A stretch of 64,000 nt of DNA from assembly GCA_965223545.1 (NCBI GenBank), contig OZ245006.1, positions 7,264,001 through 7,328,000 on the forward strand, written 5' to 3'. The notes beneath the pieces were generated by a model. The model saw only the letters and a list, made by a program, of their open reading frames with translations, was not told the origin of the DNA and did no database searches. Origin of the DNA: Planctomycetota bacterium. GTDB taxonomy: Bacteria; Planctomycetota; UBA1135; UBA2386. The position numbers were made by a program, and so were the translations under genes. Below, one piece after another: positions 1-64,000 of this stretch (the stretch's first letter is position 1; the number at the start of each line of letters is the position of its first letter).

Positions 1-457
1 CGGCAACCAGGCGCCGGCGATGTGGCTCGGCAACCGCGGTCACGGTTGGATCGACGAAGGCGTGGCGCACTGGTTCGAGGACCGGCTCACCGGCAAGTGC
101 CTCACGTATTGCTACGAGGAGATCGCGTTCGTTCCGGGCCCATTCAAGGGCGGGCGTTGGCGGGTGCCGGTGCGGCAGTTCGTCGAACGCCGGGCGCTGC
201 GGCCGTTTGCCGTCGTCGTGCGCAAGAACACCGACGAGCTCGACGCGCAGGACCGGGCCCAGGCGTTCGCCTACGTCGACTTCTTGATCGACCACTGCGG
301 TGGGCGCAGGCTCGCGGCCCTGATCCGGGCGCTCAAGCGCAAGCAGCCGCTGCACGAGGCCTTGGCGGAGACCTGCGGCCTCAAGATGCTACATTTCGAC
401 GAGATGTTCGCAGAATGGGTACGGGCGCACTATCCGGTGCGGGAGGAGCGGCGGTGA
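1..457 (+). CDS. Partial (5'-truncated) hypothetical protein, peptidase MA/gluzincin-like
   Basis: Frame appears open from the window start; contains WIDEGVAHWFE, resembling the W-x-x-E-G-x-A-x-x-x-E third-ligand motif; stop overlaps the next GTG start (GTGA). Confidence 0.55.
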   Translation, partial: GNQAPAMWLGNRGHGWIDEGVAHWFEDRLTGKCLTYCYEEIAFVPGPFKGGRWRVPVRQFVERRALRPFAVVVRKNTDELDAQDRAQAFAYVDFLIDHCGGRRLAALIRALKRKQPLHEALAETCGLKMLHFDEMFAEWVRAHYPVREERR

Positions 458-1986
458 GGTGGCAGGGACGCAGTCGAGGGCGCGCGATCGCGGCGCTGGC
501 ATCGCTCGTGGGACTGGTCGCCGCCGACCTGGCCGCGCAGCCGCAGCGGGACCGCCGCGTGTTCGCGCACGTGATGCAGCTGCGCCACCGCGTCTGGGCC
601 GAGGCGCGCGGCGCCGATGCCGAGATCCGCGCCGCGGTCGCGCGGCTGCTGGCCGAGGATCGCTCCGGCAACCCGCTGCTGCCACTGCGTCGTGCGCAGG
701 CATTGCTGCGCGGCGTCGACGCCGACGCGGCGTTTCTGTGGCGTGGTGGCCTGCTGCTGCTGGCGACGCCGGAGGTGCCCGACGCGACTCCCGACGATCC
801 CGCGGAAGCGATGCCGCACTTTCCCGACGTCCACCTGACGATGCACTTGCCGTTTCCGATTGCCGAGGTCGGCGCCATGCGCTTCGACCTGCGCGTCCTC
901 GACGCGGAGGGTGAAGAGCGCTGGCGAGGCCAGCTGGCGGCGGATGCGGTCACCGACCTGCGGCAGTTCTCGACGACGACGACGGCGCCGTTGGCGGAGC
1001 TCGAGGACGGCAGCTACCGGGTCGCGGTGGACGCGTTCACTGGCGACGAAGGACCGCGGCCGGGCGATCCGGTGGCGACCGCCGAGTTCCACGTCAAGCG
1101 CGGCTTCCCCGAGGCGGCACTGGCGTTGCAGCGGCGGTTCGAAGCCTTGTCCGTCGACGATCGCAGCGCGCGGTTGCTGCGCGGCGCGCTCGCCGGCCTG
1201 TCGCGGGTCTTCTACGGCGAGCCCGCCGCCGGCCGCAGCCGCCCGCTCGACGAGCTGGCACGCGCCGAGGCGATGCTCGACAACGCCGAACGTGGCCGGC
1301 CGGTTCTCGACGGCCTGCGCGGCTGGGTCACGGTGGCGGTGCGCACGGGCGACGACGAGACCGGTCAACTCGCGCTGCGTTTACCGGCCGACGACACGCC
1401 GCGCCCGCTGGTGTTGTTCGTTCCCGGCACCCCGGCGTGGGACCCGCACTGGCGGCGGCCGACGTCGCCGCGCAGCACTGCGCCACAGTGGTTGGCGGAG
1501 GTGCTCGAAGCGGCCGAGTTCGACGCCGAGGGCGAGTGGCACCTGGCGGTGCTGCAGTCACCGGGCGACTTCGCCAGCGCTCCGGGTGCGATCACCGAGG
1601 CGGTGGCCGAGCTGCGCGCGCTGCTGCCGGTTGCCGGCGGCGTGGTCCTCGCCGGCGAGCGCGACGGGGCGGTGGCGTTGTCCCTGGCGATGACGCGCGC
1701 GCCCGAGCTCGCCCGCGCGGTGGTCCTCGCCGGGGGCGGCGGCCTGCCCGTCGACCTGCCCGAGTCGGTGGCGCGCACGTCCTGGCTGCTGCTCGAGGCG
1801 GTGGGCGAGAGCGGCAACGAGAACCTGCAGCGCGCCGCCAAGTACCTGAGCGACGCCGGCGCTGAAGTGAGGCTGGAGGCGGCCGGTGCACGACCCTGGG
1901 CGTGGCCCCTGGCACACTCGCTGGCCGAGATCGCGGCCTTCACTTCTGCGGCGTTGGCCGCGCCAGCACGATCCACTGGTCGCTGA
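454..1986 (+). CDS. Secreted hypothetical protein with C-terminal alpha/beta-hydrolase-like domain
   Basis: GTG at 454 overlapping the upstream stop, GGAGGA RBS at 442; signal-peptide-like N-terminus; PRPLVLFVPG...VVLAGERDGA hydrolase-fold pattern. Confidence 0.6.
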   Translation: MRWQGRSRGRAIAALASLVGLVAADLAAQPQRDRRVFAHVMQLRHRVWAEARGADAEIRAAVARLLAEDRSGNPLLPLRRAQALLRGVDADAAFLWRGGLLLLATPEVPDATPDDPAEAMPHFPDVHLTMHLPFPIAEVGAMRFDLRVLDAEGEERWRGQLAADAVTDLRQFSTTTTAPLAELEDGSYRVAVDAFTGDEGPRPGDPVATAEFHVKRGFPEAALALQRRFEALSVDDRSARLLRGALAGLSRVFYGEPAAGRSRPLDELARAEAMLDNAERGRPVLDGLRGWVTVAVRTGDDETGQLALRLPADDTPRPLVLFVPGTPAWDPHWRRPTSPRSTAPQWLAEVLEAAEFDAEGEWHLAVLQSPGDFASAPGAITEAVAELRALLPVAGGVVLAGERDGAVALSLAMTRAPELARAVVLAGGGGLPVDLPESVARTSWLLLEAVGESGNENLQRAAKYLSDAGAEVRLEAAGARPWAWPLAHSLAEIAAFTSAALAAPARSTGR

Positions 1987-2566
1987 CGAAGCGGCACAAC
2001 GGTCGCTCGATGACGGGCGCGAGGCCGGCTGCGGCGAGGTCTCGGTGCAGCTGGCGGCGGGTGATGGCGCAGCGGCCGCTGCGGCGCTTGCCCAGCCGGC
2101 GCGCGGCGAGCCTTCGCCAGTGCTGCAGACTGACGCTGTGGAAGAACGACAGCAGCACCGCGTCGCGCGCCACGCGGCGCAACTCGCACAGCACGGCGAC
2201 GCGCTCCTCTGCCGCCGGCAGGTGGTGCAGCAGGCGCATGCAGAGCGCGCCGGCGAACGCGTCGTCGGCGAACGGCAGCGCCAGGGCCGACGCGCGCGCG
2301 CGGGCCATGCCGTGCTGCGGGCACGCGCGCAGCATGGCCGCATCTCGATCGACCTGGACCACGGGGCCGGGCAGCAGATCGCTCAGTCGGCCGGCGCCGG
2401 ACGGCACATCCAGCCAGGGACCATCCCCGTCCACGGTGCGCAGCAAGGCGCGCAGCGCGGCGGTCTCGCGCCGGTGGGTCGCGGGGCCGGCGCCGACGGT
2501 GAAGCGCCGGTCGCGGTAGCGCTCGGCGTAGCCGGGCTCGCGCAGGTATGGAGTCTCGACCACCAT
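1940..2566 (-). CDS. Class I SAM-dependent methyltransferase
   Basis: WLDVPSGAGR motif I, ALPFADDAF, RLLHHLP. Confidence 0.85.
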   Translation of the reverse strand: MVVETPYLREPGYAERYRDRRFTVGAGPATHRRETAALRALLRTVDGDGPWLDVPSGAGRLSDLLPGPVVQVDRDAAMLRACPQHGMARARASALALPFADDAFAGALCMRLLHHLPAAEERVAVLCELRRVARDAVLLSFFHSVSLQHWRRLAARRLGKRRSGRCAITRRQLHRDLAAAGLAPVIERPLCRFVSDQWIVLARPTPQK

Positions 2567-2592
2567 GCCGGAGTGCAACAGCGTAGCCGCTG

Positions 2593-3429
2593 TCAGTCGC
2601 CGCGCGCCGCAGACTCTGTCGATGACCACTCATCGAGCAGCGTCGCCAGCCACGGCCAGACGCCACGGAAGTGCGCGACGTGGTGGGCCGCGTCCTCGCC
2701 GCCGTAACCGCGCACCTCGAGTCCGCCGCGGACCGCGCGGCTGCGGCGCGGCAGGCCGTCGCCGTCCTCGCCGCGCCAGGGCCCGCGTGCCACTCCGGTC
2801 GCCGCGAGAACCGCATCTGCGCAGGCCGTCGTGCTGGCGTAGGTGCGCGGGTCGATCGCGCTGTGGCTGATCCAGAGCCGGCCGGTGCCGGCGGCTGCGC
2901 GCCGGGCATAGGCGCAGAACGGCGCCATCTGTGCCGGGTCGGGATGGCCTTCGACCAACCCTGCGTGCAGACCGTCCGCCAGCAGGATTGCCGCGGGCGG
3001 CGGTGTGCGCGGGTCGCGCAGTACCGCGCGGACGCCGCCATATCCGGCGGAGAACGCGGTCAGAACCACGCGGCGCAGCGGCAGGCGACGGCCGGTGGCG
3101 CGCTGCACTGCGGCGCGGGCCTGTTTGCACAGGGCGGCGAATGCGCCGGGAGTCGCAAACCGGCGCTCGTAGACGCTGGACAGCCCGTCGCGGTGCAACG
3201 CCACCAGCACCGCGTCGTCGCGCTCCATGCCGGTGAACGCCGACGCGGCGCGCGCGCGGTCGCCGTGCAGGTGCACGACGAGCACCGGGTCGCGGTCGGG
3301 ATCGAGCGCGGGGATGGTCAGGGTCGCGTCGTCGGCGAGCACCAGGGCGGTCGGTCGCGTCGCGGCTGGCTCGGCCGCGGGGGAGACCAGCGGTGGGGCA
3401 GAGCACGCGCCGAGCAGAAGCAAGGGCAT
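2593..3429 (-). CDS. Putative lipoprotein, alpha/beta-hydrolase fold
   Basis: LLLGAC lipobox-like start; VVHLHG and AFSAGYG nucleophile-elbow-like motif. Confidence 0.6.
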   Translation of the reverse strand: MPLLLLGACSAPPLVSPAAEPAATRPTALVLADDATLTIPALDPDRDPVLVVHLHGDRARAASAFTGMERDDAVLVALHRDGLSSVYERRFATPGAFAALCKQARAAVQRATGRRLPLRRVVLTAFSAGYGGVRAVLRDPRTPPPAAILLADGLHAGLVEGHPDPAQMAPFCAYARRAAAGTGRLWISHSAIDPRTYASTTACADAVLAATGVARGPWRGEDGDGLPRRSRAVRGGLEVRGYGGEDAAHHVAHFRGVWPWLATLLDEWSSTESAARGD

Positions 3430-3554
3430 GGCCCGATGGGGTGGGCGAGTCGCGCTCCGTCTGGGCACGGCGCCAGCATACGTCAAGCCGCGCGGCCGCG
3501 AGTGCCGAAGAAACCGACGGTCTGCTCCCGTTGCCGAAGTTCAAGGACGTCCGC

Positions 3555-3830
3555 ATGAACCACGATTCCTCCGACACCACCGTCCACGACCGCCGCGATC
3601 AGGCGCGCGCGGTGCATGAAGGCGACGTCGCCGTCGAGTTCGTCCCGCAGACCCTCGTCGGGCCGGGCCAGAACATCTCCGACGAGGGCGTGTTCTTCGT
3701 CGCCGACGGCGCCCTCACCGTGCGCGTCGACGTCGGCGACGGCACCCAGCGCGAGGCCGAGATCGTCCGCGTCCAGTCGATGGGCGAGGGTCGGGTCGGC
3801 GTCGCCGTGCGCTTCCGCGGCGGCAGCTGA
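3555..3830 (+). CDS. PilZ domain protein (c-di-GMP receptor)
   Basis: RxxxR (RRDQAR) and NISDEG (D/N-x-S-x-x-G) motifs, terminal GVAVRF. Confidence 0.75.
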   Translation: MNHDSSDTTVHDRRDQARAVHEGDVAVEFVPQTLVGPGQNISDEGVFFVADGALTVRVDVGDGTQREAEIVRVQSMGEGRVGVAVRFRGGS

Positions 3831-3868
3831 GGCGCCGCGGCGCGGCGGCGGCTATCATTGCGCCGCCG

Positions 3869-4378
3869 ATGGGTGATCTGCGCGACCAGCTGAAGAAGGC
3901 CAAGCTGCTGTCCAAGAAGGACGCCAAGCGCTTGGCGCACGAAGAGCGCGTGCACCGCAGCCAGGTCGGTCGCGAGGGCCTCGAGCGGGAGCAGGCCGAG
4001 CGCCGCGCCGCGATCGAGCAGCAGCGCAGCGAGCAACGCCAGCACACCGCCGAGGTGCAGGCCGAGCTCGATGCGGCCCGCCGTGCCGCCGCCGAGCGCG
4101 CGGCTTGCGAGGACATCCTGGCCCGCGAGGTGGTACAGCCGCATGCGCGTGGCGGGCGGCGCTGGTACTTCGAAGTCGAGGACGGCAGCTTGCCGTGGCT
4201 CGAGATCGACGAGGCGCTGCACTTCCAGCTGCAATCGGGCCACTACTGGGTGGTGCGCACGGGCGCCCCCGGCAGTCACGTGTACGGCCTGCTCGAGGCC
4301 GAGCAGGCGCGGCGGGTGTTTGCCGCGATCCCCGATGTGGTGGTGTGGGCCCCCGGCGGGGTGCCTCAAGCGGGCTGA
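3869..4378 (+). CDS. DUF2058 (YaiL-like) family protein
   Basis: N-terminal LRDQLKKAKL followed by a coiled-coil. Confidence 0.65.
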   Translation: MGDLRDQLKKAKLLSKKDAKRLAHEERVHRSQVGREGLEREQAERRAAIEQQRSEQRQHTAEVQAELDAARRAAAERAACEDILAREVVQPHARGGRRWYFEVEDGSLPWLEIDEALHFQLQSGHYWVVRTGAPGSHVYGLLEAEQARRVFAAIPDVVVWAPGGVPQAG

Positions 4379-4468
4379 CCGGCGCCGGGGAGCGCCGATT
4401 TCTCGACCCGGCCCGGCCCTCGCGGTCACAGTGGTGGTGTGAGACCCTCACCGGTCGCCGGTCCCGCG

Positions 4469-4972
4469 ATGCGCCGCCCGCGGGATCCCGATGCCGCGCG
4501 CCGCGCGCTGGATCAGGTTTGGCGCTATCTGCGCGTCCTGGGGGCGGACGCGGACGAGGCCGAGGAGCTGGCGCAGGATGCGTTCGTCGCCCTGCTCCAG
4601 GTCGAACGCGAGCATCCTCGCGAGACCCCGCTGGGATGGCTCCGCGCCACGGCGCGGCGCATGTGGTGGGCGCGCTGCCGCGCTGACGACCGGCGTCGCC
4701 GCGCGCTGCAGATGGTGGGGGATGCCATCGAGACGGCCTGGGCCGAGTACGAGGGCGACGACGATGGCGACGGCTACCGCGACGCGCTCGGTCTGTGTCT
4801 GTCCGCGCTGTCGGCGGACGATCGGGTCGCGATCGAGGCGTGCTACCGCGACGGCCGGCCGCGCGCGGAGGTGGCGGCCGCGCTCGGCCTGGGCCCGGAG
4901 GCGTTGAAGAGCCGGTTGCGGCGCTGCAAGCAGCGGCTGCGGAAGTGCATCGAACGGAGGCTTAGCCGATGA
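4469..4972 (+). CDS. ECF RNA polymerase sigma factor
   Basis: EAEELAQDAF region 2, WLRATARR, region 4 HTH EVAAALGLGPEALKSRLRR. Confidence 0.85.
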   Translation: MRRPRDPDAARRALDQVWRYLRVLGADADEAEELAQDAFVALLQVEREHPRETPLGWLRATARRMWWARCRADDRRRRALQMVGDAIETAWAEYEGDDDGDGYRDALGLCLSALSADDRVAIEACYRDGRPRAEVAAALGLGPEALKSRLRRCKQRLRKCIERRLSR

Positions 4973-6624
4973 CCGAGTCGATCGAGAGGGCGCGGGAGGC
5001 CGTGCTCGAGATGGCGCTGGACGAGGCGGTGGGAAACCGGCGGCCGCCGGTCGAGTGGCCCGTGCTGCGGCAACGCGTGCCGCCGCGTGCACTGTCCCGC
5101 CCGCGACCCTGGCTTTGGGCCGCTGCCGTGCTCGTGATCGGCGGCGCCGTGTTGCTGGCCGTGCATGGCTTGACGGGTCCCGGGCCCCGCGAGGCCACCC
5201 TGCCCGCCGAGCGCCGCCCTTTGGATGCGCCGGCATCGCTCGACGAGGTGCGGCAATGGTTGGCGGTCGCGCCGATCGAGGTTGCGACGCTCACGCCGGT
5301 CTCGCTCTACGACGCGGCCGCACAACGCAGCGTGTCGCTGCGTCCGTTGCCGCTCGAGGGGTTGTTCCGCTACGACACGTCGGAGGCTCTCGACGACGAC
5401 CTCCGCCGCCAGCTGCGTGTCGCGCTGCGCGACGCCCGGCAGTCGACCGCCGCGTTCGCGGCGGCTCCCGGTGAGCACGAGCTCGTGCTGCACCTCGGTG
5501 CGGCGCCGGGCGGTGAATCGCGCCGCCTGCTCCTCCGCCTGCGCGGTGGGGCGCGCGAGCCGCACCAAGCAGAGCGCACCCTGCACGCAGCGGTGGTCGG
5601 CAAACGTGCCGACTGGGTCGTGGGGCTGCCGGCACCGCTGCGGCGCGAGCTGCTCTTGGTGTGCGATGCAGTGACGCGCGCGGTGGTGCAGGGGCGGGGG
5701 ATCGTGTTCGGCGGTGACGCCTTGGCGGCCCTGCCGGCGGACACGACCCGGCTCGCGGTCCACCGTGTGCCGGCCAGCGGTGCGTTGCAGCTCGAACGCT
5801 TGAGCGCGCTCACCCACCTCGACCTGCGCGGCAGCCCGGCATTGCACCACGCGACCGCGTTGGGCCGCCTCCGCGCTTGTAAGGACCTGGCTTCGCTGAC
5901 GCTCGATGGGCGCCACCTCGACCAAGCCGCGATCCAGGTGTTGGGTGGCCTGCATCCGCTGCGCGAGCTGTTTCTGATCTCGGTCGAGGACGATCTCGCT
6001 CGGCTGTTGGCCGAGATGAGGATGGCTCCGGCCGACGTGCAGGTCGACGACACGGCGGCTGCGGTGCTGGCGCGGCTGCGCGGCCTGCGCGAGCTGGTCG
6101 TCAGCGGCCCGCGGTTGACCGACGCCGGGCTCGCCCAACTCGCCCGCCTGCGAGAGTTGCGCAGCCTCGCGCTGGTGAACGCCGATGAGGTGCGCGGCAC
6201 CGGCATGCACGCGTTCGCCGGCCACCCGGCGCTGCGGTCGGTGTGGCTCGCCGGCGAGCAGCTCGAGTTGCCCGCGCTCGCGGCGGCGCTCGCGAACACC
6301 GAGGTCGACACGTTGGTCTGCACGCTCGATCCGCGGAGCGATGCAGTGGCGCTTCCCCTGTTGGCGCACTGCCCTGGGTTGAGCGAGCTGACCTTGGACG
6401 CCTGCGGTAGAGAGGCGTCCGCCGCGGAGTGGCGGATGCTGTTCGAGGGACTGCGTGCCTCGAGGGTCGAGAAGCTCGGTTTGCTGCGCGCCGGCGTCAC
6501 CGACCGCGACCTCGACGTGCTCCGGTCGCTGCCCGCGCTCGAGTCCGTCGATCTCGTCGATTGCCCTCGGCTCACAGCTGGGGTGGAGCAGCGGTTGGCG
6601 CCGCTGCGCATCGATCGCTGGTGA
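4969..6624 (+). CDS. Membrane-anchored leucine-rich-repeat protein, candidate anti-sigma factor
   Basis: ATGA overlap with the sigma gene; one TM (WLWAAAVLVIGGAVLLAV); LRR units such as LTHLDLRGS, LRELVVSGPRLTDAGLAQLARL. Confidence 0.7.
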   Translation: MTESIERAREAVLEMALDEAVGNRRPPVEWPVLRQRVPPRALSRPRPWLWAAAVLVIGGAVLLAVHGLTGPGPREATLPAERRPLDAPASLDEVRQWLAVAPIEVATLTPVSLYDAAAQRSVSLRPLPLEGLFRYDTSEALDDDLRRQLRVALRDARQSTAAFAAAPGEHELVLHLGAAPGGESRRLLLRLRGGAREPHQAERTLHAAVVGKRADWVVGLPAPLRRELLLVCDAVTRAVVQGRGIVFGGDALAALPADTTRLAVHRVPASGALQLERLSALTHLDLRGSPALHHATALGRLRACKDLASLTLDGRHLDQAAIQVLGGLHPLRELFLISVEDDLARLLAEMRMAPADVQVDDTAAAVLARLRGLRELVVSGPRLTDAGLAQLARLRELRSLALVNADEVRGTGMHAFAGHPALRSVWLAGEQLELPALAAALANTEVDTLVCTLDPRSDAVALPLLAHCPGLSELTLDACGREASAAEWRMLFEGLRASRVEKLGLLRAGVTDRDLDVLRSLPALESVDLVDCPRLTAGVEQRLAPLRIDRW

Positions 6625-6726
6625 GGTTCGCCGCACGCCTCGAGCGTTGCCGTGGGATGAAGTTTGTTGGCCGGTTTCGCAGGCGCCTTGCGCACCCATG
6701 AGCAGAACCGTCTACGGCACGCCATC

Positions 6727-6969
6727 ATGACCGCAGCCCACGAACCCTCGACTCCAGATCGGGTCTACGACGCCGGCGACACCCTCTGTGGCGAGCTCGC
6801 GCTGACGCTGCGCTCCGAGCTGCGGGCGATGGCCCCGGGCGCAGTGCTCGAGGTGATCGCCAGGGATTCCGCTGCTCGACAGGATCTTCCCGCGTGGTGC
6901 GAGATCACGGGCCACACCCTGATGCGCGCGGACCACCCACACTACTGGATTCGGCGCAAAGCCGACTGA
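6727..6969 (+). CDS. TusA/SirA family sulfur carrier protein
   Basis: DAGDTLCG, GAVLEVIARD, DLPAWCEITGH. Confidence 0.85.
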   Translation: MTAAHEPSTPDRVYDAGDTLCGELALTLRSELRAMAPGAVLEVIARDSAARQDLPAWCEITGHTLMRADHPHYWIRRKAD

Positions 6970-6984
6970 CCCACCCAAAGGCCG

Positions 6985-7344
6985 ATGAGCAAGTTCGTTG
7001 TCTCTCTCTCGCGCGGCAAGGAAGACCCGGACCGGGCCACCGTCGCCTTCACCTTGGCGAACGCCGCTGTCGGCTGCGAACAGGAGACCGTGGTGTTCCT
7101 CAGCAGCGAGGGTGTGCGGCTGGCGATCGAGGGCTACGCCGATGACGTGGCCGAGACCGGCTTCACGCCGCTTGCGGAGCTGATGCGCAAGTTCGTCGAG
7201 GGCGGTGGCCAGCTCTACACGTGCTTGCCGTGCTTCAACAAGCGCGGTCTCGACGAGAACGCCGTCGTGCCGGGCACGGTGATCGTCGGCGGCGCCAAGC
7301 TGGTTGCGTTCATGGCCAGCGGCGCGCCGAGCGTGAGCTACTGA
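6985..7344 (+). CDS. DsrE/DsrF-like family protein
   Basis: VFLSSEGVRLA, YTCLPCFNKRG. Confidence 0.85.
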   Translation: MSKFVVSLSRGKEDPDRATVAFTLANAAVGCEQETVVFLSSEGVRLAIEGYADDVAETGFTPLAELMRKFVEGGGQLYTCLPCFNKRGLDENAVVPGTVIVGGAKLVAFMASGAPSVSY

Positions 7345-7523
7345 GCGTCCGGGGCCGCAAATCTTCGCGCGGCGACAACCTTTCGGAAGGCTCGATGCCG
7401 CTGGCACTTCGACAACGCAGCTCCCGGAGGCTCGAAGACAACACCGGCGTCTGCGCTCAGCGCGGCCGCCCGGGACCGCTGGAATCGCAGGCTCCGCTAC
7501 TCTCGCGGCGCGCTCGGCCTTTG
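7341..7523 (-). repeat. Dispersed intergenic repeat copy A (interrupted by IS110; its 5' GGCCGCAAC lies at 9464-9472)
   Basis: By-eye alignment: ~61/75 identity to 18450-18524 and ~53/77 ungapped identity to 23337-23413. Confidence 0.75.
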
Positions 7524-7538
7524 ATATCTCCTAAGTCA

Positions 7539-7544
7539 TGTCAA
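7539..7544 (-). promoter_or_regulatory. Outward -35 box of the IS110 circle-junction promoter
   Basis: Perfect TTGACA 15 nt from the element end; joining the ends gives a 17-nt spacer to TATGTG (9461-9456) preceded by TGG. Confidence 0.6.
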
Positions 7545-7586
7545 GGGGTTTTCGCTGGGGCTCGACATCGCGTGTGCACGGCTTGT

Positions 7587-9089
7587 TCAGGACTCTTCCA
7601 CAAGACCAGGGAAGTGTTCTTGCATGAGATCACCGATCGGGTGAGGTTGACGTGGGGATTCCACGGCCAGGCCTGTGGCGTCCATTGGGCGGCCACTCAA
7701 GTCCCTCGTCGTCGGAGTCCCCACTCGTCCCTGTCGCCGTTGGTCGCGCTCATGCCGCTGTGGCGCGACGATGCTGCGCGTGAACTTGGCTGCGATGAGC
7801 GCGCGCGCGGCAACCTTCGTGAGCTCGTTGCCGTCGGCGTCTCGCAGGACGTAGCGGACTTGCGTCGACGCCGGCTTGTCATCGGCGCGCTGGCTGTCGC
7901 GACGCTTCAGGAGGGCGTAGACGCGGCGCGCCATCTTGCCAGCCAATGCGATGAGGATGAGGTTGTGGTGATCACCTGCGGCGTAGCGGCGAGCGTAGTA
8001 CGCCGCGAAATCCGGATCCCACTGGCGAGCGACGTCAGCTGCTAGGTAGAGGTACTTCTTGAGTACTCGTTGGCCGGTTTTGGTGATTGGCATCGAGGGG
8101 TCGCTCATGCCCGTCTGCTTCCGGCGTGGACACAGTCCGCAGTAGCTCACGAACTTCTTGCCGTTCGAGAACCGCGCGATGTCGCCTACCAAGGCTTCGA
8201 TGGCCGCAGCGATCGTGGGACCGACGCCGCGCAGTTGCTCGAGTGTTCGGTCAGGATCGACGCCCAGGTAGAGCTTCTTGATCTTTGCGTCGAGCTTGCG
8301 AACGTCCGTGTTCTTGCGCTCGATCTCATCCAGCTCGTACACCACATCCTCTTGGATGGCCTCGTAGTCGAACGGCATCTGCCCCGCAGCTCGCAGCTCA
8401 GCGTAGTACTCGGCGGCCTGTCGGCAGGACTCGAGCACGCGGTCGACCAAGCACGGGTCATGCGTTCCCTTGGATCGCTTCGTCAAGAAGCGCTCCAAGC
8501 GACTCTTCCCAAGGCCGACCGCTTTCACCGGATCGACGTAGCGCCGCAGAAACCCCATCTTAGCGGCACTGAACTTCTCTGCCCCCAAGGCCTTCATGAG
8601 GCTGGGATTCGCCAGTACCAGTATCGCGTGCACACGACGCTTGTGGTCGCTGAGCTCGCGCGCCAACCGCTCACGCCGCTTCACGAGTCGACGGATCGTC
8701 GTCTCGTCGGCAGTTGGAACACGCAGCTGGTGGACGCCCTTTGGATCCATCTGCGGCAGACGCGCAGCGGCCTCGGCGTCTACTACGTCGGTTTTGGTGT
8801 GCTTGCTATAGAACTTCCGCAGGTCGCTCAGCTTCTGTGGTTTGCTCACGTAGATCTGGAACCCTGCGGCGTTCACGTGCGCCGCGATGGGCAGCCACGC
8901 CAACCCCGTTGGTTCCATCACGAAGCTCACCGGACCCTCGGCACCTTCCTGTGCACGGCGCAGCAGAAGGTCAATACCCTCACGGCTGTTCTCGACTGAA
9001 AACGGTCTGCCCCGAGACTTCGCACCATCCAGAACGACGGCTCGGTGCTTGCTCCTCAAGCCGAGATCCAATCCAACGAATCGATTCAT
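7587..9089 (-). CDS. IS110 family DEDD recombinase/transposase
   Basis: VGLDLG, VMEPTG, KTDVVDA (RuvC-like DEDD); LRGVGP, SYCGLCP..QTG, ITKTG in the Tnp domain; GGAGG RBS. Confidence 0.95.
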   Translation of the reverse strand: MNRFVGLDLGLRSKHRAVVLDGAKSRGRPFSVENSREGIDLLLRRAQEGAEGPVSFVMEPTGLAWLPIAAHVNAAGFQIYVSKPQKLSDLRKFYSKHTKTDVVDAEAAARLPQMDPKGVHQLRVPTADETTIRRLVKRRERLARELSDHKRRVHAILVLANPSLMKALGAEKFSAAKMGFLRRYVDPVKAVGLGKSRLERFLTKRSKGTHDPCLVDRVLESCRQAAEYYAELRAAGQMPFDYEAIQEDVVYELDEIERKNTDVRKLDAKIKKLYLGVDPDRTLEQLRGVGPTIAAAIEALVGDIARFSNGKKFVSYCGLCPRRKQTGMSDPSMPITKTGQRVLKKYLYLAADVARQWDPDFAAYYARRYAAGDHHNLILIALAGKMARRVYALLKRRDSQRADDKPASTQVRYVLRDADGNELTKVAARALIAAKFTRSIVAPQRHERDQRRQGRVGTPTTRDLSGRPMDATGLAVESPRQPHPIGDLMQEHFPGLVEES

Positions 9090-9124
9090 GTCCCCTCCAT
9101 GTTCAACGAGTGAGTGTCGACGAG

Positions 9125-9450
9125 AGGACTCTCCCTACCCGCGCAGTCCGCCTGAGGAGGCGAGTCGCCAAAACGGTTCGTGTTTCGGGGCCGTGATTTC
9201 TCACGCCGCCAATCTCCTAAATCGGGTCCCCCACGCGGGAGGAGAGTCGCAGAACCAAATGAGGGGCCGCTCGAAGCGCCACCATTGCGGCAGATCGCGA
9301 AACCTCTCCGTCGCACGCCGGGGGACCCTAAGCTCTCTTGCGGCCGATGACCAGACTCCCGACACGACTCCTGCGGCTGCACCATCGCGCGAGTCTTCCA
9401 CACCGCTACGGCGCGACGGGTGTGGAGAACTCTAGCTTCGCAGATCATGG
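9125..9450 (-). ncRNA. Predicted bridge RNA of the IS110 element
   Basis: Several stems (9419-9432/9391-9404, 9320-9328/9224-9232, GAAA-capped 9192-9205) with loop segments matching the target and donor sequences; ends approximate. Confidence 0.7.
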
Positions 9451-9471
9451 AACCACACATACCGTTGCGGC

Positions 9472-10959
9472 CTACAGGATCGGCAGCAGCACCGGCGCGG
9501 GGCGGATGTCGCCCTCGTCGTCGGCGGTCGCCGGTGAGGCCGCGTAAGTCGGTCGGTTCTGGTCGTCGACGAGGACGCCGCTGGCGTTGCGATAGCCACG
9601 CCAGGCGAGGTAGCGCGTCTTGGTCACGCCGTTGGCCAAGGCACCGCCGGGCAGCACGATGTCGATGCTGTCGTCGAGGATCGTGTTGGTGCCGTCTTGG
9701 TTGGTGCCGGGGCGCGCCATCAGCTGGACGACACCCATGCCGCCGAAGCCGCCGGTGGGGTTCCGGTCCCACATGGACGCGGAACTCGGTGGGGGGTACT
9801 TGCCGTCGATCGCCAGGCCGGAGAACAAACCCTGCGTGCTGATGCCGCCGTCGGCGGACACCGCGAAGCTGTAGTCGGCCAACGCGTAGGTCTCGCCGTG
9901 GGCGTGCAGGACGATTCGACCCAGCGAGTAGAGCACGACCATTCCACCGGCGCCGCCGCCGCCGCCCGCTCCCTGGTTGTTGCTGCCGGCCTGCTCGCCG
10001 CCGCCGCCGTTGCCGCCGTTGGCGGAGATGATCCCCTGTGGCCCGACCTCGATCTTGCCCGCGGCGAGGATCACCAGCGCGCCGCCGCCGCCACCGCCGC
10101 CGCCGCCCTTGTTGTTGCTGATCCAGTTGCCGATCGGCCCGCAGAACGTGCTGCGGTCGCCGCCGCCACCTCCGCCGGCACCGCCGATCGGAGCGGCCAA
10201 CTCGCCGGGAATCACGCGGCCCTGCGCGACGTCGTAGCCCGTGCCGAAGAAGTTGTTGTCCGGATCGCTGTCGGTGAAGCCGACCGGCCCCGCCGCGCCG
10301 CCGGGCAGAAACCGCTGGCTGCTGCCACTGAAGCCCATGCAGCCGTAGCCCCCCTGGCCGAGCACTTGCACGAACGAGGTGCCGTTGGCCTTGACCGGAT
10401 ACCAGGGGTCGCCCTGCGTGGCGAAGGCGCCGCCACCGCCGCCCGAGCCGCGGCCACAGTCGCTCGTGCACGACAGCCAGCCGCCGGCACCACCGAGGTT
10501 GGCGGCGCTGCCGGGCCCGAAGCCGTACTGCCCCCGCAAGCTGGGGCCAGTCACGCTCGGGCTGCCCAGGCCGCCGTTGCCGCCACCGCAGTTGCCGACT
10601 CCGCCGGCGGTGGGAAAGTTGGCCGACTGCAGCGTGTTGACGCGGTCGCCGTCACTGCCGTCGACGCGCAGGGCGCCGTTGACGACGAAGTCACCGGTGA
10701 CGATCCACACCATCGGCCGGCTGCCGGTGCCGCGCACCGTCGTGCCGGCGGGGATGGTGACGTTGCGGAAGATGAACACGCCTCCGCTGACCCCGCGCGG
10801 CGGCTTGCCCACCGGCTGGATCTGGGTGAAGTCCGTGTCGAGGATGACCTCGGCCGCCGTCGGCATGTAGTCGCACTGCGGTTGGGCGGAAACCGCGGTC
10901 GCCAGGCCGGCCGCGCACAGGGGAGCCGCAGCCAGGCCGCGGAGGAGGGTGGTTTGCAT
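9472..10959 (-). CDS. Secreted glycine-rich protein
   Basis: Signal peptide (AVSA-Q); repeated GGGGG tracts alternating with beta strands. Confidence 0.75.
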   Translation of the reverse strand: MQTTLLRGLAAAPLCAAGLATAVSAQPQCDYMPTAAEVILDTDFTQIQPVGKPPRGVSGGVFIFRNVTIPAGTTVRGTGSRPMVWIVTGDFVVNGALRVDGSDGDRVNTLQSANFPTAGGVGNCGGGNGGLGSPSVTGPSLRGQYGFGPGSAANLGGAGGWLSCTSDCGRGSGGGGGAFATQGDPWYPVKANGTSFVQVLGQGGYGCMGFSGSSQRFLPGGAAGPVGFTDSDPDNNFFGTGYDVAQGRVIPGELAAPIGGAGGGGGGDRSTFCGPIGNWISNNKGGGGGGGGGALVILAAGKIEVGPQGIISANGGNGGGGEQAGSNNQGAGGGGGAGGMVVLYSLGRIVLHAHGETYALADYSFAVSADGGISTQGLFSGLAIDGKYPPPSSASMWDRNPTGGFGGMGVVQLMARPGTNQDGTNTILDDSIDIVLPGGALANGVTKTRYLAWRGYRNASGVLVDDQNRPTYAASPATADDEGDIRPAPVLLPIL

Positions 10960-11109
10960 CTGTTTCGTCCCGTGGAGACCCGTTTGAAGGGCGCTTCGTT
11001 GCGATGGTTAGTTCCCCCGCGCAGCGCCGTTACGGGATCGGGCGAAGACCGCGCCCGACTTTTTGGCGGCAGCCGGTTCGGTTCGCGCCACGGTGGCGCT
11101 CGGGGAGGC

Positions 11110-12141
11110 ATGCACCGACGCTCCAGGATCGCGATTCTACCGACATCCTTGCTGGCCCTTGTCTGCGGTACTGGCGTCACGGCGGCGCAGAATGCGGTCA
11201 CGACCCTTCCCCACTCGGTCCGCGATGCGGGGGGCGCATCGCTCGAGGTAATGCCTCTGGGGCGGACCAAGTGCTTTCTGCAGACGTGGTACCGGGGCGA
11301 GGGGATGGTGCCGGGTCAGGTCGTGACCAGTATCGGCTGGCGCGCCGAAGTCGGCGTGACCACCGGCAGCGGCACGCTCGCGCTGGAAGTCGTGCTCGAC
11401 AACAACGCGCGTTCGATGGCCGGGTTGTCGTCGACCTTTGCGCAGAATCTGACTGCGCCGACCACCTTCTTCGCCCTGCGCAGCATCAGCTTCCCGCGCT
11501 CGACCGGCAGCCAGTTCAACCAGCCAAGCGTGTGGATCCCCGGCGACGTGCCGTTCGTCTACTCGGGGCCGCATCTGCTGGTGCAGGTCGACAACCGGAC
11601 CAGCGCGAGTCCGGGTGGCTTCAACTATCCCGTCGACGGCATCGACATGCGCAGCTCGACGTTCAAGACGCACTACACCCGGCAGGCGTGCGGGGCGACG
11701 CACCACTCGGTGTACAGCCGCGGGAGGTGGCAGCTGGACATCACCGGTGCGGCGCCAAACACGCCGGCGGCGCTGCTGTTCGGGGTCGACAACCACCGCT
11801 TTGCCGGTGCCGGGTTGCCCTTCGACCTGAGCGGGCTGGGGCTCGCCGGCTGCCGCTTGGAGCTGGCGCCGCTCGTCGTGCTCAACACCGTCGCCGACGC
11901 CAGTGGCAACGTCGCGCTGCGCTTCAACTACGCACACAGCGGCGACAGCCGGATCGTGTTCAGCCAGGGCGTGCACTTCGACGCCGCCAATCCCGGCCGG
12001 CTGGTGACGACGCGGGCCGCGGCCTCGCATTTCGGCCAGACCGGCTACGCCGCGCGCCTGTTCAACCTCAGCGTGTTTGGACCGACCGCGGAGTTCGGCC
12101 CGGACACCACCGACCGCGCCGCCGTGCTTCTGCTGCGCTGA
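11110..12141 (+). CDS. Secreted hypothetical protein
   Basis: GGAGG RBS, signal peptide; similar to the N- and C-terminal domains of 34461-36785. Confidence 0.75.
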   Translation: MHRRSRIAILPTSLLALVCGTGVTAAQNAVTTLPHSVRDAGGASLEVMPLGRTKCFLQTWYRGEGMVPGQVVTSIGWRAEVGVTTGSGTLALEVVLDNNARSMAGLSSTFAQNLTAPTTFFALRSISFPRSTGSQFNQPSVWIPGDVPFVYSGPHLLVQVDNRTSASPGGFNYPVDGIDMRSSTFKTHYTRQACGATHHSVYSRGRWQLDITGAAPNTPAALLFGVDNHRFAGAGLPFDLSGLGLAGCRLELAPLVVLNTVADASGNVALRFNYAHSGDSRIVFSQGVHFDAANPGRLVTTRAAASHFGQTGYAARLFNLSVFGPTAEFGPDTTDRAAVLLLR

Positions 12142-12195
12142 TCGGCTCTGCGAGCGCCGGCGGCGCCGCTGCCATCGGCAGTGGTGGGCCGGGCT

Positions 12196-14901
12196 ATGAT
12201 CGGCGCAACGCCGACCGTGCCCCGAAAGCCTCCCGAAGATCATCTGCGCCGGCTCAGCGCGGCGGTCGAAGCCTTCTGGCAACACCGCCGCGCCGGTGCC
12301 GATGACGCAGCGCTCCTGGCGCGGCATCCCGAGCTGCGCGACTTGCTCGAACCGATGCTGCAGGGCGAGGTCGAGGCGGCGCCCGACGGCCCGCCGCCGG
12401 CGGCTCCCGGCGACGGCGGCGGCCTGCCGCGTTCGTTCGGTGACTTCGATCTGCGCCGCGAGCTCGGCCGGGGCGGAATGGGCATCGTCTACGAAGCCGT
12501 CGAGCGGCCGCTGGGGCGCCGCGTCGCGCTCAAGGTGCTGCGCGCCGATTACGGCCAGAGTCCGCGGCAGGTCGAGCGCTTCCGCCGCGAGGCGTCGGCG
12601 GCGGCCCGGCTCAACCACCGCGACATCGCCGCAGTGCACCGCGTCGGCGCGCAGGACGGCGTGCACTTCATCGCCATGCAGCTGGTCGAGGGAGTGCCGT
12701 TGGCGATCGCCCTCGATCGCGTCCGCGCGGCCGTCGGCGAGCAGCCGCCGGGGAGCGAGCAGACGCTCGGCAGTGGGCTTGGCCGCGGCTATCTGCGCGA
12801 GTGCGCCGAGGTGTGTGCGCGGATCGCGGACGCGCTGCAGTACGCCCACGACCACGGCGTGCTGCACCGCGACGTCAAGCCGCACAACGTGCTGCTGTCC
12901 GGCGACGGGCAGGTGACGCTGGTCGACTTCGGCCTGGCCAAGGACCTCGACGCGGACCCGCTGTCGCGCACCGGCGAGCTCGCCGGCACGCCGCAGTACA
13001 TGAGCCCGGAACAGACCGCTCGAGGTGGCGCCGTGGTCGACCACCGGACCGATGTGTATTCGCTGGGCGTGGTCCTCTACGAGCTCATCACCCTGTGCTG
13101 TCCGTTCGACGGCCCGACGACGCATGCGATCCTCGCCGACATCGCGGTGCGCGAACCGCGTCCGTTGCGCAGGCACAACCCCGCCGTGCCGATCGACCTG
13201 GAGACGGTGTGTCGAGTCGCCATGGACAAGGATGCGGCCCGTCGCTACCAGACGGCAGGTGAGCTCGCCGCCGACCTGCGCCGCTTCGCCCGCGGTGAGC
13301 CCGTGGCTGCGCGGGCCCCCGGGGTGGCGACGCGCGCGCTGCGGTGGTCGCGGCGCCACCGCGCCGCCAGCGTGGCCGGCGTGTTGGCGTTCTTGCTGGT
13401 GGTGATCGCGCCCGCGCTGTTCGGTCTGCGCGAATGGCGATCGCGCCGGGCACTGGCGGACGAGCAGGCGCGCACCGCGGCGCAGCGCGATGTCGCACGC
13501 ACAGCTCTGCATCGGGCGCGCGATGCGATCGCCGAGCTGTTCGGCGTGTTCGTCGATGACGACGTAGCGCCGCTGCCGCAGCTCGAGCAGTTGCGGCGCA
13601 CGCTGTTGGAGCGCGCAATCCCGTATGACGAGGCCTTCCTGCAGCTGGCGCCCGACGACCCGTACCTGCGCCGCGGTGCCGCCGAGTCGCACCTGCGGTT
13701 GGGCAACGCACTCGAGCAGCTCGGTCGGTTCGAGCCGGCGGCCGCGCACCTGGATTCGTGCATCGAGCAGGTTGTCGCTCTGCGCGGGGAAAGCGATGGG
13801 CCGCGGCTGCGCCAGCTGCACGCGCGTGCGCTGCGGCTTTCCGCCCGCGTCGCAGCGCGGGTCGGGCCGGTCGACCGCGCCGCCCGCGACCGCGCCGCGG
13901 CGGTCGAGCTGTTGGCGGGCTTGGTCGACGATGCGGATGCAACGGTCGCCGGGCCGGCGGCCATCGCCCTGTCGGCGCTCTTGGTGGAGCGGGCCAGAGA
14001 AGACATGCTGCGGCGCGGCGCGCTGCAGAGTGCCGATGCGGACTTGCAGCGGGCGGCCGCGCTGTGGCCGGCACTACCGCCGGCGGTGCGCGATGCCGCC
14101 GTGCATCGCGCGGCGCGCGGTGAGCTGCACCGCCAGCGAGGGCGGCTCGAGATGATGCGGGGCGATCTGCGCGCCGCCGACGAGTGCTTCTCGCAGGCGG
14201 AAGACCTGGTCGCGGCCGCTTTGGATGACGAGCCGCGCCACGCCGGCCGCCGGCGGCTGGCGGGCGATCTCGGCAACCTGCGCGGCCAGGTGCTCGACCA
14301 GCTCGGCGAGCCGGCTGCGGCCCGCGCGTGCTTTTCCGCCGCCACCGCGGCGTATCGCGACCTGGTGCGTGAGTTTCCGGACACCATGGCGTTCCGCCAT
14401 CAGCTCGGGCTGCTGCTGCACAGCAGCGGGATGTTCTGTGCGCGCCAGCAGGAGTGGCCCGTGGCCGAGCGGCACTTGGTCGAAGCACTGGCGGTGGTGG
14501 AGGAGCTCGTCGCGCGAGCGCCGCGAGCGCTCGCTGGTCAGAGTCTGCTCAGCGGCGTGCTCGACCTGCTGTCGGCGGTGCGCCAAGAGCTGCCCGATCA
14601 CGACCCGCAGCAAGTCGAGGCCGGGTTTCGCCGCGCGTTGGCGGTTCTCGAGCCGTTGCTGGCGGAGCGCCCGCAGCTGGTGCCTTTGCGCGAGAATCTG
14701 GCCAACACACTGTCCAACTTAGGCTGGTTCGCGCTGCGCCGCGGCGATCTCGACGCTGCGCGCGCGCATCTCGACCGGGCCGTCGAGGCGATCGCCACGG
14801 TGCGCGCGGCGTTGCCAAAGGACGGCCAGGTCGCGGAGGCCGCGGCGCGTATCGACGATCGCCTGGCGGCCCTGGTGCGGGCCGAGCAGGAGGTGCGGTG
14901 A
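12196..14901 (+). CDS. Ser/Thr protein kinase with TM and TPR-like C-terminus
   Basis: LGRGGMGIVY, VALKVL, HRDVKPHN, DFGLA, GTPQYMSPEQ; start uncertain (12196 or 12217). Confidence 0.95.
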   Translation: MIGATPTVPRKPPEDHLRRLSAAVEAFWQHRRAGADDAALLARHPELRDLLEPMLQGEVEAAPDGPPPAAPGDGGGLPRSFGDFDLRRELGRGGMGIVYEAVERPLGRRVALKVLRADYGQSPRQVERFRREASAAARLNHRDIAAVHRVGAQDGVHFIAMQLVEGVPLAIALDRVRAAVGEQPPGSEQTLGSGLGRGYLRECAEVCARIADALQYAHDHGVLHRDVKPHNVLLSGDGQVTLVDFGLAKDLDADPLSRTGELAGTPQYMSPEQTARGGAVVDHRTDVYSLGVVLYELITLCCPFDGPTTHAILADIAVREPRPLRRHNPAVPIDLETVCRVAMDKDAARRYQTAGELAADLRRFARGEPVAARAPGVATRALRWSRRHRAASVAGVLAFLLVVIAPALFGLREWRSRRALADEQARTAAQRDVARTALHRARDAIAELFGVFVDDDVAPLPQLEQLRRTLLERAIPYDEAFLQLAPDDPYLRRGAAESHLRLGNALEQLGRFEPAAAHLDSCIEQVVALRGESDGPRLRQLHARALRLSARVAARVGPVDRAARDRAAAVELLAGLVDDADATVAGPAAIALSALLVERAREDMLRRGALQSADADLQRAAALWPALPPAVRDAAVHRAARGELHRQRGRLEMMRGDLRAADECFSQAEDLVAAALDDEPRHAGRRRLAGDLGNLRGQVLDQLGEPAAARACFSAATAAYRDLVREFPDTMAFRHQLGLLLHSSGMFCARQQEWPVAERHLVEALAVVEELVARAPRALAGQSLLSGVLDLLSAVRQELPDHDPQQVEAGFRRALAVLEPLLAERPQLVPLRENLANTLSNLGWFALRRGDLDAARAHLDRAVEAIATVRAALPKDGQVAEAAARIDDRLAALVRAEQEVR

Positions 14902-15539
14902 GCACCAGCCGACACGACACGTTGCACCTGCTGCGGCGGTGGCAGAGCGGTGACCAGCGCGCGCTGGATGCGTTGATCACCCGCCACCTGCCGTGGATCG
15001 CGGCGCAGGTCCGGCGGCAGGTCGGTGTCCAGCTGCGTGCCCGCGCCGAGACGCAGGACTTGGTGCACGACGCGGTCATCGAAGTGATGCGCGACGGCCC
15101 GCGCTTCGAAGTCAGCGATGAGCACGCGTTCCGGGGCCTCCTCGCCCGCATCGTCGCCAACACGCTGCGCGACCGCGCGCGCTTCGAGGGGCGGCAGCGC
15201 CGCAGCGCCGGCCGCGAGTGGGGGGGCGTGGCGGACACCGTCCTCAGTCTCGACACGCCCGGCACTGCGGGGCAGCGGCCGAGTCAGGCGGCGGCCCGCG
15301 ACGAAGAGGTTGCTTGGGTTCGCCTTGCCCTGGAGCTGCTGGCGCCGGAGGACCGCGACGTCATTTGGCTGCGCGAGTTCGAGGAGCTCGAGTTCGCCCA
15401 GGTCGGTGCGCGTTTGGGCACCGGCGCCGATGCTGCGCGGATGCGCTTTCACCGCGCTCTGCCCCGGCTCGCCTCACGGGTGGCGCAGCTGCGCAGCGGG
15501 GCGGTGCGGCAGGCGTTGACCGAGGCCGATGGTGGGTGA
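14898..15539 (+). CDS. ECF sigma factor (kinase-associated type)
   Basis: GTGA overlap with the kinase; GDQRALDAL, ETQDLVHD, RPSQAA, ARMRFHRAL. Confidence 0.85.
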   Translation: MSTSRHDTLHLLRRWQSGDQRALDALITRHLPWIAAQVRRQVGVQLRARAETQDLVHDAVIEVMRDGPRFEVSDEHAFRGLLARIVANTLRDRARFEGRQRRSAGREWGGVADTVLSLDTPGTAGQRPSQAAARDEEVAWVRLALELLAPEDRDVIWLREFEELEFAQVGARLGTGADAARMRFHRALPRLASRVAQLRSGAVRQALTEADGG

Positions 15540-15562
15540 GTGCGGCCGTCGCCGCGTCATGG

Positions 15563-17647
15563 TCAGTCTTCGATGCTCTCTTCGGCGACGCCGGCGGCGG
15601 CCGCGCGCGACAGGCGCAGTCGCCCGCGCGCGTCGAGGCCCAACACCTGCACGACGATCTCGTCCCCTTCGGCCACCGGTGGCTTGCCGGGCCCGGCGGC
15701 TGGGCCGAGCTCCTCACTCGGAATCAGGCCTTCGTTGACCTGGTTGATGCGGGCGAACGCGCCGAAGTCGCGCACGCCGGTGACCACGGCGCGGTAATAG
15801 TGTCGCGCGCGGACCACGCCGGCGGCCTGGTGCACCAGCCGCATGGCCGCGCGCGCGGCCCGGGGGGTGGCGGCGTAGACCCGCACGATCGCGTCGTCGT
15901 CGACCGTGACCCGTGCACCGGTGGATGCCTCGATGGCGCGGATGTTCGCGCCGCGCGGGCCGACGAGGTTGCCGATCGCACTCGGCATGATCGCGGTGCG
16001 TTCGGCGCGCGGCGCGTGCGGGCTCGGCTCGGTGGCGGGCGCATCGATCACGGAACGCATCGCAGCCAAGATGTGGAGGAGCCCGTCGGTGGCCTGTGCC
16101 AGCGCCTCGCCCAACTGCTCGGCGGACAAGCCGCCCACCTTGTTGTCGAGTTGCAGCGCGGTGATGCCGTGCTCGGTGCCGACCACCTTGAAGTCCATGT
16201 CGCCTAGATGGTCCTCGTCGCCGAGGATGTCGGAGAGGACGCGGGTGCGCGTTCCGTCCGTGACCAAGCCCATGGCGATGCCGGCGACCATCGCGCGCAA
16301 CGGCACGCCGGCGTCGAGCATCGCCATGCATCCGCCACAGACGGTCGCCATTGACGACGAGCCGTTGCTCATGCTGATCTCGGACTCGACGCGCACCGTG
16401 TACGGGTAGTCGTCGAACGAGGGCATGACCCGGTGGAGGCCGCGCCGCGCCAGGTGGCCGTGGCCGATCTCGCGGCGGCCCGGGCCACGGAGCGGCCGCA
16501 CCTCGCCGACGCTGTAGGGCGGAAAGCCGTAGTGGAGCAAGAAATGCTCGGTGCTGCTGCCGGCGAGGGACTCGATGCGCTGCGCATCTTCGGCGGTGCC
16601 GAGCGTGCAGCTGCACAGCGCCTGCGTCTCGCCGCGCGTGAAGATCGCCGAGCCGTGCGCGCGCGGCAGCCAACCCGTCTCGCCCCAGATCGGCCGGATG
16701 TCGGCCGGAGCGCGGCCGTCGAGCCGACGGCCCTCGGCGAGAATGGCCTCGCGGACACTTTGGGCTAGCCGGGCATCGAAGGCCGCCGCCAGCGCGCCGC
16801 GCGCCGCCGCATCCGCGGTGTCGAGGAGCGCGGTGCGCGCCGCGGCGATGGCGCTGCGCCGCGCGGTCTTGTCGGTAGTCTGCAGCGCGGCCTGCAGGGC
16901 GGCATCCGTCTCGGCGTCGAGTGTGGGCAGCGTCGGAGCAGGCGGCGGCGGCTGGCGTCGCGCGCCGGCGGAGGTCGCGAGTGCATCGATGGCCTTGCAC
17001 GCCTTGCGCAACCAGCCGGTGGCGGTCTCCAGTGCGGCCAGCGCCTCACCGGCGTCGACTTCGGCGGCCTCGCCTTCGACCATGACCAGCCCGTCGGGGC
17101 CGGCGCTGACCACGAAGTCGAGCGTGGCCTCCGCACGCTGTCGGCTCGAGGCGAACGCGTGCCAACCTCCGCCGCTGCGGACGACACGCAGCCCGGCGGC
17201 GGGCCCAGCGGCCGGCACCGGGCTGAGTCGGATCGCGGCGCCGGCGGCGAGCAGGGCCAAGCTGGTCAGGTCCGACGTCGGCTCGGCGGACATCACCGTG
17301 ACCTGTACCTGGACCTCGTGGTGGTAGCCCTTGGGAAACAGCGAGCGCAGGGTGCGGTCGATCAGCCGCGACGTCAGGACTTCGTGATCGGTGATGCGCC
17401 CCTCGCGGCGTTGGAACGAGCCTGGAATGCGGCCGGCGGCTGCCAGCTTCTCGCGGTACTCGATCTGCAGCGGCAAGAAGTCCACGCCGTCGCGGGCGTT
17501 CTCGGCGGCGACGACCGTGGCGAGGATGACGTTGTCGCCGGCGCGGGCCAGCACCGCGCCGCTGGCGTGGCAGGCGATGCGACCGGTCTCCAGGGTGCAC
17601 TCGGTGCCGGCAATCGTGACGGAGTGTCGGTGGGGCGCGTCGGGCAT
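15563..17647 (-). CDS. pnp: Polyribonucleotide nucleotidyltransferase (PNPase) homolog
   Basis: SRLIDR, FTRGETQ, RREIGHG, SNGSSSMA, DHLGDMDFKV, KH and S1 domains. Confidence 0.9.
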   Translation of the reverse strand: MPDAPHRHSVTIAGTECTLETGRIACHASGAVLARAGDNVILATVVAAENARDGVDFLPLQIEYREKLAAAGRIPGSFQRREGRITDHEVLTSRLIDRTLRSLFPKGYHHEVQVQVTVMSAEPTSDLTSLALLAAGAAIRLSPVPAAGPAAGLRVVRSGGGWHAFASSRQRAEATLDFVVSAGPDGLVMVEGEAAEVDAGEALAALETATGWLRKACKAIDALATSAGARRQPPPPAPTLPTLDAETDAALQAALQTTDKTARRSAIAAARTALLDTADAAARGALAAAFDARLAQSVREAILAEGRRLDGRAPADIRPIWGETGWLPRAHGSAIFTRGETQALCSCTLGTAEDAQRIESLAGSSTEHFLLHYGFPPYSVGEVRPLRGPGRREIGHGHLARRGLHRVMPSFDDYPYTVRVESEISMSNGSSSMATVCGGCMAMLDAGVPLRAMVAGIAMGLVTDGTRTRVLSDILGDEDHLGDMDFKVVGTEHGITALQLDNKVGGLSAEQLGEALAQATDGLLHILAAMRSVIDAPATEPSPHAPRAERTAIMPSAIGNLVGPRGANIRAIEASTGARVTVDDDAIVRVYAATPRAARAAMRLVHQAAGVVRARHYYRAVVTGVRDFGAFARINQVNEGLIPSEELGPAAGPGKPPVAEGDEIVVQVLGLDARGRLRLSRAAAAGVAEESIED

Positions 17648-17704
17648 CGCGCGACAGCCTACCGCCGACCCCGCGCCGCCTGCTAACCTGCAATCGCCGC
17701 CACG

Positions 17705-18295
17705 ATGCATCACCTGGTGACCGAACGCCTGCACCTGCGGCCGCTTGCCGCCTCCGACCTCGAGTTCTTGGCCGCCATGCACGGCGACCCCGAGGTCGCG
17801 CGCTACATCGGCCCCGGCCGCCCGCGGTCGCGCGCCGAGTCCGCCGAATGGCTCGAGCGCGCCCTGGCGCTGTACGAGACGCAGGGCCTCGGTCACCTCG
17901 CCGTGGTGCGCGCAGCTGATGGCGTCCTGCTGGGTCGCTGCGGATTGCTGCCGTTCGCCGTCGCGCGCGGCGAAGGACCCGTACGCAGGGCCTTCGTCCC
18001 GGGCGAGCCCGTGCCGGCCGGCGTGCGCACCGACACCGAACTCGAGGTCGGCTACACCTTTGCCCGCGCGGCGTGGGGGCAAGGCTACGCCACCGAGGCG
18101 GCGCGCGCGGTACGCGACGACGCGTTCGCGCGTCTCGACGTGTCATCATTGATCTCGGTCATCCATCCGAACAACACCGGATCGCGCCGCGTCGCCGAGC
18201 GCAACGGAATGCGCCAAGACGGCGAGCTCGAGGCATTTGGTTGGCGCTGCCTGCGCTACTCGATCACCAAGGCCTGGTGGGCCCAGGTCACGTAG
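17705..18295 (+). CDS. GNAT family N-acetyltransferase (RimJ/RimL-like)
   Basis: TERLHLRP, EVGY..WGQGYATEAA, NTGSRRVAERNGM. Confidence 0.9.
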   Translation: MHHLVTERLHLRPLAASDLEFLAAMHGDPEVARYIGPGRPRSRAESAEWLERALALYETQGLGHLAVVRAADGVLLGRCGLLPFAVARGEGPVRRAFVPGEPVPAGVRTDTELEVGYTFARAAWGQGYATEAARAVRDDAFARLDVSSLISVIHPNNTGSRRVAERNGMRQDGELEAFGWRCLRYSITKAWWAQVT

Positions 18296-18449
18296 CAGCT
18301 CCGAAGAGCGCGAGCGATCCCGTCCGCAACCCCGGCCGCTCGGAGACGTCCAACCGCCCCCGCGACCGCCGCCACAGCTTGGTCCGCGTCTCCGTCACCA
18401 TCGGCGTTGGTCCGGCCCTAGGGACGACCTGCCCCCCGCCGATCGCAAG

Positions 18450-18524
18450 TGTCGAAGTCCTGACGACAACCGGCCTTTCGGAAGTGTTGTCGCCGCACGA
18501 AGATTCTCGGCCCCGGACGCTCAG
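18450..18524 (+). repeat. Dispersed repeat copy B (conserved 3' part; degenerate CCGCAACC at ~18324)
   Basis: Reverse complement CTGAGCGTCCGGGGCCG..AATCTTCG.GCGGCGACAAC matches 7341-7415. Confidence 0.75.
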
Positions 18525-19150
18525 GTCTGCAGGCAGGCGGGTGGGCGGCGGAGGCGATCGAAGTGTTGGGCGAGGGCGCCGAACAGGAGTTTGCGGGCGC
18601 GCATCAGGCGAATCGCCACCGTTCCAGTGGGCACGTTGAGGAGGGCGCCGGCCTCGCGATACTGCAGGCCCTGCAGCACGCACAGGCGGAAGACCTGCTG
18701 GTAGCGCTCGGGTAGGGCTCCGACGGCTCGGTCGAAGGCCTCCATCAGCTCGCGCTCTTCGAGCTCGCGCGGGGCCTCTCGGCCGATCGATTGCTCGAAG
18801 GGCGTGCCCTCCTCGTCATCGGTGGCAAAGCTGCTGAAGGGCCGGGGTGCGCGCCGGCGCGAACGCAGCGCGCTCAGCGCCTGGTTGCGCGCGATCTCAC
18901 ACAGCCAGCTGCGGAACTGGTCGCGGGGGACGTAGCGGTCGCAGTGCAGGAACACGCGCTCGAAGGTCTCTTGCGTCACGTCCTGCGCCAGATCGTCATC
19001 TTGGATCAGGGCCGCAATCATCTGCCGCAGTGCGGGCCGGTGCCGGCGCTGCAGCTCGGCCAAGCTGTCCTCGAGGTGGCCCTCCACCAGCCGGGCCATG
19101 AGCTGATCGTCGGACAGGGCGGTGAGATCCAGTGGCGCGCCGGCGGGCAT
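18521..19150 (-). CDS. ECF sigma factor
   Basis: LAQDVTQETF, FRSWLCEIARN, GTVAIRLMRARK. Confidence 0.9.
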   Translation of the reverse strand: MPAGAPLDLTALSDDQLMARLVEGHLEDSLAELQRRHRPALRQMIAALIQDDDLAQDVTQETFERVFLHCDRYVPRDQFRSWLCEIARNQALSALRSRRRAPRPFSSFATDDEEGTPFEQSIGREAPRELEERELMEAFDRAVGALPERYQQVFRLCVLQGLQYREAGALLNVPTGTVAIRLMRARKLLFGALAQHFDRLRRPPACLQT

Positions 19151-19320
19151 GCACGGCTGCAGAACAAGCTCCGTACCATCCCTCCAGGAAACTAGAGGGT
19201 TCCGCAAGCTGTTGCATTGACGAGGATTACGATGGTAGGTGAGAACCTGGTGCCGCTTCGCGAGGGCGGCGAGGTGCCCCCTCGGTGCGGCGGGGCATCG
19301 CGGCTCCCCCGGCCGGATCC

Positions 19321-20322
19321 TCAGCAGGGAAACAGCTCGCCGCCGCCTGCGAGGGTCGCGTCGAGCAGGGCGAGGTTGCCAGTGGCGTTGGGGTCCTGGC
19401 CGTGGGCGAGGTAGCCGTACCGCAGCCGGCGCAGCGCGAGGTAGACCAAGCACGAGCGGATGCCCCACTCGGCGCGGATCCGGTCCGAGCCGACGCGCGG
19501 GATCAGGTAGCGGCCGATCAGCGCGGTCTTCCATTCGCTGGCGCGTGGGCTGTGGATCCAGAACCAGGCCAGGTCGTGATCGATGTTGCCGATGCCGACG
19601 CGCTCGAAGTCGAGCAGGTATGGCCGCCCCTCCGCGTCGACGGTGATGTTCTCTTGGCAGAAGTCGCCGTGTACCAACACCGGTTGGCGGTTCTCGGTCC
19701 AGCGCAGGGCTTCCTTGAAGAACTCCTGTACGCGCGACCAGCGCCGCTCACCGATGACGAACAGCACAGGATCGTACATCTGCCGGACCCGGTCCAGGTA
19801 GCTCACCGTGTCCCATCGGTTGAGGGGCAGATTGCGGCGTGCCAGAACCGTGTCGATCGGCACCGCTTGGATGCGCTCGTGCAGCTCGTAGACGTGGCCT
19901 TGTCCCATGATCTCCTCGTCCGGGCCGACCGCTGGATCGATTCGCTGCAACAACAGCCACCGGGGTGGGTCGCCGGTGTCGAGGAGAACCGTGCGCGGCG
20001 CTGGCAACGTGCGGCGCTCGGGGTCGACGCTGTCGAGGAAGCGATAAAAGCCCGCTTCGCGCCGGGCGTAGTCGGCGGGTCGGACACCCGCCGGATAGAG
20101 CTGCTCCTCCGAGGGGGGGTGAAAGTACTTGAGCAGGTAGGGTTCGCCGTTGACCCCCGTGCACGGCAGGAGGGTCGACGAGCGGTGGCCGGACAGTGGT
20201 CGCGGCCGGTACTCTTCGGCCGGGCCGAGGCCGAGTGAGGCGATGACCTCATGCGCGGCGGCGAGGTGCCGGTCAGCGCCGGCGATCTCGGCGGGTGGGG
20301 GCTGGGGGTCGGGCTCGGTCAT
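19321..20322 (-). CDS. Aminoglycoside phosphotransferase/choline kinase-like protein
   Basis: YLLKYF, HGDFCQENI (Brenner motif), LLDFE. Confidence 0.8.
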   Translation of the reverse strand: MTEPDPQPPPAEIAGADRHLAAAHEVIASLGLGPAEEYRPRPLSGHRSSTLLPCTGVNGEPYLLKYFHPPSEEQLYPAGVRPADYARREAGFYRFLDSVDPERRTLPAPRTVLLDTGDPPRWLLLQRIDPAVGPDEEIMGQGHVYELHERIQAVPIDTVLARRNLPLNRWDTVSYLDRVRQMYDPVLFVIGERRWSRVQEFFKEALRWTENRQPVLVHGDFCQENITVDAEGRPYLLDFERVGIGNIDHDLAWFWIHSPRASEWKTALIGRYLIPRVGSDRIRAEWGIRSCLVYLALRRLRYGYLAHGQDPNATGNLALLDATLAGGGELFPC

Positions 20323-20505
20323 GCGCAGCCTCCGCTCGTGCGGCCAGCGGTGCACTGTAGCGTCGGTCGGTCAGCGATGCCGCCCGAGTGAAGCGGATTC
20401 TCCGGCGGCACCGCCGGTTGGCGGCCGGCGCACCCCGCTCGCGATGGTCCCGACCGGGTGGCGATCAAGCTGCCGCGGCGCCGTTGTCGAAGAGTCGACC
20501 AGGAC

Positions 20506-21729
20506 ATGTCCAAGCCGGAGCAGCTCGAGAACATCGCCGCTGTCGGAGGGCTGAGGGAGCAGCTCACCGCCTTCGTCGATGCCGTGGTCGCGCACCATGA
20601 GAGTGCCGCCGACGATTTCGAGGATCTGCTCGCCGATGCCCGCCAGCTGCTGCACCAGCAGCTGGCCGACAGCAGTGCCAAGCACGCGACGCGCGCCCTG
20701 CTGGAGAAGCTGCTGACCGAGCACCTGCGCGAGGCGCTGCCGGCCGAGGCCGATCCCGAGGGCCGCGCCGGCGCCGTCGGTGCCAGCCTGGTGGCGGGCT
20801 CCGTGCTCGCCGACTTCGCCACCGCCATCGATCGGGCGATGCTCGAGAGCCGCACGCCGCGCGACTACAGCTTTGCCGGCCGCGCCGACTTCATCAGCCT
20901 CGAGGAAGTGCTGCAGCTGCTTGGCGGCGCCAGCCACCGCGGTTGCTTGGCGCTCGAGAAGTCGGACAACCAGCTCGATGTCTATCTGGACAACAGCAGC
21001 ATCGTCTTCCTCGATCCCCACCGCTTCATCCGCCGGGTCCTGCCGTCGCCGGACCGGATGAGCTACCGCGAGATTCCGTCGGAGGCGTTGGCCAAGGCCG
21101 AAGCGCGGCACGCTGGCGAGGGCCTGCCGATCGTGATGACGCTCGCCGAGGAGGGCGTGTTCCGCGAGCAGGAGCTCGCCAACGTCGCCCGCGCGCTCGG
21201 TCTCGAGGTCCTCTATCAGTTCCTGCGCGATCAAACGGACTGCGCCTACACCTACCGGCGTCTCAACGAGCTGCCGCCGTTCGCGGTTTCGATCGCTTCC
21301 AAGCTACCGGTCACGCCGGTCTTGCTGGAAGGCAACAAGCGCCTCGACGACTGGCGCAGCCTGAGCCGCGTGTTCCCCGACCCCGACGCACCGCTGCGTC
21401 CGGTCGAGAACATGTTCGCCAAGATCTCTTCGCTCGACCTCAGCGTGCTGGAGATCAAGCTGTTGGCGCAGATCAACGACCAGGTGAGTCCCAACAAGTT
21501 GGCGCCGGCGATGGGGCTGCCCCTGCAGGACATCTACCACTACCTGGTGCGCTTCGCCAAAGAGGGCGTGCTGCTGCCCCCGGGCGGCGATGGCATGCTC
21601 GACGAGGTGGCGATCAGCATCGAGGAATCAGTCGAGATCGCGATCCAGGCGCTCGACGCGAACGACGATCACACCGCGGTCTCCAACGCTTTGGACAAGG
21701 TGTTGGGCGACGGGGATGGGTTCTTGTAA
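20506..21729 (+). CDS. DUF4388 (PatA-N) domain protein
   Basis: FAGRADFISLEEVLQLL..RGCLAL and VLLEGNKRLDDW patterns. Confidence 0.7.
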   Translation: MSKPEQLENIAAVGGLREQLTAFVDAVVAHHESAADDFEDLLADARQLLHQQLADSSAKHATRALLEKLLTEHLREALPAEADPEGRAGAVGASLVAGSVLADFATAIDRAMLESRTPRDYSFAGRADFISLEEVLQLLGGASHRGCLALEKSDNQLDVYLDNSSIVFLDPHRFIRRVLPSPDRMSYREIPSEALAKAEARHAGEGLPIVMTLAEEGVFREQELANVARALGLEVLYQFLRDQTDCAYTYRRLNELPPFAVSIASKLPVTPVLLEGNKRLDDWRSLSRVFPDPDAPLRPVENMFAKISSLDLSVLEIKLLAQINDQVSPNKLAPAMGLPLQDIYHYLVRFAKEGVLLPPGGDGMLDEVAISIEESVEIAIQALDANDDHTAVSNALDKVLGDGDGFL

Positions 21730-21770
21730 GCGGGCGTGCTGCCTCGAGCTCGCCCCCATGGACGGTGACA

Positions 21771-23129
21771 CTACAGGATTCGCTGTGCGCGCAACCAGTC
21801 GGTGATTGCACGGTAGAAGCCTGGGGCCTTCCTCGGCCAGACCCAGAACCCGGTCGGCCAGCGCCATTCGTTGTTCACCAGTTGGCGTGGCCTCTCGAAG
21901 CCGTGACCCACCCGCGGCAAGACCCGCACCGTAAGCCGCTGGTTGTCGGCCTCGTGTAGATAGCGCTGCAGCAAGGGCACGTTCTTGCGGGGGGGCACGA
22001 GTCCATCCTCCGCGGCGTACAGAGCTAGCACCGGGCACTTCAGTTGCCGAAGCGTGTTCGCTGGCTCGTACTCGTGGCGTCGCCACCAGGCCAGGTCGGA
22101 CTCCGCCGCAGGAATCTCGACGAAGTTGGCCCAGCGCTGCTCGCGGGCGACGGCCGCACGCGGCTGGAACTGAGACCAGGGGGTGTGCCCGTAGGCGACC
22201 TCGAACATCGCGCGCTGAAACGCCTGGGCCGCGGTCACGTCCTCGGCTTCGATGCCGGCGGCGCGCGCCTCTTCGCCGGTCAAGGTCGCGGCGATCGCGT
22301 CCAACTCTTGGTCGGCGACGCCGACTGCCGGCGCGGCGATCAGTACCAGAAATGCCAGCTCTGGTTCCTCGACAGCGACCATCGGACCGACCCACCCGCC
22401 TTGGCTGATGCCGAGAATGCCAACGCGGCGCCGGTCGATGTCCGCTCGGTCGCGCAGCATGGCGACGCCAGCGCGCGCATCCGCGGCCAGGTCGGCGAAC
22501 GTGGACTCGCGGTCGCCGGTCGATTCACCGGTGCCGCGTTTGTCGTAGACCAGAGCCGCCAGGCCACGCGCAGCGAGCGTCTCCCCCCAGCCACGGTAGG
22601 TCCATGCGTTGTCGCCGTCGTGGCGCCCCTTGGGATGCGAGCCGGCGATCACTACGGCTGCCGGGTGTGGCCCGGCGCCGGATGGAAGCACGAGCGTGCC
22701 CGCGATGCGCGCCCCTGGCGAGTCGAACGAGACTTCTTCGTAGCGCCATCGCGGGGGCAGGTCGGTGCGCCCGAGGTGTATGCGAACCGGTGGGCCCCAG
22801 CGTTCGTTGGCCCCGGTGATCTCCTCGACTTGCGCGTGGTAGGTGCAATCGAATCGTCCGTAGAGGAAGCGAAGTGACAACGCAGGTGGTTGCCAAGTCA
22901 GCTCGCGGAGCGGTTCTCGGTGGAGGCCGAGCTCCGGGATGCTGTACCAGCCGGAGGGGTCGGGTGCCGTCGACACGATCTCGACGTCGATCCTCTGGAC
23001 CGAGCCATCGCGCACGACAGCGCCCCGCCAGGTGCCGGTGATTCTGGCGTTTGCATCGGTGGTGGGTTGCGCCGCGCAAACGACGGCCAAGAGCACCGCC
23101 GCGGTCAGACTTGATGGGACGAGTTGCAT
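21771..23129 (-). CDS. Secreted alpha/beta hydrolase (S9/S15-like)
   Basis: Signal peptide; YDKRGTGES, GISQGG, EDGLV, VGHG. Confidence 0.85.
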   Translation of the reverse strand: MQLVPSSLTAAVLLAVVCAAQPTTDANARITGTWRGAVVRDGSVQRIDVEIVSTAPDPSGWYSIPELGLHREPLRELTWQPPALSLRFLYGRFDCTYHAQVEEITGANERWGPPVRIHLGRTDLPPRWRYEEVSFDSPGARIAGTLVLPSGAGPHPAAVVIAGSHPKGRHDGDNAWTYRGWGETLAARGLAALVYDKRGTGESTGDRESTFADLAADARAGVAMLRDRADIDRRRVGILGISQGGWVGPMVAVEEPELAFLVLIAAPAVGVADQELDAIAATLTGEEARAAGIEAEDVTAAQAFQRAMFEVAYGHTPWSQFQPRAAVAREQRWANFVEIPAAESDLAWWRRHEYEPANTLRQLKCPVLALYAAEDGLVPPRKNVPLLQRYLHEADNQRLTVRVLPRVGHGFERPRQLVNNEWRWPTGFWVWPRKAPGFYRAITDWLRAQRIL

Positions 23130-23327
23130 CTCCGCAAATGTGGTGTGGGGCGTTCTCGGTGGCTGTCGAATTCTTGCGCGCGTGCTCGAATACTAGGAGC
23201 CTGCCGCACGGGAGGACGAACCATGCACGCGTCTTTCGCACGAGCTCGCCCCGCCAAAACCCCAAAGAACCCACCGAGACACCTACGCGTTCGCGGCCCG
23301 GCCAAGCGCGAAGCTCAGCGCGGCCGA

Positions 23328-23500
23328 GGCCGCAACCAAACTCGGAGCAATCCGCGACCCGAGCGTCGGTCGCGGGTCCCGCGGTCGCCGGCCGCCGCGC
23401 TGAGCCCGGAGGCACTGTCTGTCCGAGCTTCCGGCGCCGCGGCGCCGTTGCCATGGCGGCGGCGTCGCCTCAAAAATGTCATCGGCGCTCACGTACTTGG
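23328..23500 (+). repeat. Dispersed repeat copy C carrying an empty IS110 target GGCCGCAACCAAA
   Basis: Colinear with the IS-deleted copy A (shared CCGCGA, GCGGTC, GCCGCGCTGAGC, CGAGC.TCCGG blocks). Confidence 0.7.
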
Positions 23501-23531
23501 TCGGTCCGCCTCCCGCGAGACAGGCTCCTAG

Positions 23532-25520
23532 CCCAACTTCCGCAGCTCGACGATTTTTGAGGCCAATTCGGAGCCTCGGCGCGGCGCCAGCCCGCTATCC
23601 ACCGTCGCGGCGGCGCAGATCGGCCGTGTAGTGCCAACCCGCCCCGTTGATCGGTGTGGCAGGGAGCACGACAACTGTGTGCGAGGCGGCGGACGTGTAC
23701 CTGCGACGCAAGACGGTCAGAAAGAACGGCAAGACCCACGAGTACTGGCTCCTCGTTCGGTCGGTGCGGCACGGTCGTCGAGTGCGGCAGGAGGTGATCG
23801 CGCAGCTGGGCAAACTGGATGCGAAGGGGCGACGCCGGGCTCGTGCGCTGGCAGATCGGATGACCGGTCGCCGAATGCACCCGAGCCTGTTTGAGCCACC
23901 GGTGACAGACGACGACCCGGTCGAGTCGATTCGCTTGAAGGAGGTCAGCCTCGACCGGACACGCCGCTTCGGCGACGTTTTCGTCGGCCTGGCGCTGTGG
24001 CACGCACTGAAGTTCGACGACGCACTCTGGGAGCTCATGCCGCGGGGCCGTGAAGATGTCCCGTGGTCGACGATGGCGGCAGCGATGGTCATCTGTCGGT
24101 TGTGCATGCCCTCCAGCGAGCTGCACCTGGCTGAAGTCCTGTACCGCCAGACCGCGCTTGACGACCTGCTTGGCCTGCCGGAAGGCAAGGTCAACGACGA
24201 CCGGCTCTACCGGGCTCTCGACCAGATCCTGCCGCACAAAGAGGCGCTGGAGCAGCATCTCCGCGCACGGCTCGGCGAGTTGTTCGACGTTCAGTACGAC
24301 TTGCTGCTCTACGACGTGACCTCGACCTACTTCGAAGGCCTCATGCTGGGCAACCCCCAGGCGCAGCGTGGCTACAGCCGAGATCACCGGCCTGACTGCA
24401 AACAGGTTTGCATCGCTCTGGTCGTGACCAGACAGGGAATCCCTCTTGCGCACGAAGTGTTCGACGGCAATCGGACTGACGTCACGACGGTCCGCGAGAT
24501 CGTCGAGACGATGGAGCGGCGATTCGGTGCTGCTGATCGCATCTGGGTCATGGACCGCGGAATGGTGAGCAAGCGCAACCTGAAATGGTTGAAGGAGGGA
24601 AGGCGACGGTACGTCATCGGCGCATCGCGTTCGGACCTGCGCCGCTTCGAACAGGAGATCGTCGACCGTCGAGACTGGCGCAGCATTCGTGAGGATGTCG
24701 AGGTCAAGCTCTGCCCGAGCGAGGACGGGGAGGAGACGTTCATCCTGTGTCGCTCCCAGGCGCGCATCGAGAAGGACGCCGCAATTGTCGCGCGAGCAGC
24801 CGAACGCATTCGCGCGAGGCTTGCGTCGCTCGAACGCCGACTGGCGGCGTCGAAGAAGTCGATCGAACGGGACCGCGTCAATCAACAGATCGGACGCATC
24901 TTGGCCCAGAACTCGCGGGCCTCCACGTGCTTCTCGGTTTCGTTGATCGAAGCCCCGGATCGACCATCGGGGCTTGCCGTGGAGGCTTGTGAGAACACGA
25001 ACTGGGTGGACCAGAGCGCCGGGTGCTACCTGCTCAGGTCCAACGTGACGGGTTGGACAGATGAGGAGCTTTGGCGGACGTACATCCAGCTCACTGATGC
25101 TGAGTCCGCGTTTCGGATCCAGAAGTCCGAGCTGTCGATCCGCCCGGTGTGGCATCAACGCGAGGACCGGGTCAGGGCGCACATCCTCGTCTGCTTCCTC
25201 GCCTACGCCTTGTGGAAAACGCTCGAGCTCTGGCAGGAGAAGGCCGGACTCGGCAACAGCCCGGCCGCCATCCTCGAGGAGCTCCGTCAGGTCCAAAGCG
25301 CAGACGTGCTCCTGCCAACTACTGACGGCCGCGAACTCCGGGTCCGCTGCGTGGTCACCCCCAACGAGGCGCAGGCGCACCTGCTCGACCGGCTCGGCAT
25401 CCAGCTACCCAGGAGGCTATCCGTCCCCGCGCCACTCCGTTCGACCGCGATGTAGTGCCAACCAATCGACGTAAGTCGTTGCTTTTCAACGTGACGACCC
25501 GTCGAACTGCGGAAGTTGGG
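23532..25520 (+). mobile_element. IS1634-family insertion sequence
   Basis: 21-bp TIRs CCCAACTTCCGCAG(C/T)TCGACG with 1 mismatch; CTAG on both sides (23528-31, 25521-24). Confidence 0.9.
23695..25455 (+). CDS. IS1634 family DDE transposase
   Basis: LYDVTSTYFEG, GYSRDHRPD, VMDRGM, AESAFRIQKSEL..RP, AHILVCFLAY. Confidence 0.92.
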   Translation: MYLRRKTVRKNGKTHEYWLLVRSVRHGRRVRQEVIAQLGKLDAKGRRRARALADRMTGRRMHPSLFEPPVTDDDPVESIRLKEVSLDRTRRFGDVFVGLALWHALKFDDALWELMPRGREDVPWSTMAAAMVICRLCMPSSELHLAEVLYRQTALDDLLGLPEGKVNDDRLYRALDQILPHKEALEQHLRARLGELFDVQYDLLLYDVTSTYFEGLMLGNPQAQRGYSRDHRPDCKQVCIALVVTRQGIPLAHEVFDGNRTDVTTVREIVETMERRFGAADRIWVMDRGMVSKRNLKWLKEGRRRYVIGASRSDLRRFEQEIVDRRDWRSIREDVEVKLCPSEDGEETFILCRSQARIEKDAAIVARAAERIRARLASLERRLAASKKSIERDRVNQQIGRILAQNSRASTCFSVSLIEAPDRPSGLAVEACENTNWVDQSAGCYLLRSNVTGWTDEELWRTYIQLTDAESAFRIQKSELSIRPVWHQREDRVRAHILVCFLAYALWKTLELWQEKAGLGNSPAAILEELRQVQSADVLLPTTDGRELRVRCVVTPNEAQAHLLDRLGIQLPRRLSVPAPLRSTAM

Positions 25521-25526
25521 CTAGCG

Positions 25527-26366
25527 GTGCTTGCCGACCGCGATCGTCCGGGAGATTGCGACCGCTTGCTGCGGACGGCCTTGTGGCAACGCGGTGGAGT
25601 GGAGGTGGTGGGGACTCGCTGGCTGCCCGGCCACCACCCGGCGACGAGCAGTGACGTCACCGGCGCTGCCGTGATCGAGCTGATGTTGTGCGGTGCGTTT
25701 CGCATGCGCTGCAGCCGGGGCGACGCACTCGGCGACACCAACTCCGCGGTCCTGTTCAACGCCGGCGAGGTCTACGAGATCTCGCACCCGGTCGCGCGGC
25801 CCAACCGCGGAGTGTCGATCCGCGTCGACCAAAGGGCTGCAGCGTGGGCGGGTGATGTGGACCATGGCGACTTCGAGGGGCCCGGGGTGCGCTTGTCGGC
25901 GGCTGCCCTGGTCGACGCACATCGTGTGATGGTGCTGCTGGCGCGGACAGACCGCGAACCGATGGAGATCGAGGAAACGATCGCGGCATTGATTGGCCAT
26001 TGTCGCGGGCTCCGCCCCGATGGCGGTCGCTCGACTTCAGCCAACGCGGCGCGGCGAGTCGAACGGGCGCGCGAGGTGCTGAACGCGGCCTTCGCCGATC
26101 GCTTGACCCTGCAAGGTGTCGCGGCGGAGGTAGGGTGCTCGCCGTGGCAGCTGTCGCGCGACTTCACCCGTGTGACAGGCGTGCGTATGCATCGCTACTT
26201 GTGTCGATTGCGCGTGCGGGCCGCCGTCGGCATGTTGCTGCGGCGCCGCGACCTCACCGCGCTTGCGCTGTCTGTGGGTTTCTCCAGCCACAGCCACTTC
26301 ACGGCGGCTTTCCGCCAAGAGTTCGGCGTCCCGCCCAGTGCTGTCCGCGTCGCCCTGATGGCATGA
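25527..26366 (+). CDS. AraC family transcriptional regulator
   Basis: C-terminal double HTH, VGFSSHSHFTAAFRQEFG; start uncertain, immediately after the IS. Confidence 0.85.
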   Translation: MLADRDRPGDCDRLLRTALWQRGGVEVVGTRWLPGHHPATSSDVTGAAVIELMLCGAFRMRCSRGDALGDTNSAVLFNAGEVYEISHPVARPNRGVSIRVDQRAAAWAGDVDHGDFEGPGVRLSAAALVDAHRVMVLLARTDREPMEIEETIAALIGHCRGLRPDGGRSTSANAARRVERAREVLNAAFADRLTLQGVAAEVGCSPWQLSRDFTRVTGVRMHRYLCRLRVRAAVGMLLRRRDLTALALSVGFSSHSHFTAAFRQEFGVPPSAVRVALMA

Positions 26367-26376
26367 GGCGTCTCAG

Positions 26377-27765
26377 TCATTCATCGTCCGCGCTGGCTGC
26401 CTGCCGCTCGAACGCCGCGATCCACAGCTCGCGCCGCCACGCGGCTTCGGCGCGCCATGCCGTGGGCCGAAAGCCGTGGGCCGCCATCCACGTCCGCAGC
26501 TTGCGCCGCGTCAACGAGTGGCGCGTGCGCTCGGCACCCGCGAATCGATGGCGCAGCCAGCGGCGGATGCCGTGCGCCGATGCCGGGTGGAAGAAGGACA
26601 CCACGACGTAGCGCCGCGCCACCCGGCTCGCCTCGGCGAGGGCCCGCTGCGCCGCCGGTGGCGGCAGGTGGTGCAGGAAGCGAAACAACACCACGCCGTC
26701 GACGGTCCGGTCGGCGAGGGGGAGCTCTTGCGCGTCGCCGAGGGCGACCGGCAGTGCAGGCTGCGCTGCGCGAGCTTCGCGGAGCATCGCGATCGAGCGA
26801 TCCACGCCGTACGGCGTCGCACCCTGCGCGCGCAGCCAGCCGGCCACTCGCCCGGCGCCGCAGGGCGCGTCGAGCACGGTGTCTCCCGTTGCGCCAGGCC
26901 AGACCGCGGCCAAGCGGGCGAGCTCGCGCGCGTGCCGCTTCGGGTTGCGGTGCCGGTAGGCGCGGCTCTTGCCCTGCGCGTCGTAGCGCGAGTGCGTGTC
27001 CCGTCGGCCGCCGCTTTGCGCGAGCAGTTGGCGGCGCACCGATCGGGCCAGCCCCAACGCCCGCAGCAGCCGGACGGCAAAGGCGAGGGCCACGCGGTCG
27101 GGCACCGCGAGGCCGCGGACCGAGGTGCGGAAACGGCGCAGGATCCGGCGCCCGTCGCGCCGGCGCGGCCGCCGCGCGAGGCGGCCGTTGTGCAGGTCGA
27201 TGACGGCCAGCGCGTCGGGTGCCGGGCCGGTGAGGAACACGTGATCGGCCGACATGTCCGGCAGCACGATGCCGGCGGCGGTGATGCGGGTGATCAGCCG
27301 GATCACCGCGCCGCGCACGCAGTCGTCCGCGGGCCGATGCGCGATCCGATCGCGCAGGGTTTCGCCGGGCAGCGCTGCGCACACGTAGTACGACGCCGCA
27401 CCGCGGCGCGCGATCGCGACCGGGCGGGCGGTGGCGACCCCGGCGGCGCGCAGGGCGCGCGCGACGCCGAGCTCGCGCTGCGCATCACTGGCAGCGCGCG
27501 GTCGGGTCACCGCGAACTGAACGCGGTTCTTCAGCTGGGTCTTGGCGAAGCACTTGACGTAGTAGGTCTGTCCGTCGCGTTCGATCCGCAGTACGCGGCG
27601 ATACCGGTTTGCCGGTGCGGCGAGTGCGTGTGGGCCATCGAGGACCGATTCCACCGAGCCGAGCGCGCCGCGCTCGCGCTCGGTCGCTTCGACGAACTGC
27701 CACGCGGTCACGCCGGCAGAGCTTAGGCGGCGTGGCGGCTGCCGGTCCACGGTGCGCTCGCGCAC
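26377..27765 (-). CDS. Fusion of an LPS kinase (WaaP/Kdo/InaA-like) and a class I methyltransferase
   Basis: N-half YYVKCF, PDMSADHVF, VIDLH; C-half VLDAPCGAGR, RFLHHLP. Confidence 0.75.
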   Translation of the reverse strand: MRERTVDRQPPRRLSSAGVTAWQFVEATERERGALGSVESVLDGPHALAAPANRYRRVLRIERDGQTYYVKCFAKTQLKNRVQFAVTRPRAASDAQRELGVARALRAAGVATARPVAIARRGAASYYVCAALPGETLRDRIAHRPADDCVRGAVIRLITRITAAGIVLPDMSADHVFLTGPAPDALAVIDLHNGRLARRPRRRDGRRILRRFRTSVRGLAVPDRVALAFAVRLLRALGLARSVRRQLLAQSGGRRDTHSRYDAQGKSRAYRHRNPKRHARELARLAAVWPGATGDTVLDAPCGAGRVAGWLRAQGATPYGVDRSIAMLREARAAQPALPVALGDAQELPLADRTVDGVVLFRFLHHLPPPAAQRALAEASRVARRYVVVSFFHPASAHGIRRWLRHRFAGAERTRHSLTRRKLRTWMAAHGFRPTAWRAEAAWRRELWIAAFERQAASADDE

Positions 27766-27812
27766 CCCTCGCTATCGAATCCGCTCGGGCGGTCGACGAT
27801 GATCGCGGTCCC

Positions 27813-29066
27813 ATGGCGCGCACCGCAAAGCCGAAGATCACCAAGGAGCTGGTCGAGCAGCTGCCGAAGTCCGACCTGCACGTGCATCTCGACGGCAGCA
27901 TGCGGCTGGAGACGCTGATCGAGCTGGCGAAGGAGCGCCGCGTCAAGCTGCCGAGTGCGACCCCATCCGGCCTGCGTCGTACCGTCTTCAAGCGCGCCTA
28001 CCAGAACCTGCCCGAATACCTCAAGGGTTTCGAGTTCACCGTCGCCTGCCTCCAGGACGCCGAGGCGTTGGAGCGGGCCGCCTACGAGCTGTGCTGGGAC
28101 TGCATCGCCGAGAACGTCTACTACGTCGAGATCCGGTTCGCGCCGCAGCTGCACGTGCGGGGTGCGTTCGATCTGCGCCAGGTGTTGCGCGCGGTCTCGC
28201 GCGGCGCCGATCGCGCGCGCGCCGAGATCAACCGCACTCCCGAGATCCGCTCCGGCGCGCGTCCCGAATTCGCCTGCGGCATCATCGTCTGTGCGATGCG
28301 CTACTTCGAGCCGTTCTTCTCCGAGCACTACGGCAGCTACTTCGACGCGCTGCGCACGGCGCCGCGGGCGACGATCTACGCGCTGGCTTCGATGGAGCTG
28401 GCGCGGGCGACGGTGCAGGCGGCGGAAGAGGACGGGCTGCCGGTGGTCGGGCTCGATCTGGCCGGGCAGGAGCGCGGCTTTCCGGCCAAGGACCACCAGG
28501 CGGCCTATCAGCTGGTGCACGATCACTTTCTCGGCAAGACCGTGCACGCCGGCGAGGACTACGGGCCCGAGTCGATCTTTCAGGCGATCACCGACCTGCA
28601 CGCCGACCGCATCGGGCACGGCACTTGGTTGTTCTCGACGAAGCACATCCAGGACCGTGCGATCCGGGATCGCAAGGCCTACGTCGATGCGCTGGTGCGC
28701 TATGTGGCCGACCGGCGGATCACGCTGGAGGTGTGCTTGACCAGCAACCAGCAGACCATTCCCGAACTGCGCGATCGGCTCGACCGGCACCCGTTCCGCC
28801 ACATGCGGCGTGCGCGCCTGAGTGTGGCGCTGTGTACCGATAACCGCTTGGTTTCACGGACGACCGTAACCAACGAAGTGTGGAAGGCGGTGGAGACCTT
28901 CCGCCTGACCCCCAAGGAGCTGAAGAACGTGCTGATCTACGGCTTCAAGCGGTCTTTTTATCGAGGCACATACCCGGAGAAGCGCCGCTACATCCGGAAC
29001 GTGTTGGATCATCTCGAGGCCACCATGCTGGCGCACGGGTTCGAGGTGCGCGAGGGGCGCGCGTGA
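27813..29066 (+). CDS. add: Adenosine deaminase family protein
   Basis: DLHVHLDGS, TVHAGE, RIGHG, EVCLTSN, TDN. Confidence 0.9.
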   Translation: MARTAKPKITKELVEQLPKSDLHVHLDGSMRLETLIELAKERRVKLPSATPSGLRRTVFKRAYQNLPEYLKGFEFTVACLQDAEALERAAYELCWDCIAENVYYVEIRFAPQLHVRGAFDLRQVLRAVSRGADRARAEINRTPEIRSGARPEFACGIIVCAMRYFEPFFSEHYGSYFDALRTAPRATIYALASMELARATVQAAEEDGLPVVGLDLAGQERGFPAKDHQAAYQLVHDHFLGKTVHAGEDYGPESIFQAITDLHADRIGHGTWLFSTKHIQDRAIRDRKAYVDALVRYVADRRITLEVCLTSNQQTIPELRDRLDRHPFRHMRRARLSVALCTDNRLVSRTTVTNEVWKAVETFRLTPKELKNVLIYGFKRSFYRGTYPEKRRYIRNVLDHLEATMLAHGFEVREGRA

Positions 29067-29249
29067 TCTCGCGGGCGCGGTGGGCGACGGTGGCATCGCG
29101 CGCTGGGCACCGCCCCGGTTTGCCCGACGACGCTGCCCGATTCTGCTATTCTGGGTAGCGCTGAATGCACGCGCATGGAGGCGCGTGGCCGCCTGCCTGA
29201 ACGGCGGGAAGGACTGTCCCATCGCCGGAGCCCCCCCCGAATTTCACCC

Positions 29250-32200
29250 ATGCGCAAGTCGATCGCCCTGGCCGTTTTTGGTGCCGCATGTACGGCGCCG
29301 CTCGCCGCACAGTTCCCCACCCTGATCAAGGACATCAACGCGACCGTGCGGACTTCGACGGATCCCAGCTCCAACCCGCGCGGCTTCGCGCGGGCGGGCG
29401 GACCGCTGGTGTTCGCGGCGCAGACGTCGAGCGTCGGCGTCGAGCTGTTCTTCACGGCTGGCGCACCCGGCACGACGCTGCTGGTCCGAGACATCTTCCC
29501 CGGTGTGTCGAGCTCCAACCCCCGGCAGATCACGCCCGTCGGCAACCGGGCGTTCTTCATCGCCAACGACGGCGTCGCCGGCGATGAGCTGTGGGTCACC
29601 GACGGCACCGCATCGGGCACGCGGCTGGTCGTCGATCTGGTGCCGGGGCTGCAGAGCTCGGGGCCGGCGGAGCTGACCGAGATGGGCGGAGTGCTCTACT
29701 TCGTCGCGTCGGACGCGCTCAGTGGCCGTGAGCTGTGGCGTTCGGACGGCACCGCCGCGGGCACCGTGCGGGTCGCGGACCTACGGCCGGGCCCGTTGAG
29801 CGCGCTGCCGGCATCGCTCGAGGCGGTCGGCAACCAGCTCTACTTCCGCGCCAACGACGGTGCCACCGGCGCGGAGCTGTGGGTCACGAACGGCACGGCG
29901 GCCAGCACGCGGCTCGTGGCGGACATCGTCGCGGGTGTGCAGGGCTCATCTCCTGCGGGGCTGACCGCTGTCGGCACCGAGGTCTACTTCCGCGCTGATG
30001 ACGGGCAGAACGGCGTCGAGCTTTGGCGCAGCAACGGCACCTCGGCCGGCACCCGGCTCGTGCGCGACGTGATGCCCGGCGCGGGTGGCTCTTCGCCGTC
30101 GTCCTTCACCGAGCAGGGCGGCGTGCTCTACTTCACCGCGAACGACGGCACAAACGGCGCCGAGCTCTGGCGTTCCGACGGCTCGTTCGGCGGTACGTTC
30201 ATGCTGCGCGACATCCGAGTCGGCAGCGGCGGCTCGTCTCCCGGCGAGCTGACGCCCCTGCAGAACTCGGTGTTGTTCTCAGCCGACGACGGCGTGTCGG
30301 GCATCGAGCTCTGGATCACCGACGGCACGCAGAACGGCACCCTGTTGGTGCGCGACATCAACGTCGGCAGCGTGTCGTCCAACCCCGCGGCGCTGTTCGT
30401 GTCGGGTACGACCGCGTACTTCCGGGCCACCGACGGCACCGGCGGGGTCGAGCTCTGGCGGACCAATGGCACCACGGCGAGCACGGCGCAGATGGTCGAC
30501 ATCAATCCGGGCTCCAGCAGTTCGACCCCGGGTGAGTTCACCACTGTGAGCGGTAATCGCTTCGTGTTCTCCGCCAACAATGGTCGGGTCGGCAGCGAGC
30601 TGTGGACCAGCGACGGCACCGTCGCCGGCACCGTACTGCTCGAGAACATCAACCGCGGAGCAGCGCCGACGACCTTGTCGTCGAACGCGGGCGGAATGAT
30701 CGATTTCCTCGGGTTCACCGTGTTCACCGCCAACGACGGGATCGCGGGCGATGAGGTCTGGGTGAGCGATGGCACGGCGGCCGGGACGCGGCTGTTGGCC
30801 GACATCCAGGTCGGCGCGGGTGGTTCGGGGCCGGGTGAGTACACCCTGGTCGGCAACCGCGTCTACTTCGCCGCCGACGACGGCGTCGCCGGCGACGAGC
30901 TTTGGGTGACCGACGGCACCGGCCCTGGCACTCGGCTGGTGGCCGACGTCGCGGTCGGCGCATCGAGTTCGGCGCCGATCGAGTTGGTCGGCATCGAGGA
31001 CCGCCTGTTCTTCAGCGCGGTCGATACGATCAGCGGGCGGGAGCTTTGGGTGTCCGACGGCACGTCCGGCGGCACCACCCTGGTGCGCGACATCAACCCC
31101 GGCATTGCCAGCTCGACTCCGTCGCAGCTCGTCGACGTCAACGGAACGCTCTTGTTCTCGGCGAACAACGGCACCAGCGGCACCGAACTGTGGCGGAGCA
31201 ACGGTTCGCCGGCAGGCACCTTCCTGTTGGCGGACATCGCCGCAGGGGCGTCCAGCTCGAGTCCGCAGAACATGACCGTGGTCGACAACCGCGCGTTCTT
31301 CAGCGCGACCGACGGCAGCGTCGGACGCGAGCTCTACGTCTCCGACGGCACGGTGGCCGGCACGCAGCTGGTGGCCGATATCGTCACCGGCTCGGGCTCC
31401 TCCAACCCCTCGCAGCTGGCGGCCGTCGGCGGATCGCTGTTCTTTGCGGTGGACGATGGCAGCGTCGGCAACGAGCTGTGGATCTCCGATGGCACGGCGT
31501 CGGGCACTTCTTTGGTGCGCGACATCAATCCGGGCCTGGGCTCGTCGTCCAACCCGGCGGAGATCGTCGACAGCTTCGGCATCGCGGTGTTTGCGGCCGA
31601 TGACGGCACCAACGGCCGCGAGCTGTGGGCCAGCGACGGGACCGCTGCCGGCACCTCGATGATCGCCGACATCAACAGCTCGGCGTCCAGCACGAGCTCC
31701 AACCCCAACGCGCTGACCGCGGTCGGCGAGCGCTTCGTCTACTTCTACGCCGATGAGGGCCTCGGCTCCGGCGGCGAGCCGTTCGTCTCGGACGGCACCG
31801 CGTCGGGGACGTTCCAGCTCTCCGATCTGCGGCCGGGCAGCTCGTCGTCGTTCTGCGCCAATGGCACCAGCACGCCGGCCCAACCGACGCACTTCGTGCT
31901 CTCGGGCGGCCAGGTGCAGTTCTTCGCCGACGACGGCACGGTCGGCTGCGAGCCGTGGGTGACCAACACCGGCGCTTCGAGCCAAGCGGTCGGCGACCCG
32001 TGTGGTGCCACCCAGCGGCCTTGGTTGTCGACCGGTGACCCGGTGCTCGGCTCGGGGATGCAGGTCCGGTTGCGCGAAGCCGCGCCCGGCACCGTTGGCG
32101 TCCTGCTGCTGGGTCTGGAAGGGCGCGGTGTGCCGTTCTTCGGCTGCCGGCTCTACATCAACCCCGCTACCCTGACGTCCCTGTTCACGCTGCTGCCGAC

Positions 32201-32348
32201 CGGAGGCGCGTGGGCTGGCTCGCTGCCGATGCCAGCCAATGCGTCGTTGATCGGTGCGCGCGCCGGCGTGCAGATGGCGGTCGGTCCGACCGCGAGGCCG
32301 CTCAACGTCGACCTCACCAACGGTGTCATCCTGACGCTCGGATTCTGA
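29250..32348 (+). CDS. Secreted ELWxxDGT repeat protein
   Basis: Roughly 18 tandem ~48-aa repeats with ELW-x-(S/T)-(D/N)-GT; signal peptide. Confidence 0.95.
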   Translation: MRKSIALAVFGAACTAPLAAQFPTLIKDINATVRTSTDPSSNPRGFARAGGPLVFAAQTSSVGVELFFTAGAPGTTLLVRDIFPGVSSSNPRQITPVGNRAFFIANDGVAGDELWVTDGTASGTRLVVDLVPGLQSSGPAELTEMGGVLYFVASDALSGRELWRSDGTAAGTVRVADLRPGPLSALPASLEAVGNQLYFRANDGATGAELWVTNGTAASTRLVADIVAGVQGSSPAGLTAVGTEVYFRADDGQNGVELWRSNGTSAGTRLVRDVMPGAGGSSPSSFTEQGGVLYFTANDGTNGAELWRSDGSFGGTFMLRDIRVGSGGSSPGELTPLQNSVLFSADDGVSGIELWITDGTQNGTLLVRDINVGSVSSNPAALFVSGTTAYFRATDGTGGVELWRTNGTTASTAQMVDINPGSSSSTPGEFTTVSGNRFVFSANNGRVGSELWTSDGTVAGTVLLENINRGAAPTTLSSNAGGMIDFLGFTVFTANDGIAGDEVWVSDGTAAGTRLLADIQVGAGGSGPGEYTLVGNRVYFAADDGVAGDELWVTDGTGPGTRLVADVAVGASSSAPIELVGIEDRLFFSAVDTISGRELWVSDGTSGGTTLVRDINPGIASSTPSQLVDVNGTLLFSANNGTSGTELWRSNGSPAGTFLLADIAAGASSSSPQNMTVVDNRAFFSATDGSVGRELYVSDGTVAGTQLVADIVTGSGSSNPSQLAAVGGSLFFAVDDGSVGNELWISDGTASGTSLVRDINPGLGSSSNPAEIVDSFGIAVFAADDGTNGRELWASDGTAAGTSMIADINSSASSTSSNPNALTAVGERFVYFYADEGLGSGGEPFVSDGTASGTFQLSDLRPGSSSSFCANGTSTPAQPTHFVLSGGQVQFFADDGTVGCEPWVTNTGASSQAVGDPCGATQRPWLSTGDPVLGSGMQVRLREAAPGTVGVLLLGLEGRGVPFFGCRLYINPATLTSLFTLLPTGGAWAGSLPMPANASLIGARAGVQMAVGPTARPLNVDLTNGVILTLGF

Positions 32349-32438
32349 CCGAGCCAGCGGCCGGGCGCGGAGACGTGATCTCTGCCGCCCGGCGTCTGGC
32401 CCCGGCCGGCCCGCCGCTCTACTGTCGCGCGTCGCGCG

Positions 32439-33539
32439 ATGAGCAGTGAACCCATGGCTGTTGCCACCGTCGGCGGAGCGAGCGCCGAGCGCGTCTTGGT
32501 GGTCGAACCACAGCACCACTCTCGAGGTGGCAAGCACACGCTGGCGCCGCAGCGCCTGTTGGCGGGCGGCAGCGCCGTCAACCAAGCCTGTCGACTGCTC
32601 GCCACGGGCCATTCGGTGCAGCCGATCGTGCCGCTGTGCCGCGACGCCTTCGGCGCGGTCGTCGAGGCTGCCATGGTCGACGCGGCCGGTCGCGGTGGTG
32701 GACGCTTGCACGACGAGGCCCTGTTTCTGTCCGACGGGGACGCGACGCCGTTCACGACGATCGTCTCGGTCGGCGCCGAGCGCACCATCTACACCGAGTT
32801 CTCCGAGGACTTGTTCGCGCCGTTCGACCGCCACATCGAGTCTTGTCTGCGTGGCCGGTCGGGACGGGATACCGGTGCCCTACTGGTCGGACACCTGCAC
32901 TGTGATCGGTCGCGGCCGCCGGGGCGCGCCGGCGAGGTGTCGCGGCGTTCGGTGCGCGAGGCGCGTGCAGCGGGGATCCCGGTGTTCGTCAACCCGGGCT
33001 CGTCGCAGTATCGCCAGGGCGCGGCGACCCTGCTCGATGTGCTGGACGACGTGACCTGCTTTCAACTCGACCTCGAGGAGATGCGCGCGTTCGTCGGTGG
33101 GGCGGGTCCGCGGCCGCGGTTGGTCGACATTCTCGATTGGTTTCGCGGCAAGTGCACCGTAGTGGTGACCTTGGAGAGGATGGGAGCGGTGGGCCAGCGC
33201 GTCGGGTCGTCGCGAGTCGTGTTGACCTGGCCGTACGAGATCCAGACGGTGGACACCACCGGCGCTGGGGATGCGTTCGCCGCGGGACTGGTCGCCGGCA
33301 TGCTGGAACGGCCGTGGGACGACGACGATGCGTTTGCCGCGGCGATGGCGCGCGGCGGCCTGTATGCGGCGCACGCCTGCACCACCCCTGGCGGCGCCGA
33401 CCAGTGCCCGACCGAGGGAGAGCTGGAGGCGTTCCGCGCCGCCCGTGGCCGCGTGCTCGACACCGAGGTCACCGAGGTGGCGCAGGCGGGCAGGCTGCTG
33501 CAGCTGCTCGACCGCGCGTTCCCGCCGCGTGGTGCTTGA
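32439..33539 (+). CDS. PfkB family carbohydrate kinase
   Basis: GGSAVN and DTTGAGDAFAAG. Confidence 0.85.
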   Translation: MSSEPMAVATVGGASAERVLVVEPQHHSRGGKHTLAPQRLLAGGSAVNQACRLLATGHSVQPIVPLCRDAFGAVVEAAMVDAAGRGGGRLHDEALFLSDGDATPFTTIVSVGAERTIYTEFSEDLFAPFDRHIESCLRGRSGRDTGALLVGHLHCDRSRPPGRAGEVSRRSVREARAAGIPVFVNPGSSQYRQGAATLLDVLDDVTCFQLDLEEMRAFVGGAGPRPRLVDILDWFRGKCTVVVTLERMGAVGQRVGSSRVVLTWPYEIQTVDTTGAGDAFAAGLVAGMLERPWDDDDAFAAAMARGGLYAAHACTTPGGADQCPTEGELEAFRAARGRVLDTEVTEVAQAGRLLQLLDRAFPPRGA

Positions 33540-33564
33540 GCGCGCTCGGATTGGCTGACTCGCC

Positions 33565-34410
33565 ATGCGCATCTACGCCCACTCGGACGTCCACGTCGAC
33601 TACGCCGCCAACCGGGAGTGCTTGGCCGCGTTGTCGGTTGCGCGCTATGGCGACGCTGGTTTGATCCTCGCCGGCGATGTATCGCACGATCTCGACCGAG
33701 TCGCCGAAGCCTTCGCGCTGCTGCGAGCCCGGTTCGGCTCGGTTGCCTACGTGCCCGGCAACCACGAGCTGTGGGTGCGGGACGGCGACGCCGCCGACTC
33801 GATGGCCAAGCTCGAGCAGTTGCTCGAGCTGGCACGCGCGCACGATGTGGCCACCGAGCCGGTGCGCTGGGGCTCGGCCTGGGTGGTGCCGCTGCACTCC
33901 TGGTATACAAAGCCGGAGCAGGGCGAAGACTCGCTCTATCTGACCAAGCCCGGCGAGGACGCCAGTCTGCGCATGTGGAGCGACGAGGTCTTCCTGCGTT
34001 GGCCAGCCGCAATGCGAGAGTCGCCTGCGCAGCACATGCTCGCGCGGAATCGCGCAGCCCTGCGCCGCGATTACGACGCGCCGGTGATCACCTTCAGTCA
34101 CTTTCTCCCCCGCGCCGACCTGATCCGGCGCACGCAGAGTGAGATCGCGACCGAGGCGGTTCAGGTCGCCGATCGCCTGCCGGCCTTCAACTTCAGCCGG
34201 GTGGCCGGCACGGCGGCGTTGGACGTGCAGATCCGCCAGCTCGGCGCGCGCATCCACGTCTACGGTCACCAGCATCGCAACCGGGACCGGGTGGTGGACG
34301 GCGTGCGCTACGTCTCCCACTGCCTCGGCTACCCAAGCGAACGCCGCCACGGCGCGCCGGGCCCGGGCGCCGAGCAGCCACTGCTGATCTGGCCGCCGAC
34401 ACGGGTGTAG
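33565..34410 (+). CDS. Metallophosphoesterase (calcineurin-like)
   Basis: SDVH, AGD, PGNHE, GHQH motifs. Confidence 0.9.
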   Translation: MRIYAHSDVHVDYAANRECLAALSVARYGDAGLILAGDVSHDLDRVAEAFALLRARFGSVAYVPGNHELWVRDGDAADSMAKLEQLLELARAHDVATEPVRWGSAWVVPLHSWYTKPEQGEDSLYLTKPGEDASLRMWSDEVFLRWPAAMRESPAQHMLARNRAALRRDYDAPVITFSHFLPRADLIRRTQSEIATEAVQVADRLPAFNFSRVAGTAALDVQIRQLGARIHVYGHQHRNRDRVVDGVRYVSHCLGYPSERRHGAPGPGAEQPLLIWPPTRV

Positions 34411-34460
34411 GGGGCAGGGGGGCGCTGGCAGCCCGCAAGACGGATCGGTGTCGGCGTTGG

Positions 34461-36785
34461 CTACCGAACACTCACGTCGAGTCCCCGCGACATCGAAACG
34501 GTCGTGCCGACCGTGAGCAGCTGGGCGTACAGATGGGCGCTGCCCGGCAGCGGCAGCAGCGGCAAGGGCGCGCTCAGGGTGAACGACGTCTGTCCACCGG
34601 CGAGCTGGCGCACCAACGCGACATCCGGGCTGCATTCGAGTGTGCACGGCGCGCCCAACAACGGCCCCAGGTTGAGCGGGAAGGTTCCTGCGGCGTCCGC
34701 CTGTAGGCCCAAGACCAGCAAGGTGGCGGCGCCCGGCTCGATGGAGTCGGCGTGCAGCGCCAGCGTGCCACCGTTCACCGGGGGTTGAGTGGTGCGCAGC
34801 GTCGGAACGCCGGTTGGCCCCGGACAGCCTTGGCCGAAGGGGTTCCCGGTAGCGCTTTCGCGTTGCATGACGGCCACGATCTCGGCGGCGTCGAGGGGGT
34901 GGGCGTGGATGAGCAGGTTGTCGACGGTGAACAGGTTGCTGAAGCTGGGTTGCCTGCCCGGTGGTGCCCAGCGGCCGATCGAGAAGCCGTCGGCGAGCGT
35001 GTAGGAGTGCGTGCCCGGCGGGAACGATCGCTCTCCATCGAGCGTTCCGTCGACGTAGAACCGCATGACGCCTCTCGCATCGTCCACGACCAGTGCGATG
35101 TGGTGCCAGCCCAACGCCCTGCCGGCGTTGGAGGTGGTGCCGAGCCACGGTGTTGCGCTCGAGAGGTAGCCGATGCGGCGGCCGAACGGCCAGCTCGTTC
35201 CGAGTTGTGGCAGCAGCCGGAAGGAGCTGTCGTCCCATTCGATCTGGCCGCCCTGGAATCTCTGCCACCAGGAGATCGTCATCGACCTCAAGGTCAGTGG
35301 GTTCGGTACCGGGTAGGTGATCGTGTTGAAGGAGAAGCCACCGCTGGCCTCCGGCGGCCGGAACCCGGCGCTGGGGGCGGCGCCTCCCGGGTGGAACGGC
35401 AGCGAAGTGTCCACCTGAGATGCGAGTGCCTGGAACCGAGCGGTGTTGTAGACCTCCTGCGCGCCGACGTAGGGTGGGATGCCGCCCGGCTTCGGTCGCG
35501 CGACCTCGTTGAACTTCAGCTCGAGAATGTCGGCGGAGTTGCGGTTCCCGGTCGTCGGCAGGGGCGAGACCTCGACCGCACCGCGCACGGTCAGCCGGTC
35601 GGTTGGTGGCGTGGCGCCGGCTCCGCTGACCGTGAGCGTGACGTCGTAGCGGCCGGCCGTCCCGTAGGTCCATTGCGGATTCTGCACTGTCGAGTCGACG
35701 TTGCCGTCGCCGTCGAGGTCCCACGCCCAAGCCGTGGCCGGGCCGAAGCGGCTGCGGTCGAAGAACGACACCGTGTCGCCGCGGGCGGCGAAGCTGCCGT
35801 GGGCGGCGAAATCGGCCTCGATCTGATCGACGACGATGAAGTCGGCGCGGCGCAACGTGCGCGTGTTTTGCGCGTCGCTCACCGTCAAGCGGACGGTGTG
35901 GCGCCCGGTCCCGAAAGTCCACGTTGGCGCTGGTCCGGTGGCATCGGGTGTGCCGTCGTCGTCGAAGTCCCAGGCGAAGGCGGTGATGCCGCCCGGCGCC
36001 GTGCTCGACGAAACGTCGTTGAAGCGGACCTGGAGCGGGCCGGCCCCTGTGGTGACGTCCGCCGCGAAGTCGGGGACGAGGTCGACGAACGGCATGTAGT
36101 CGAAGTCGAGCACCAGGCCACACACTGGGTCGATGGTCGAGGCTTGGGCTGCCAGCGCGTTCGAAGGGTGTTCGATGCAGGTGGCAAACGCTTGTGTTGT
36201 CGGTTCGCCCGAAGTGACGGCGGCCGCTCCGATCACTTGCGCGCCGCCGCCGACCGACAGGACCTGGATGTCGACGGCAAGTGGTTGGCCCGAACGTGGG
36301 TCGTAGACGAACGCGGGCGAGAGCGGTAGGTCGACGATTGTGCTCGCGATCCCGACGTAGGGTTGCAGGAAGCCCGACGCAACGTTCACGCTGCCGCTGT
36401 GCACCAGAACGCGATCAGCGCCGTGGTTGGCCGCAAACTGCGCGCTCGGATTCTGGAAGCTGGACGGGCTGGTCGAGAGCGACACGTCGACCGACCCCAA
36501 GGAGCCGCCGCCCCACTGGCCGTTGTAGGACTCGTCGTGGCGCCAGCGCAGCCGCGTGATGCGAATCGGACCCTCGATCCCAAGCCGGCCGAAATGCCCC
36601 GCATCGTAGAGCGAGAGGGACCGGCAGGGTTGCTGGGTGTTGAACGGAAGCGCGCGGCCGGCAACAGGGTTGCCGCCGGCGCCAGCGGGGATGACGGCGC
36701 GCTGCGCGGGAAGCGTGCCTGCTCCGGTCAACAACGCGAGGCAGATGGAGACCACCGGGGTGTGGTGCCGTTGGGCACGAACCAT
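34461..36785 (-). CDS. Secreted PKD-domain / LamG-like protein
   Basis: Two PKD repeats (WDFDDDG, WDLDGDG), WHHIALV..FYVDG LamG motif, signal peptide. Confidence 0.85.
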   Translation of the reverse strand: MVRAQRHHTPVVSICLALLTGAGTLPAQRAVIPAGAGGNPVAGRALPFNTQQPCRSLSLYDAGHFGRLGIEGPIRITRLRWRHDESYNGQWGGGSLGSVDVSLSTSPSSFQNPSAQFAANHGADRVLVHSGSVNVASGFLQPYVGIASTIVDLPLSPAFVYDPRSGQPLAVDIQVLSVGGGAQVIGAAAVTSGEPTTQAFATCIEHPSNALAAQASTIDPVCGLVLDFDYMPFVDLVPDFAADVTTGAGPLQVRFNDVSSSTAPGGITAFAWDFDDDGTPDATGPAPTWTFGTGRHTVRLTVSDAQNTRTLRRADFIVVDQIEADFAAHGSFAARGDTVSFFDRSRFGPATAWAWDLDGDGNVDSTVQNPQWTYGTAGRYDVTLTVSGAGATPPTDRLTVRGAVEVSPLPTTGNRNSADILELKFNEVARPKPGGIPPYVGAQEVYNTARFQALASQVDTSLPFHPGGAAPSAGFRPPEASGGFSFNTITYPVPNPLTLRSMTISWWQRFQGGQIEWDDSSFRLLPQLGTSWPFGRRIGYLSSATPWLGTTSNAGRALGWHHIALVVDDARGVMRFYVDGTLDGERSFPPGTHSYTLADGFSIGRWAPPGRQPSFSNLFTVDNLLIHAHPLDAAEIVAVMQRESATGNPFGQGCPGPTGVPTLRTTQPPVNGGTLALHADSIEPGAATLLVLGLQADAAGTFPLNLGPLLGAPCTLECSPDVALVRQLAGGQTSFTLSAPLPLLPLPGSAHLYAQLLTVGTTVSMSRGLDVSVR

Positions 36786-36933
36786 GTTCTCTCCTTGGAG
36801 TCGCACGAGGTGGGGTCTCGGGAACCCTCGCTACATGCTACCACGGCGTCGGTGCTCCCATGACAGCGCGCGCGAGGAGCAACGTCTCGGGCCCGCGGCA
36901 GGTGATGAATCGGAGCCTGGCTCCGTACGTTCG

Positions 36934-40017
<3,084 letters not shown>

Positions 40018-40208
40018 GGCGGAAGTCGTGGCCTTGGCCGGGCCGATTCTAGGCGTAGCCCGCGCCACCGCACCACGCGGCCTCGGTGAACCAAGGGAGC
40101 GCCCGCCGGAAACACAAGATCGCGACAAACAGCCCGCGGCCGCGCGCCGCACTTCGCGGCGGGCGGGGTCGGAAGTCGTTGAGCGGGCGGGTTTTCGGAC
40201 GCGCGGCG

Positions 40209-40691
40209 TCAGGCGCTGGCGGCGGCGTCGCCGCGACTGCGCGGCGCGTGCTCGGCAGCGGCCTTGAGGTCGGCCAAGTCGCGCTGCACCTCATGCCGCA
40301 GCATCTTGATCATGGGACGGCTCAGCACCGACATGATCCTCGCCAGCAGCGACAGCGGCGTGGCTTCAAACGTCATCACCACGCGCGTGCCGCCGGCCTC
40401 CCCGGTGAACCGCAGCTCGCTCAAATAGCGGCAGCCGCAGCTATCGGCAGCGAGGGCGTAGCGGTGCGGTGGCTCGAACGCGACCACCTCCATCTCCTCC
40501 CGCGCCTCGCGCTTGAACATGCGCCGCGTCTCGACGAACCGTGTGCCGACTCCGACCGGTCCCTCGGTCAACATCTCGACCTTGATGATGCTGCCGATGC
40601 GCTCGGAGGCGTTGGCGAAGTCGGCGGCCAGGGCGAAGACCCGTTCGACCGGGGCCTGTACATGTTCGGTGATCTCGATCTTGGTCGGCAT
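40209..40691 (-). CDS. SRPBCC family protein
   Basis: APVERVF, GPVGVGTRF, GGTRV. Confidence 0.85.
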   Translation of the reverse strand: MPTKIEITEHVQAPVERVFALAADFANASERIGSIIKVEMLTEGPVGVGTRFVETRRMFKREAREEMEVVAFEPPHRYALAADSCGCRYLSELRFTGEAGGTRVVMTFEATPLSLLARIMSVLSRPMIKMLRHEVQRDLADLKAAAEHAPRSRGDAAASA

Positions 40692-40757
40692 CTGCGCTGT
40701 GTTCGGTGCTTCGGGGCGTGAGCCTATCGTCTCACCCGCCGAAAGACAGGCCGTCCG

Positions 40758-42029
40758 TCAGCGCGCGTTCTCGACCGCCAACCCGATCCACCACGCTGCC
40801 CCCGACCGCGCCGGCGCGTCGCCACCGAAGTAGAACAGCCAGTGTCGGTAGCTGGCGCCGCCGTCGGGCACGATCTCGACCGCGGGCGCGGTGATGCGAC
40901 CGCGGTCCCAGCCGTCTTCGCCGGCGACCAGGATCGGGTTTTCAGGGTGGGGATGCCACTCGATGCCGTCACGGCTGAATGCGTGGTGGAACGCGTGGCG
41001 CGGGCCGCGGCGCTCCTGCCAGTACATGTGCCAGCCTCCGCGCGGGTCGCGCACCACGTCGGGCTGGCCGGCGCCGCGGCCGTCGCTGCCGCGTTGCAGA
41101 GGCCGTGGCCAACGCACCCAGGTCTCGCCGTCGTCGAGCGAGCCGGCGACGCCGACCGACGGCCACTGTCCGCGCCCGTAGGTGACCGCTCCGTACCACG
41201 ACACCAGCCACTCGCCGCAGCGGTGCAGCGACGGCTCTTGCAGGCCGCCTTGCAGGTTGTCGTCGCGGTCGCGATACGGGCGTTCGAACGGCAGCTCGGG
41301 CCACATCACGGCGCCGTGCTTGGTCCACGGGCCGCGGGGAGTCGGCGCAGTTTGCAGCGACAGGTGGTCGCGGCGGTGCTTGCCGCGGTAGCGGTAACGC
41401 AGGGTCAGCATGATCCACTGGCCGGTGCGCTCGTCGAACAGCACGTTGGGGGTCTCGTACTGCCAGCGTTCGTCGTCGTCCGGCAGCACTGCCGGCGTCG
41501 GCGTCGTGCAGCGCAGGCCGCTCGCGTCGGTGTGGGTGTAGAAGATCGCGGTCGGCCAGCGATTCCAACGCCGCACGGGGTGGTTGAACCAGACGTGGAA
41601 GCCGCCGTCGGGGTCCTGCACCGGGCAGGGGTCGGTGCAGTAGCCGCGCTGGTGCAAGTTGGCGTCGAGCGTGCGCGCCGGCGGTCCGCGCACCGCGTCG
41701 CGCACCAAGCGCCCGCGCTTCTCGAACGGACCGGGGAACGCCCATGGCGGCAGCGAGTCGCCGTCGATCGGCGCTGCGGCGGCGATCGCCGCGCGCAGAG
41801 CGAGCGCGGCGGGTGGCGCGACTTCGGGGGGTGCCGCCTCGATGGCCTCCGCCTCGTCAGGCTCGGGCGCAGCGACCTCGGGCTCGACAAGCTCGGGCGC
41901 GGCAACCTCGGGCTTGGGCGCCACCGATGGCTCGCCCGCGGGCGCAAGCGACGGCGATGGCTGCGTCGGCTGGTGCGCACACGCGGCGACCAGCAGCAAC
42001 CCGATGACCGCGCGGCGGTGCGGCCGCAC
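40758..42029 (-). CDS. Lipoprotein with glycoside-hydrolase-like five-bladed beta-propeller
   Basis: LVAAC lipobox, EVAAPE linker repeats, DP/EP/QP blade motifs, SRDGIEW..ENPIL; start uncertain. Confidence 0.65.
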   Translation of the reverse strand: MRPHRRAVIGLLLVAACAHQPTQPSPSLAPAGEPSVAPKPEVAAPELVEPEVAAPEPDEAEAIEAAPPEVAPPAALALRAAIAAAAPIDGDSLPPWAFPGPFEKRGRLVRDAVRGPPARTLDANLHQRGYCTDPCPVQDPDGGFHVWFNHPVRRWNRWPTAIFYTHTDASGLRCTTPTPAVLPDDDERWQYETPNVLFDERTGQWIMLTLRYRYRGKHRRDHLSLQTAPTPRGPWTKHGAVMWPELPFERPYRDRDDNLQGGLQEPSLHRCGEWLVSWYGAVTYGRGQWPSVGVAGSLDDGETWVRWPRPLQRGSDGRGAGQPDVVRDPRGGWHMYWQERRGPRHAFHHAFSRDGIEWHPHPENPILVAGEDGWDRGRITAPAVEIVPDGGASYRHWLFYFGGDAPARSGAAWWIGLAVENAR

Positions 42030-42048
42030 AGCGCCGCGGCAGCCGGCC

Positions 42049-42495
42049 TCAGTCACCGCGCTGGCGCAGGGACAGCGAGCGCGCCACGTCGAACAAGAAC
42101 GCGCACGCGATCTCGGGCTCCTCCAACCGCAACCGGTCGAAGTCGTGCAGCGCCAGGCGATGCACCACCGAGTCACTCACAGCGGCGATCGTCGCGGAGC
42201 GCGGCCGGCCGTCCAGAAAGGTCTGCTCGCCAAAGATCGCCACCGGCCGCACGACCGCGATCCTCTGCGGTGTGTCGTCGCCGGCCGCCGCGGTCACCTC
42301 GAGCTCCCCGTCGGTCAGCACGAAGGTGGTCCGCTCGGTGTCGTGCTGGCGGATCAGCACGTCGCCGGCACCGATCTCGAGTCGGTCGGCGTAGCTCAAG
42401 AACAGCGCCCAGTCCGCCTCGCCCTGACGCTCGACGGCCTCGGCCAGGTTGAGCAGGTCCTGCTCGTTGAGGAAGTGGGCGTTCTGCGGTTCCAT
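42049..42495 (-). CDS. Stand-alone cyclic nucleotide-binding domain protein
   Basis: FGEQTFLDGRPRSATI phosphate-binding cassette; no HTH. Confidence 0.9.
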   Translation of the reverse strand: MEPQNAHFLNEQDLLNLAEAVERQGEADWALFLSYADRLEIGAGDVLIRQHDTERTTFVLTDGELEVTAAAGDDTPQRIAVVRPVAIFGEQTFLDGRPRSATIAAVSDSVVHRLALHDFDRLRLEEPEIACAFLFDVARSLSLRQRGD

Positions 42496-42561
42496 CGGCG
42501 TTCGAGTCTACGCGACGCGGCGGCGGACCAGAAGAGCGGATCCGCGCGGGCGGGCCGCGCG

Positions 42562-44472
42562 TCAGCCGGTGGTCGCGGCGCGCCGCATCTCGGTCCAGGC
42601 GCGCTCGCACGTGGCCGGTGCGGGGGCCAGCACGCCGCCGAGCGTGGTGTCCGCCAGGCGAACCACCGAGCGGCGCAGCCTGCCGTCCTCCGGCTGTGGG
42701 CTCAGCGCGGTGGTCGCGGTGGGGGCGCCGAGGTCGGTGGCGCCGAGCTCGACCGCGTGCAGGCGCAGCGCGCCCTGCAGGTCCGGCGGGTGCAGCAGGA
42801 TGAACGCGCCGTCCGCCAGCCGGCGGATCAGGTAGCCGGTCGCATCGCCGGCCCGCACCGGCACGAACATCAGCACCTCGTCGTGCTCCATCGCCAGGGC
42901 GCGCAGGCTGTAGCACTGCACCGGCTCGCGGCGGTTCTTCACTTCGAGCGGCGGCATGCGGACGCCAAAGCCGCGCTCGTTGAGAGCCTGCCAGGTGGAC
43001 GCGCTGATCAGCACCTGGTCGGTACAGGCCACTGCGCCGATGCGCTGAGCGGTGTTGACCGAGTCGCCGAGCACCGTGTACTCGCGCCGGTTGCCGGCGC
43101 CGATGTTGCCGGCCACCATCTCGCCGGTGTTGAGGCCGATGCCCATGGGCAGCGGCCGGTCGACCTCGGAGTGGTAGGCCGCCAGCTGGATCTGCATGGT
43201 CAGCGCGGCCGCCGCGGCGCGCAGCGCGCTCTCGTCGTCGTCGGTGGGAATGCCCCACACCGCCATGATGGCGTCGCCCATGAACTTGTCGATCGAGCCC
43301 CCCTCGCGTTCGACCGTCGGCACCATGCGGTTGAAGTAGCCGTTCATGAAGTTGACCAGCTCCTCCGGTCCCATGCGCTCGGCGAGGGCAGTGAAGCCGA
43401 TCAGGTCGGAGAACAGGATCGTGCCGTGGTGGCGCCGGCCGCCGAGACCGCCGTCGATCTCGCCGGCGAGCACGCGGTCGGTCATCGCCTCGGGCAAGAA
43501 GCGCATCAGGTTGTTGCGCACCGCCGTCTGCGCGGCGACCTCCTCGAGCAGCTGGGCGTTGCGGATCGCGATCGCGACCTGCTGGCCGATCGCCGCCGCC
43601 ATCTCGAGGTCGTCCTGGTCGTAGGGCCGCGCGGCCGAGCGCGTGTCGAGCACCACCAAGCCGACGATCTCGTCGGCCACCAGCAGCGGCACGGCCAGCG
43701 CCGAGCGGATGTTGAGGTCGGCGACGGAGTGGCCGGCGTCGATCGGCTCGTCGCCGCCCTCGCGGTAGATCAGCGCGGCGCGCTTGTCCAGCGCTGCGCG
43801 GCAGATGCTGCGCGACACGGCGAGCGCGGCGCGATCGCCGCGGTCGCGGGAGCGCATCGCCTGCGGCTGCAGCGTCTCGGCGTCGCTGCCCAGCAGCAAG
43901 AAGCCGCGGTGGGTCTGCGGAAACAAGCCCAACAGCACCTCGAGCACCGGGTCGGAGAGCTCGTCGACGGTGCGCTCGCGCGCCAGCACCTCGGCGACGC
44001 GCATCAGGCTCTGCACGCGGCGCTGCAGCACTTCGGGGCTCTTGCTGGTCGACTGCTCGCGCAGCTGGGTCACCGACACGGTGTGCGAGGTCTGTGGCTC
44101 CCGGGCGTCGGCGAGGCCGAACACGGCGGTGCGGTCGCCGGCGCCGTTGCGCCGCTGGCGCAGCCGGAGGCGGGTGGTGCCGAGCCGCAAGATGTCGCCG
44201 TGGCGCATCTGTGCCTGCGTCACCGGGTGCTCGTTGAGGAAGGTGCCGTTCGAGGAATTGGCATCCGTGAGAGTCACGTTGACGCCGTCGAACGTCACCT
44301 GCGCGTGGGTGCGGCTGACCCGTGGATCCGGCACCTCGAGCGAGCACTCGGCGTCGCGGCCGGCGAGCAAGGTGCCGCGCACCGGCACCACCACCCCGGC
44401 GCGCGCGCCGCTGAGGAACACGAGCTCATAGGAGAGGCGCGCAGGGCGGAAATCGTCGCGGGGCGTCGACAT
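42562..44472 (-). CDS. FHA-GAF-adenylate/guanylate cyclase
   Basis: FHA (GR, SRTHA, SSNGT), GAF (SALAVPL), class III cyclase (FSDLIGFT, KFMGD, GDSVNTAQR). Confidence 0.92.
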   Translation of the reverse strand: MSTPRDDFRPARLSYELVFLSGARAGVVVPVRGTLLAGRDAECSLEVPDPRVSRTHAQVTFDGVNVTLTDANSSNGTFLNEHPVTQAQMRHGDILRLGTTRLRLRQRRNGAGDRTAVFGLADAREPQTSHTVSVTQLREQSTSKSPEVLQRRVQSLMRVAEVLARERTVDELSDPVLEVLLGLFPQTHRGFLLLGSDAETLQPQAMRSRDRGDRAALAVSRSICRAALDKRAALIYREGGDEPIDAGHSVADLNIRSALAVPLLVADEIVGLVVLDTRSAARPYDQDDLEMAAAIGQQVAIAIRNAQLLEEVAAQTAVRNNLMRFLPEAMTDRVLAGEIDGGLGGRRHHGTILFSDLIGFTALAERMGPEELVNFMNGYFNRMVPTVEREGGSIDKFMGDAIMAVWGIPTDDDESALRAAAAALTMQIQLAAYHSEVDRPLPMGIGLNTGEMVAGNIGAGNRREYTVLGDSVNTAQRIGAVACTDQVLISASTWQALNERGFGVRMPPLEVKNRREPVQCYSLRALAMEHDEVLMFVPVRAGDATGYLIRRLADGAFILLHPPDLQGALRLHAVELGATDLGAPTATTALSPQPEDGRLRRSVVRLADTTLGGVLAPAPATCERAWTEMRRAATTG

Positions 44473-44692
44473 GAACGGGAGCGGCGCGTGCGGCCTGCGG
44501 GGCTTGGCTGGCCGGCGGCGGCTGAGAGAGACTTGTGCCTCACCCTATTCTGCGTTGCGCGAATGCCAAACCCACGGCCGGTGGCGGGGGACGAGAATCT
44601 TTGCCGCGCGGCGGTGGATTGTCGCTACGTTAGGCGCCGCGGGCGCGGGCTTGGCTCCGGCTCGCGCCACTTCGAAGACCGGTCGGCCGAGC

Positions 44693-45658
44693 ATGCGAAC
44701 GGTGCGTAAGCGCGATAGGATCGGCGCCGACGGCACGGCGCCCAAGCCGTTCCGCGCCCTGGTGTCGGTGCCGGTGTTGCCGTCGATGGTCACCCTCGGC
44801 AACCTGTTCTTCGGGTTTCTCGCGATGGCCAAGGCCGTCGACGCCGTCGTGCTGCAGGGCGCCGCGCCGGTGCTCACCCCCGCCACGCTGGCTCTCTTCG
44901 AGGCGGCCGCGCTGCTGGTGTTCCTGGCGATGGTGTTCGACGCGCTCGATGGCGCGGTGGCGCGGCTCACCAACCAGACCTCGGCGTTCGGCGCGCAGCT
45001 CGACAGCCTGGCGGACGTGGTCACATTCGGCGTGGCGCCGGCGTTCCTCGCCAAGATCCTGATCGACTTCCACGCTCGCGGTCCCGAGGCGCTGCTGCCG
45101 GAGAACGCGAAGATGTACTGGGCGGCGGCCGCGATCTACGTGCTGTGCGCGGCGATGCGCTTGGCGCGCTACAACGTCGAGGGCGACCAGGGCAGCGGCG
45201 ACGAGTTCGTCGGTCTGCCGACGCCGGCGGCGGCCGCGGTGGTGTGTGCTGGGTTGGCGTTCTTCGCCACCCGTGCGGACAACAAGCAGATGATCAGCCG
45301 GTGGGTGCTGCCGCCGGGCACGCTCGAGGCGATCTACGACTACCTCGTGCTCGCGCTGCCGGTGGCGTTGGTCCTGCTCGGGCTGCTGATGGTGAGCCGG
45401 TTTCCGTATCCGCACCTGGTGTCGAGCCTGGTGCGCGGCCGGCACAGCTTTCCGTTCTTGGCGACTCTGGTCGTGGCGGTGTTCGTCGCCGCCATCGAGT
45501 GGCAGTTCGCGCTGGTGTTGGTCTCGGTGAGCTACGTGGTGGTCGGCATCCTGATCGGGCTTTGGCGCCTGCTGCGCGGCGGGAGTCTGGGGCCGCCGGG
45601 GGGAGACCACTCCGGGGCCACGCTCGACGAAGACGCGCTGGACGTGCGGTACAACTGA
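44693..45658 (+). CDS. pssA: CDP-diacylglycerol--serine O-phosphatidyltransferase
   Basis: DALDGAVAR..FGAQLDSLADVVTFGVAP, RLARYN, GLPTPAAA. Confidence 0.85.
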   Translation: MRTVRKRDRIGADGTAPKPFRALVSVPVLPSMVTLGNLFFGFLAMAKAVDAVVLQGAAPVLTPATLALFEAAALLVFLAMVFDALDGAVARLTNQTSAFGAQLDSLADVVTFGVAPAFLAKILIDFHARGPEALLPENAKMYWAAAAIYVLCAAMRLARYNVEGDQGSGDEFVGLPTPAAAAVVCAGLAFFATRADNKQMISRWVLPPGTLEAIYDYLVLALPVALVLLGLLMVSRFPYPHLVSSLVRGRHSFPFLATLVVAVFVAAIEWQFALVLVSVSYVVVGILIGLWRLLRGGSLGPPGGDHSGATLDEDALDVRYN

Positions 45659-47041
45659 GTGGCGTCCACCACGGTCTACCTCGGGCTCGGCGCCAACGTG
45701 GGCGATCGTTCGGCCAACATCCACGCCGCCCTGGAGCGGCTCGAGCGCTGTCCGGGGATCCGCGTGCTGCGGGTCTCGAGTCTGCGCGAGACGGCGCCGT
45801 CGGGGGGGCCACCGCAGGGGCCCTATCTCAATGGCGTCGCCGAGCTGTCGACGACGCTGCCGGCGCCGGCGCTGCTGGCGGTGTGCAAGGCGCTCGAAAC
45901 CGCGGCGGGACGCCGCCTGGATGCCCCCCGCAACGCGCCGCGGCCGCTGGACCTCGACGTGCTGCTGTACGGGGATGAGGAGATCGACACCGCGGCGCTG
46001 ACCGTGCCACACCCGCGCCTTTGGGAGCGGCAGTTCGTGCTGGATCCGCTCGCCGAGCTCGGGGTCACGCCGCCCGCGCAGCCCCGCCGCCCGCTCGTCT
46101 GCGCCACCTCGGCCGAGTTTGCCGCGCTCAGCCGGCGTTGGCTGCGCGGCGGCTGTCGCACCGGGCTGGTGCCGACCATGGGCGCTCTGCACGAGGGGCA
46201 CGCTTCGCTGCTGCGCCGTGCGCGGGGAGAGTGCGACCGCGTGGCGGCGACGATCTTCGTCAACCCGCTGCAGTTCGGCGCTGGCGAGGACTTGGCGCGC
46301 TACCCGCGCACCCTCGAGGCCGACCTGCAGCTGCTGGCGCGGGAGGAGGTCGACGCGGTCTACGTGCCGGCTGCCGACGCGGTCTATCCGCCGGGGTTCT
46401 GCACTCACCTCTCGGTCGGCGAGGAGGCGCGCGAGCTCGAGGGTGCGGCACGCGCCGGTCACTTTGCCGGCGTCGTCACCGTGGTGGCCAAGCTGCTGGC
46501 GGCGGCGCGGCCGGAACGGGCCTACTTCGGCGCCAAGGACGCGCAGCAGGTGGCCGTGCTGCGGCGAATGGTCGCGGACCTCGACTTCGACACCGAGGTC
46601 GTGGAGTGCCCGACGGTGCGCGCCGGTGACGGGTTGGCGCTGTCCAGCCGCAACGCCTATCTCTCGGCGGAGGATCGCCGTGCCGCGACCGCCTTGTCCC
46701 GCGCGCTGCGCGCCGCCGCGGCCGCGTTCGACCGGGGCGAGCGCGCCGCCGCCGCCCTGCTGGCCGCCGCGCGCACGGTGCTCGCCGCCGAGCCCGGCGT
46801 CGCGGTCGAGTACTTGGAGTTGCGGCAATGGCGCGACCTGGCGCCGTTGTCACCCGGCCCGATCGCCGTCGGGCGCTTGCTCGTCGCCGCACGCGTGGGG
46901 GGGACGCGGCTGATCGACAACCTGGTGATCGGCGACCGGGCGGCCGCCACCGGCGGCGAGACCCACGGTCAAACCTCGGGCGCGCGGGGTGATTTGGGTT
47001 TCAACCGCCCTTGTTATCGGGAAAATACCTCGAACGAATGA
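45659..47041 (+). CDS. panC: FolK (HPPK) - PanC (pantoate-beta-alanine ligase) fusion
   Basis: N: LGLGANVG, PRPLDLDVL, VPHPRL.ER.FVL.PL; C: VPTMGALHEGH, FVNPLQF, GAKDAQQ, DGLALSSRN, RLIDN in a single frame. Confidence 0.9.
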   Translation: MASTTVYLGLGANVGDRSANIHAALERLERCPGIRVLRVSSLRETAPSGGPPQGPYLNGVAELSTTLPAPALLAVCKALETAAGRRLDAPRNAPRPLDLDVLLYGDEEIDTAALTVPHPRLWERQFVLDPLAELGVTPPAQPRRPLVCATSAEFAALSRRWLRGGCRTGLVPTMGALHEGHASLLRRARGECDRVAATIFVNPLQFGAGEDLARYPRTLEADLQLLAREEVDAVYVPAADAVYPPGFCTHLSVGEEARELEGAARAGHFAGVVTVVAKLLAAARPERAYFGAKDAQQVAVLRRMVADLDFDTEVVECPTVRAGDGLALSSRNAYLSAEDRRAATALSRALRAAAAAFDRGERAAAALLAAARTVLAAEPGVAVEYLELRQWRDLAPLSPGPIAVGRLLVAARVGGTRLIDNLVIGDRAAATGGETHGQTSGARGDLGFNRPCYRENTSNE

Positions 47042-47228
47042 ACCGGGTGGGCGCTGGCTCCCCGGACGTCGTCGCCGGAGCCGGGGCCGCCAGGTGCCGG
47101 GCTTTCGACGCGCCGGGAGCGGGCTCCACCGCGGTGGTGGCCGACGCCGATACAGAGAACGGGAGCTCCCCCTTTCCCCGGCAGTGCACATCCCCCTTGC
47201 AGCCCGTGACGCATCGCAGGAGGCGCGC

Positions 47229-48122
47229 ATGACGCGCCGTGCCACCGCCTTCGCCAAGGTCAACCTGACGCTGCGCGTCCTGGGCCGCCGCGCGGACGGC
47301 TATCACGACATCGCGTCGTGCATGCACGAGGTCGAGCTCGCCGACGAGCTCTCGTTGCGGCCGCTCGAGCAGGAGGGCGCGATCGCGATCGAGGTGACGG
47401 GGGCGCGCCGCGGGCACGCGGTGCCGGCCGACGCCGACAACTTGGTCTGGCGGGCGACGCAGGCGTTCCGCGCGGCGACCGGCACCCACGCCGGCGTCTC
47501 CTTTACTCTGCACAAGCGCATCCCGGCCGGTGGCGGGCTGGGTGGCGGCAGCGCCGACGCCGCCGCCGCGCTGCGGCTGCTGTGCGCGGAGCACGGTCTG
47601 TCGGCGGACCAGCCGCGCTGGGGCGACGTCGCCGCGTCGCTCGGCGCCGATGTGCCGTTCTTCCTGGCGGGCGGGACCCAGCTGGCGCGCGGCGTCGGTG
47701 AGCGCTTGGAGCGGGTCGCGGGGCCGCCGCGATTCGAGTTCGTGCTGGTGGTGCCGCCGTTCGGTACCGAAACGGCCGCGGTCTACCGCGCCTGGCAGCC
47801 GGCGGCTGCGGGCGAAGTGCAGCGGCCGTTGCTGCCGGCGACGCCGGCGCAGATGTTCAACGACCTGGAGGAGCCCGCCCTGCGCATCCAACCGGCGCTG
47901 GCGGGCCTGCGCGCGCGCATCGTCGCCGCGGGCTACGAGCAGGTGCGGCTGTCGGGCAGCGGCTCGACGATGTTTCTGGCCTTTCCCGAGGCGAGCGCCG
48001 CCGATGCGGCCGCGCGCGCGCTCGGGTTCTTGGCCGATGAGGGTGTGGAGCTCCTGCGGACGCGGTCGGCGGCTCCCACTGAACAACCGATCGAGGGCGA
48101 CAACCGGGGATTGGATCGATGA
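47229..48122 (+). CDS. ispE: 4-diphosphocytidyl-2-C-methyl-D-erythritol kinase
   Basis: AKVNLTL, KRIPAGGGLGGGSADAA, LGADVPFF, LSGSGS. Confidence 0.95.
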   Translation: MTRRATAFAKVNLTLRVLGRRADGYHDIASCMHEVELADELSLRPLEQEGAIAIEVTGARRGHAVPADADNLVWRATQAFRAATGTHAGVSFTLHKRIPAGGGLGGGSADAAAALRLLCAEHGLSADQPRWGDVAASLGADVPFFLAGGTQLARGVGERLERVAGPPRFEFVLVVPPFGTETAAVYRAWQPAAAGEVQRPLLPATPAQMFNDLEEPALRIQPALAGLRARIVAAGYEQVRLSGSGSTMFLAFPEASAADAAARALGFLADEGVELLRTRSAAPTEQPIEGDNRGLDR

Positions 48123-48616
48123 AGATCACGGAGATCCGCATCAAATTGACCAACGACACGCGCAACAAGCTCAAGGCCTATTGCAGCGTCACGTTCGAGA
48201 ACGCGTTCGTCGTGCGCGATCTCAAGGTCATCGAGGGTGGCAAGGGGCTGTTCGTGGCGATGCCGAGCCGCAAGCTCGCCGACCGTTGTCGGCACTGCGG
48301 CGGCAAGAACCACCTGCGGGCGGCGTTTTGCAACTCCTGCGGCGGGCGCCTCGACCCGGACCGGGCCGGCGAGGATGAGCGCGGGCGGGCGCGGCTGCAC
48401 GCCGATCTGGCGCACCCGATCAACTCGAAGTGCCGGCTCGAGCTGCACCGTGCGATCGTCGAGGCGCTGAACGCCGAGGTCGAGCGCAGCCAGCAGGACG
48501 GCTACGTGCCGCCGAGCTTCGACGACTTCGACGAGGTCGAGGACTTCATCGACGAGCGCGAGCTCGAGGCCTACTCGCGGCGCGCGCCCGACCGCGCGGC
48601 CGAGCACGGCGCCTAG
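48119..48616 (+). CDS. spoVG: SpoVG family protein with Zn-ribbon insertion
   Basis: MKITEIRI, GLFVAMPSRK, CRHC..CNSC, DLAHPIN. Confidence 0.9.
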   Translation: MKITEIRIKLTNDTRNKLKAYCSVTFENAFVVRDLKVIEGGKGLFVAMPSRKLADRCRHCGGKNHLRAAFCNSCGGRLDPDRAGEDERGRARLHADLAHPINSKCRLELHRAIVEALNAEVERSQQDGYVPPSFDDFDEVEDFIDERELEAYSRRAPDRAAEHGA

Positions 48617-48629
48617 CGCGACGCGGATC

Positions 48630-49493
48630 ATGGGCCCGAGCATTGCGGTGGTCGGCCCGGGCCGCGTCGGCACGGCGCTCGCTGCGCTGTGGCACCGCGG
48701 AGGCGCCGATCTGCTGGGTTTCGTCGGCCGGCGCGTCGAGGACGCGGCGCGGGCGGCGGTGCGCGCCGGCGGGGGCCGAGCACTGGCGGGCCTCGCGGAG
48801 TGCCACACCGCGGACTGTGTGGTGCTGGCAGTGCCCGACGCCGAGGTCGGCCGAGTGGCGGCTGCGGCCGGGGGCGACGCCGTGCGGCGGGGTGCGCTCT
48901 GGCTGCATACGAGCGGCGCGCTCGACCTCTCCCCGCTGGAACCGCTGATGGCGCGGGGCGCGGCGATCGGGTCTCTGCACCCGGTGTGTCCGGTGCCCGA
49001 TGTCGAGACGGGGATTCGCGTCTTGCCGAGCAAGCCGTGCGTCCTGTCGGGCGACCCGGCGGTGGGCGCCGTGCTGGAGCAGCTCGCCGAGGCGGCGGGG
49101 TTGCGCCCGGTTTGGGCGAGCGGTGGCGACCGCGCGCTCTACCACGCCGCGTGCGCGCTGGCGGCCAACGCCGGCACCGCGCTGTTCGGCGCCGTCGAGG
49201 AGCTGCTGGCCGTCGCGGTGACTCCGGCCGAGGCGCGGGCGTTGACTGCGGCGTTGATGGCGGCGGCTGTGGAGGACTCGGCCGCGCGGGGGGCGGCGGC
49301 GGCGCTGTCCGGACCGGTGCGGCGCGGTGAGCGGGACACGGTGACGCGACACATACGTGCCCTGGCGCAGGCGGCACCACAGCAGCTACCGCTGTACCGC
49401 GCGCTGATGCGCGCCGTCGCCGCGTTGGCCGAACGCGGCGGGTCTCTGAGCGCCGCGCAGCGCCGGGAGTTCGATCAGCTGTTGGGTGACTGA
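48630..49493 (+). CDS. Rossmann-like/DUF2520 oxidoreductase (PanG-like ketopantoate reductase candidate)
   Basis: GPGRVG, HTSGA, SLHP, YHAAC, SGPVRRG..TV.RH. Confidence 0.85.
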   Translation: MGPSIAVVGPGRVGTALAALWHRGGADLLGFVGRRVEDAARAAVRAGGGRALAGLAECHTADCVVLAVPDAEVGRVAAAAGGDAVRRGALWLHTSGALDLSPLEPLMARGAAIGSLHPVCPVPDVETGIRVLPSKPCVLSGDPAVGAVLEQLAEAAGLRPVWASGGDRALYHAACALAANAGTALFGAVEELLAVAVTPAEARALTAALMAAAVEDSAARGAAAALSGPVRRGERDTVTRHIRALAQAAPQQLPLYRALMRAVAALAERGGSLSAAQRREFDQLLGD

Positions 49494-51015
49494 CCCGGAC
49501 CGGGCGCCGCGGCGCCCGCCGGGCTATGGTGCGGCGACTCCGTCCGTCGCCGTGCCGCCCGCTCAGCTGATCGCCAGTGTGTTCGCCAAGGCGCCCGCCC
49601 AGGCCCGGCGCGCGGTGCGGCGTGCGGCGATGGCGGGGGCGGACTGGGTCGAGCTGCGGCTCGACCGGTGGCCGCACGACGCCGCACTGGCGCCGGTGCT
49701 GGAGGCGTCGTCGTTGCCGTGCCTGTTGACTTGCTCGCCCAAGCGGCACGGCGGCGAGTACGAGGGCAGTGCCGCGCGGCGGCGCGCGCTGCTCGAGGCG
49801 GGCCTCGCCGCCGGGGCCAGTGGGGTCGATCTCGCGCACGACGACGACTGGACTCCGTCGCCGTCGCCGCGGCTCTTGGTGCGCTCGTTCCACGCGCCGC
49901 GCGGCACGGCTTGGCCCGCGGATCTCAGCGCGCTGCGCGGCGAGCTGCTGCACGACGGCGGTTGTGCGAAGATCGTGCTCTGGGCCGACGACGTCGCCGA
50001 TTGTGCGCCGTTGCTCGCGCTGTTGGCGGCGACCGACCAGCGCCGGGAGCCGACCTGCGCGTTCGCCATGGGCGAGGCGGTGGCGGCGACGCGGGTGCTG
50101 GCCGCGGCGTTCGGCGCGCCCTGGATCTACGCGTCGGTCGATGCAGGCGCGCCGACGGCGCCGGGGCAGCTCGATCTGCGCGCGCTGCGCGACCTGTATC
50201 GCGTCGCGCAGCTGGGGCCGACGACGCGGCTGTTCGGCGTGCTCGGGCGCGGGGTTTCGGACTCGTTCGGGCCGTGGCTGCACAACCGCGCCTTCCGCCG
50301 GCTCGACGTCGACGGCGTCTACCTGCCGCTGGACACCGCGCGGCCCGGCGACGCAGTTGCGCTGGTGCCGCCGCGGCGTCGCGGTGGCTTCTCCGTGACC
50401 GCACCACACAAGACCGCGGTCGCGTCGATGTGCCACCGCCTCGAGCCACTGGCGGAGGCCGCGGGCGCGGCCAACACGTTGGTGTTCCACGCCGGCGACC
50501 AGTGGGTCGGCGCCAACACCGACGTGCACGGGGTCGAGGAGGCGCTGCGGCGCGCCGGGGTCGATGGTGGTGATGGCGCACCCGCAGCGGTGTTCGGCGG
50601 TGGGGGCGCAGCGCGCGCGGCCGCGGTGGCGCTCGAGCGGCTCGGCTTCGCGCCGCGTATCCTCGTGCGCGACCCCGAGGGCGCGGCGGCGCGGGAGTGG
50701 GGGGAGGCGCGCGGCGTCGAGCTCGGGCCGCTGTCGGCGCCGGCGCTCGATGCGCTCTCGCCGGCGGTCGTGATCAACGCCACCCCGGTGGTCGACCGGC
50801 CGGTCGTCGACGGCTGGTCGCCGGCGCCGGGCACGGCCGCGCTGGACATGGCCTACCGGGTGAAGACCACACCGCTGCTGGCGTCGGTCGACCGGCCGGT
50901 GCACGGTCTGGAGATGTTCTTGACGCAAGCCGCGTGGCAGCTTGCGGCGTTCACCGAGCGCAGCGCGCCGCCGCTCGATGAAGACGAGCTGCGCGCGTTC
51001 TGCCCGGTGCCATGA
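49486..51015 (+). CDS. aroE: Type I 3-dehydroquinate dehydratase - shikimate dehydrogenase fusion (AroD-AroE)
   Basis: VELRLD, SFH, FAMGE, TAPGQ; SVTAPHK, AANT, NTD, GGGGAARA, INATP. Confidence 0.88.
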   Translation: MTDPDRAPRRPPGYGAATPSVAVPPAQLIASVFAKAPAQARRAVRRAAMAGADWVELRLDRWPHDAALAPVLEASSLPCLLTCSPKRHGGEYEGSAARRRALLEAGLAAGASGVDLAHDDDWTPSPSPRLLVRSFHAPRGTAWPADLSALRGELLHDGGCAKIVLWADDVADCAPLLALLAATDQRREPTCAFAMGEAVAATRVLAAAFGAPWIYASVDAGAPTAPGQLDLRALRDLYRVAQLGPTTRLFGVLGRGVSDSFGPWLHNRAFRRLDVDGVYLPLDTARPGDAVALVPPRRRGGFSVTAPHKTAVASMCHRLEPLAEAAGAANTLVFHAGDQWVGANTDVHGVEEALRRAGVDGGDGAPAAVFGGGGAARAAAVALERLGFAPRILVRDPEGAAAREWGEARGVELGPLSAPALDALSPAVVINATPVVDRPVVDGWSPAPGTAALDMAYRVKTTPLLASVDRPVHGLEMFLTQAAWQLAAFTERSAPPLDEDELRAFCPVP

Positions 51016-51593
51016 GCGGGGGATTGCGCGAGACGGCTGCAGAGTGCGGTGCGGGTCGCATGGTGGCCCTGGTCGGGCCGCGCGGCGCGGGCAAGAGCAC
51101 GCTTGGCCGGGCGCTCTCGGCGCGGCTGGGTGCGGCGTTGGTCGACACCGACGAGCGCATCGCGGCGGCGGTCGGCGCGCCGGCGGGGGAGTTCTTGGCC
51201 CGCGCCGGCGAGGCGGAGTTTCGCGCGGTCGAGGAGCGCGTCTGCCTGCTGGCGCTGGCCCCGCCTCGGCGTGGCACGGTGGTCGTCGCGCTCGGCGGCG
51301 GGGCGGTGCTGTCGCCCGCGGTGCGGTGCGCGCTGCGGCATCCGCGCGTGCTCTGCGTCGGCCTGGCCGCGCCGGTGGGGACGCTGGCGGATCGCATCGC
51401 CGGCGGCGGCCCGCGGCGGCCGGCGTTGACCGAGCTGCCGCCGGCGGAGGAGGTCGTGGCGTTGTGGGAAGCGAGGCGGCCGCTGTACGGCGAGGTCGCG
51501 CGCGTGTGGGTCAACACCGGCACCTCGAATGTCGATGCAAGTGTAGAGCGCATTCTGGGTATGATGCGCGCTGAACCGCCGCGCTCCCGGTAG
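51012..51593 (+). CDS. aroK: Shikimate kinase
   Basis: GPRGAGKST, GEAEFRAVE, ALGGG, RP, RRPLY. Confidence 0.92.
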   Translation: MSGGLRETAAECGAGRMVALVGPRGAGKSTLGRALSARLGAALVDTDERIAAAVGAPAGEFLARAGEAEFRAVEERVCLLALAPPRRGTVVVALGGGAVLSPAVRCALRHPRVLCVGLAAPVGTLADRIAGGGPRRPALTELPPAEEVVALWEARRPLYGEVARVWVNTGTSNVDASVERILGMMRAEPPRSR

Positions 51594-51627
51594 CGCCCGT
51601 CTCGGGGGCGTTCGGCCTTTGCCACCA

Positions 51628-54333
51628 ATGATTGCCGCCGCCGTCGCGTTCGCTGCCGGAGTCTCGCTCCTCGCGGGGGCCTCGGCCGTGCACGGTGCCA
51701 GCGTGCCGCAGGCGGCAGCCCGCGAGGCGCTTGTCGCGCAGCGCGATGGCCGGATCGAGGAGCTGCGCGCGCAGCTGCGGCTGCCCGGCCCCGAGGCGCG
51801 GGTGCAGCGCGAGGCGGCGGTGGCGCAGCTGCTGGCGATGGCCGAGGAGGCGGCGCACGTCGCGCTGCGCGAGCTGCTGGTCGAGACCGTCGACCAGAAC
51901 GGGCTGGTGCCGCATCTGCTCGACCAGCTGCGCATGCGTCTCCGCAATCCGCACGACGCGGTGCTCGGGCTACAGGTCGACGGCGCCGCGCCCCGCCGCG
52001 CGGCGTATCTCGCGGTGTTGATGCGGCGCTTGGGTCGCGACGCGCCGCTCGACGTGCGCCTGCGCGAGACGGTGTTCGCCTTCGCCTCGTGGGAGCGCGT
52101 GGTGGCCGTGCGCGGCTTGTTGGCCGACGATCAGGCGGGCGTGCGCGCTGCCGGCGCCCGCGCCGCTGGCTGGTGCCGGGACTTGAGCGTGGCGGTCGAG
52201 CTCGCGGGCCATCTGGATGGTGCCGGCGATGCTCTGGCGCCCCTGCTGCGCGCGGCCCTGGAGCGGCTGACCTTCGTGCAGGGCGGTTTTGCCAGCGAGG
52301 CGGAGTTCGGCGCCTGGTTCGAGCGCGTCGGCGCGGCGGAGAAGACCTTCGTCCACCTCGCCGAGGAGGCCGCCGAGCGGGTGCGGGCCGACGCGCGCGC
52401 CGACCGCGAAGCGCTGATCACGGCGCTCGAGAGTGCCGTCGTCGCGCTGGTCGACAGCTACGTCGACCGGCCGGAGGTCGACTGGGTCGGGCTCGGCGAG
52501 CGGCTGCTCGGAGATGGTCCCGAGCGGGCCGTGCGGGCCGGGCTGCGCCGGCTGCGCGCGCGCCTGTCCGAGCGAGTGACGTTGACGGGGGTCGCCAGCG
52601 ATCGGTTGTTGCTCTTGGACTCGCTCGGCGAGCGGCTCGAGCGGGCGTCGGATCCCGAGCAGGAGGCGGTGTTGCTCGAGCTGTGCGCGTATCTCGTCGC
52701 ACCCGAGGAGCTCGACCGCCGCAACCTCACCCTGGCGCGGCTGACAGCCGAGCTGCATCCGGGGCAGCAGCCCGTCGTGCGTCGCGCCGCGTTGGCCGGC
52801 CTGGCGCGCTTTCCGTCGACGGGTTCGCTGGAGAGCGTGTTGCAGGTGCTGCGCGAGGCACTGGACCGCAGTGACCAGCCGCTGCTGGCGCGGGCGATGG
52901 CGACCATCGCCGCGTGGCCGGCGCCGGAGCGGAAGGAGCGCGGCGAGTGGCTGCGGTTGATCGAGGCGTGTGTGCTCGACGCGCGGCTGTCGGTCGAGGT
53001 GCGCCGCCAAGCGCTGGCCGTGCTCGCCGGCACCGACGCGGAGGGGCGGCGCGTTCCCGAGGCGCAGGATGTGCTGGCGCGGCTCGTGGTGGCGCCCGAC
53101 CAAGATGTTTCGCTGCGCGAGATCGGCCTGCTGCGGCTGGCGGACGCCGCCGACACGCAGAACCTCGACGGCTACTTGCAGGCACTGATCGCCTGCCTGT
53201 CGGACCCCTCCGAGCGCGTGCGCAAGCGCGCCGCTGGGTTGCTGCCGCGCCTGCCACCGGCGGAAAGTCGCGAGCAGCACCGCGGCTGGCTGCGCCAAGT
53301 GCTCGACGCGGCCCGGCCGCGGCTGCTCATCGAGACCGATGCGGGCGTGCACCAACAGCTGGCGCAGAGCATGCGCCAGCTCGGCGAGCAGGGGGGCGAG
53401 CCGCAAATGGTGATCGCCGTATTGGCCGAGGTCGGCACCGGTTTGGCCGGCACCGAGTCGGGTGCGGACGGCGGCTTCCGCCGCGCGCATGTCATCGAGG
53501 CTCTGCGGATCTTGGCCTCGGCGCAGGACCGCGAGCCCGAGTTGTGGATCCGCGCGGGCGAGGCCATCGCGGCGCTCAGGGACCGCGCTGCGCTGCGCTT
53601 CGTGCTGATGCGTCCGCTCGCCAACCAAGCGGGTGCCGCCGCCGCGTTGCCGGCTCCGCTCGCCGCCCGCGTGCGCACCCTGCGGTTGGCGGCCGCCCGC
53701 CTGGCGCCCCCCGACCTGGACTGGAGCGCCACCGAGCAAGCCGCCGAGCGCGATGCAGTGCTGGCCGCGGTCGAGGCTCAAACCGCGGCCGGCACGCCGC
53801 CGAACGATCCGCTGATGACCGCCCTGCGCATGCGTCTCCACGCGGCGCGCGGCGAGCACGAGGCCGTCGTCGACCTCGCCGCCGCGCTGGCCGCCAGCGG
53901 CGCCGACACGCTGCCCGACGCCCACCGCCGCGCCACCGCGCTCTGCGCGGCGCGCAGCCACCGCAGCCAACGCCAGCTCGTCGCCGCCCGCGACTGGCTG
54001 CTGCCGCTGGTCTCCGCCAGCGCCCCGGACGCCCCCGCGATCCGCCTGCTGCAAGACCTCGCCAAGGACTTGGTCAAGGACGGCAACCCCACCTCCGCCG
54101 TCCCCGCCCTCCGCGCGATTCTCGACGCCACCCCCGCCGACTCCATCGAGCTCCCCGCCCGCGTCCTCACCCTCGCCGAGACCATGCTCCGCGCCGACCC
54201 GCAAGCCGCGGGCGCGGTAAAGAGCGTGCTCGACGAACAGCGCGGATTGTTCACCGGCGAAGGCGTCAACCGCGCGCACGCGCGGAGGTACGACGCGCTC
54301 TTGCGCCAGCTCGAGGGCGCTGCCGGCGGGTAG
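51628..54333 (+). CDS. Large secreted HEAT/TPR-repeat helical protein
   Basis: Signal-like N-terminus; HEAT-like units (LSDPSERVRKRAA, VVRRAALAGL). Confidence 0.65.
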   Translation: MIAAAVAFAAGVSLLAGASAVHGASVPQAAAREALVAQRDGRIEELRAQLRLPGPEARVQREAAVAQLLAMAEEAAHVALRELLVETVDQNGLVPHLLDQLRMRLRNPHDAVLGLQVDGAAPRRAAYLAVLMRRLGRDAPLDVRLRETVFAFASWERVVAVRGLLADDQAGVRAAGARAAGWCRDLSVAVELAGHLDGAGDALAPLLRAALERLTFVQGGFASEAEFGAWFERVGAAEKTFVHLAEEAAERVRADARADREALITALESAVVALVDSYVDRPEVDWVGLGERLLGDGPERAVRAGLRRLRARLSERVTLTGVASDRLLLLDSLGERLERASDPEQEAVLLELCAYLVAPEELDRRNLTLARLTAELHPGQQPVVRRAALAGLARFPSTGSLESVLQVLREALDRSDQPLLARAMATIAAWPAPERKERGEWLRLIEACVLDARLSVEVRRQALAVLAGTDAEGRRVPEAQDVLARLVVAPDQDVSLREIGLLRLADAADTQNLDGYLQALIACLSDPSERVRKRAAGLLPRLPPAESREQHRGWLRQVLDAARPRLLIETDAGVHQQLAQSMRQLGEQGGEPQMVIAVLAEVGTGLAGTESGADGGFRRAHVIEALRILASAQDREPELWIRAGEAIAALRDRAALRFVLMRPLANQAGAAAALPAPLAARVRTLRLAAARLAPPDLDWSATEQAAERDAVLAAVEAQTAAGTPPNDPLMTALRMRLHAARGEHEAVVDLAAALAASGADTLPDAHRRATALCAARSHRSQRQLVAARDWLLPLVSASAPDAPAIRLLQDLAKDLVKDGNPTSAVPALRAILDATPADSIELPARVLTLAETMLRADPQAAGAVKSVLDEQRGLFTGEGVNRAHARRYDALLRQLEGAAGG

Positions 54334-54387
54334 CGCGGGTGCGCCGGTGCGCGGAGAGGGGGCGCGATGGTTTTTGTGGGTGGGCGC

Positions 54388-54415
54388 TTGAAGTCGGGGG
54401 GTGCCGCCCTATCCT
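54388..54415 (+). promoter_or_regulatory. Putative sigma70 promoter of the tRNA
   Basis: TTGAAG-16 nt-TATCCT, 18 nt upstream of the tRNA. Confidence 0.45.
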
Positions 54416-54433
54416 CCTCGCCTCACCACTCGA

Positions 54434-54510
<77 letters not shown>

Positions 54511-54517
54511 GTTGGTC

Positions 54518-54554
54518 GTGGGGCGAACCGGTCCACAAAGCCGGTTCGCCCCAC
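54518..54554 (+). terminator. 14-bp hairpin after the tRNA
   Basis: GTGGGGCGAACCGG / CCGGTTCGCCCCAC; no clear U-tract. Confidence 0.55.
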
Positions 54555-54665
54555 AACTTATGCGCCTCTCCTTCTTCCCGAGGGCACTTCGTCTGACATC
54601 GACGAACGCGGCGTGAACTTCTCAAACTGCAACCACTGGTTGCAAAAGCCGAGAGGATCGCAGCC

Positions 54666-55243
54666 ATGCCCAAGAGGCGAGAGTCCCCCCTGCCCCGCTA
54701 CCAGGAACGAAGAGACAGGGGAACCGCTGTCTCGTGGGTCTACGACGAGAGCGGAAAGCGGCACCAGGTCACCCTTGGTGCTTACGGTTCTCCAGAAAGT
54801 AAGCGTCGCTACCGAGAGCTTCTGGCATCTCTTGTCGACGGAAGAGTGAGCAGCAGCGCCGCAGGCCCCTGCCCCGCTCATGCAAGCGGAGTCACCATTG
54901 AAACGCTCGCTGCTCGATTCCTCGCCTGGGCTGAGCGCTACTACCGAAAGCCGGACGGAACTCCAACTCGAGAGTTTCCAAACTTCGTCGCAGCTGCCCG
55001 CCCCCTGCTCGAACTCTACCGAGATGAACTCGCAACTGAGTTCGGCCCGCTAAAACTCCGGCGCGTTCGCGAGGTCATGGTCGGACTTGGGTGGAGCCGC
55101 ACCTTCATCAACAAGCAGGTTGTCCGTCTCCGCCGCATGTTCAAGTGGGGCGTCGAGCAAGAACTGATCGCTCCGTCAGTTCATCAGGCGTTGCAAGCGG
55201 TTGCTGGACTCAAGCGAGGCCGGACCTCTGCGCCGGAACCCAA
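54666..55243 (+). pseudogene. Tyrosine integrase, N-terminal part only (cut by IS256)
   Basis: LGAYGSPES..RY, FGPLKL, INKQV.R.RRMFKWGV..ELI; no catalytic R-H-R-Y region before the IS256 TIR. Confidence 0.8.
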
Positions 55244-56627
55244 GGGATTCTGTCAAGAGTTGTGGATGGCGAGTTGATCACGCGGCGTCCTCAGCCCAGA
55301 TTCCATCTTTGACTGAACGCCGTCGACGACTGCACGGACGAGCTCCGCGCCGTTGAGGCGACGCCATTTCTTTTCCGCGGCCTCGGCCAACTTGAAGACC
55401 ATGGCCAGACAGGCGACCCGTGACCCGGAACCCTTAGTGTGCCGGTGGCGCAGGCGGGCGGTCGCGAACGTGGACTCGATCGGATTCGTAGTTCGCACGT
55501 GTTGCCAGTGCTCCGCCGGGAAGTCGTAGAAGGCGAGCAATTCGTCACGGTCCTTCTTCAAGCAGTTGTTGGCTTTCGGGTACTTGGCCTCGTACTTGGC
55601 AATGAACGCGTCGAATGACGTGATCGCGTCATCGCGCTTCTCGGCCATCCAGATTTGGTGAAGGTCGGTTTTTACCGTCGCGTGCTTGTTCTTGAGGGAA
55701 GCAGTTCAGCACGTTGCCGGCCTTGTGCATCCAGCAACGCTGAGCCCGCGTCGTCGGAAACTCCTCGGCGAGCGCCTTCCAGAAACCGAGCGCGCCATCG
55801 CCAATTGCAAGCTCGGACGCGTGCTCGAGCCCTCGCTGCTTCATTCCCAGAAGGTTCTCCTTCCAGCTCTGGGCACTCTCGCGGTATAGCCGTCGTCGAT
55901 CGCCACGAGTTCCTTCCTGCCGTCCTTGGTGGCCCCCATGACCTCGAGGATGCACTGGCGGTCCTCCTCGAGCCTGATTTGAAGTGCACGCCATCGACCC
56001 AGAGGTAGGCGTAGCGCTTGCCGGCGAGTGAGCGCTGGCTCCATTCCTGGCACTCCTTGGACCAGATTTCTTTGAGGCGGACGACCGTGGTGGTCGACAG
56101 GCTCGCCGTGCTGTTGCCGGTCAGGTGCTGCAAGCACTCCGAGAAGTCATTGGTCGAGATCCCCTTGACGTAGAGCCAGGGGATGAACTCCTCGATGTCC
56201 TTGTGCGGCGGAGATATGGCGGCAGGATCTTGCTCGTGAACCTGAAGCGTGAGCCGTCGGCGTCGATGCGCTTGTCGTTGACGCACGGTTGCTTGACTTC
56301 GACGGTGCCTACGCCCGTGTGAATCTCGCGCTTGCGATGGCGGCCGTTTCGGACGACGAGCCGATGGCCAGCCTCGTCGACCTCGTTCCCGTGCTTGTCG
56401 ATGTAGGCCGCGACCCCCGCCTCGATGGCTGTCGCCAGCATCTGCTGGGCACCGGCCCGGAGAACTTCGGTGAGCGCGTCCTGGGCGGAGCCTGGACCTG
56501 AGAGAACGAGTGACGTAGCTTCCATCTCGTGGCGTACCTGCCCTTGCCGGGGCGATTGGCTGTCGTGAACAACTGCCAAGGTACGCCGCATGTTTGTACG
56601 GTCATCCAAAACTTCTGGTCATATCCC
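55244..56627 (-). mobile_element. IS256-family element, decayed
   Basis: Imperfect TIRs GGGATTCTGTCAAGAGTTGTGGATG / GGGATATGACCAGAAGTTTTGGATG; no TSD seen. Confidence 0.8.
55253..56525 (-). pseudogene. IS256 transposase with at least 4 frameshifts
   Basis: RNG, LYVKGIST, WVDG, IGDG, QRCWMHK, RTTNPIES spread over five ORF fragments. Confidence 0.88.
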
Positions 56628-56669
56628 GCTCACTTTCCGCAGGGGCGCCTCTGTGAGAAGATCCACCTC

Positions 56670-57572
56670 ATGGCTAACGAAGAGCACGTTCGCGTTCTGC
56701 TAGAGGGGACAAGCGCGATCGAGAAGTACCGAGCACAGCAAAAGGTGCGCGGCGGAATGAATATCGACGTGCCACTCGATCTGCGAGGAGCGTCACTCAT
56801 TGACGCTACGCTCAAGCATGCTCCACTGCGTTGGTGTGACTTCACAAAAGCTAAACTGTGTAATGCCAATCTCTGGCACGCATACCTAATTGAATGCACA
56901 CTCGACGATGCGGATCTGAAAGAAGCCAACCTCTGTTATGCCGACCTCACTGGGTCGAGCATGGTTGGCACCAACCTTCGCGGTGCGGTCCTACTGCATG
57001 CTCGAGGAGTCAACCTGACAGGTGCCAGGGGCTATGTGCTTGACGGTGAAGACATGTCCTCCTGGGTGCTGCCCCCATCGCCACTGCTTCCGATCATCGA
57101 GCATGTAACAGCTTCTGCCGAAGGCGTATCGGTGCGCCGTCGGTTTGGCTGGCCATATACTGATCCATGGAGTGCGTTGCGCCGTACGTACACAGGCGTT
57201 ATGACCGCATTCCATTTGTTGCTTGGGATCACGGCGTTGGCCCCACATGTTCTGCAGGCTACCCTGGGTATCTCGAATGGCGACACTCAAGATTATTCCC
57301 GATTCGAGGTTCTGCTCGGATGGCACAAGCCTGAACCGGGGCTCCTGGTTGCTTCCTCTGGCATCATTATCGGGTACAACGTGCTCCGCATCGGCGCCAC
57401 CTGGTATTTATCACAACTTCGTGAAGAAGAGGCTCGATCTCACCACGCCCCCCGAAAAAGCCAGTATCTATATTGGTGGATAGCGCACCAGTGGTTTATG
57501 CGCTGGGCAGCGCTGCTTGCAGTTGGGCTCAGCATTTGGCGAACCTGCTGCTGGCTCTCCGAGCCGGTCTGA
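56670..57572 (+). CDS. Pentapeptide-repeat protein with C-terminal TM helices
   Basis: A(D/N)Lxx repeats, three hydrophobic segments, visibly lower GC. Confidence 0.8.
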   Translation: MANEEHVRVLLEGTSAIEKYRAQQKVRGGMNIDVPLDLRGASLIDATLKHAPLRWCDFTKAKLCNANLWHAYLIECTLDDADLKEANLCYADLTGSSMVGTNLRGAVLLHARGVNLTGARGYVLDGEDMSSWVLPPSPLLPIIEHVTASAEGVSVRRRFGWPYTDPWSALRRTYTGVMTAFHLLLGITALAPHVLQATLGISNGDTQDYSRFEVLLGWHKPEPGLLVASSGIIIGYNVLRIGATWYLSQLREEEARSHHAPRKSQYLYWWIAHQWFMRWAALLAVGLSIWRTCCWLSEPV

Positions 57573-57770
57573 TCGTCTGACTCTGAACTGAGCTGGCACG
57601 ACGAAACTGTTGCGGCCGTGTGGTCCGAAAAATCAGTCGGTGCGAATCAGTGGCTCGAGGTCGCTCACAAAGGGCACTCGCCGATCCGGCGGACACCAGT
57701 TCGGTCGGCACGAGCAGAACGGTGGCGCTTGTAGCATGTCGTTTCAGGGTTCCCCGTGGTGGCTCAGCCG

Positions 57771-57885
57771 TCAGGCCGCGCGGTGGTAGCTGTTGAGCAG
57801 CCCACCGAGTCGTTCGTGGACGACGACCTCGCCGTTACCAGTCGACGGCACATCATCGATCAGCTCGTTACCGAGTCCTTGGTGC
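57771..57885 (-). pseudogene. 3' remnant of the rve integrase-core transposase
   Basis: HQGLGNELI...ERLGGLLNSYHRAA continues 60377-61239 once IS66 is removed. Confidence 0.85.
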
Positions 57886-57942
57886 GTAACTGTTCCGGCA
57901 ACCACGTCTGCAAACGCTCGAGTCGTTCGCCACGATGCGGCC

Positions 57943-58272
57943 ATGTCGAAGCGAGCAAGTCGTCGCCGTGAGATCCGGCAGGTTCTCGCGCTCCGCGAGC
58001 AGGAAGGGTTTTCGCTGCGTGCGCTCTCGGAGCGGTTCGGTATCCCGATCGGGACGCTGAGTTGGTGGTCGCATCGGTTGCGATCGGAGGAGAGCACTGG
58101 GTTCGCGGAGGTCCGAGTCGTCGATCGCGATGGTCGGGGCCGGACGAGTAACGACGAGGGCGAGAGCTCGAGCCTTGTGCGGCTCAGGTTCCCGGCGGGC
58201 GTCGTCGCGGAGTTCGAGGGCGCGATTGCTCAAGACATCGCGTACCGCTTGCTGGACTCTGTGGCCGACTGA
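57943..58272 (+). CDS. tnpA: IS66 accessory protein TnpA
   Basis: HTH, TLSWWSHRL, FAEV; stop overlaps tnpB start. Confidence 0.8.
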   Translation: MSKRASRRREIRQVLALREQEGFSLRALSERFGIPIGTLSWWSHRLRSEESTGFAEVRVVDRDGRGRTSNDEGESSSLVRLRFPAGVVAEFEGAIAQDIAYRLLDSVAD

Positions 58273-58685
58273 TGCTGGCCTTCCCAGCGGGCGTGCGCGT
58301 GTACGTCGCCAACGAGCCAACCGACATGAGGAAGTCGTTCGACGGGCTGAGCGCGATCGTCCAGCACAGCTTTCATCGGGATCCGTTCGATGGCGACGTC
58401 TTCGCGTTCTTCAACCGGCGTCGCGATCGCGTGAAGATCTTGTTCTGGGATCGCAACGGTTTCTGGATCTCGATGAAGCGACTCGAGCGCGGCACGTTTG
58501 ACAGTTGGCGTCCCAAGAGCGGCGACGCCACACATGTCGAAGTCGAGCGCGCACAGCTCGTGATGTTGCTCGAAGGGATTGATCTGAAATCCGCCAAGTT
58601 TCGTCGGCATTACTCGCGCTCTGTTCGTATCAATGGTCGCGATGGGCGGTCGCAAGCAAACGGTCAACGTCGACGCACTGGATGA
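58272..58685 (+). CDS. tnpB: IS66 accessory protein TnpB
   Basis: DMRKSFDGL, KILFWD.NGF, KRLERG.F. Confidence 0.92.
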   Translation: MLAFPAGVRVYVANEPTDMRKSFDGLSAIVQHSFHRDPFDGDVFAFFNRRRDRVKILFWDRNGFWISMKRLERGTFDSWRPKSGDATHVEVERAQLVMLLEGIDLKSAKFRRHYSRSVRINGRDGRSQANGQRRRTG

Positions 58686-60255
58686 GGCGCAGCTACGTGC
58701 CTTGATCCCGGATCTGCTCACGCAGATCTCGTCGCTGAAGTCGCAGATGTCCGACCTTCAGCGCATGCTGTTCGGTCGCCGCTCGGAGAAGAGCCGCTAC
58801 ATCGACCCGCGACAGCTGCTGCCGTTCGCGCAAGAGGCTGTAGAGGAAGCGGGAGCCGACGCCAAGGCGGCCGAAGAAGAGGCCGAAGAGATCACCGTCC
58901 CCGAGCACAAGCGCAAGCGCACCAAGCGACGCAAGGACTTCCCAGAGCATCTTCCGCGGCAACGCTCCGTATTCACGATCGAGGGCGAGGACCTGCTGTG
59001 CCCTTGCTGCGGCAACGGCCGTCGGGAGTTCGGCGAAGAGGTCTCGCAGGAGCTCGAGCGCATCGAGCTCTCGTTCGTCCACCAGATCGTGAGGAAGAAG
59101 TACTCCTGCGCGACCTGTCAGGGCTACGTCGTCGTCGCCGCGGGCCCCACCCGAGTCCTCGACAAAAGCATCCTCGGCCCCGGCTTCCTTGCGCAGATCA
59201 TCTTCGACCGCTTTGCCAACCACATGCCGTACGCGCGGTTGGAGAAGAAGTACGCAGCCGAGGGGCTCAGCCTGTCGCGTAGCGTCCTATGCACTTCGGC
59301 GATGCGCTGTGCCGAGCTCCTGAAGCCCGTGTTCGATGCCCATGTCGAGCAAGTTCTCGAGAGCCTCGACACCTCCGTCCTGCAGGTGGACGACACCTAC
59401 GGCAACCAGCGCAACGGCCGAAACCCCGGACAGAAAAAGATCCACGTGTGGGCGTGGCGCGATCAACACGCCGGGGTTTTCTACACCGCTACGGACTCAC
59501 GCAATCGCGGCAGCCCCAAAGAGGTCTTGGGCGACCGCGGTGGTCGGTTGCAGTGCGATGGCCATGACTGCTACAGCGATCTCGATCCAACCAGCATCGC
59601 GCGCATCGGATGCTGGGCACACCTTCGTCGCTACTTCGTGAATGCGCGGAAGCTCGGCGACTCGACCACGGAGAAGGCTCTGGGCTGGATCGGCAAGCTG
59701 TTCGCGATCGAGAGCGTCGCCAAGAAGGGCAAAGATGGTCGACCCTTCACGGATGACGAGCTGGTCGAGGTCCGTCAGCGCGACTCTCGCCCGATTGCGA
59801 ACGCGCTCAAGGCTTGGCTCGAGCAGATGCACATCGACCAGCCGAGCCTCCCGAAGGGGCCGCTCATGGAGGGAGTTCGCTACGGGCTCAACCAGTGGCC
59901 TGCTCTCGAGCGCTTCCTGACCGATGGCCGCATCCGCGAGATCTCGAACAACGGTTGCGAGCGTGCTCTGCGTGCAGTCGTGATCGGCAAGAAGAACTGG
60001 CTCTTCTTCGGATCCGAGGACGGCACCCAAGCTTCACTCATCCTCTTGAGTCTCGTCCAGTCGTGTCGAGAGCATGGCATCAGCCCGCTGCTCTACCTGC
60101 GGGATGTGCTTCACGCGATCTCGACCACTCCTGCCTCCCAGGTCGGTCAGCTGACTCCGCGTGGCTGGATGCTGGGACGGCAACGGCGTGCCCAGATCGC
60201 CAAAGCCGACAACGCGATCGACAACATCGTGCGTCAGTTGTTCGTGGGCTCGTAG
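58633..60255 (+). CDS. tnpC: IS66 transposase TnpC
   Basis: [42 protein letters not shown]. Confidence 0.95.
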
Positions 60256-60376
60256 CCCAGCCAGCTACGGACGGTCACCGTCGTGGCCGGCGCCGGTGCC
60301 GACACCCGGTGGCCGAAGTTTCTGTTCATGCGCCGGTTCGGCGCGGCGCGAAGAACGTGCGTGCCGGAACAGTTAC

Positions 60377-61239
60377 CTTGGTGCGGCCGTTCGGCGTGGT
60401 AGTGGGCGACGTACTCGTTGAGCGCGCGCTCGAGATGGCCCTGCCCGAACAGGATGAGGCGATCCAGGCACTCCGTCTTCACCGACTTGACCCAGCGCTC
60501 GGCGAACGCGTTCATGTCCGGGGCTTCGTAGGCGGTGCGGACCGTCTCGATGCCGGCGTTCGTGATGACCTTGCAGAAGTGCTCGGTGAACTTCGTGTCG
60601 CGATCGAGGATCAGGAAGCGCTTGCCGCGAAGGAAGCCGTCATCGAGCGCCGTGAGGTTGCGAGCGACCTGGGCCATGAAGCCGCCGTCGGGGTTCGTGG
60701 TCGTGCCGGCGATGTGGACGACGCGCGAAGCGTGGTGGATCACGAACAGCACGTAGTGCGTGACGAGGCCACGGCTGGTCCAGACCTCGGTCGTGAAGAA
60801 GTCAGCGGCACAGATCACGTCCGCATGGGACTTGAGGAAGGTGCGCCACGAGGTCGGTCGCTCGGGTGCTGGTCGAATGCCGTGCTCTCGCAGCGTGTTC
60901 GCGATGGTCGATCGCGCGACGGTATGGTTGGGCTTCTTGAGCTCGCCGCGGATGCGGCCGTAGCCCCATTCGGCGTTGTCGGTGGCCATGCGGACGATCA
61001 AGGCGCGGATCGCCTTCATGAGTCCCGGCCGGCCGACGCGCTTGGTCGGGTGCGTCCACTTCGCCGCGATCAGGTTGCGGTGCCAGCGCATTATGGTGTC
61101 GGGCGTGACGATGTTGGCGACGCGGTGGAGCAGTCTCCAGCCGAGCACCTTGCCCTTCGCTGCGAGCCTGCTCCGTTGATCATCGCTCAGACGAAGTCGT
61201 CGATCGCCGAGCTGCTCGCGCAGTACTCGGTTCTCCTCT
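60377..61239 (-). pseudogene. rve integrase-core transposase, interrupted by IS66 and 5'-truncated
   Basis: [41 protein letters not shown]; in-frame stop just upstream of EENR. Confidence 0.85.
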
Positions 61240-61423
61240 CAGAGCGTTCCTCGGGTTGTGAACCCGAGAGCGGAAAACGTGGGTCGATCCAGACGCTCCT
61301 CGAACTCGAGGGTTCGGAGATCGGAGGTCGACCTGGCGCGAGGGTCATGGCGACCATCCTTCGATGGCCACGCTGACGGGGTGTGCCGAGCATGAACCGC
61401 TCGGAACATGGAGCGAAGCTCCT

Positions 61424-62578
61424 TCAGCCCCGATCGGTTCTCCCTGGGTCCGAGCTGTCCTCGCTCTCGTCCGCCTGCGGTTCTGCTGACCGAAGAGGAA
61501 GGCGCTTCGACGGTGATCCATCCGAGTGACTGTGCGCGTCGTCGTAGACATCCAGGTGCGCGTCCTTGGGGAAGATGGGGTCTATCCTGACCCCTTGAGG
61601 CTCCTGAGTGAGCCGGACTAGCTGCTCTGTGCCATCGGTGCGGATGGCCCCGGTCAGCATCAAGTATCCGACCGGTTGCTCGAGGTTCATCTTGAAGCTC
61701 GGCCCGAAGTTGAAGGTCACCTTCAGGGGTGCAGTCAGAGTCGGGTAGATCATCGACGCGATTCCACCTTCGTCCAGCGTACAGCCAGAGTGGATGCCGC
61801 AGACGTTGCCTTCATCGTTGAACACGGGCCCTCCACTCTGACCTGGGTAGGTCTCTTGGCCCGTCAGGAAGCACGGTCCACCGACGAAACGATGCCGGTG
61901 CAGGAAGAGCGTTCCGACGCGGCCCTCCACGACCATCAACTTGTGCTGGTATTTTGACCTCCAGTCGAAGGTCCCTGCACGGATGTCCGAGGCTGACATT
62001 CCATGCTTTGCGAGTTCGTCTGGGAATCGGTAGCCGACGGTCAGCACCCGCGTTCCCGTCTCGGGCAGCCCAGGACTAAGCCGAGGAGAGAGCAGGGCCG
62101 TTGGAGGCGTCTCCTTGACGAGCGAACCAAACACCGCGTCGGTTGGGGGAGCACCGGCCACGTTCGTGATGGGCCAGACGGTAAATCGCATCACATCGGG
62201 CTCCACCAGTTGGTAGTGGAGGACGCTCAGGCCGTTGTCCTTCAAGTCGTGGTGTCCAGGCCCCTCGAAGGACCGAGGGTTCCTCTCGTTTCTGACTGCC
62301 TCGTCGATGCAGTGCTTGGCCGTTGCGACAATCCCGAACCTACTCACGCAGAACGCTGTTCCGATCGGATAGAGCCGATCGTTGTGCTGCCTAAGGAGAG
62401 GGAAGACACCCTGACTGAGAGGGTTTTCCCACTGGGGCAGCTCCCATTCAGGCTCGTCCTCCGATCGGAAGGATCGGAGGTCTATGCGCCCGTCGTTGGT
62501 CCCTGACCGTGCGCCTGCCCCCTCCTGGCCTTCTGGGGTGCTCTTGGAAGGTTCGTCCTCGTTGTTCTTGTTGCTCAT
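61424..62578 (-). CDS. Trypsin-like serine protease (no signal peptide)
   Basis: GTAF, ATAKHC, TD, PGQSGGPV; GAGG RBS. Confidence 0.85.
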   Translation of the reverse strand: MSNKNNEDEPSKSTPEGQEGAGARSGTNDGRIDLRSFRSEDEPEWELPQWENPLSQGVFPLLRQHNDRLYPIGTAFCVSRFGIVATAKHCIDEAVRNERNPRSFEGPGHHDLKDNGLSVLHYQLVEPDVMRFTVWPITNVAGAPPTDAVFGSLVKETPPTALLSPRLSPGLPETGTRVLTVGYRFPDELAKHGMSASDIRAGTFDWRSKYQHKLMVVEGRVGTLFLHRHRFVGGPCFLTGQETYPGQSGGPVFNDEGNVCGIHSGCTLDEGGIASMIYPTLTAPLKVTFNFGPSFKMNLEQPVGYLMLTGAIRTDGTEQLVRLTQEPQGVRIDPIFPKDAHLDVYDDAHSHSDGSPSKRLPLRSAEPQADESEDSSDPGRTDRG

Positions 62579-62769
62579 CGATCCACCTCATTCGCTTCGC
62601 CCGACAAGTGGCCACGACCGTTGGGTGATTGCTCGTCGATCAACTCGTTGCGGAGCCCCTTCGATGCGGCCAGTCCTCATGTTGGCGGGATCACCCAAGG
62701 ATCTCGTCGAGCACTTCCGTGACCCCGGCCCGCCGTCGCCATGCCGCTCGGCGAACAGCCTCGCCATCA

Positions 62770-64000
62770 TCAATGCCTCAACCGCTTGCTGACCTTGGCC
62801 TCGGAATCTTGCCACTCGGCTTCGTGGTCATACGAGGCGGCGATGTCTTCGAGGGCGCGGGCGACGTACGGATACTCGAACGCGAGCTTCTGCGACCAGT
62901 CGCGGTACTTAGCTGCGAGGTCACGCTCTTGTGCTCCCCCTTCGCCGCGCCAGTGGACGCCGCGCGAGTTGCGGACGCCTATGTTAAAGCCTCTGGCGAT
63001 CTCGGGAGAGGCGATGTGTTCCATCGCTTCGCATACTGGTGCACACGGCCAGGTGTCTGAGTCGTCCGAAGGAGCCTTGGCCAGGAGCTGCCCAATACAC
63101 TGATCGGTGATCTCGGCGCGGCCGTACAGCGTTGCGAGTTCGCGGACCTGCTCAAGCCAGTCCGCCAGGTCGCCGGTGACTATCTTGCCGTCGGGGTTGG
63201 TTCCCGGGATGCGCTTGATTTGGTCAATCACCCGGCGCATCGCGGAGCCGACGGCGCGGCACTGCTCGGGATCCTCAATCTGCCATTCCGGCGGGTCCTG
63301 CCCATCATCGCTTCGCTTCCAGAGCAGCGCCATCGCCTGCATGTACAGGAGCGGTGAGTCCGCGATCTGGCGTTCGAGGTTGGGGATGCCGTGCTCAGAG
63401 CGGTCGAGCGCGCTCGCGAACCGGAACTCCATCTGCGCCATGTCGTTCACCGTGACGCCGGCGCGTCCGTCGAGCGCTTCAAGCGCCTGGGAAATGTCGT
63501 GAGCGTCCAACTGATACGCACCCTGAGGCTCCGTGCTGACGCTGGACACGTCGGTCAGCAGTCGCTTGATGCGTGAGGTTTCGAGGCGCACCCAATCCAT
63601 GTGCGCCGCGTGGAAGGCCGCCCGCGGCCGTTCGACGTTGAGCAAGCGGTCAACGAGCTCGTTCAGATCTGACTCGGAGTGACGGCGTCCCCACTGAGGA
63701 GGCACCGCTTTCCAGTAGCGATTGCCGAACTCCTCGCCGTACTCGTCGACGATGAGCCAGGTCGCTCTCTCGAACGGGGATGACTTGAGGAGTCTCACCC
63801 GCTGCTCCGCGTCGAGCGTGTCGGCCGCGGTCCGCAGAAGCGCCCGACGCGGCTCCGCATCAACCGTCCACAGGAACCCTGATATGCAGGCCTCAGCCTT
63901 CGGCTCGAGGTCGCCGTGTACGTCAAGGCAGCGGCGAACAAACTCGATACGTGCTGCCGGCTCAGTCACACAGAGAGCCGCATACTGCCCGACGGTGGGC
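62770..64000 (-). CDS. C-terminal part of a large helical hypothetical protein (starts beyond the window)
   Basis: Frame open to the window edge; ends with NSRGVHWRGEGGAQERDLAAKY..YP..A..L..IA..Y. Confidence 0.75.
   Translation of the reverse strand, partial: PTVGQYAALCVTEPAARIEFVRRCLDVHGDLEPKAEACISGFLWTVDAEPRRALLRTAADTLDAEQRVRLLKSSPFERATWLIVDEYGEEFGNRYWKAVPPQWGRRHSESDLNELVDRLLNVERPRAAFHAAHMDWVRLETSRIKRLLTDVSSVSTEPQGAYQLDAHDISQALEALDGRAGVTVNDMAQMEFRFASALDRSEHGIPNLERQIADSPLLYMQAMALLWKRSDDGQDPPEWQIEDPEQCRAVGSAMRRVIDQIKRIPGTNPDGKIVTGDLADWLEQVRELATLYGRAEITDQCIGQLLAKAPSDDSDTWPCAPVCEAMEHIASPEIARGFNIGVRNSRGVHWRGEGGAQERDLAAKYRDWSQKLAFEYPYVARALEDIAASYDHEAEWQDSEAKVSKRLRH

Follow-up and report, generated by a model that had tools for sequence, protein, structure and literature searches.

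An IS110-family insertion sequence with a predicted left-end bridge RNA and discordant AC/AT core junctions in a Planctomycetota genome

The window, a 64,000-nucleotide stretch of a Planctomycetota genome (contig OZ245006.1), carries an insertion sequence of the IS110 family on the minus strand at 9463..7524 (1940 bp, running from GGTATG to GAGATAT). Read on that strand, the left junction is GGCCGCA (9472–9466)–AC (9465–9464)–GGTATGTGT (9463–9455) and the right junction is TTAGGAGAT (7534–7526)–AT (7525–7524)–CAAA (7523–7520); our re-reading reproduced exactly the junctions, guide coordinates, and matches given in a first-pass annotation made from the letters alone. The element begins with GGTATGTGTGG and ends with TTAGGAGATAT, neither of which is an inverted copy of the other, so that terminal inverted repeats are absent. 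Comparison of empty and occupied sites revealed no duplicated base and hence no target-site duplication, as in IS110 elements. A boundary parse with a shared base or a 1-nt duplication was ruled out by the empty sites, which read ...GCAACCAAA... The host genome contains 11 copies of the element with 100% identity, identical junctions, and different outer flanks, and the 1940-bp boundaries were assigned from these copies together with 95 empty sites. The earlier description of the element as intact is borne out by the identity of its copies, and the element is recently active and of the IS110 type. In one sequencing run, a collapsed contig covers 7520–9471 at a depth ~10x that of the flank. Contigs of runs X1, X5, and X6 showed no joints; as rare forms are lost from contigs, this speaks neither for nor against a circle junction. 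X1 is possibly the source sample, and in X5 and X6 identical fragments end loosely at GATC in many places. Among the runs recorded as RNA, none contained the stretch, and a poly-A library (X22) gave 0 reads, which has no bearing on expression.

The element encodes an IS110-type recombinase of 500 residues (7587..9089, minus strand), whose stop codon is followed by a short right end of 63 nt. The protein contains PF01548 (DEDD RuvC-like; residues 5–162; E = 1.9e-24) and PF02371 (Tnp; residues 281–366; E = 4e-21), both above the curated cut-offs, and its matches in the PDB are the IS621 and ISCro4 recombinases, in agreement with the IS110 assignment made at first reading. The DEDD residues Asp8, Glu59, Asp101, and Asp104 correspond, through the ISCro4 alignment, to Asp11, Glu60, Asp102, and Asp105 of IS621. 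Among 60 relatives, Asp101 and Asp104 are invariant, position 8 is Asp in 58 (with two gaps), and at position 59 there are 53 Glu and 7 Asp. One pairwise HMMER alignment places Thr326 (codon 8114–8112) opposite the catalytic Ser241 of IS621. Of the 60 relatives, 44 have Ser and 16 have Thr in this column; of 74 motif-matching proteins, 52 have Ser and 22 have Thr, and the hydroxyl group is retained either way. A literature search found nothing on a threonine at the catalytic serine position in IS110.

The left target GGCCGCA and the target-derived core AC (9464..9472, minus strand) are overlapped by the stop codon of the upstream ORF (9474–9472), and the right target CAAA (7520..7523, minus strand), present at all 11 copies, is complementary to the right target guide described below. 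The insertion point is located between the two C's of GGCCGCAAC^CAAAC, a word that occurs ~100x in the genome, within a REP-like repeat. The target predicted from the junctions alone (GGCCGCA-AC-CAAA) was verified directly, with 95 unoccupied copies of GGCCGCAAC^CAAA and 11 occupied ones (GGCCGCAACCAAA sites). Most of the unoccupied targets sit in the REP-like repeat, the left-arm pattern of which has 119 matches in the genome, and one of them, GGCCGCAACCAAA, lies in the same window as the element (23328..23340, plus strand). The left arm of the palindrome is absent at two of the 11 insertions (the copy in the window and L011); therefore, a word of ~12 nt seems to be sufficient as the target.

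Species-representative genomes yielded eight related loci, the best with 42% identity, and within the same order only two of 201 genomes, the host included, matched at E <= 1e-30, the other one being 33% identical. Relatives were therefore drawn from a protein search (103 proteins, best 73%) and from metagenome contigs (170 relatives, of which 79 loci were kept), and those used in the tests below are not phylogenetically independent of one another.

Homologous RNA is found upstream of the recombinase gene at 55 of 88 related loci, on the strand of the gene every time. In the window, the structured body of this putative bridge RNA spans 9138..9328 (minus strand), with target-binding and donor-binding stem-loops and their closing helices. 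The left-end RNA is alignable across the metagenomic relatives, and two stem-loops with internal loops are backed by compensatory changes (alignment A2), in line with the initial proposal of a bridge RNA with two binding loops in the 5' non-coding end. In two counts over the structure, 85.1% and 86.1% of the alignment cells are paired, compared with 44–52% in slid controls, and 29 of 48 and 26 of 38 pairs are changed on both sides, values reached by none of 500 shuffles. Pairing reaches 99.5% in the upper stem of the target loop, where both sides have changed in 5 of 7 pairs, 88.8% in that of the donor loop (7 of 10), and 94.2% in the base helix of the donor loop. Upstream of both loops is a 5' stem-loop, CCACAC ... 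GTGTGG (9398..9425, minus strand), for which relatives have CCACAG ... CTGTGG at the same position in the alignment as read by eye. The middle segment CCCGCGU (9233..9239, minus strand) has two possible partners: pairing with the 3' segment 9144–9138 closes the donor-binding loop (94.2% paired, with one pair being CG in 15 and UA in 10 sequences), and the alternative pairing with a 5' segment (~9317–9312) is weaker at the same columns. Both loops are genuine internal loops in the comparative structure only; the single-sequence minimum-free-energy fold of the 374-nt left end was uninformative (z = −0.98; 14 of 100 shuffles fold as well). A search of 7300–9700 against Rfam 15 in E-value mode found no curated family for the RNA and returned only a chance snoRNA match (E = 0.52).

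The first loop displays the two putative target guides. The left target guide, GCCGCAAU (DNA GCCGCAAT; 9284..9291, minus strand), is identical to target positions 2–8, and a wobble pair is possible between its last U and the G on the bottom strand at core position 9. The right target guide, TTTGGTT (UUUGGUU; 9253..9259, minus strand), is the reverse complement of AACCAAA; its UUUG pairs with CAAA, the core AC is read by its GU, and A7 of the target is a possible partner of U9253. Across 23 loci, the left target guide has a median exact match of 7 nt to its own left flank, whereas mismatched pairings between loci have a mean of 3.1 nt and reach 6 nt or more in 2.8%; these 23 include L049, whose "left flank" is probably no true element end and which was dropped from the core test. 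The right target guide matches at least 4 nt, counted from the junction, at 17 of 21 loci but in only 0.5% of the 374 mismatched pairings, and about 10 different right-target words occur among the tested loci. By sequence comparison, the target-loop guides are thus complementary to the flanking target and covary with it. This covariation, proposed as a check by the first-pass annotation, also supports its term "reprogrammable" in the evolutionary sense that the differing guides of the relatives match their own flanks. The four core motifs of the guides occur in 20,000 first-order Markov 374-mers at frequencies of 0.018, 0.014, 0.0007, and 0.057, the product of which is ~1e-8, and a chance origin of the guide matches is negligible.

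The second loop carries the predicted donor guides, which are complementary to the two tips of the element. The left donor guide, UUAGGAGAU (DNA TTAGGAGAT; 9212..9220, minus strand), is identical at 9 of 9 positions to 7534–7526, the last nine nucleotides of the right end before AT. In the family, it matches the right-end tip at 7 of 7 positions in eight of 21 loci and at 6 of 7 in 11, giving 19 of 21 loci with at least 6 of 7. The region of the right donor guide, ACACGAACCGT (9173..9183, minus strand), pairs with ATGGTATGTGT by eight Watson–Crick pairs and two G·T pairs with one mismatch, and had been taken as an unusually long guide. This length was rejected because of the lack of covariation with the left end: beyond the core and GGT, the mean match to the own left end is 2.27 of 6 compared with 1.96 in mismatched pairings, and L041 has the same guide extension with an unrelated left end (1 of 6 matched). 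The guide is supported only at 9177–9173, where ACC and GU pair with GGT and AC/AT (5 of 5 against core and GGT at the left junction in the window), and 9183–9178 is a conserved loop motif rather than a guide.

The right end also contains TTGACA, a putative −35 box (7539..7544, minus strand), which is placed 17 nt from the −10 hexamer TATGTG of the left end (9461–9456) only once the ends are joined. A −35-like hexamer at the 17-nt spacing across the joined ends is present in 19 of 21 relatives. In the joined form, the −10 hexamer is preceded by TGG, with T from the right end and GG from the left, which may resemble an extended −10 element.

The core dinucleotide is AC at the left and AT at the right in all 11 copies, no swapped junction occurs in the genome, and the empty sites carry AC; both boundaries and the target therefore do not share one core dinucleotide as in IS621-like elements. 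The mismatched core noted at first reading is real and clade-wide. In 21 of 22 loci, the base that the two right guides read at core position 9 is the final base of the left flank. The right end finishes with that base in only 7 of 19 loci, position 9 being discordant in the other 12. The target-derived base at this position varies (C, T, or G) among the relatives, and the right end mostly stays T. In L062, L071, and L069, the right-end core equals the target-type core, indicating that conversion sometimes occurs. A lone GCCGCAATCAAA site might have pointed to a converted core, but this reading was dropped since the site lies outside the REP context. In the element of the window, the discordant base is read by G in both right guides and by U in the left target guide; G and U are capable of wobble pairing and can therefore pair with both the C and T versions.

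This pattern is compatible with top-strand-determined transfer, which has been proposed in two recent preprints, one describing top-strand-only excision and insertion for CazIS110-1 (bioRxiv 10.1101/2025.10.25.684509) and the other single-strand excision for IS621 (bioRxiv 10.64898/2026.08.31.748434). We consider it highly probable that the locus is a recently active IS110-group insertion sequence with a left-end bridge RNA and a product dictated by the top strand. In the proposed mechanism, end joining would unite the −35 box of the right end and the −10 box of the left end, from which the RNA would be transcribed, by analogy with IS621. In the first loop, as the comparison shows, the left target guide has the sense of the target GCCGCAA and the right target guide is complementary to AC-CAAA; in the second, the left donor guide agrees in sense with the right-end tip AGGAGAT, and the short right donor guide is complementary to the left-end tip at the core and GGT. 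Bound to both loops, a recombinase tetramer would then, as expected from the IS621 literature, cut the top strands on the 3' side of core position 9 and exchange them; in IS621, the top strands are reported to be cleaved 3' of this position (PMC11208158). The fixed product would be set by the exchanged top strand, either by copy-and-paste or by replication of a top-strand joint, and not by double-strand exchange over a common core. It is the AC left and AT right in 11 of 11 copies, together with the tracking of position 9 in the relatives, that suggests that the exchanged top strand dictates the product.

Several findings count against this explanation. The core is not paired by the left donor guide, and donor-side covariation is weak because the donor ends barely vary. 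The guide register varies by subgroup, the left target match of several distant relatives stopping 2–3 nt before the junction, and guide–flank matches are poor in L032, L045, L063, and L072 on the left and in L036 and L053 on the right. The −10 hexamer is weak and lacks the usual final T, and a promoter scan of the linear copy found no sigma-70-like site. The missing Rfam family, the threonine at the catalytic serine position, and the target-type right-end core of the three loci named above were likewise counted against it.

A pathway described for CazIS110-1 (bioRxiv 10.1101/2025.10.25.684509), in which the circle is mostly bypassed and the top strand is transferred directly from integrated junctions to a new target, here with the aid of a shorter RNA with the target loop only, is a rival that we consider unlikely but worth serious attention. 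The right donor guide is all Watson–Crick paired with the integrated left junction (AC-GGT) and has to wobble with the joined form (AT-GGT), and the two partners of the middle segment would allow it to close the donor loop or just the target loop; however, the conserved −35/−10 arrangement would work only after end joining, which argues that the circle or joined form matters. It is improbable, in our estimate, that the same element and bridge RNA follow the canonical double-strand Holliday-junction route, with biased correction of the position-9 heteroduplex or loss of variants by selection. The IS621 structures do show bottom-strand cleavage and Holliday-junction resolution, with repair of mismatched nucleotides invoked (PMC11208158), and the converted right-end cores of L062, L071, and L069 would fit this route; yet unbiased segregation at two junctions would give the 11 of 11 AC/AT copies without a swapped one with a probability of ~(1/4)^11, and the 12 discordant relatives of 19 speak against it as well. 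It is hardly credible that the left end serves the recombinase mRNA solely as a cis-regulatory 5' leader controlling translation or stability, with incidental flank matches: the 3' part of the RNA adjoins the ribosome-binding region and a conserved terminal hairpin (helix 7, 76.9% paired) lies shortly before the start codon, but a leader does not predict loops that vary together with flanking host DNA across relatives, four matches would arise by chance at ~1e-8, and the architecture mirrors that described for the IS621 bridge RNA (PMC11208160).

The system is of an already known kind, in which RNA guides specify the insertion site and the element ends, with an informative variant core. As in IS621 of E. 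coli, DEDD RuvC-like and Tnp domains are combined with a left-end-encoded RNA with target-binding and donor-binding loops, the left guides being in the top-strand sense and the right guides complementary to the top strand. Further similarities are a short right target (4–5 nt), a right donor pairing of very few bases, a left donor of 7 nt in which position 7 is tolerant, and REP-type targets; the candidate −35 and −10 boxes are placed as in IS621, in the right and the left end, respectively. In contrast to IS621, the recombinase has 500 rather than about 326 residues, and the similarity is weak and confined to the Tnp domain (E = 2e-13). Where IS621 has a shared CT core, the core here is AY, with AC in the target and AT in the element, and it lies outside the left donor guide. 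Also different are the Thr at the position aligned with Ser241 and the RNA body of ~190 nt, with a long helix and one middle segment with two possible partners. Elements of the IS1111 group have their RNA downstream of the gene. The present element has it upstream, and shares with these seekRNA-bearing elements the transposase superfamily and the RNA-guided logic. ISPpu10 of Pseudomonas putida resembles it in that all insertions are described in copies of one repeated intergenic palindromic element and that wobble pairs are tolerated in guide–target pairing (bioRxiv 10.64898/2026.03.19.712850); the same preprint reports a shared CT core, outside which the wobbles lie, and a stem-loop of the target as a second specificity determinant, the CT core and this determinant both being differences from the element described here. 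The junctions in the window have the pattern expected from the top-strand-only excision and insertion described for CazIS110-1 of Caloranaerobacter azorensis, for which the preprint presents biochemical evidence, whereas the present evidence is the genetic footprint of a discordant core only.

Bridge recombinases are under development for programmable genome writing, and their mode of strand exchange is disputed between double-strand Holliday-junction exchange and top-strand-only copy-and-paste. An element core that differs from the target core leaves a record of which strand determined the junction, and one organism here provides 11 such junction records, 95 empty targets, and two candidate scars. 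The data suggest that a shared core is not required; if so, the choice of target sites would be wider, and core readers of G and U may be a design rule. We tentatively propose, as a possibility that is on balance doubtful, that the clade is a natural experiment on the IS110 mechanism, in which a donor core AT meets target cores AC and AG, every fixed insertion has the target core at the left and the element core at the right, and the top strand alone writes the outcome. The position-9 bases of both right guides would be tuned to the target-derived base, as present in the left junction after integration or in the state that follows exchange, with G and U bridging the discordance, and the terminal T would be kept for the TG of an extended −10 element formed with GG of the left end. 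About a quarter of the clade, the 11-copy element among them, would use Thr as the nucleophile in place of Ser, and, if confirmed, this threonine would be a simple variant of the chemistry.

Judged from sequence, the 1940-bp IS110-family element would work like IS621 and ISPpu10, as an RNA-guided system of a kind known since 2024, and its apparent departures from the studied members are an unshared core and a Thr residue at the catalytic position. Re-reading of the minus strand bore out all coordinates of the first-pass annotation: the left junction consists of GGCCGCA (9472–9466), AC (9465–9464), and GGTATGTGT (9463–9455), and the right junction of TTAGGAGAT (7534–7526), AT (7525–7524), and CAAA (7523–7520). 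Four guide-like internal segments (9291–9284, 9259–9253, 9220–9212, and 9183–9173, minus strand) also have the matches that had been described. A simulation of 20,000 length-matched random sequences (first-order Markov) gave frequencies of 0.018, 0.014, 0.0007, and 0.057 for the four core words (product, ~1e-8). The sole long ORF within the element (7587–9089, minus strand) encodes 500 aa.

The host assembly (8.1 Mb, 70% G+C) contains 11 copies of the element, all with 100% identity over the query. Every copy has a left end reading GCCGCAAC followed by GGTATG and a right end reading GAGATAT followed by CAAA, and the outer DNA beyond the junctions differs from copy to copy. Exact sites in the genome number 95 in the unoccupied form (GGCCGCAACCAAA) and 11 in the occupied form. 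Because of the identical junctions in the 11 copies and these empty-site counts, the element can be bounded exactly at 9463..7524, with the insertion point between two C's and neither a target duplication nor terminal inverted repeats. A collapsed contig from one sequencing run covers 7520–9471 at a depth of 66.7 versus 5.5–9 for the unique flank pieces; the ratio is consistent with ~11 copies, although this run could have been made from the source sample.

The target lies in a REP-like repeat, the left arm of which has 119 matches in the genome, most of them directly followed by GGCCGCAACCAAAC; an empty target is found in the window at 23328–23340. The full palindrome context surrounds nine of the 11 insertion sites, and the left arm is absent at the other two, namely those of the copy in this window, where only the right half of the repeat is present, and of another host-genome copy (L011). 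The palindrome is GCGGCC-NN-GGCCGC, and the repeat unit measures roughly 195–200 bp and is often tandem (window positions 7400–7523 and 23300–23500, and genome-wide), as in six copies at 195-bp spacing near 5,215,625–5,216,600 of the host contig C1. In the window, the element stands immediately after the stop codon of a glycine-rich ORF of 495 aa (9472–10959, minus strand), whose TAG (9474–9472) overlaps the left target. A relative with identical RNA on three metagenome contigs (L030, L043, and L044) has ~27 nt of left flank in common and divergent sequence beyond, and seems also to home to a repeated sequence.

Only distant relatives were found in species-representative genomes; a large protein collection contained 103 relatives with 35–73% identity, and 79 loci with DNA, their element boundaries called by motif, came from scanning metagenomes. 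Covariation between guides and flanks, the check proposed in the first-pass annotation, is seen across these relatives for both target guides. For the left target guide, scored by the longest run of identical bases that the 13-nt loop strand shares with the 12-nt left flank, the median match to its own flank is 7 in 23 loci (including L049, the end of which is doubtful), versus a mean of 3.1, with 2.8% at 6 or more, in 460 mismatched pairings; four loci match poorly (L032, 3; L045, 3; L063, 4; and L072, 5). The right target guide matches at least 4 nt from the junction in 17/21 loci versus 0.5% of 374 mismatched pairings, failing in L036 (0) and L053 (1); the relatives behind all such guide and core counts are not independent of one another. 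About 10 right-target words are represented (CAAA, CGAA, TAAA, TCCAG, CCCCC, CATG, CGTG, TACCC, GGCCG, and CTT). Loci differ in the register of the left guide with respect to the junction. In this window, the left guide spans target positions 2–8, with its last U facing the bottom-strand G of position 9 (the second core base); in four close relatives it spans both core positions with a U left over, and in several distant relatives the match ends 2–3 nt short of the junction.

An HMM built on 13 close sequences of the left-end RNA detected homologs at 55/88 loci, always on the strand of the gene and just upstream of it. Two structures were evaluated on an alignment of 26 distinct near-full-length sequences, after removal of four duplicates. 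The first, with the target loop closed by a long outer helix, has 85.1% of cells paired and 29/48 pairs changed on both sides, and the second, with the donor loop closed by a middle segment and a 3′ segment, has 86.1% and 26/38, respectively. On four of five measures, none of 500 shuffles reached the observed value for either structure, and on further pair types 6/500 did so for the first and 10/500 for the second; slid controls gave 44–52% and 40–49% paired, respectively. Best supported are the upper stems of the two loops (99.5% and 88.8% paired), which have a GG(U)GG...CC(G)CC motif in common. The middle segment (9239–9233, minus strand) is complementary to both a 5′ partner (9312–9328) and a 3′ partner (9138–9144), likewise in relatives, and the two helices cannot coexist, one closing the target loop only and the other closing the donor loop. 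Since compensation is cleaner for the 3′ partner (CG 15, UA 10, and other 1 at one pair) than for the 5′ partner (GC 16, AU 4, GU 2, and other 4 in the same column), the mature RNA most likely forms two separate stem-loops, as in IS621. Speculatively, pairing with the 5′ partner may characterize a short RNA with the target loop alone, apart from the full bridge RNA.

A core shared by both boundaries, as described for the studied members, was looked for and is absent here; the mismatched AC/AT core noted earlier recurs throughout the genome, with AC on the left and AT on the right 11 times and the swapped forms 0 times. Among non-independent relatives, the position-9 base implied by the right target and right donor guides equals the last left-flank base in 21/22 loci. 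Three states (C, T, and G) occur at this position and, on inspection of the table, switch between close relatives (L059/L069; L071/L072 versus L065/L063; and L041/L033). The last right-end base equals the left-flank base in only 7/19 loci, and is T in 14/19 (15 of 21 right ends read). For IS621, PMC11208158 places top-strand cleavage 3′ of position 9 and bottom-strand cleavage four positions away. Full double-strand exchange would leave a heteroduplex at position 9, from which mixed outcomes would be expected unless repair was biased. If exchange and subsequent copying involved the top strand alone, the left junction would receive the core of the target and the right junction that of the element, resulting in AC on the left and AT on the right, exactly the pattern seen. 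Top-strand or single-strand transfer has been reported from biochemistry in two preprints (10.1101/2025.10.25.684509 and 10.64898/2026.08.31.748434), and the core pattern, an independent observation of a purely genetic kind, points toward the same conclusion as both, though it is not proof. The right-end core is of target type in L062, L071, and L069, indicating that core conversion happens at some rate. The putative readers of the discordant base, G9255, G9174, and U9284, could pair with its C and T versions; this wobble logic breaks down in L065 and L063, which are relatives of the AG type.

In this window, the left donor guide and the right-end tip agree at 9/9 positions. Among the relatives, they agree at 7/7 in eight loci, 6/7 in 11, and 5/7 in one; in L030, the right end of which is 1 nt shorter, the guide is out of register. 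Mismatches recur at donor position 7, described as tolerant in IS621 by Durrant et al. (PMC11208160). The unusually long right donor guide proposed earlier did not hold up: across its six further positions, the mean number of matches to the element's own left end is 2.27, versus 1.96 in mismatched pairings, and support for this guide is limited to the core and GGT. A −35-like hexamer is located 17 nt from left-end position 3 in 19/21 relatives. A promoter scan found no promoter in the linear copy; in the joined ends, TGG, with its T from the right end, directly precedes a weak −10 hexamer. A role of the terminal T in a putative extended −10 of the junction promoter would explain its retention.

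The 500-aa ORF matches PF01548 (DEDD_Tnp_IS110; E = 1.9e-24) and PF02371 (Transposase_20; E = 4e-21), and, among solved recombinases, ISCro4 (E = 9e-17) and IS621 (E = 2e-13). In the ISCro4 alignment, whose numbering reproduces D11, E60, D102, and D105 of IS621, the putative catalytic residue, Ser (S241) in IS621, is replaced by Thr326 (codon 8114–8112, minus strand). Of 60 aligned relatives, 44 have Ser and 16 have Thr in this column; of the 74 motif-matching proteins among the 103, 52 have Ser and 22 have Thr. A serine three residues beyond is not conserved. Judging by the 11 identical copies, the recombinase has been active with Thr at this position. A literature search found no paper combining IS110, threonine, and catalytic serine. 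In many relatives (L045, L047, L046, L062, L071, L072, L065, L063, and others), the recombinase ORF ends at the TAG within the conserved right-end tip CTTAGGAGA, so that it extends through the −35 box to 8–9 nt from the element end.

Elsewhere in the host genome, two REP targets of different subtypes and with different flanks (host contig C1, near 611,324 on the plus strand and near 537,465 on the minus strand) are empty except for 5 bp, GGTAT, placed precisely at the point of insertion (GGCCGCAAC-GGTAT-CAAA). These inserts are not derivable from the guide registers. The element begins with GGTAT and ends with GATAT, which is one base off, and the inserts look like candidate scars of imprecise excision between these two 5-base tips.
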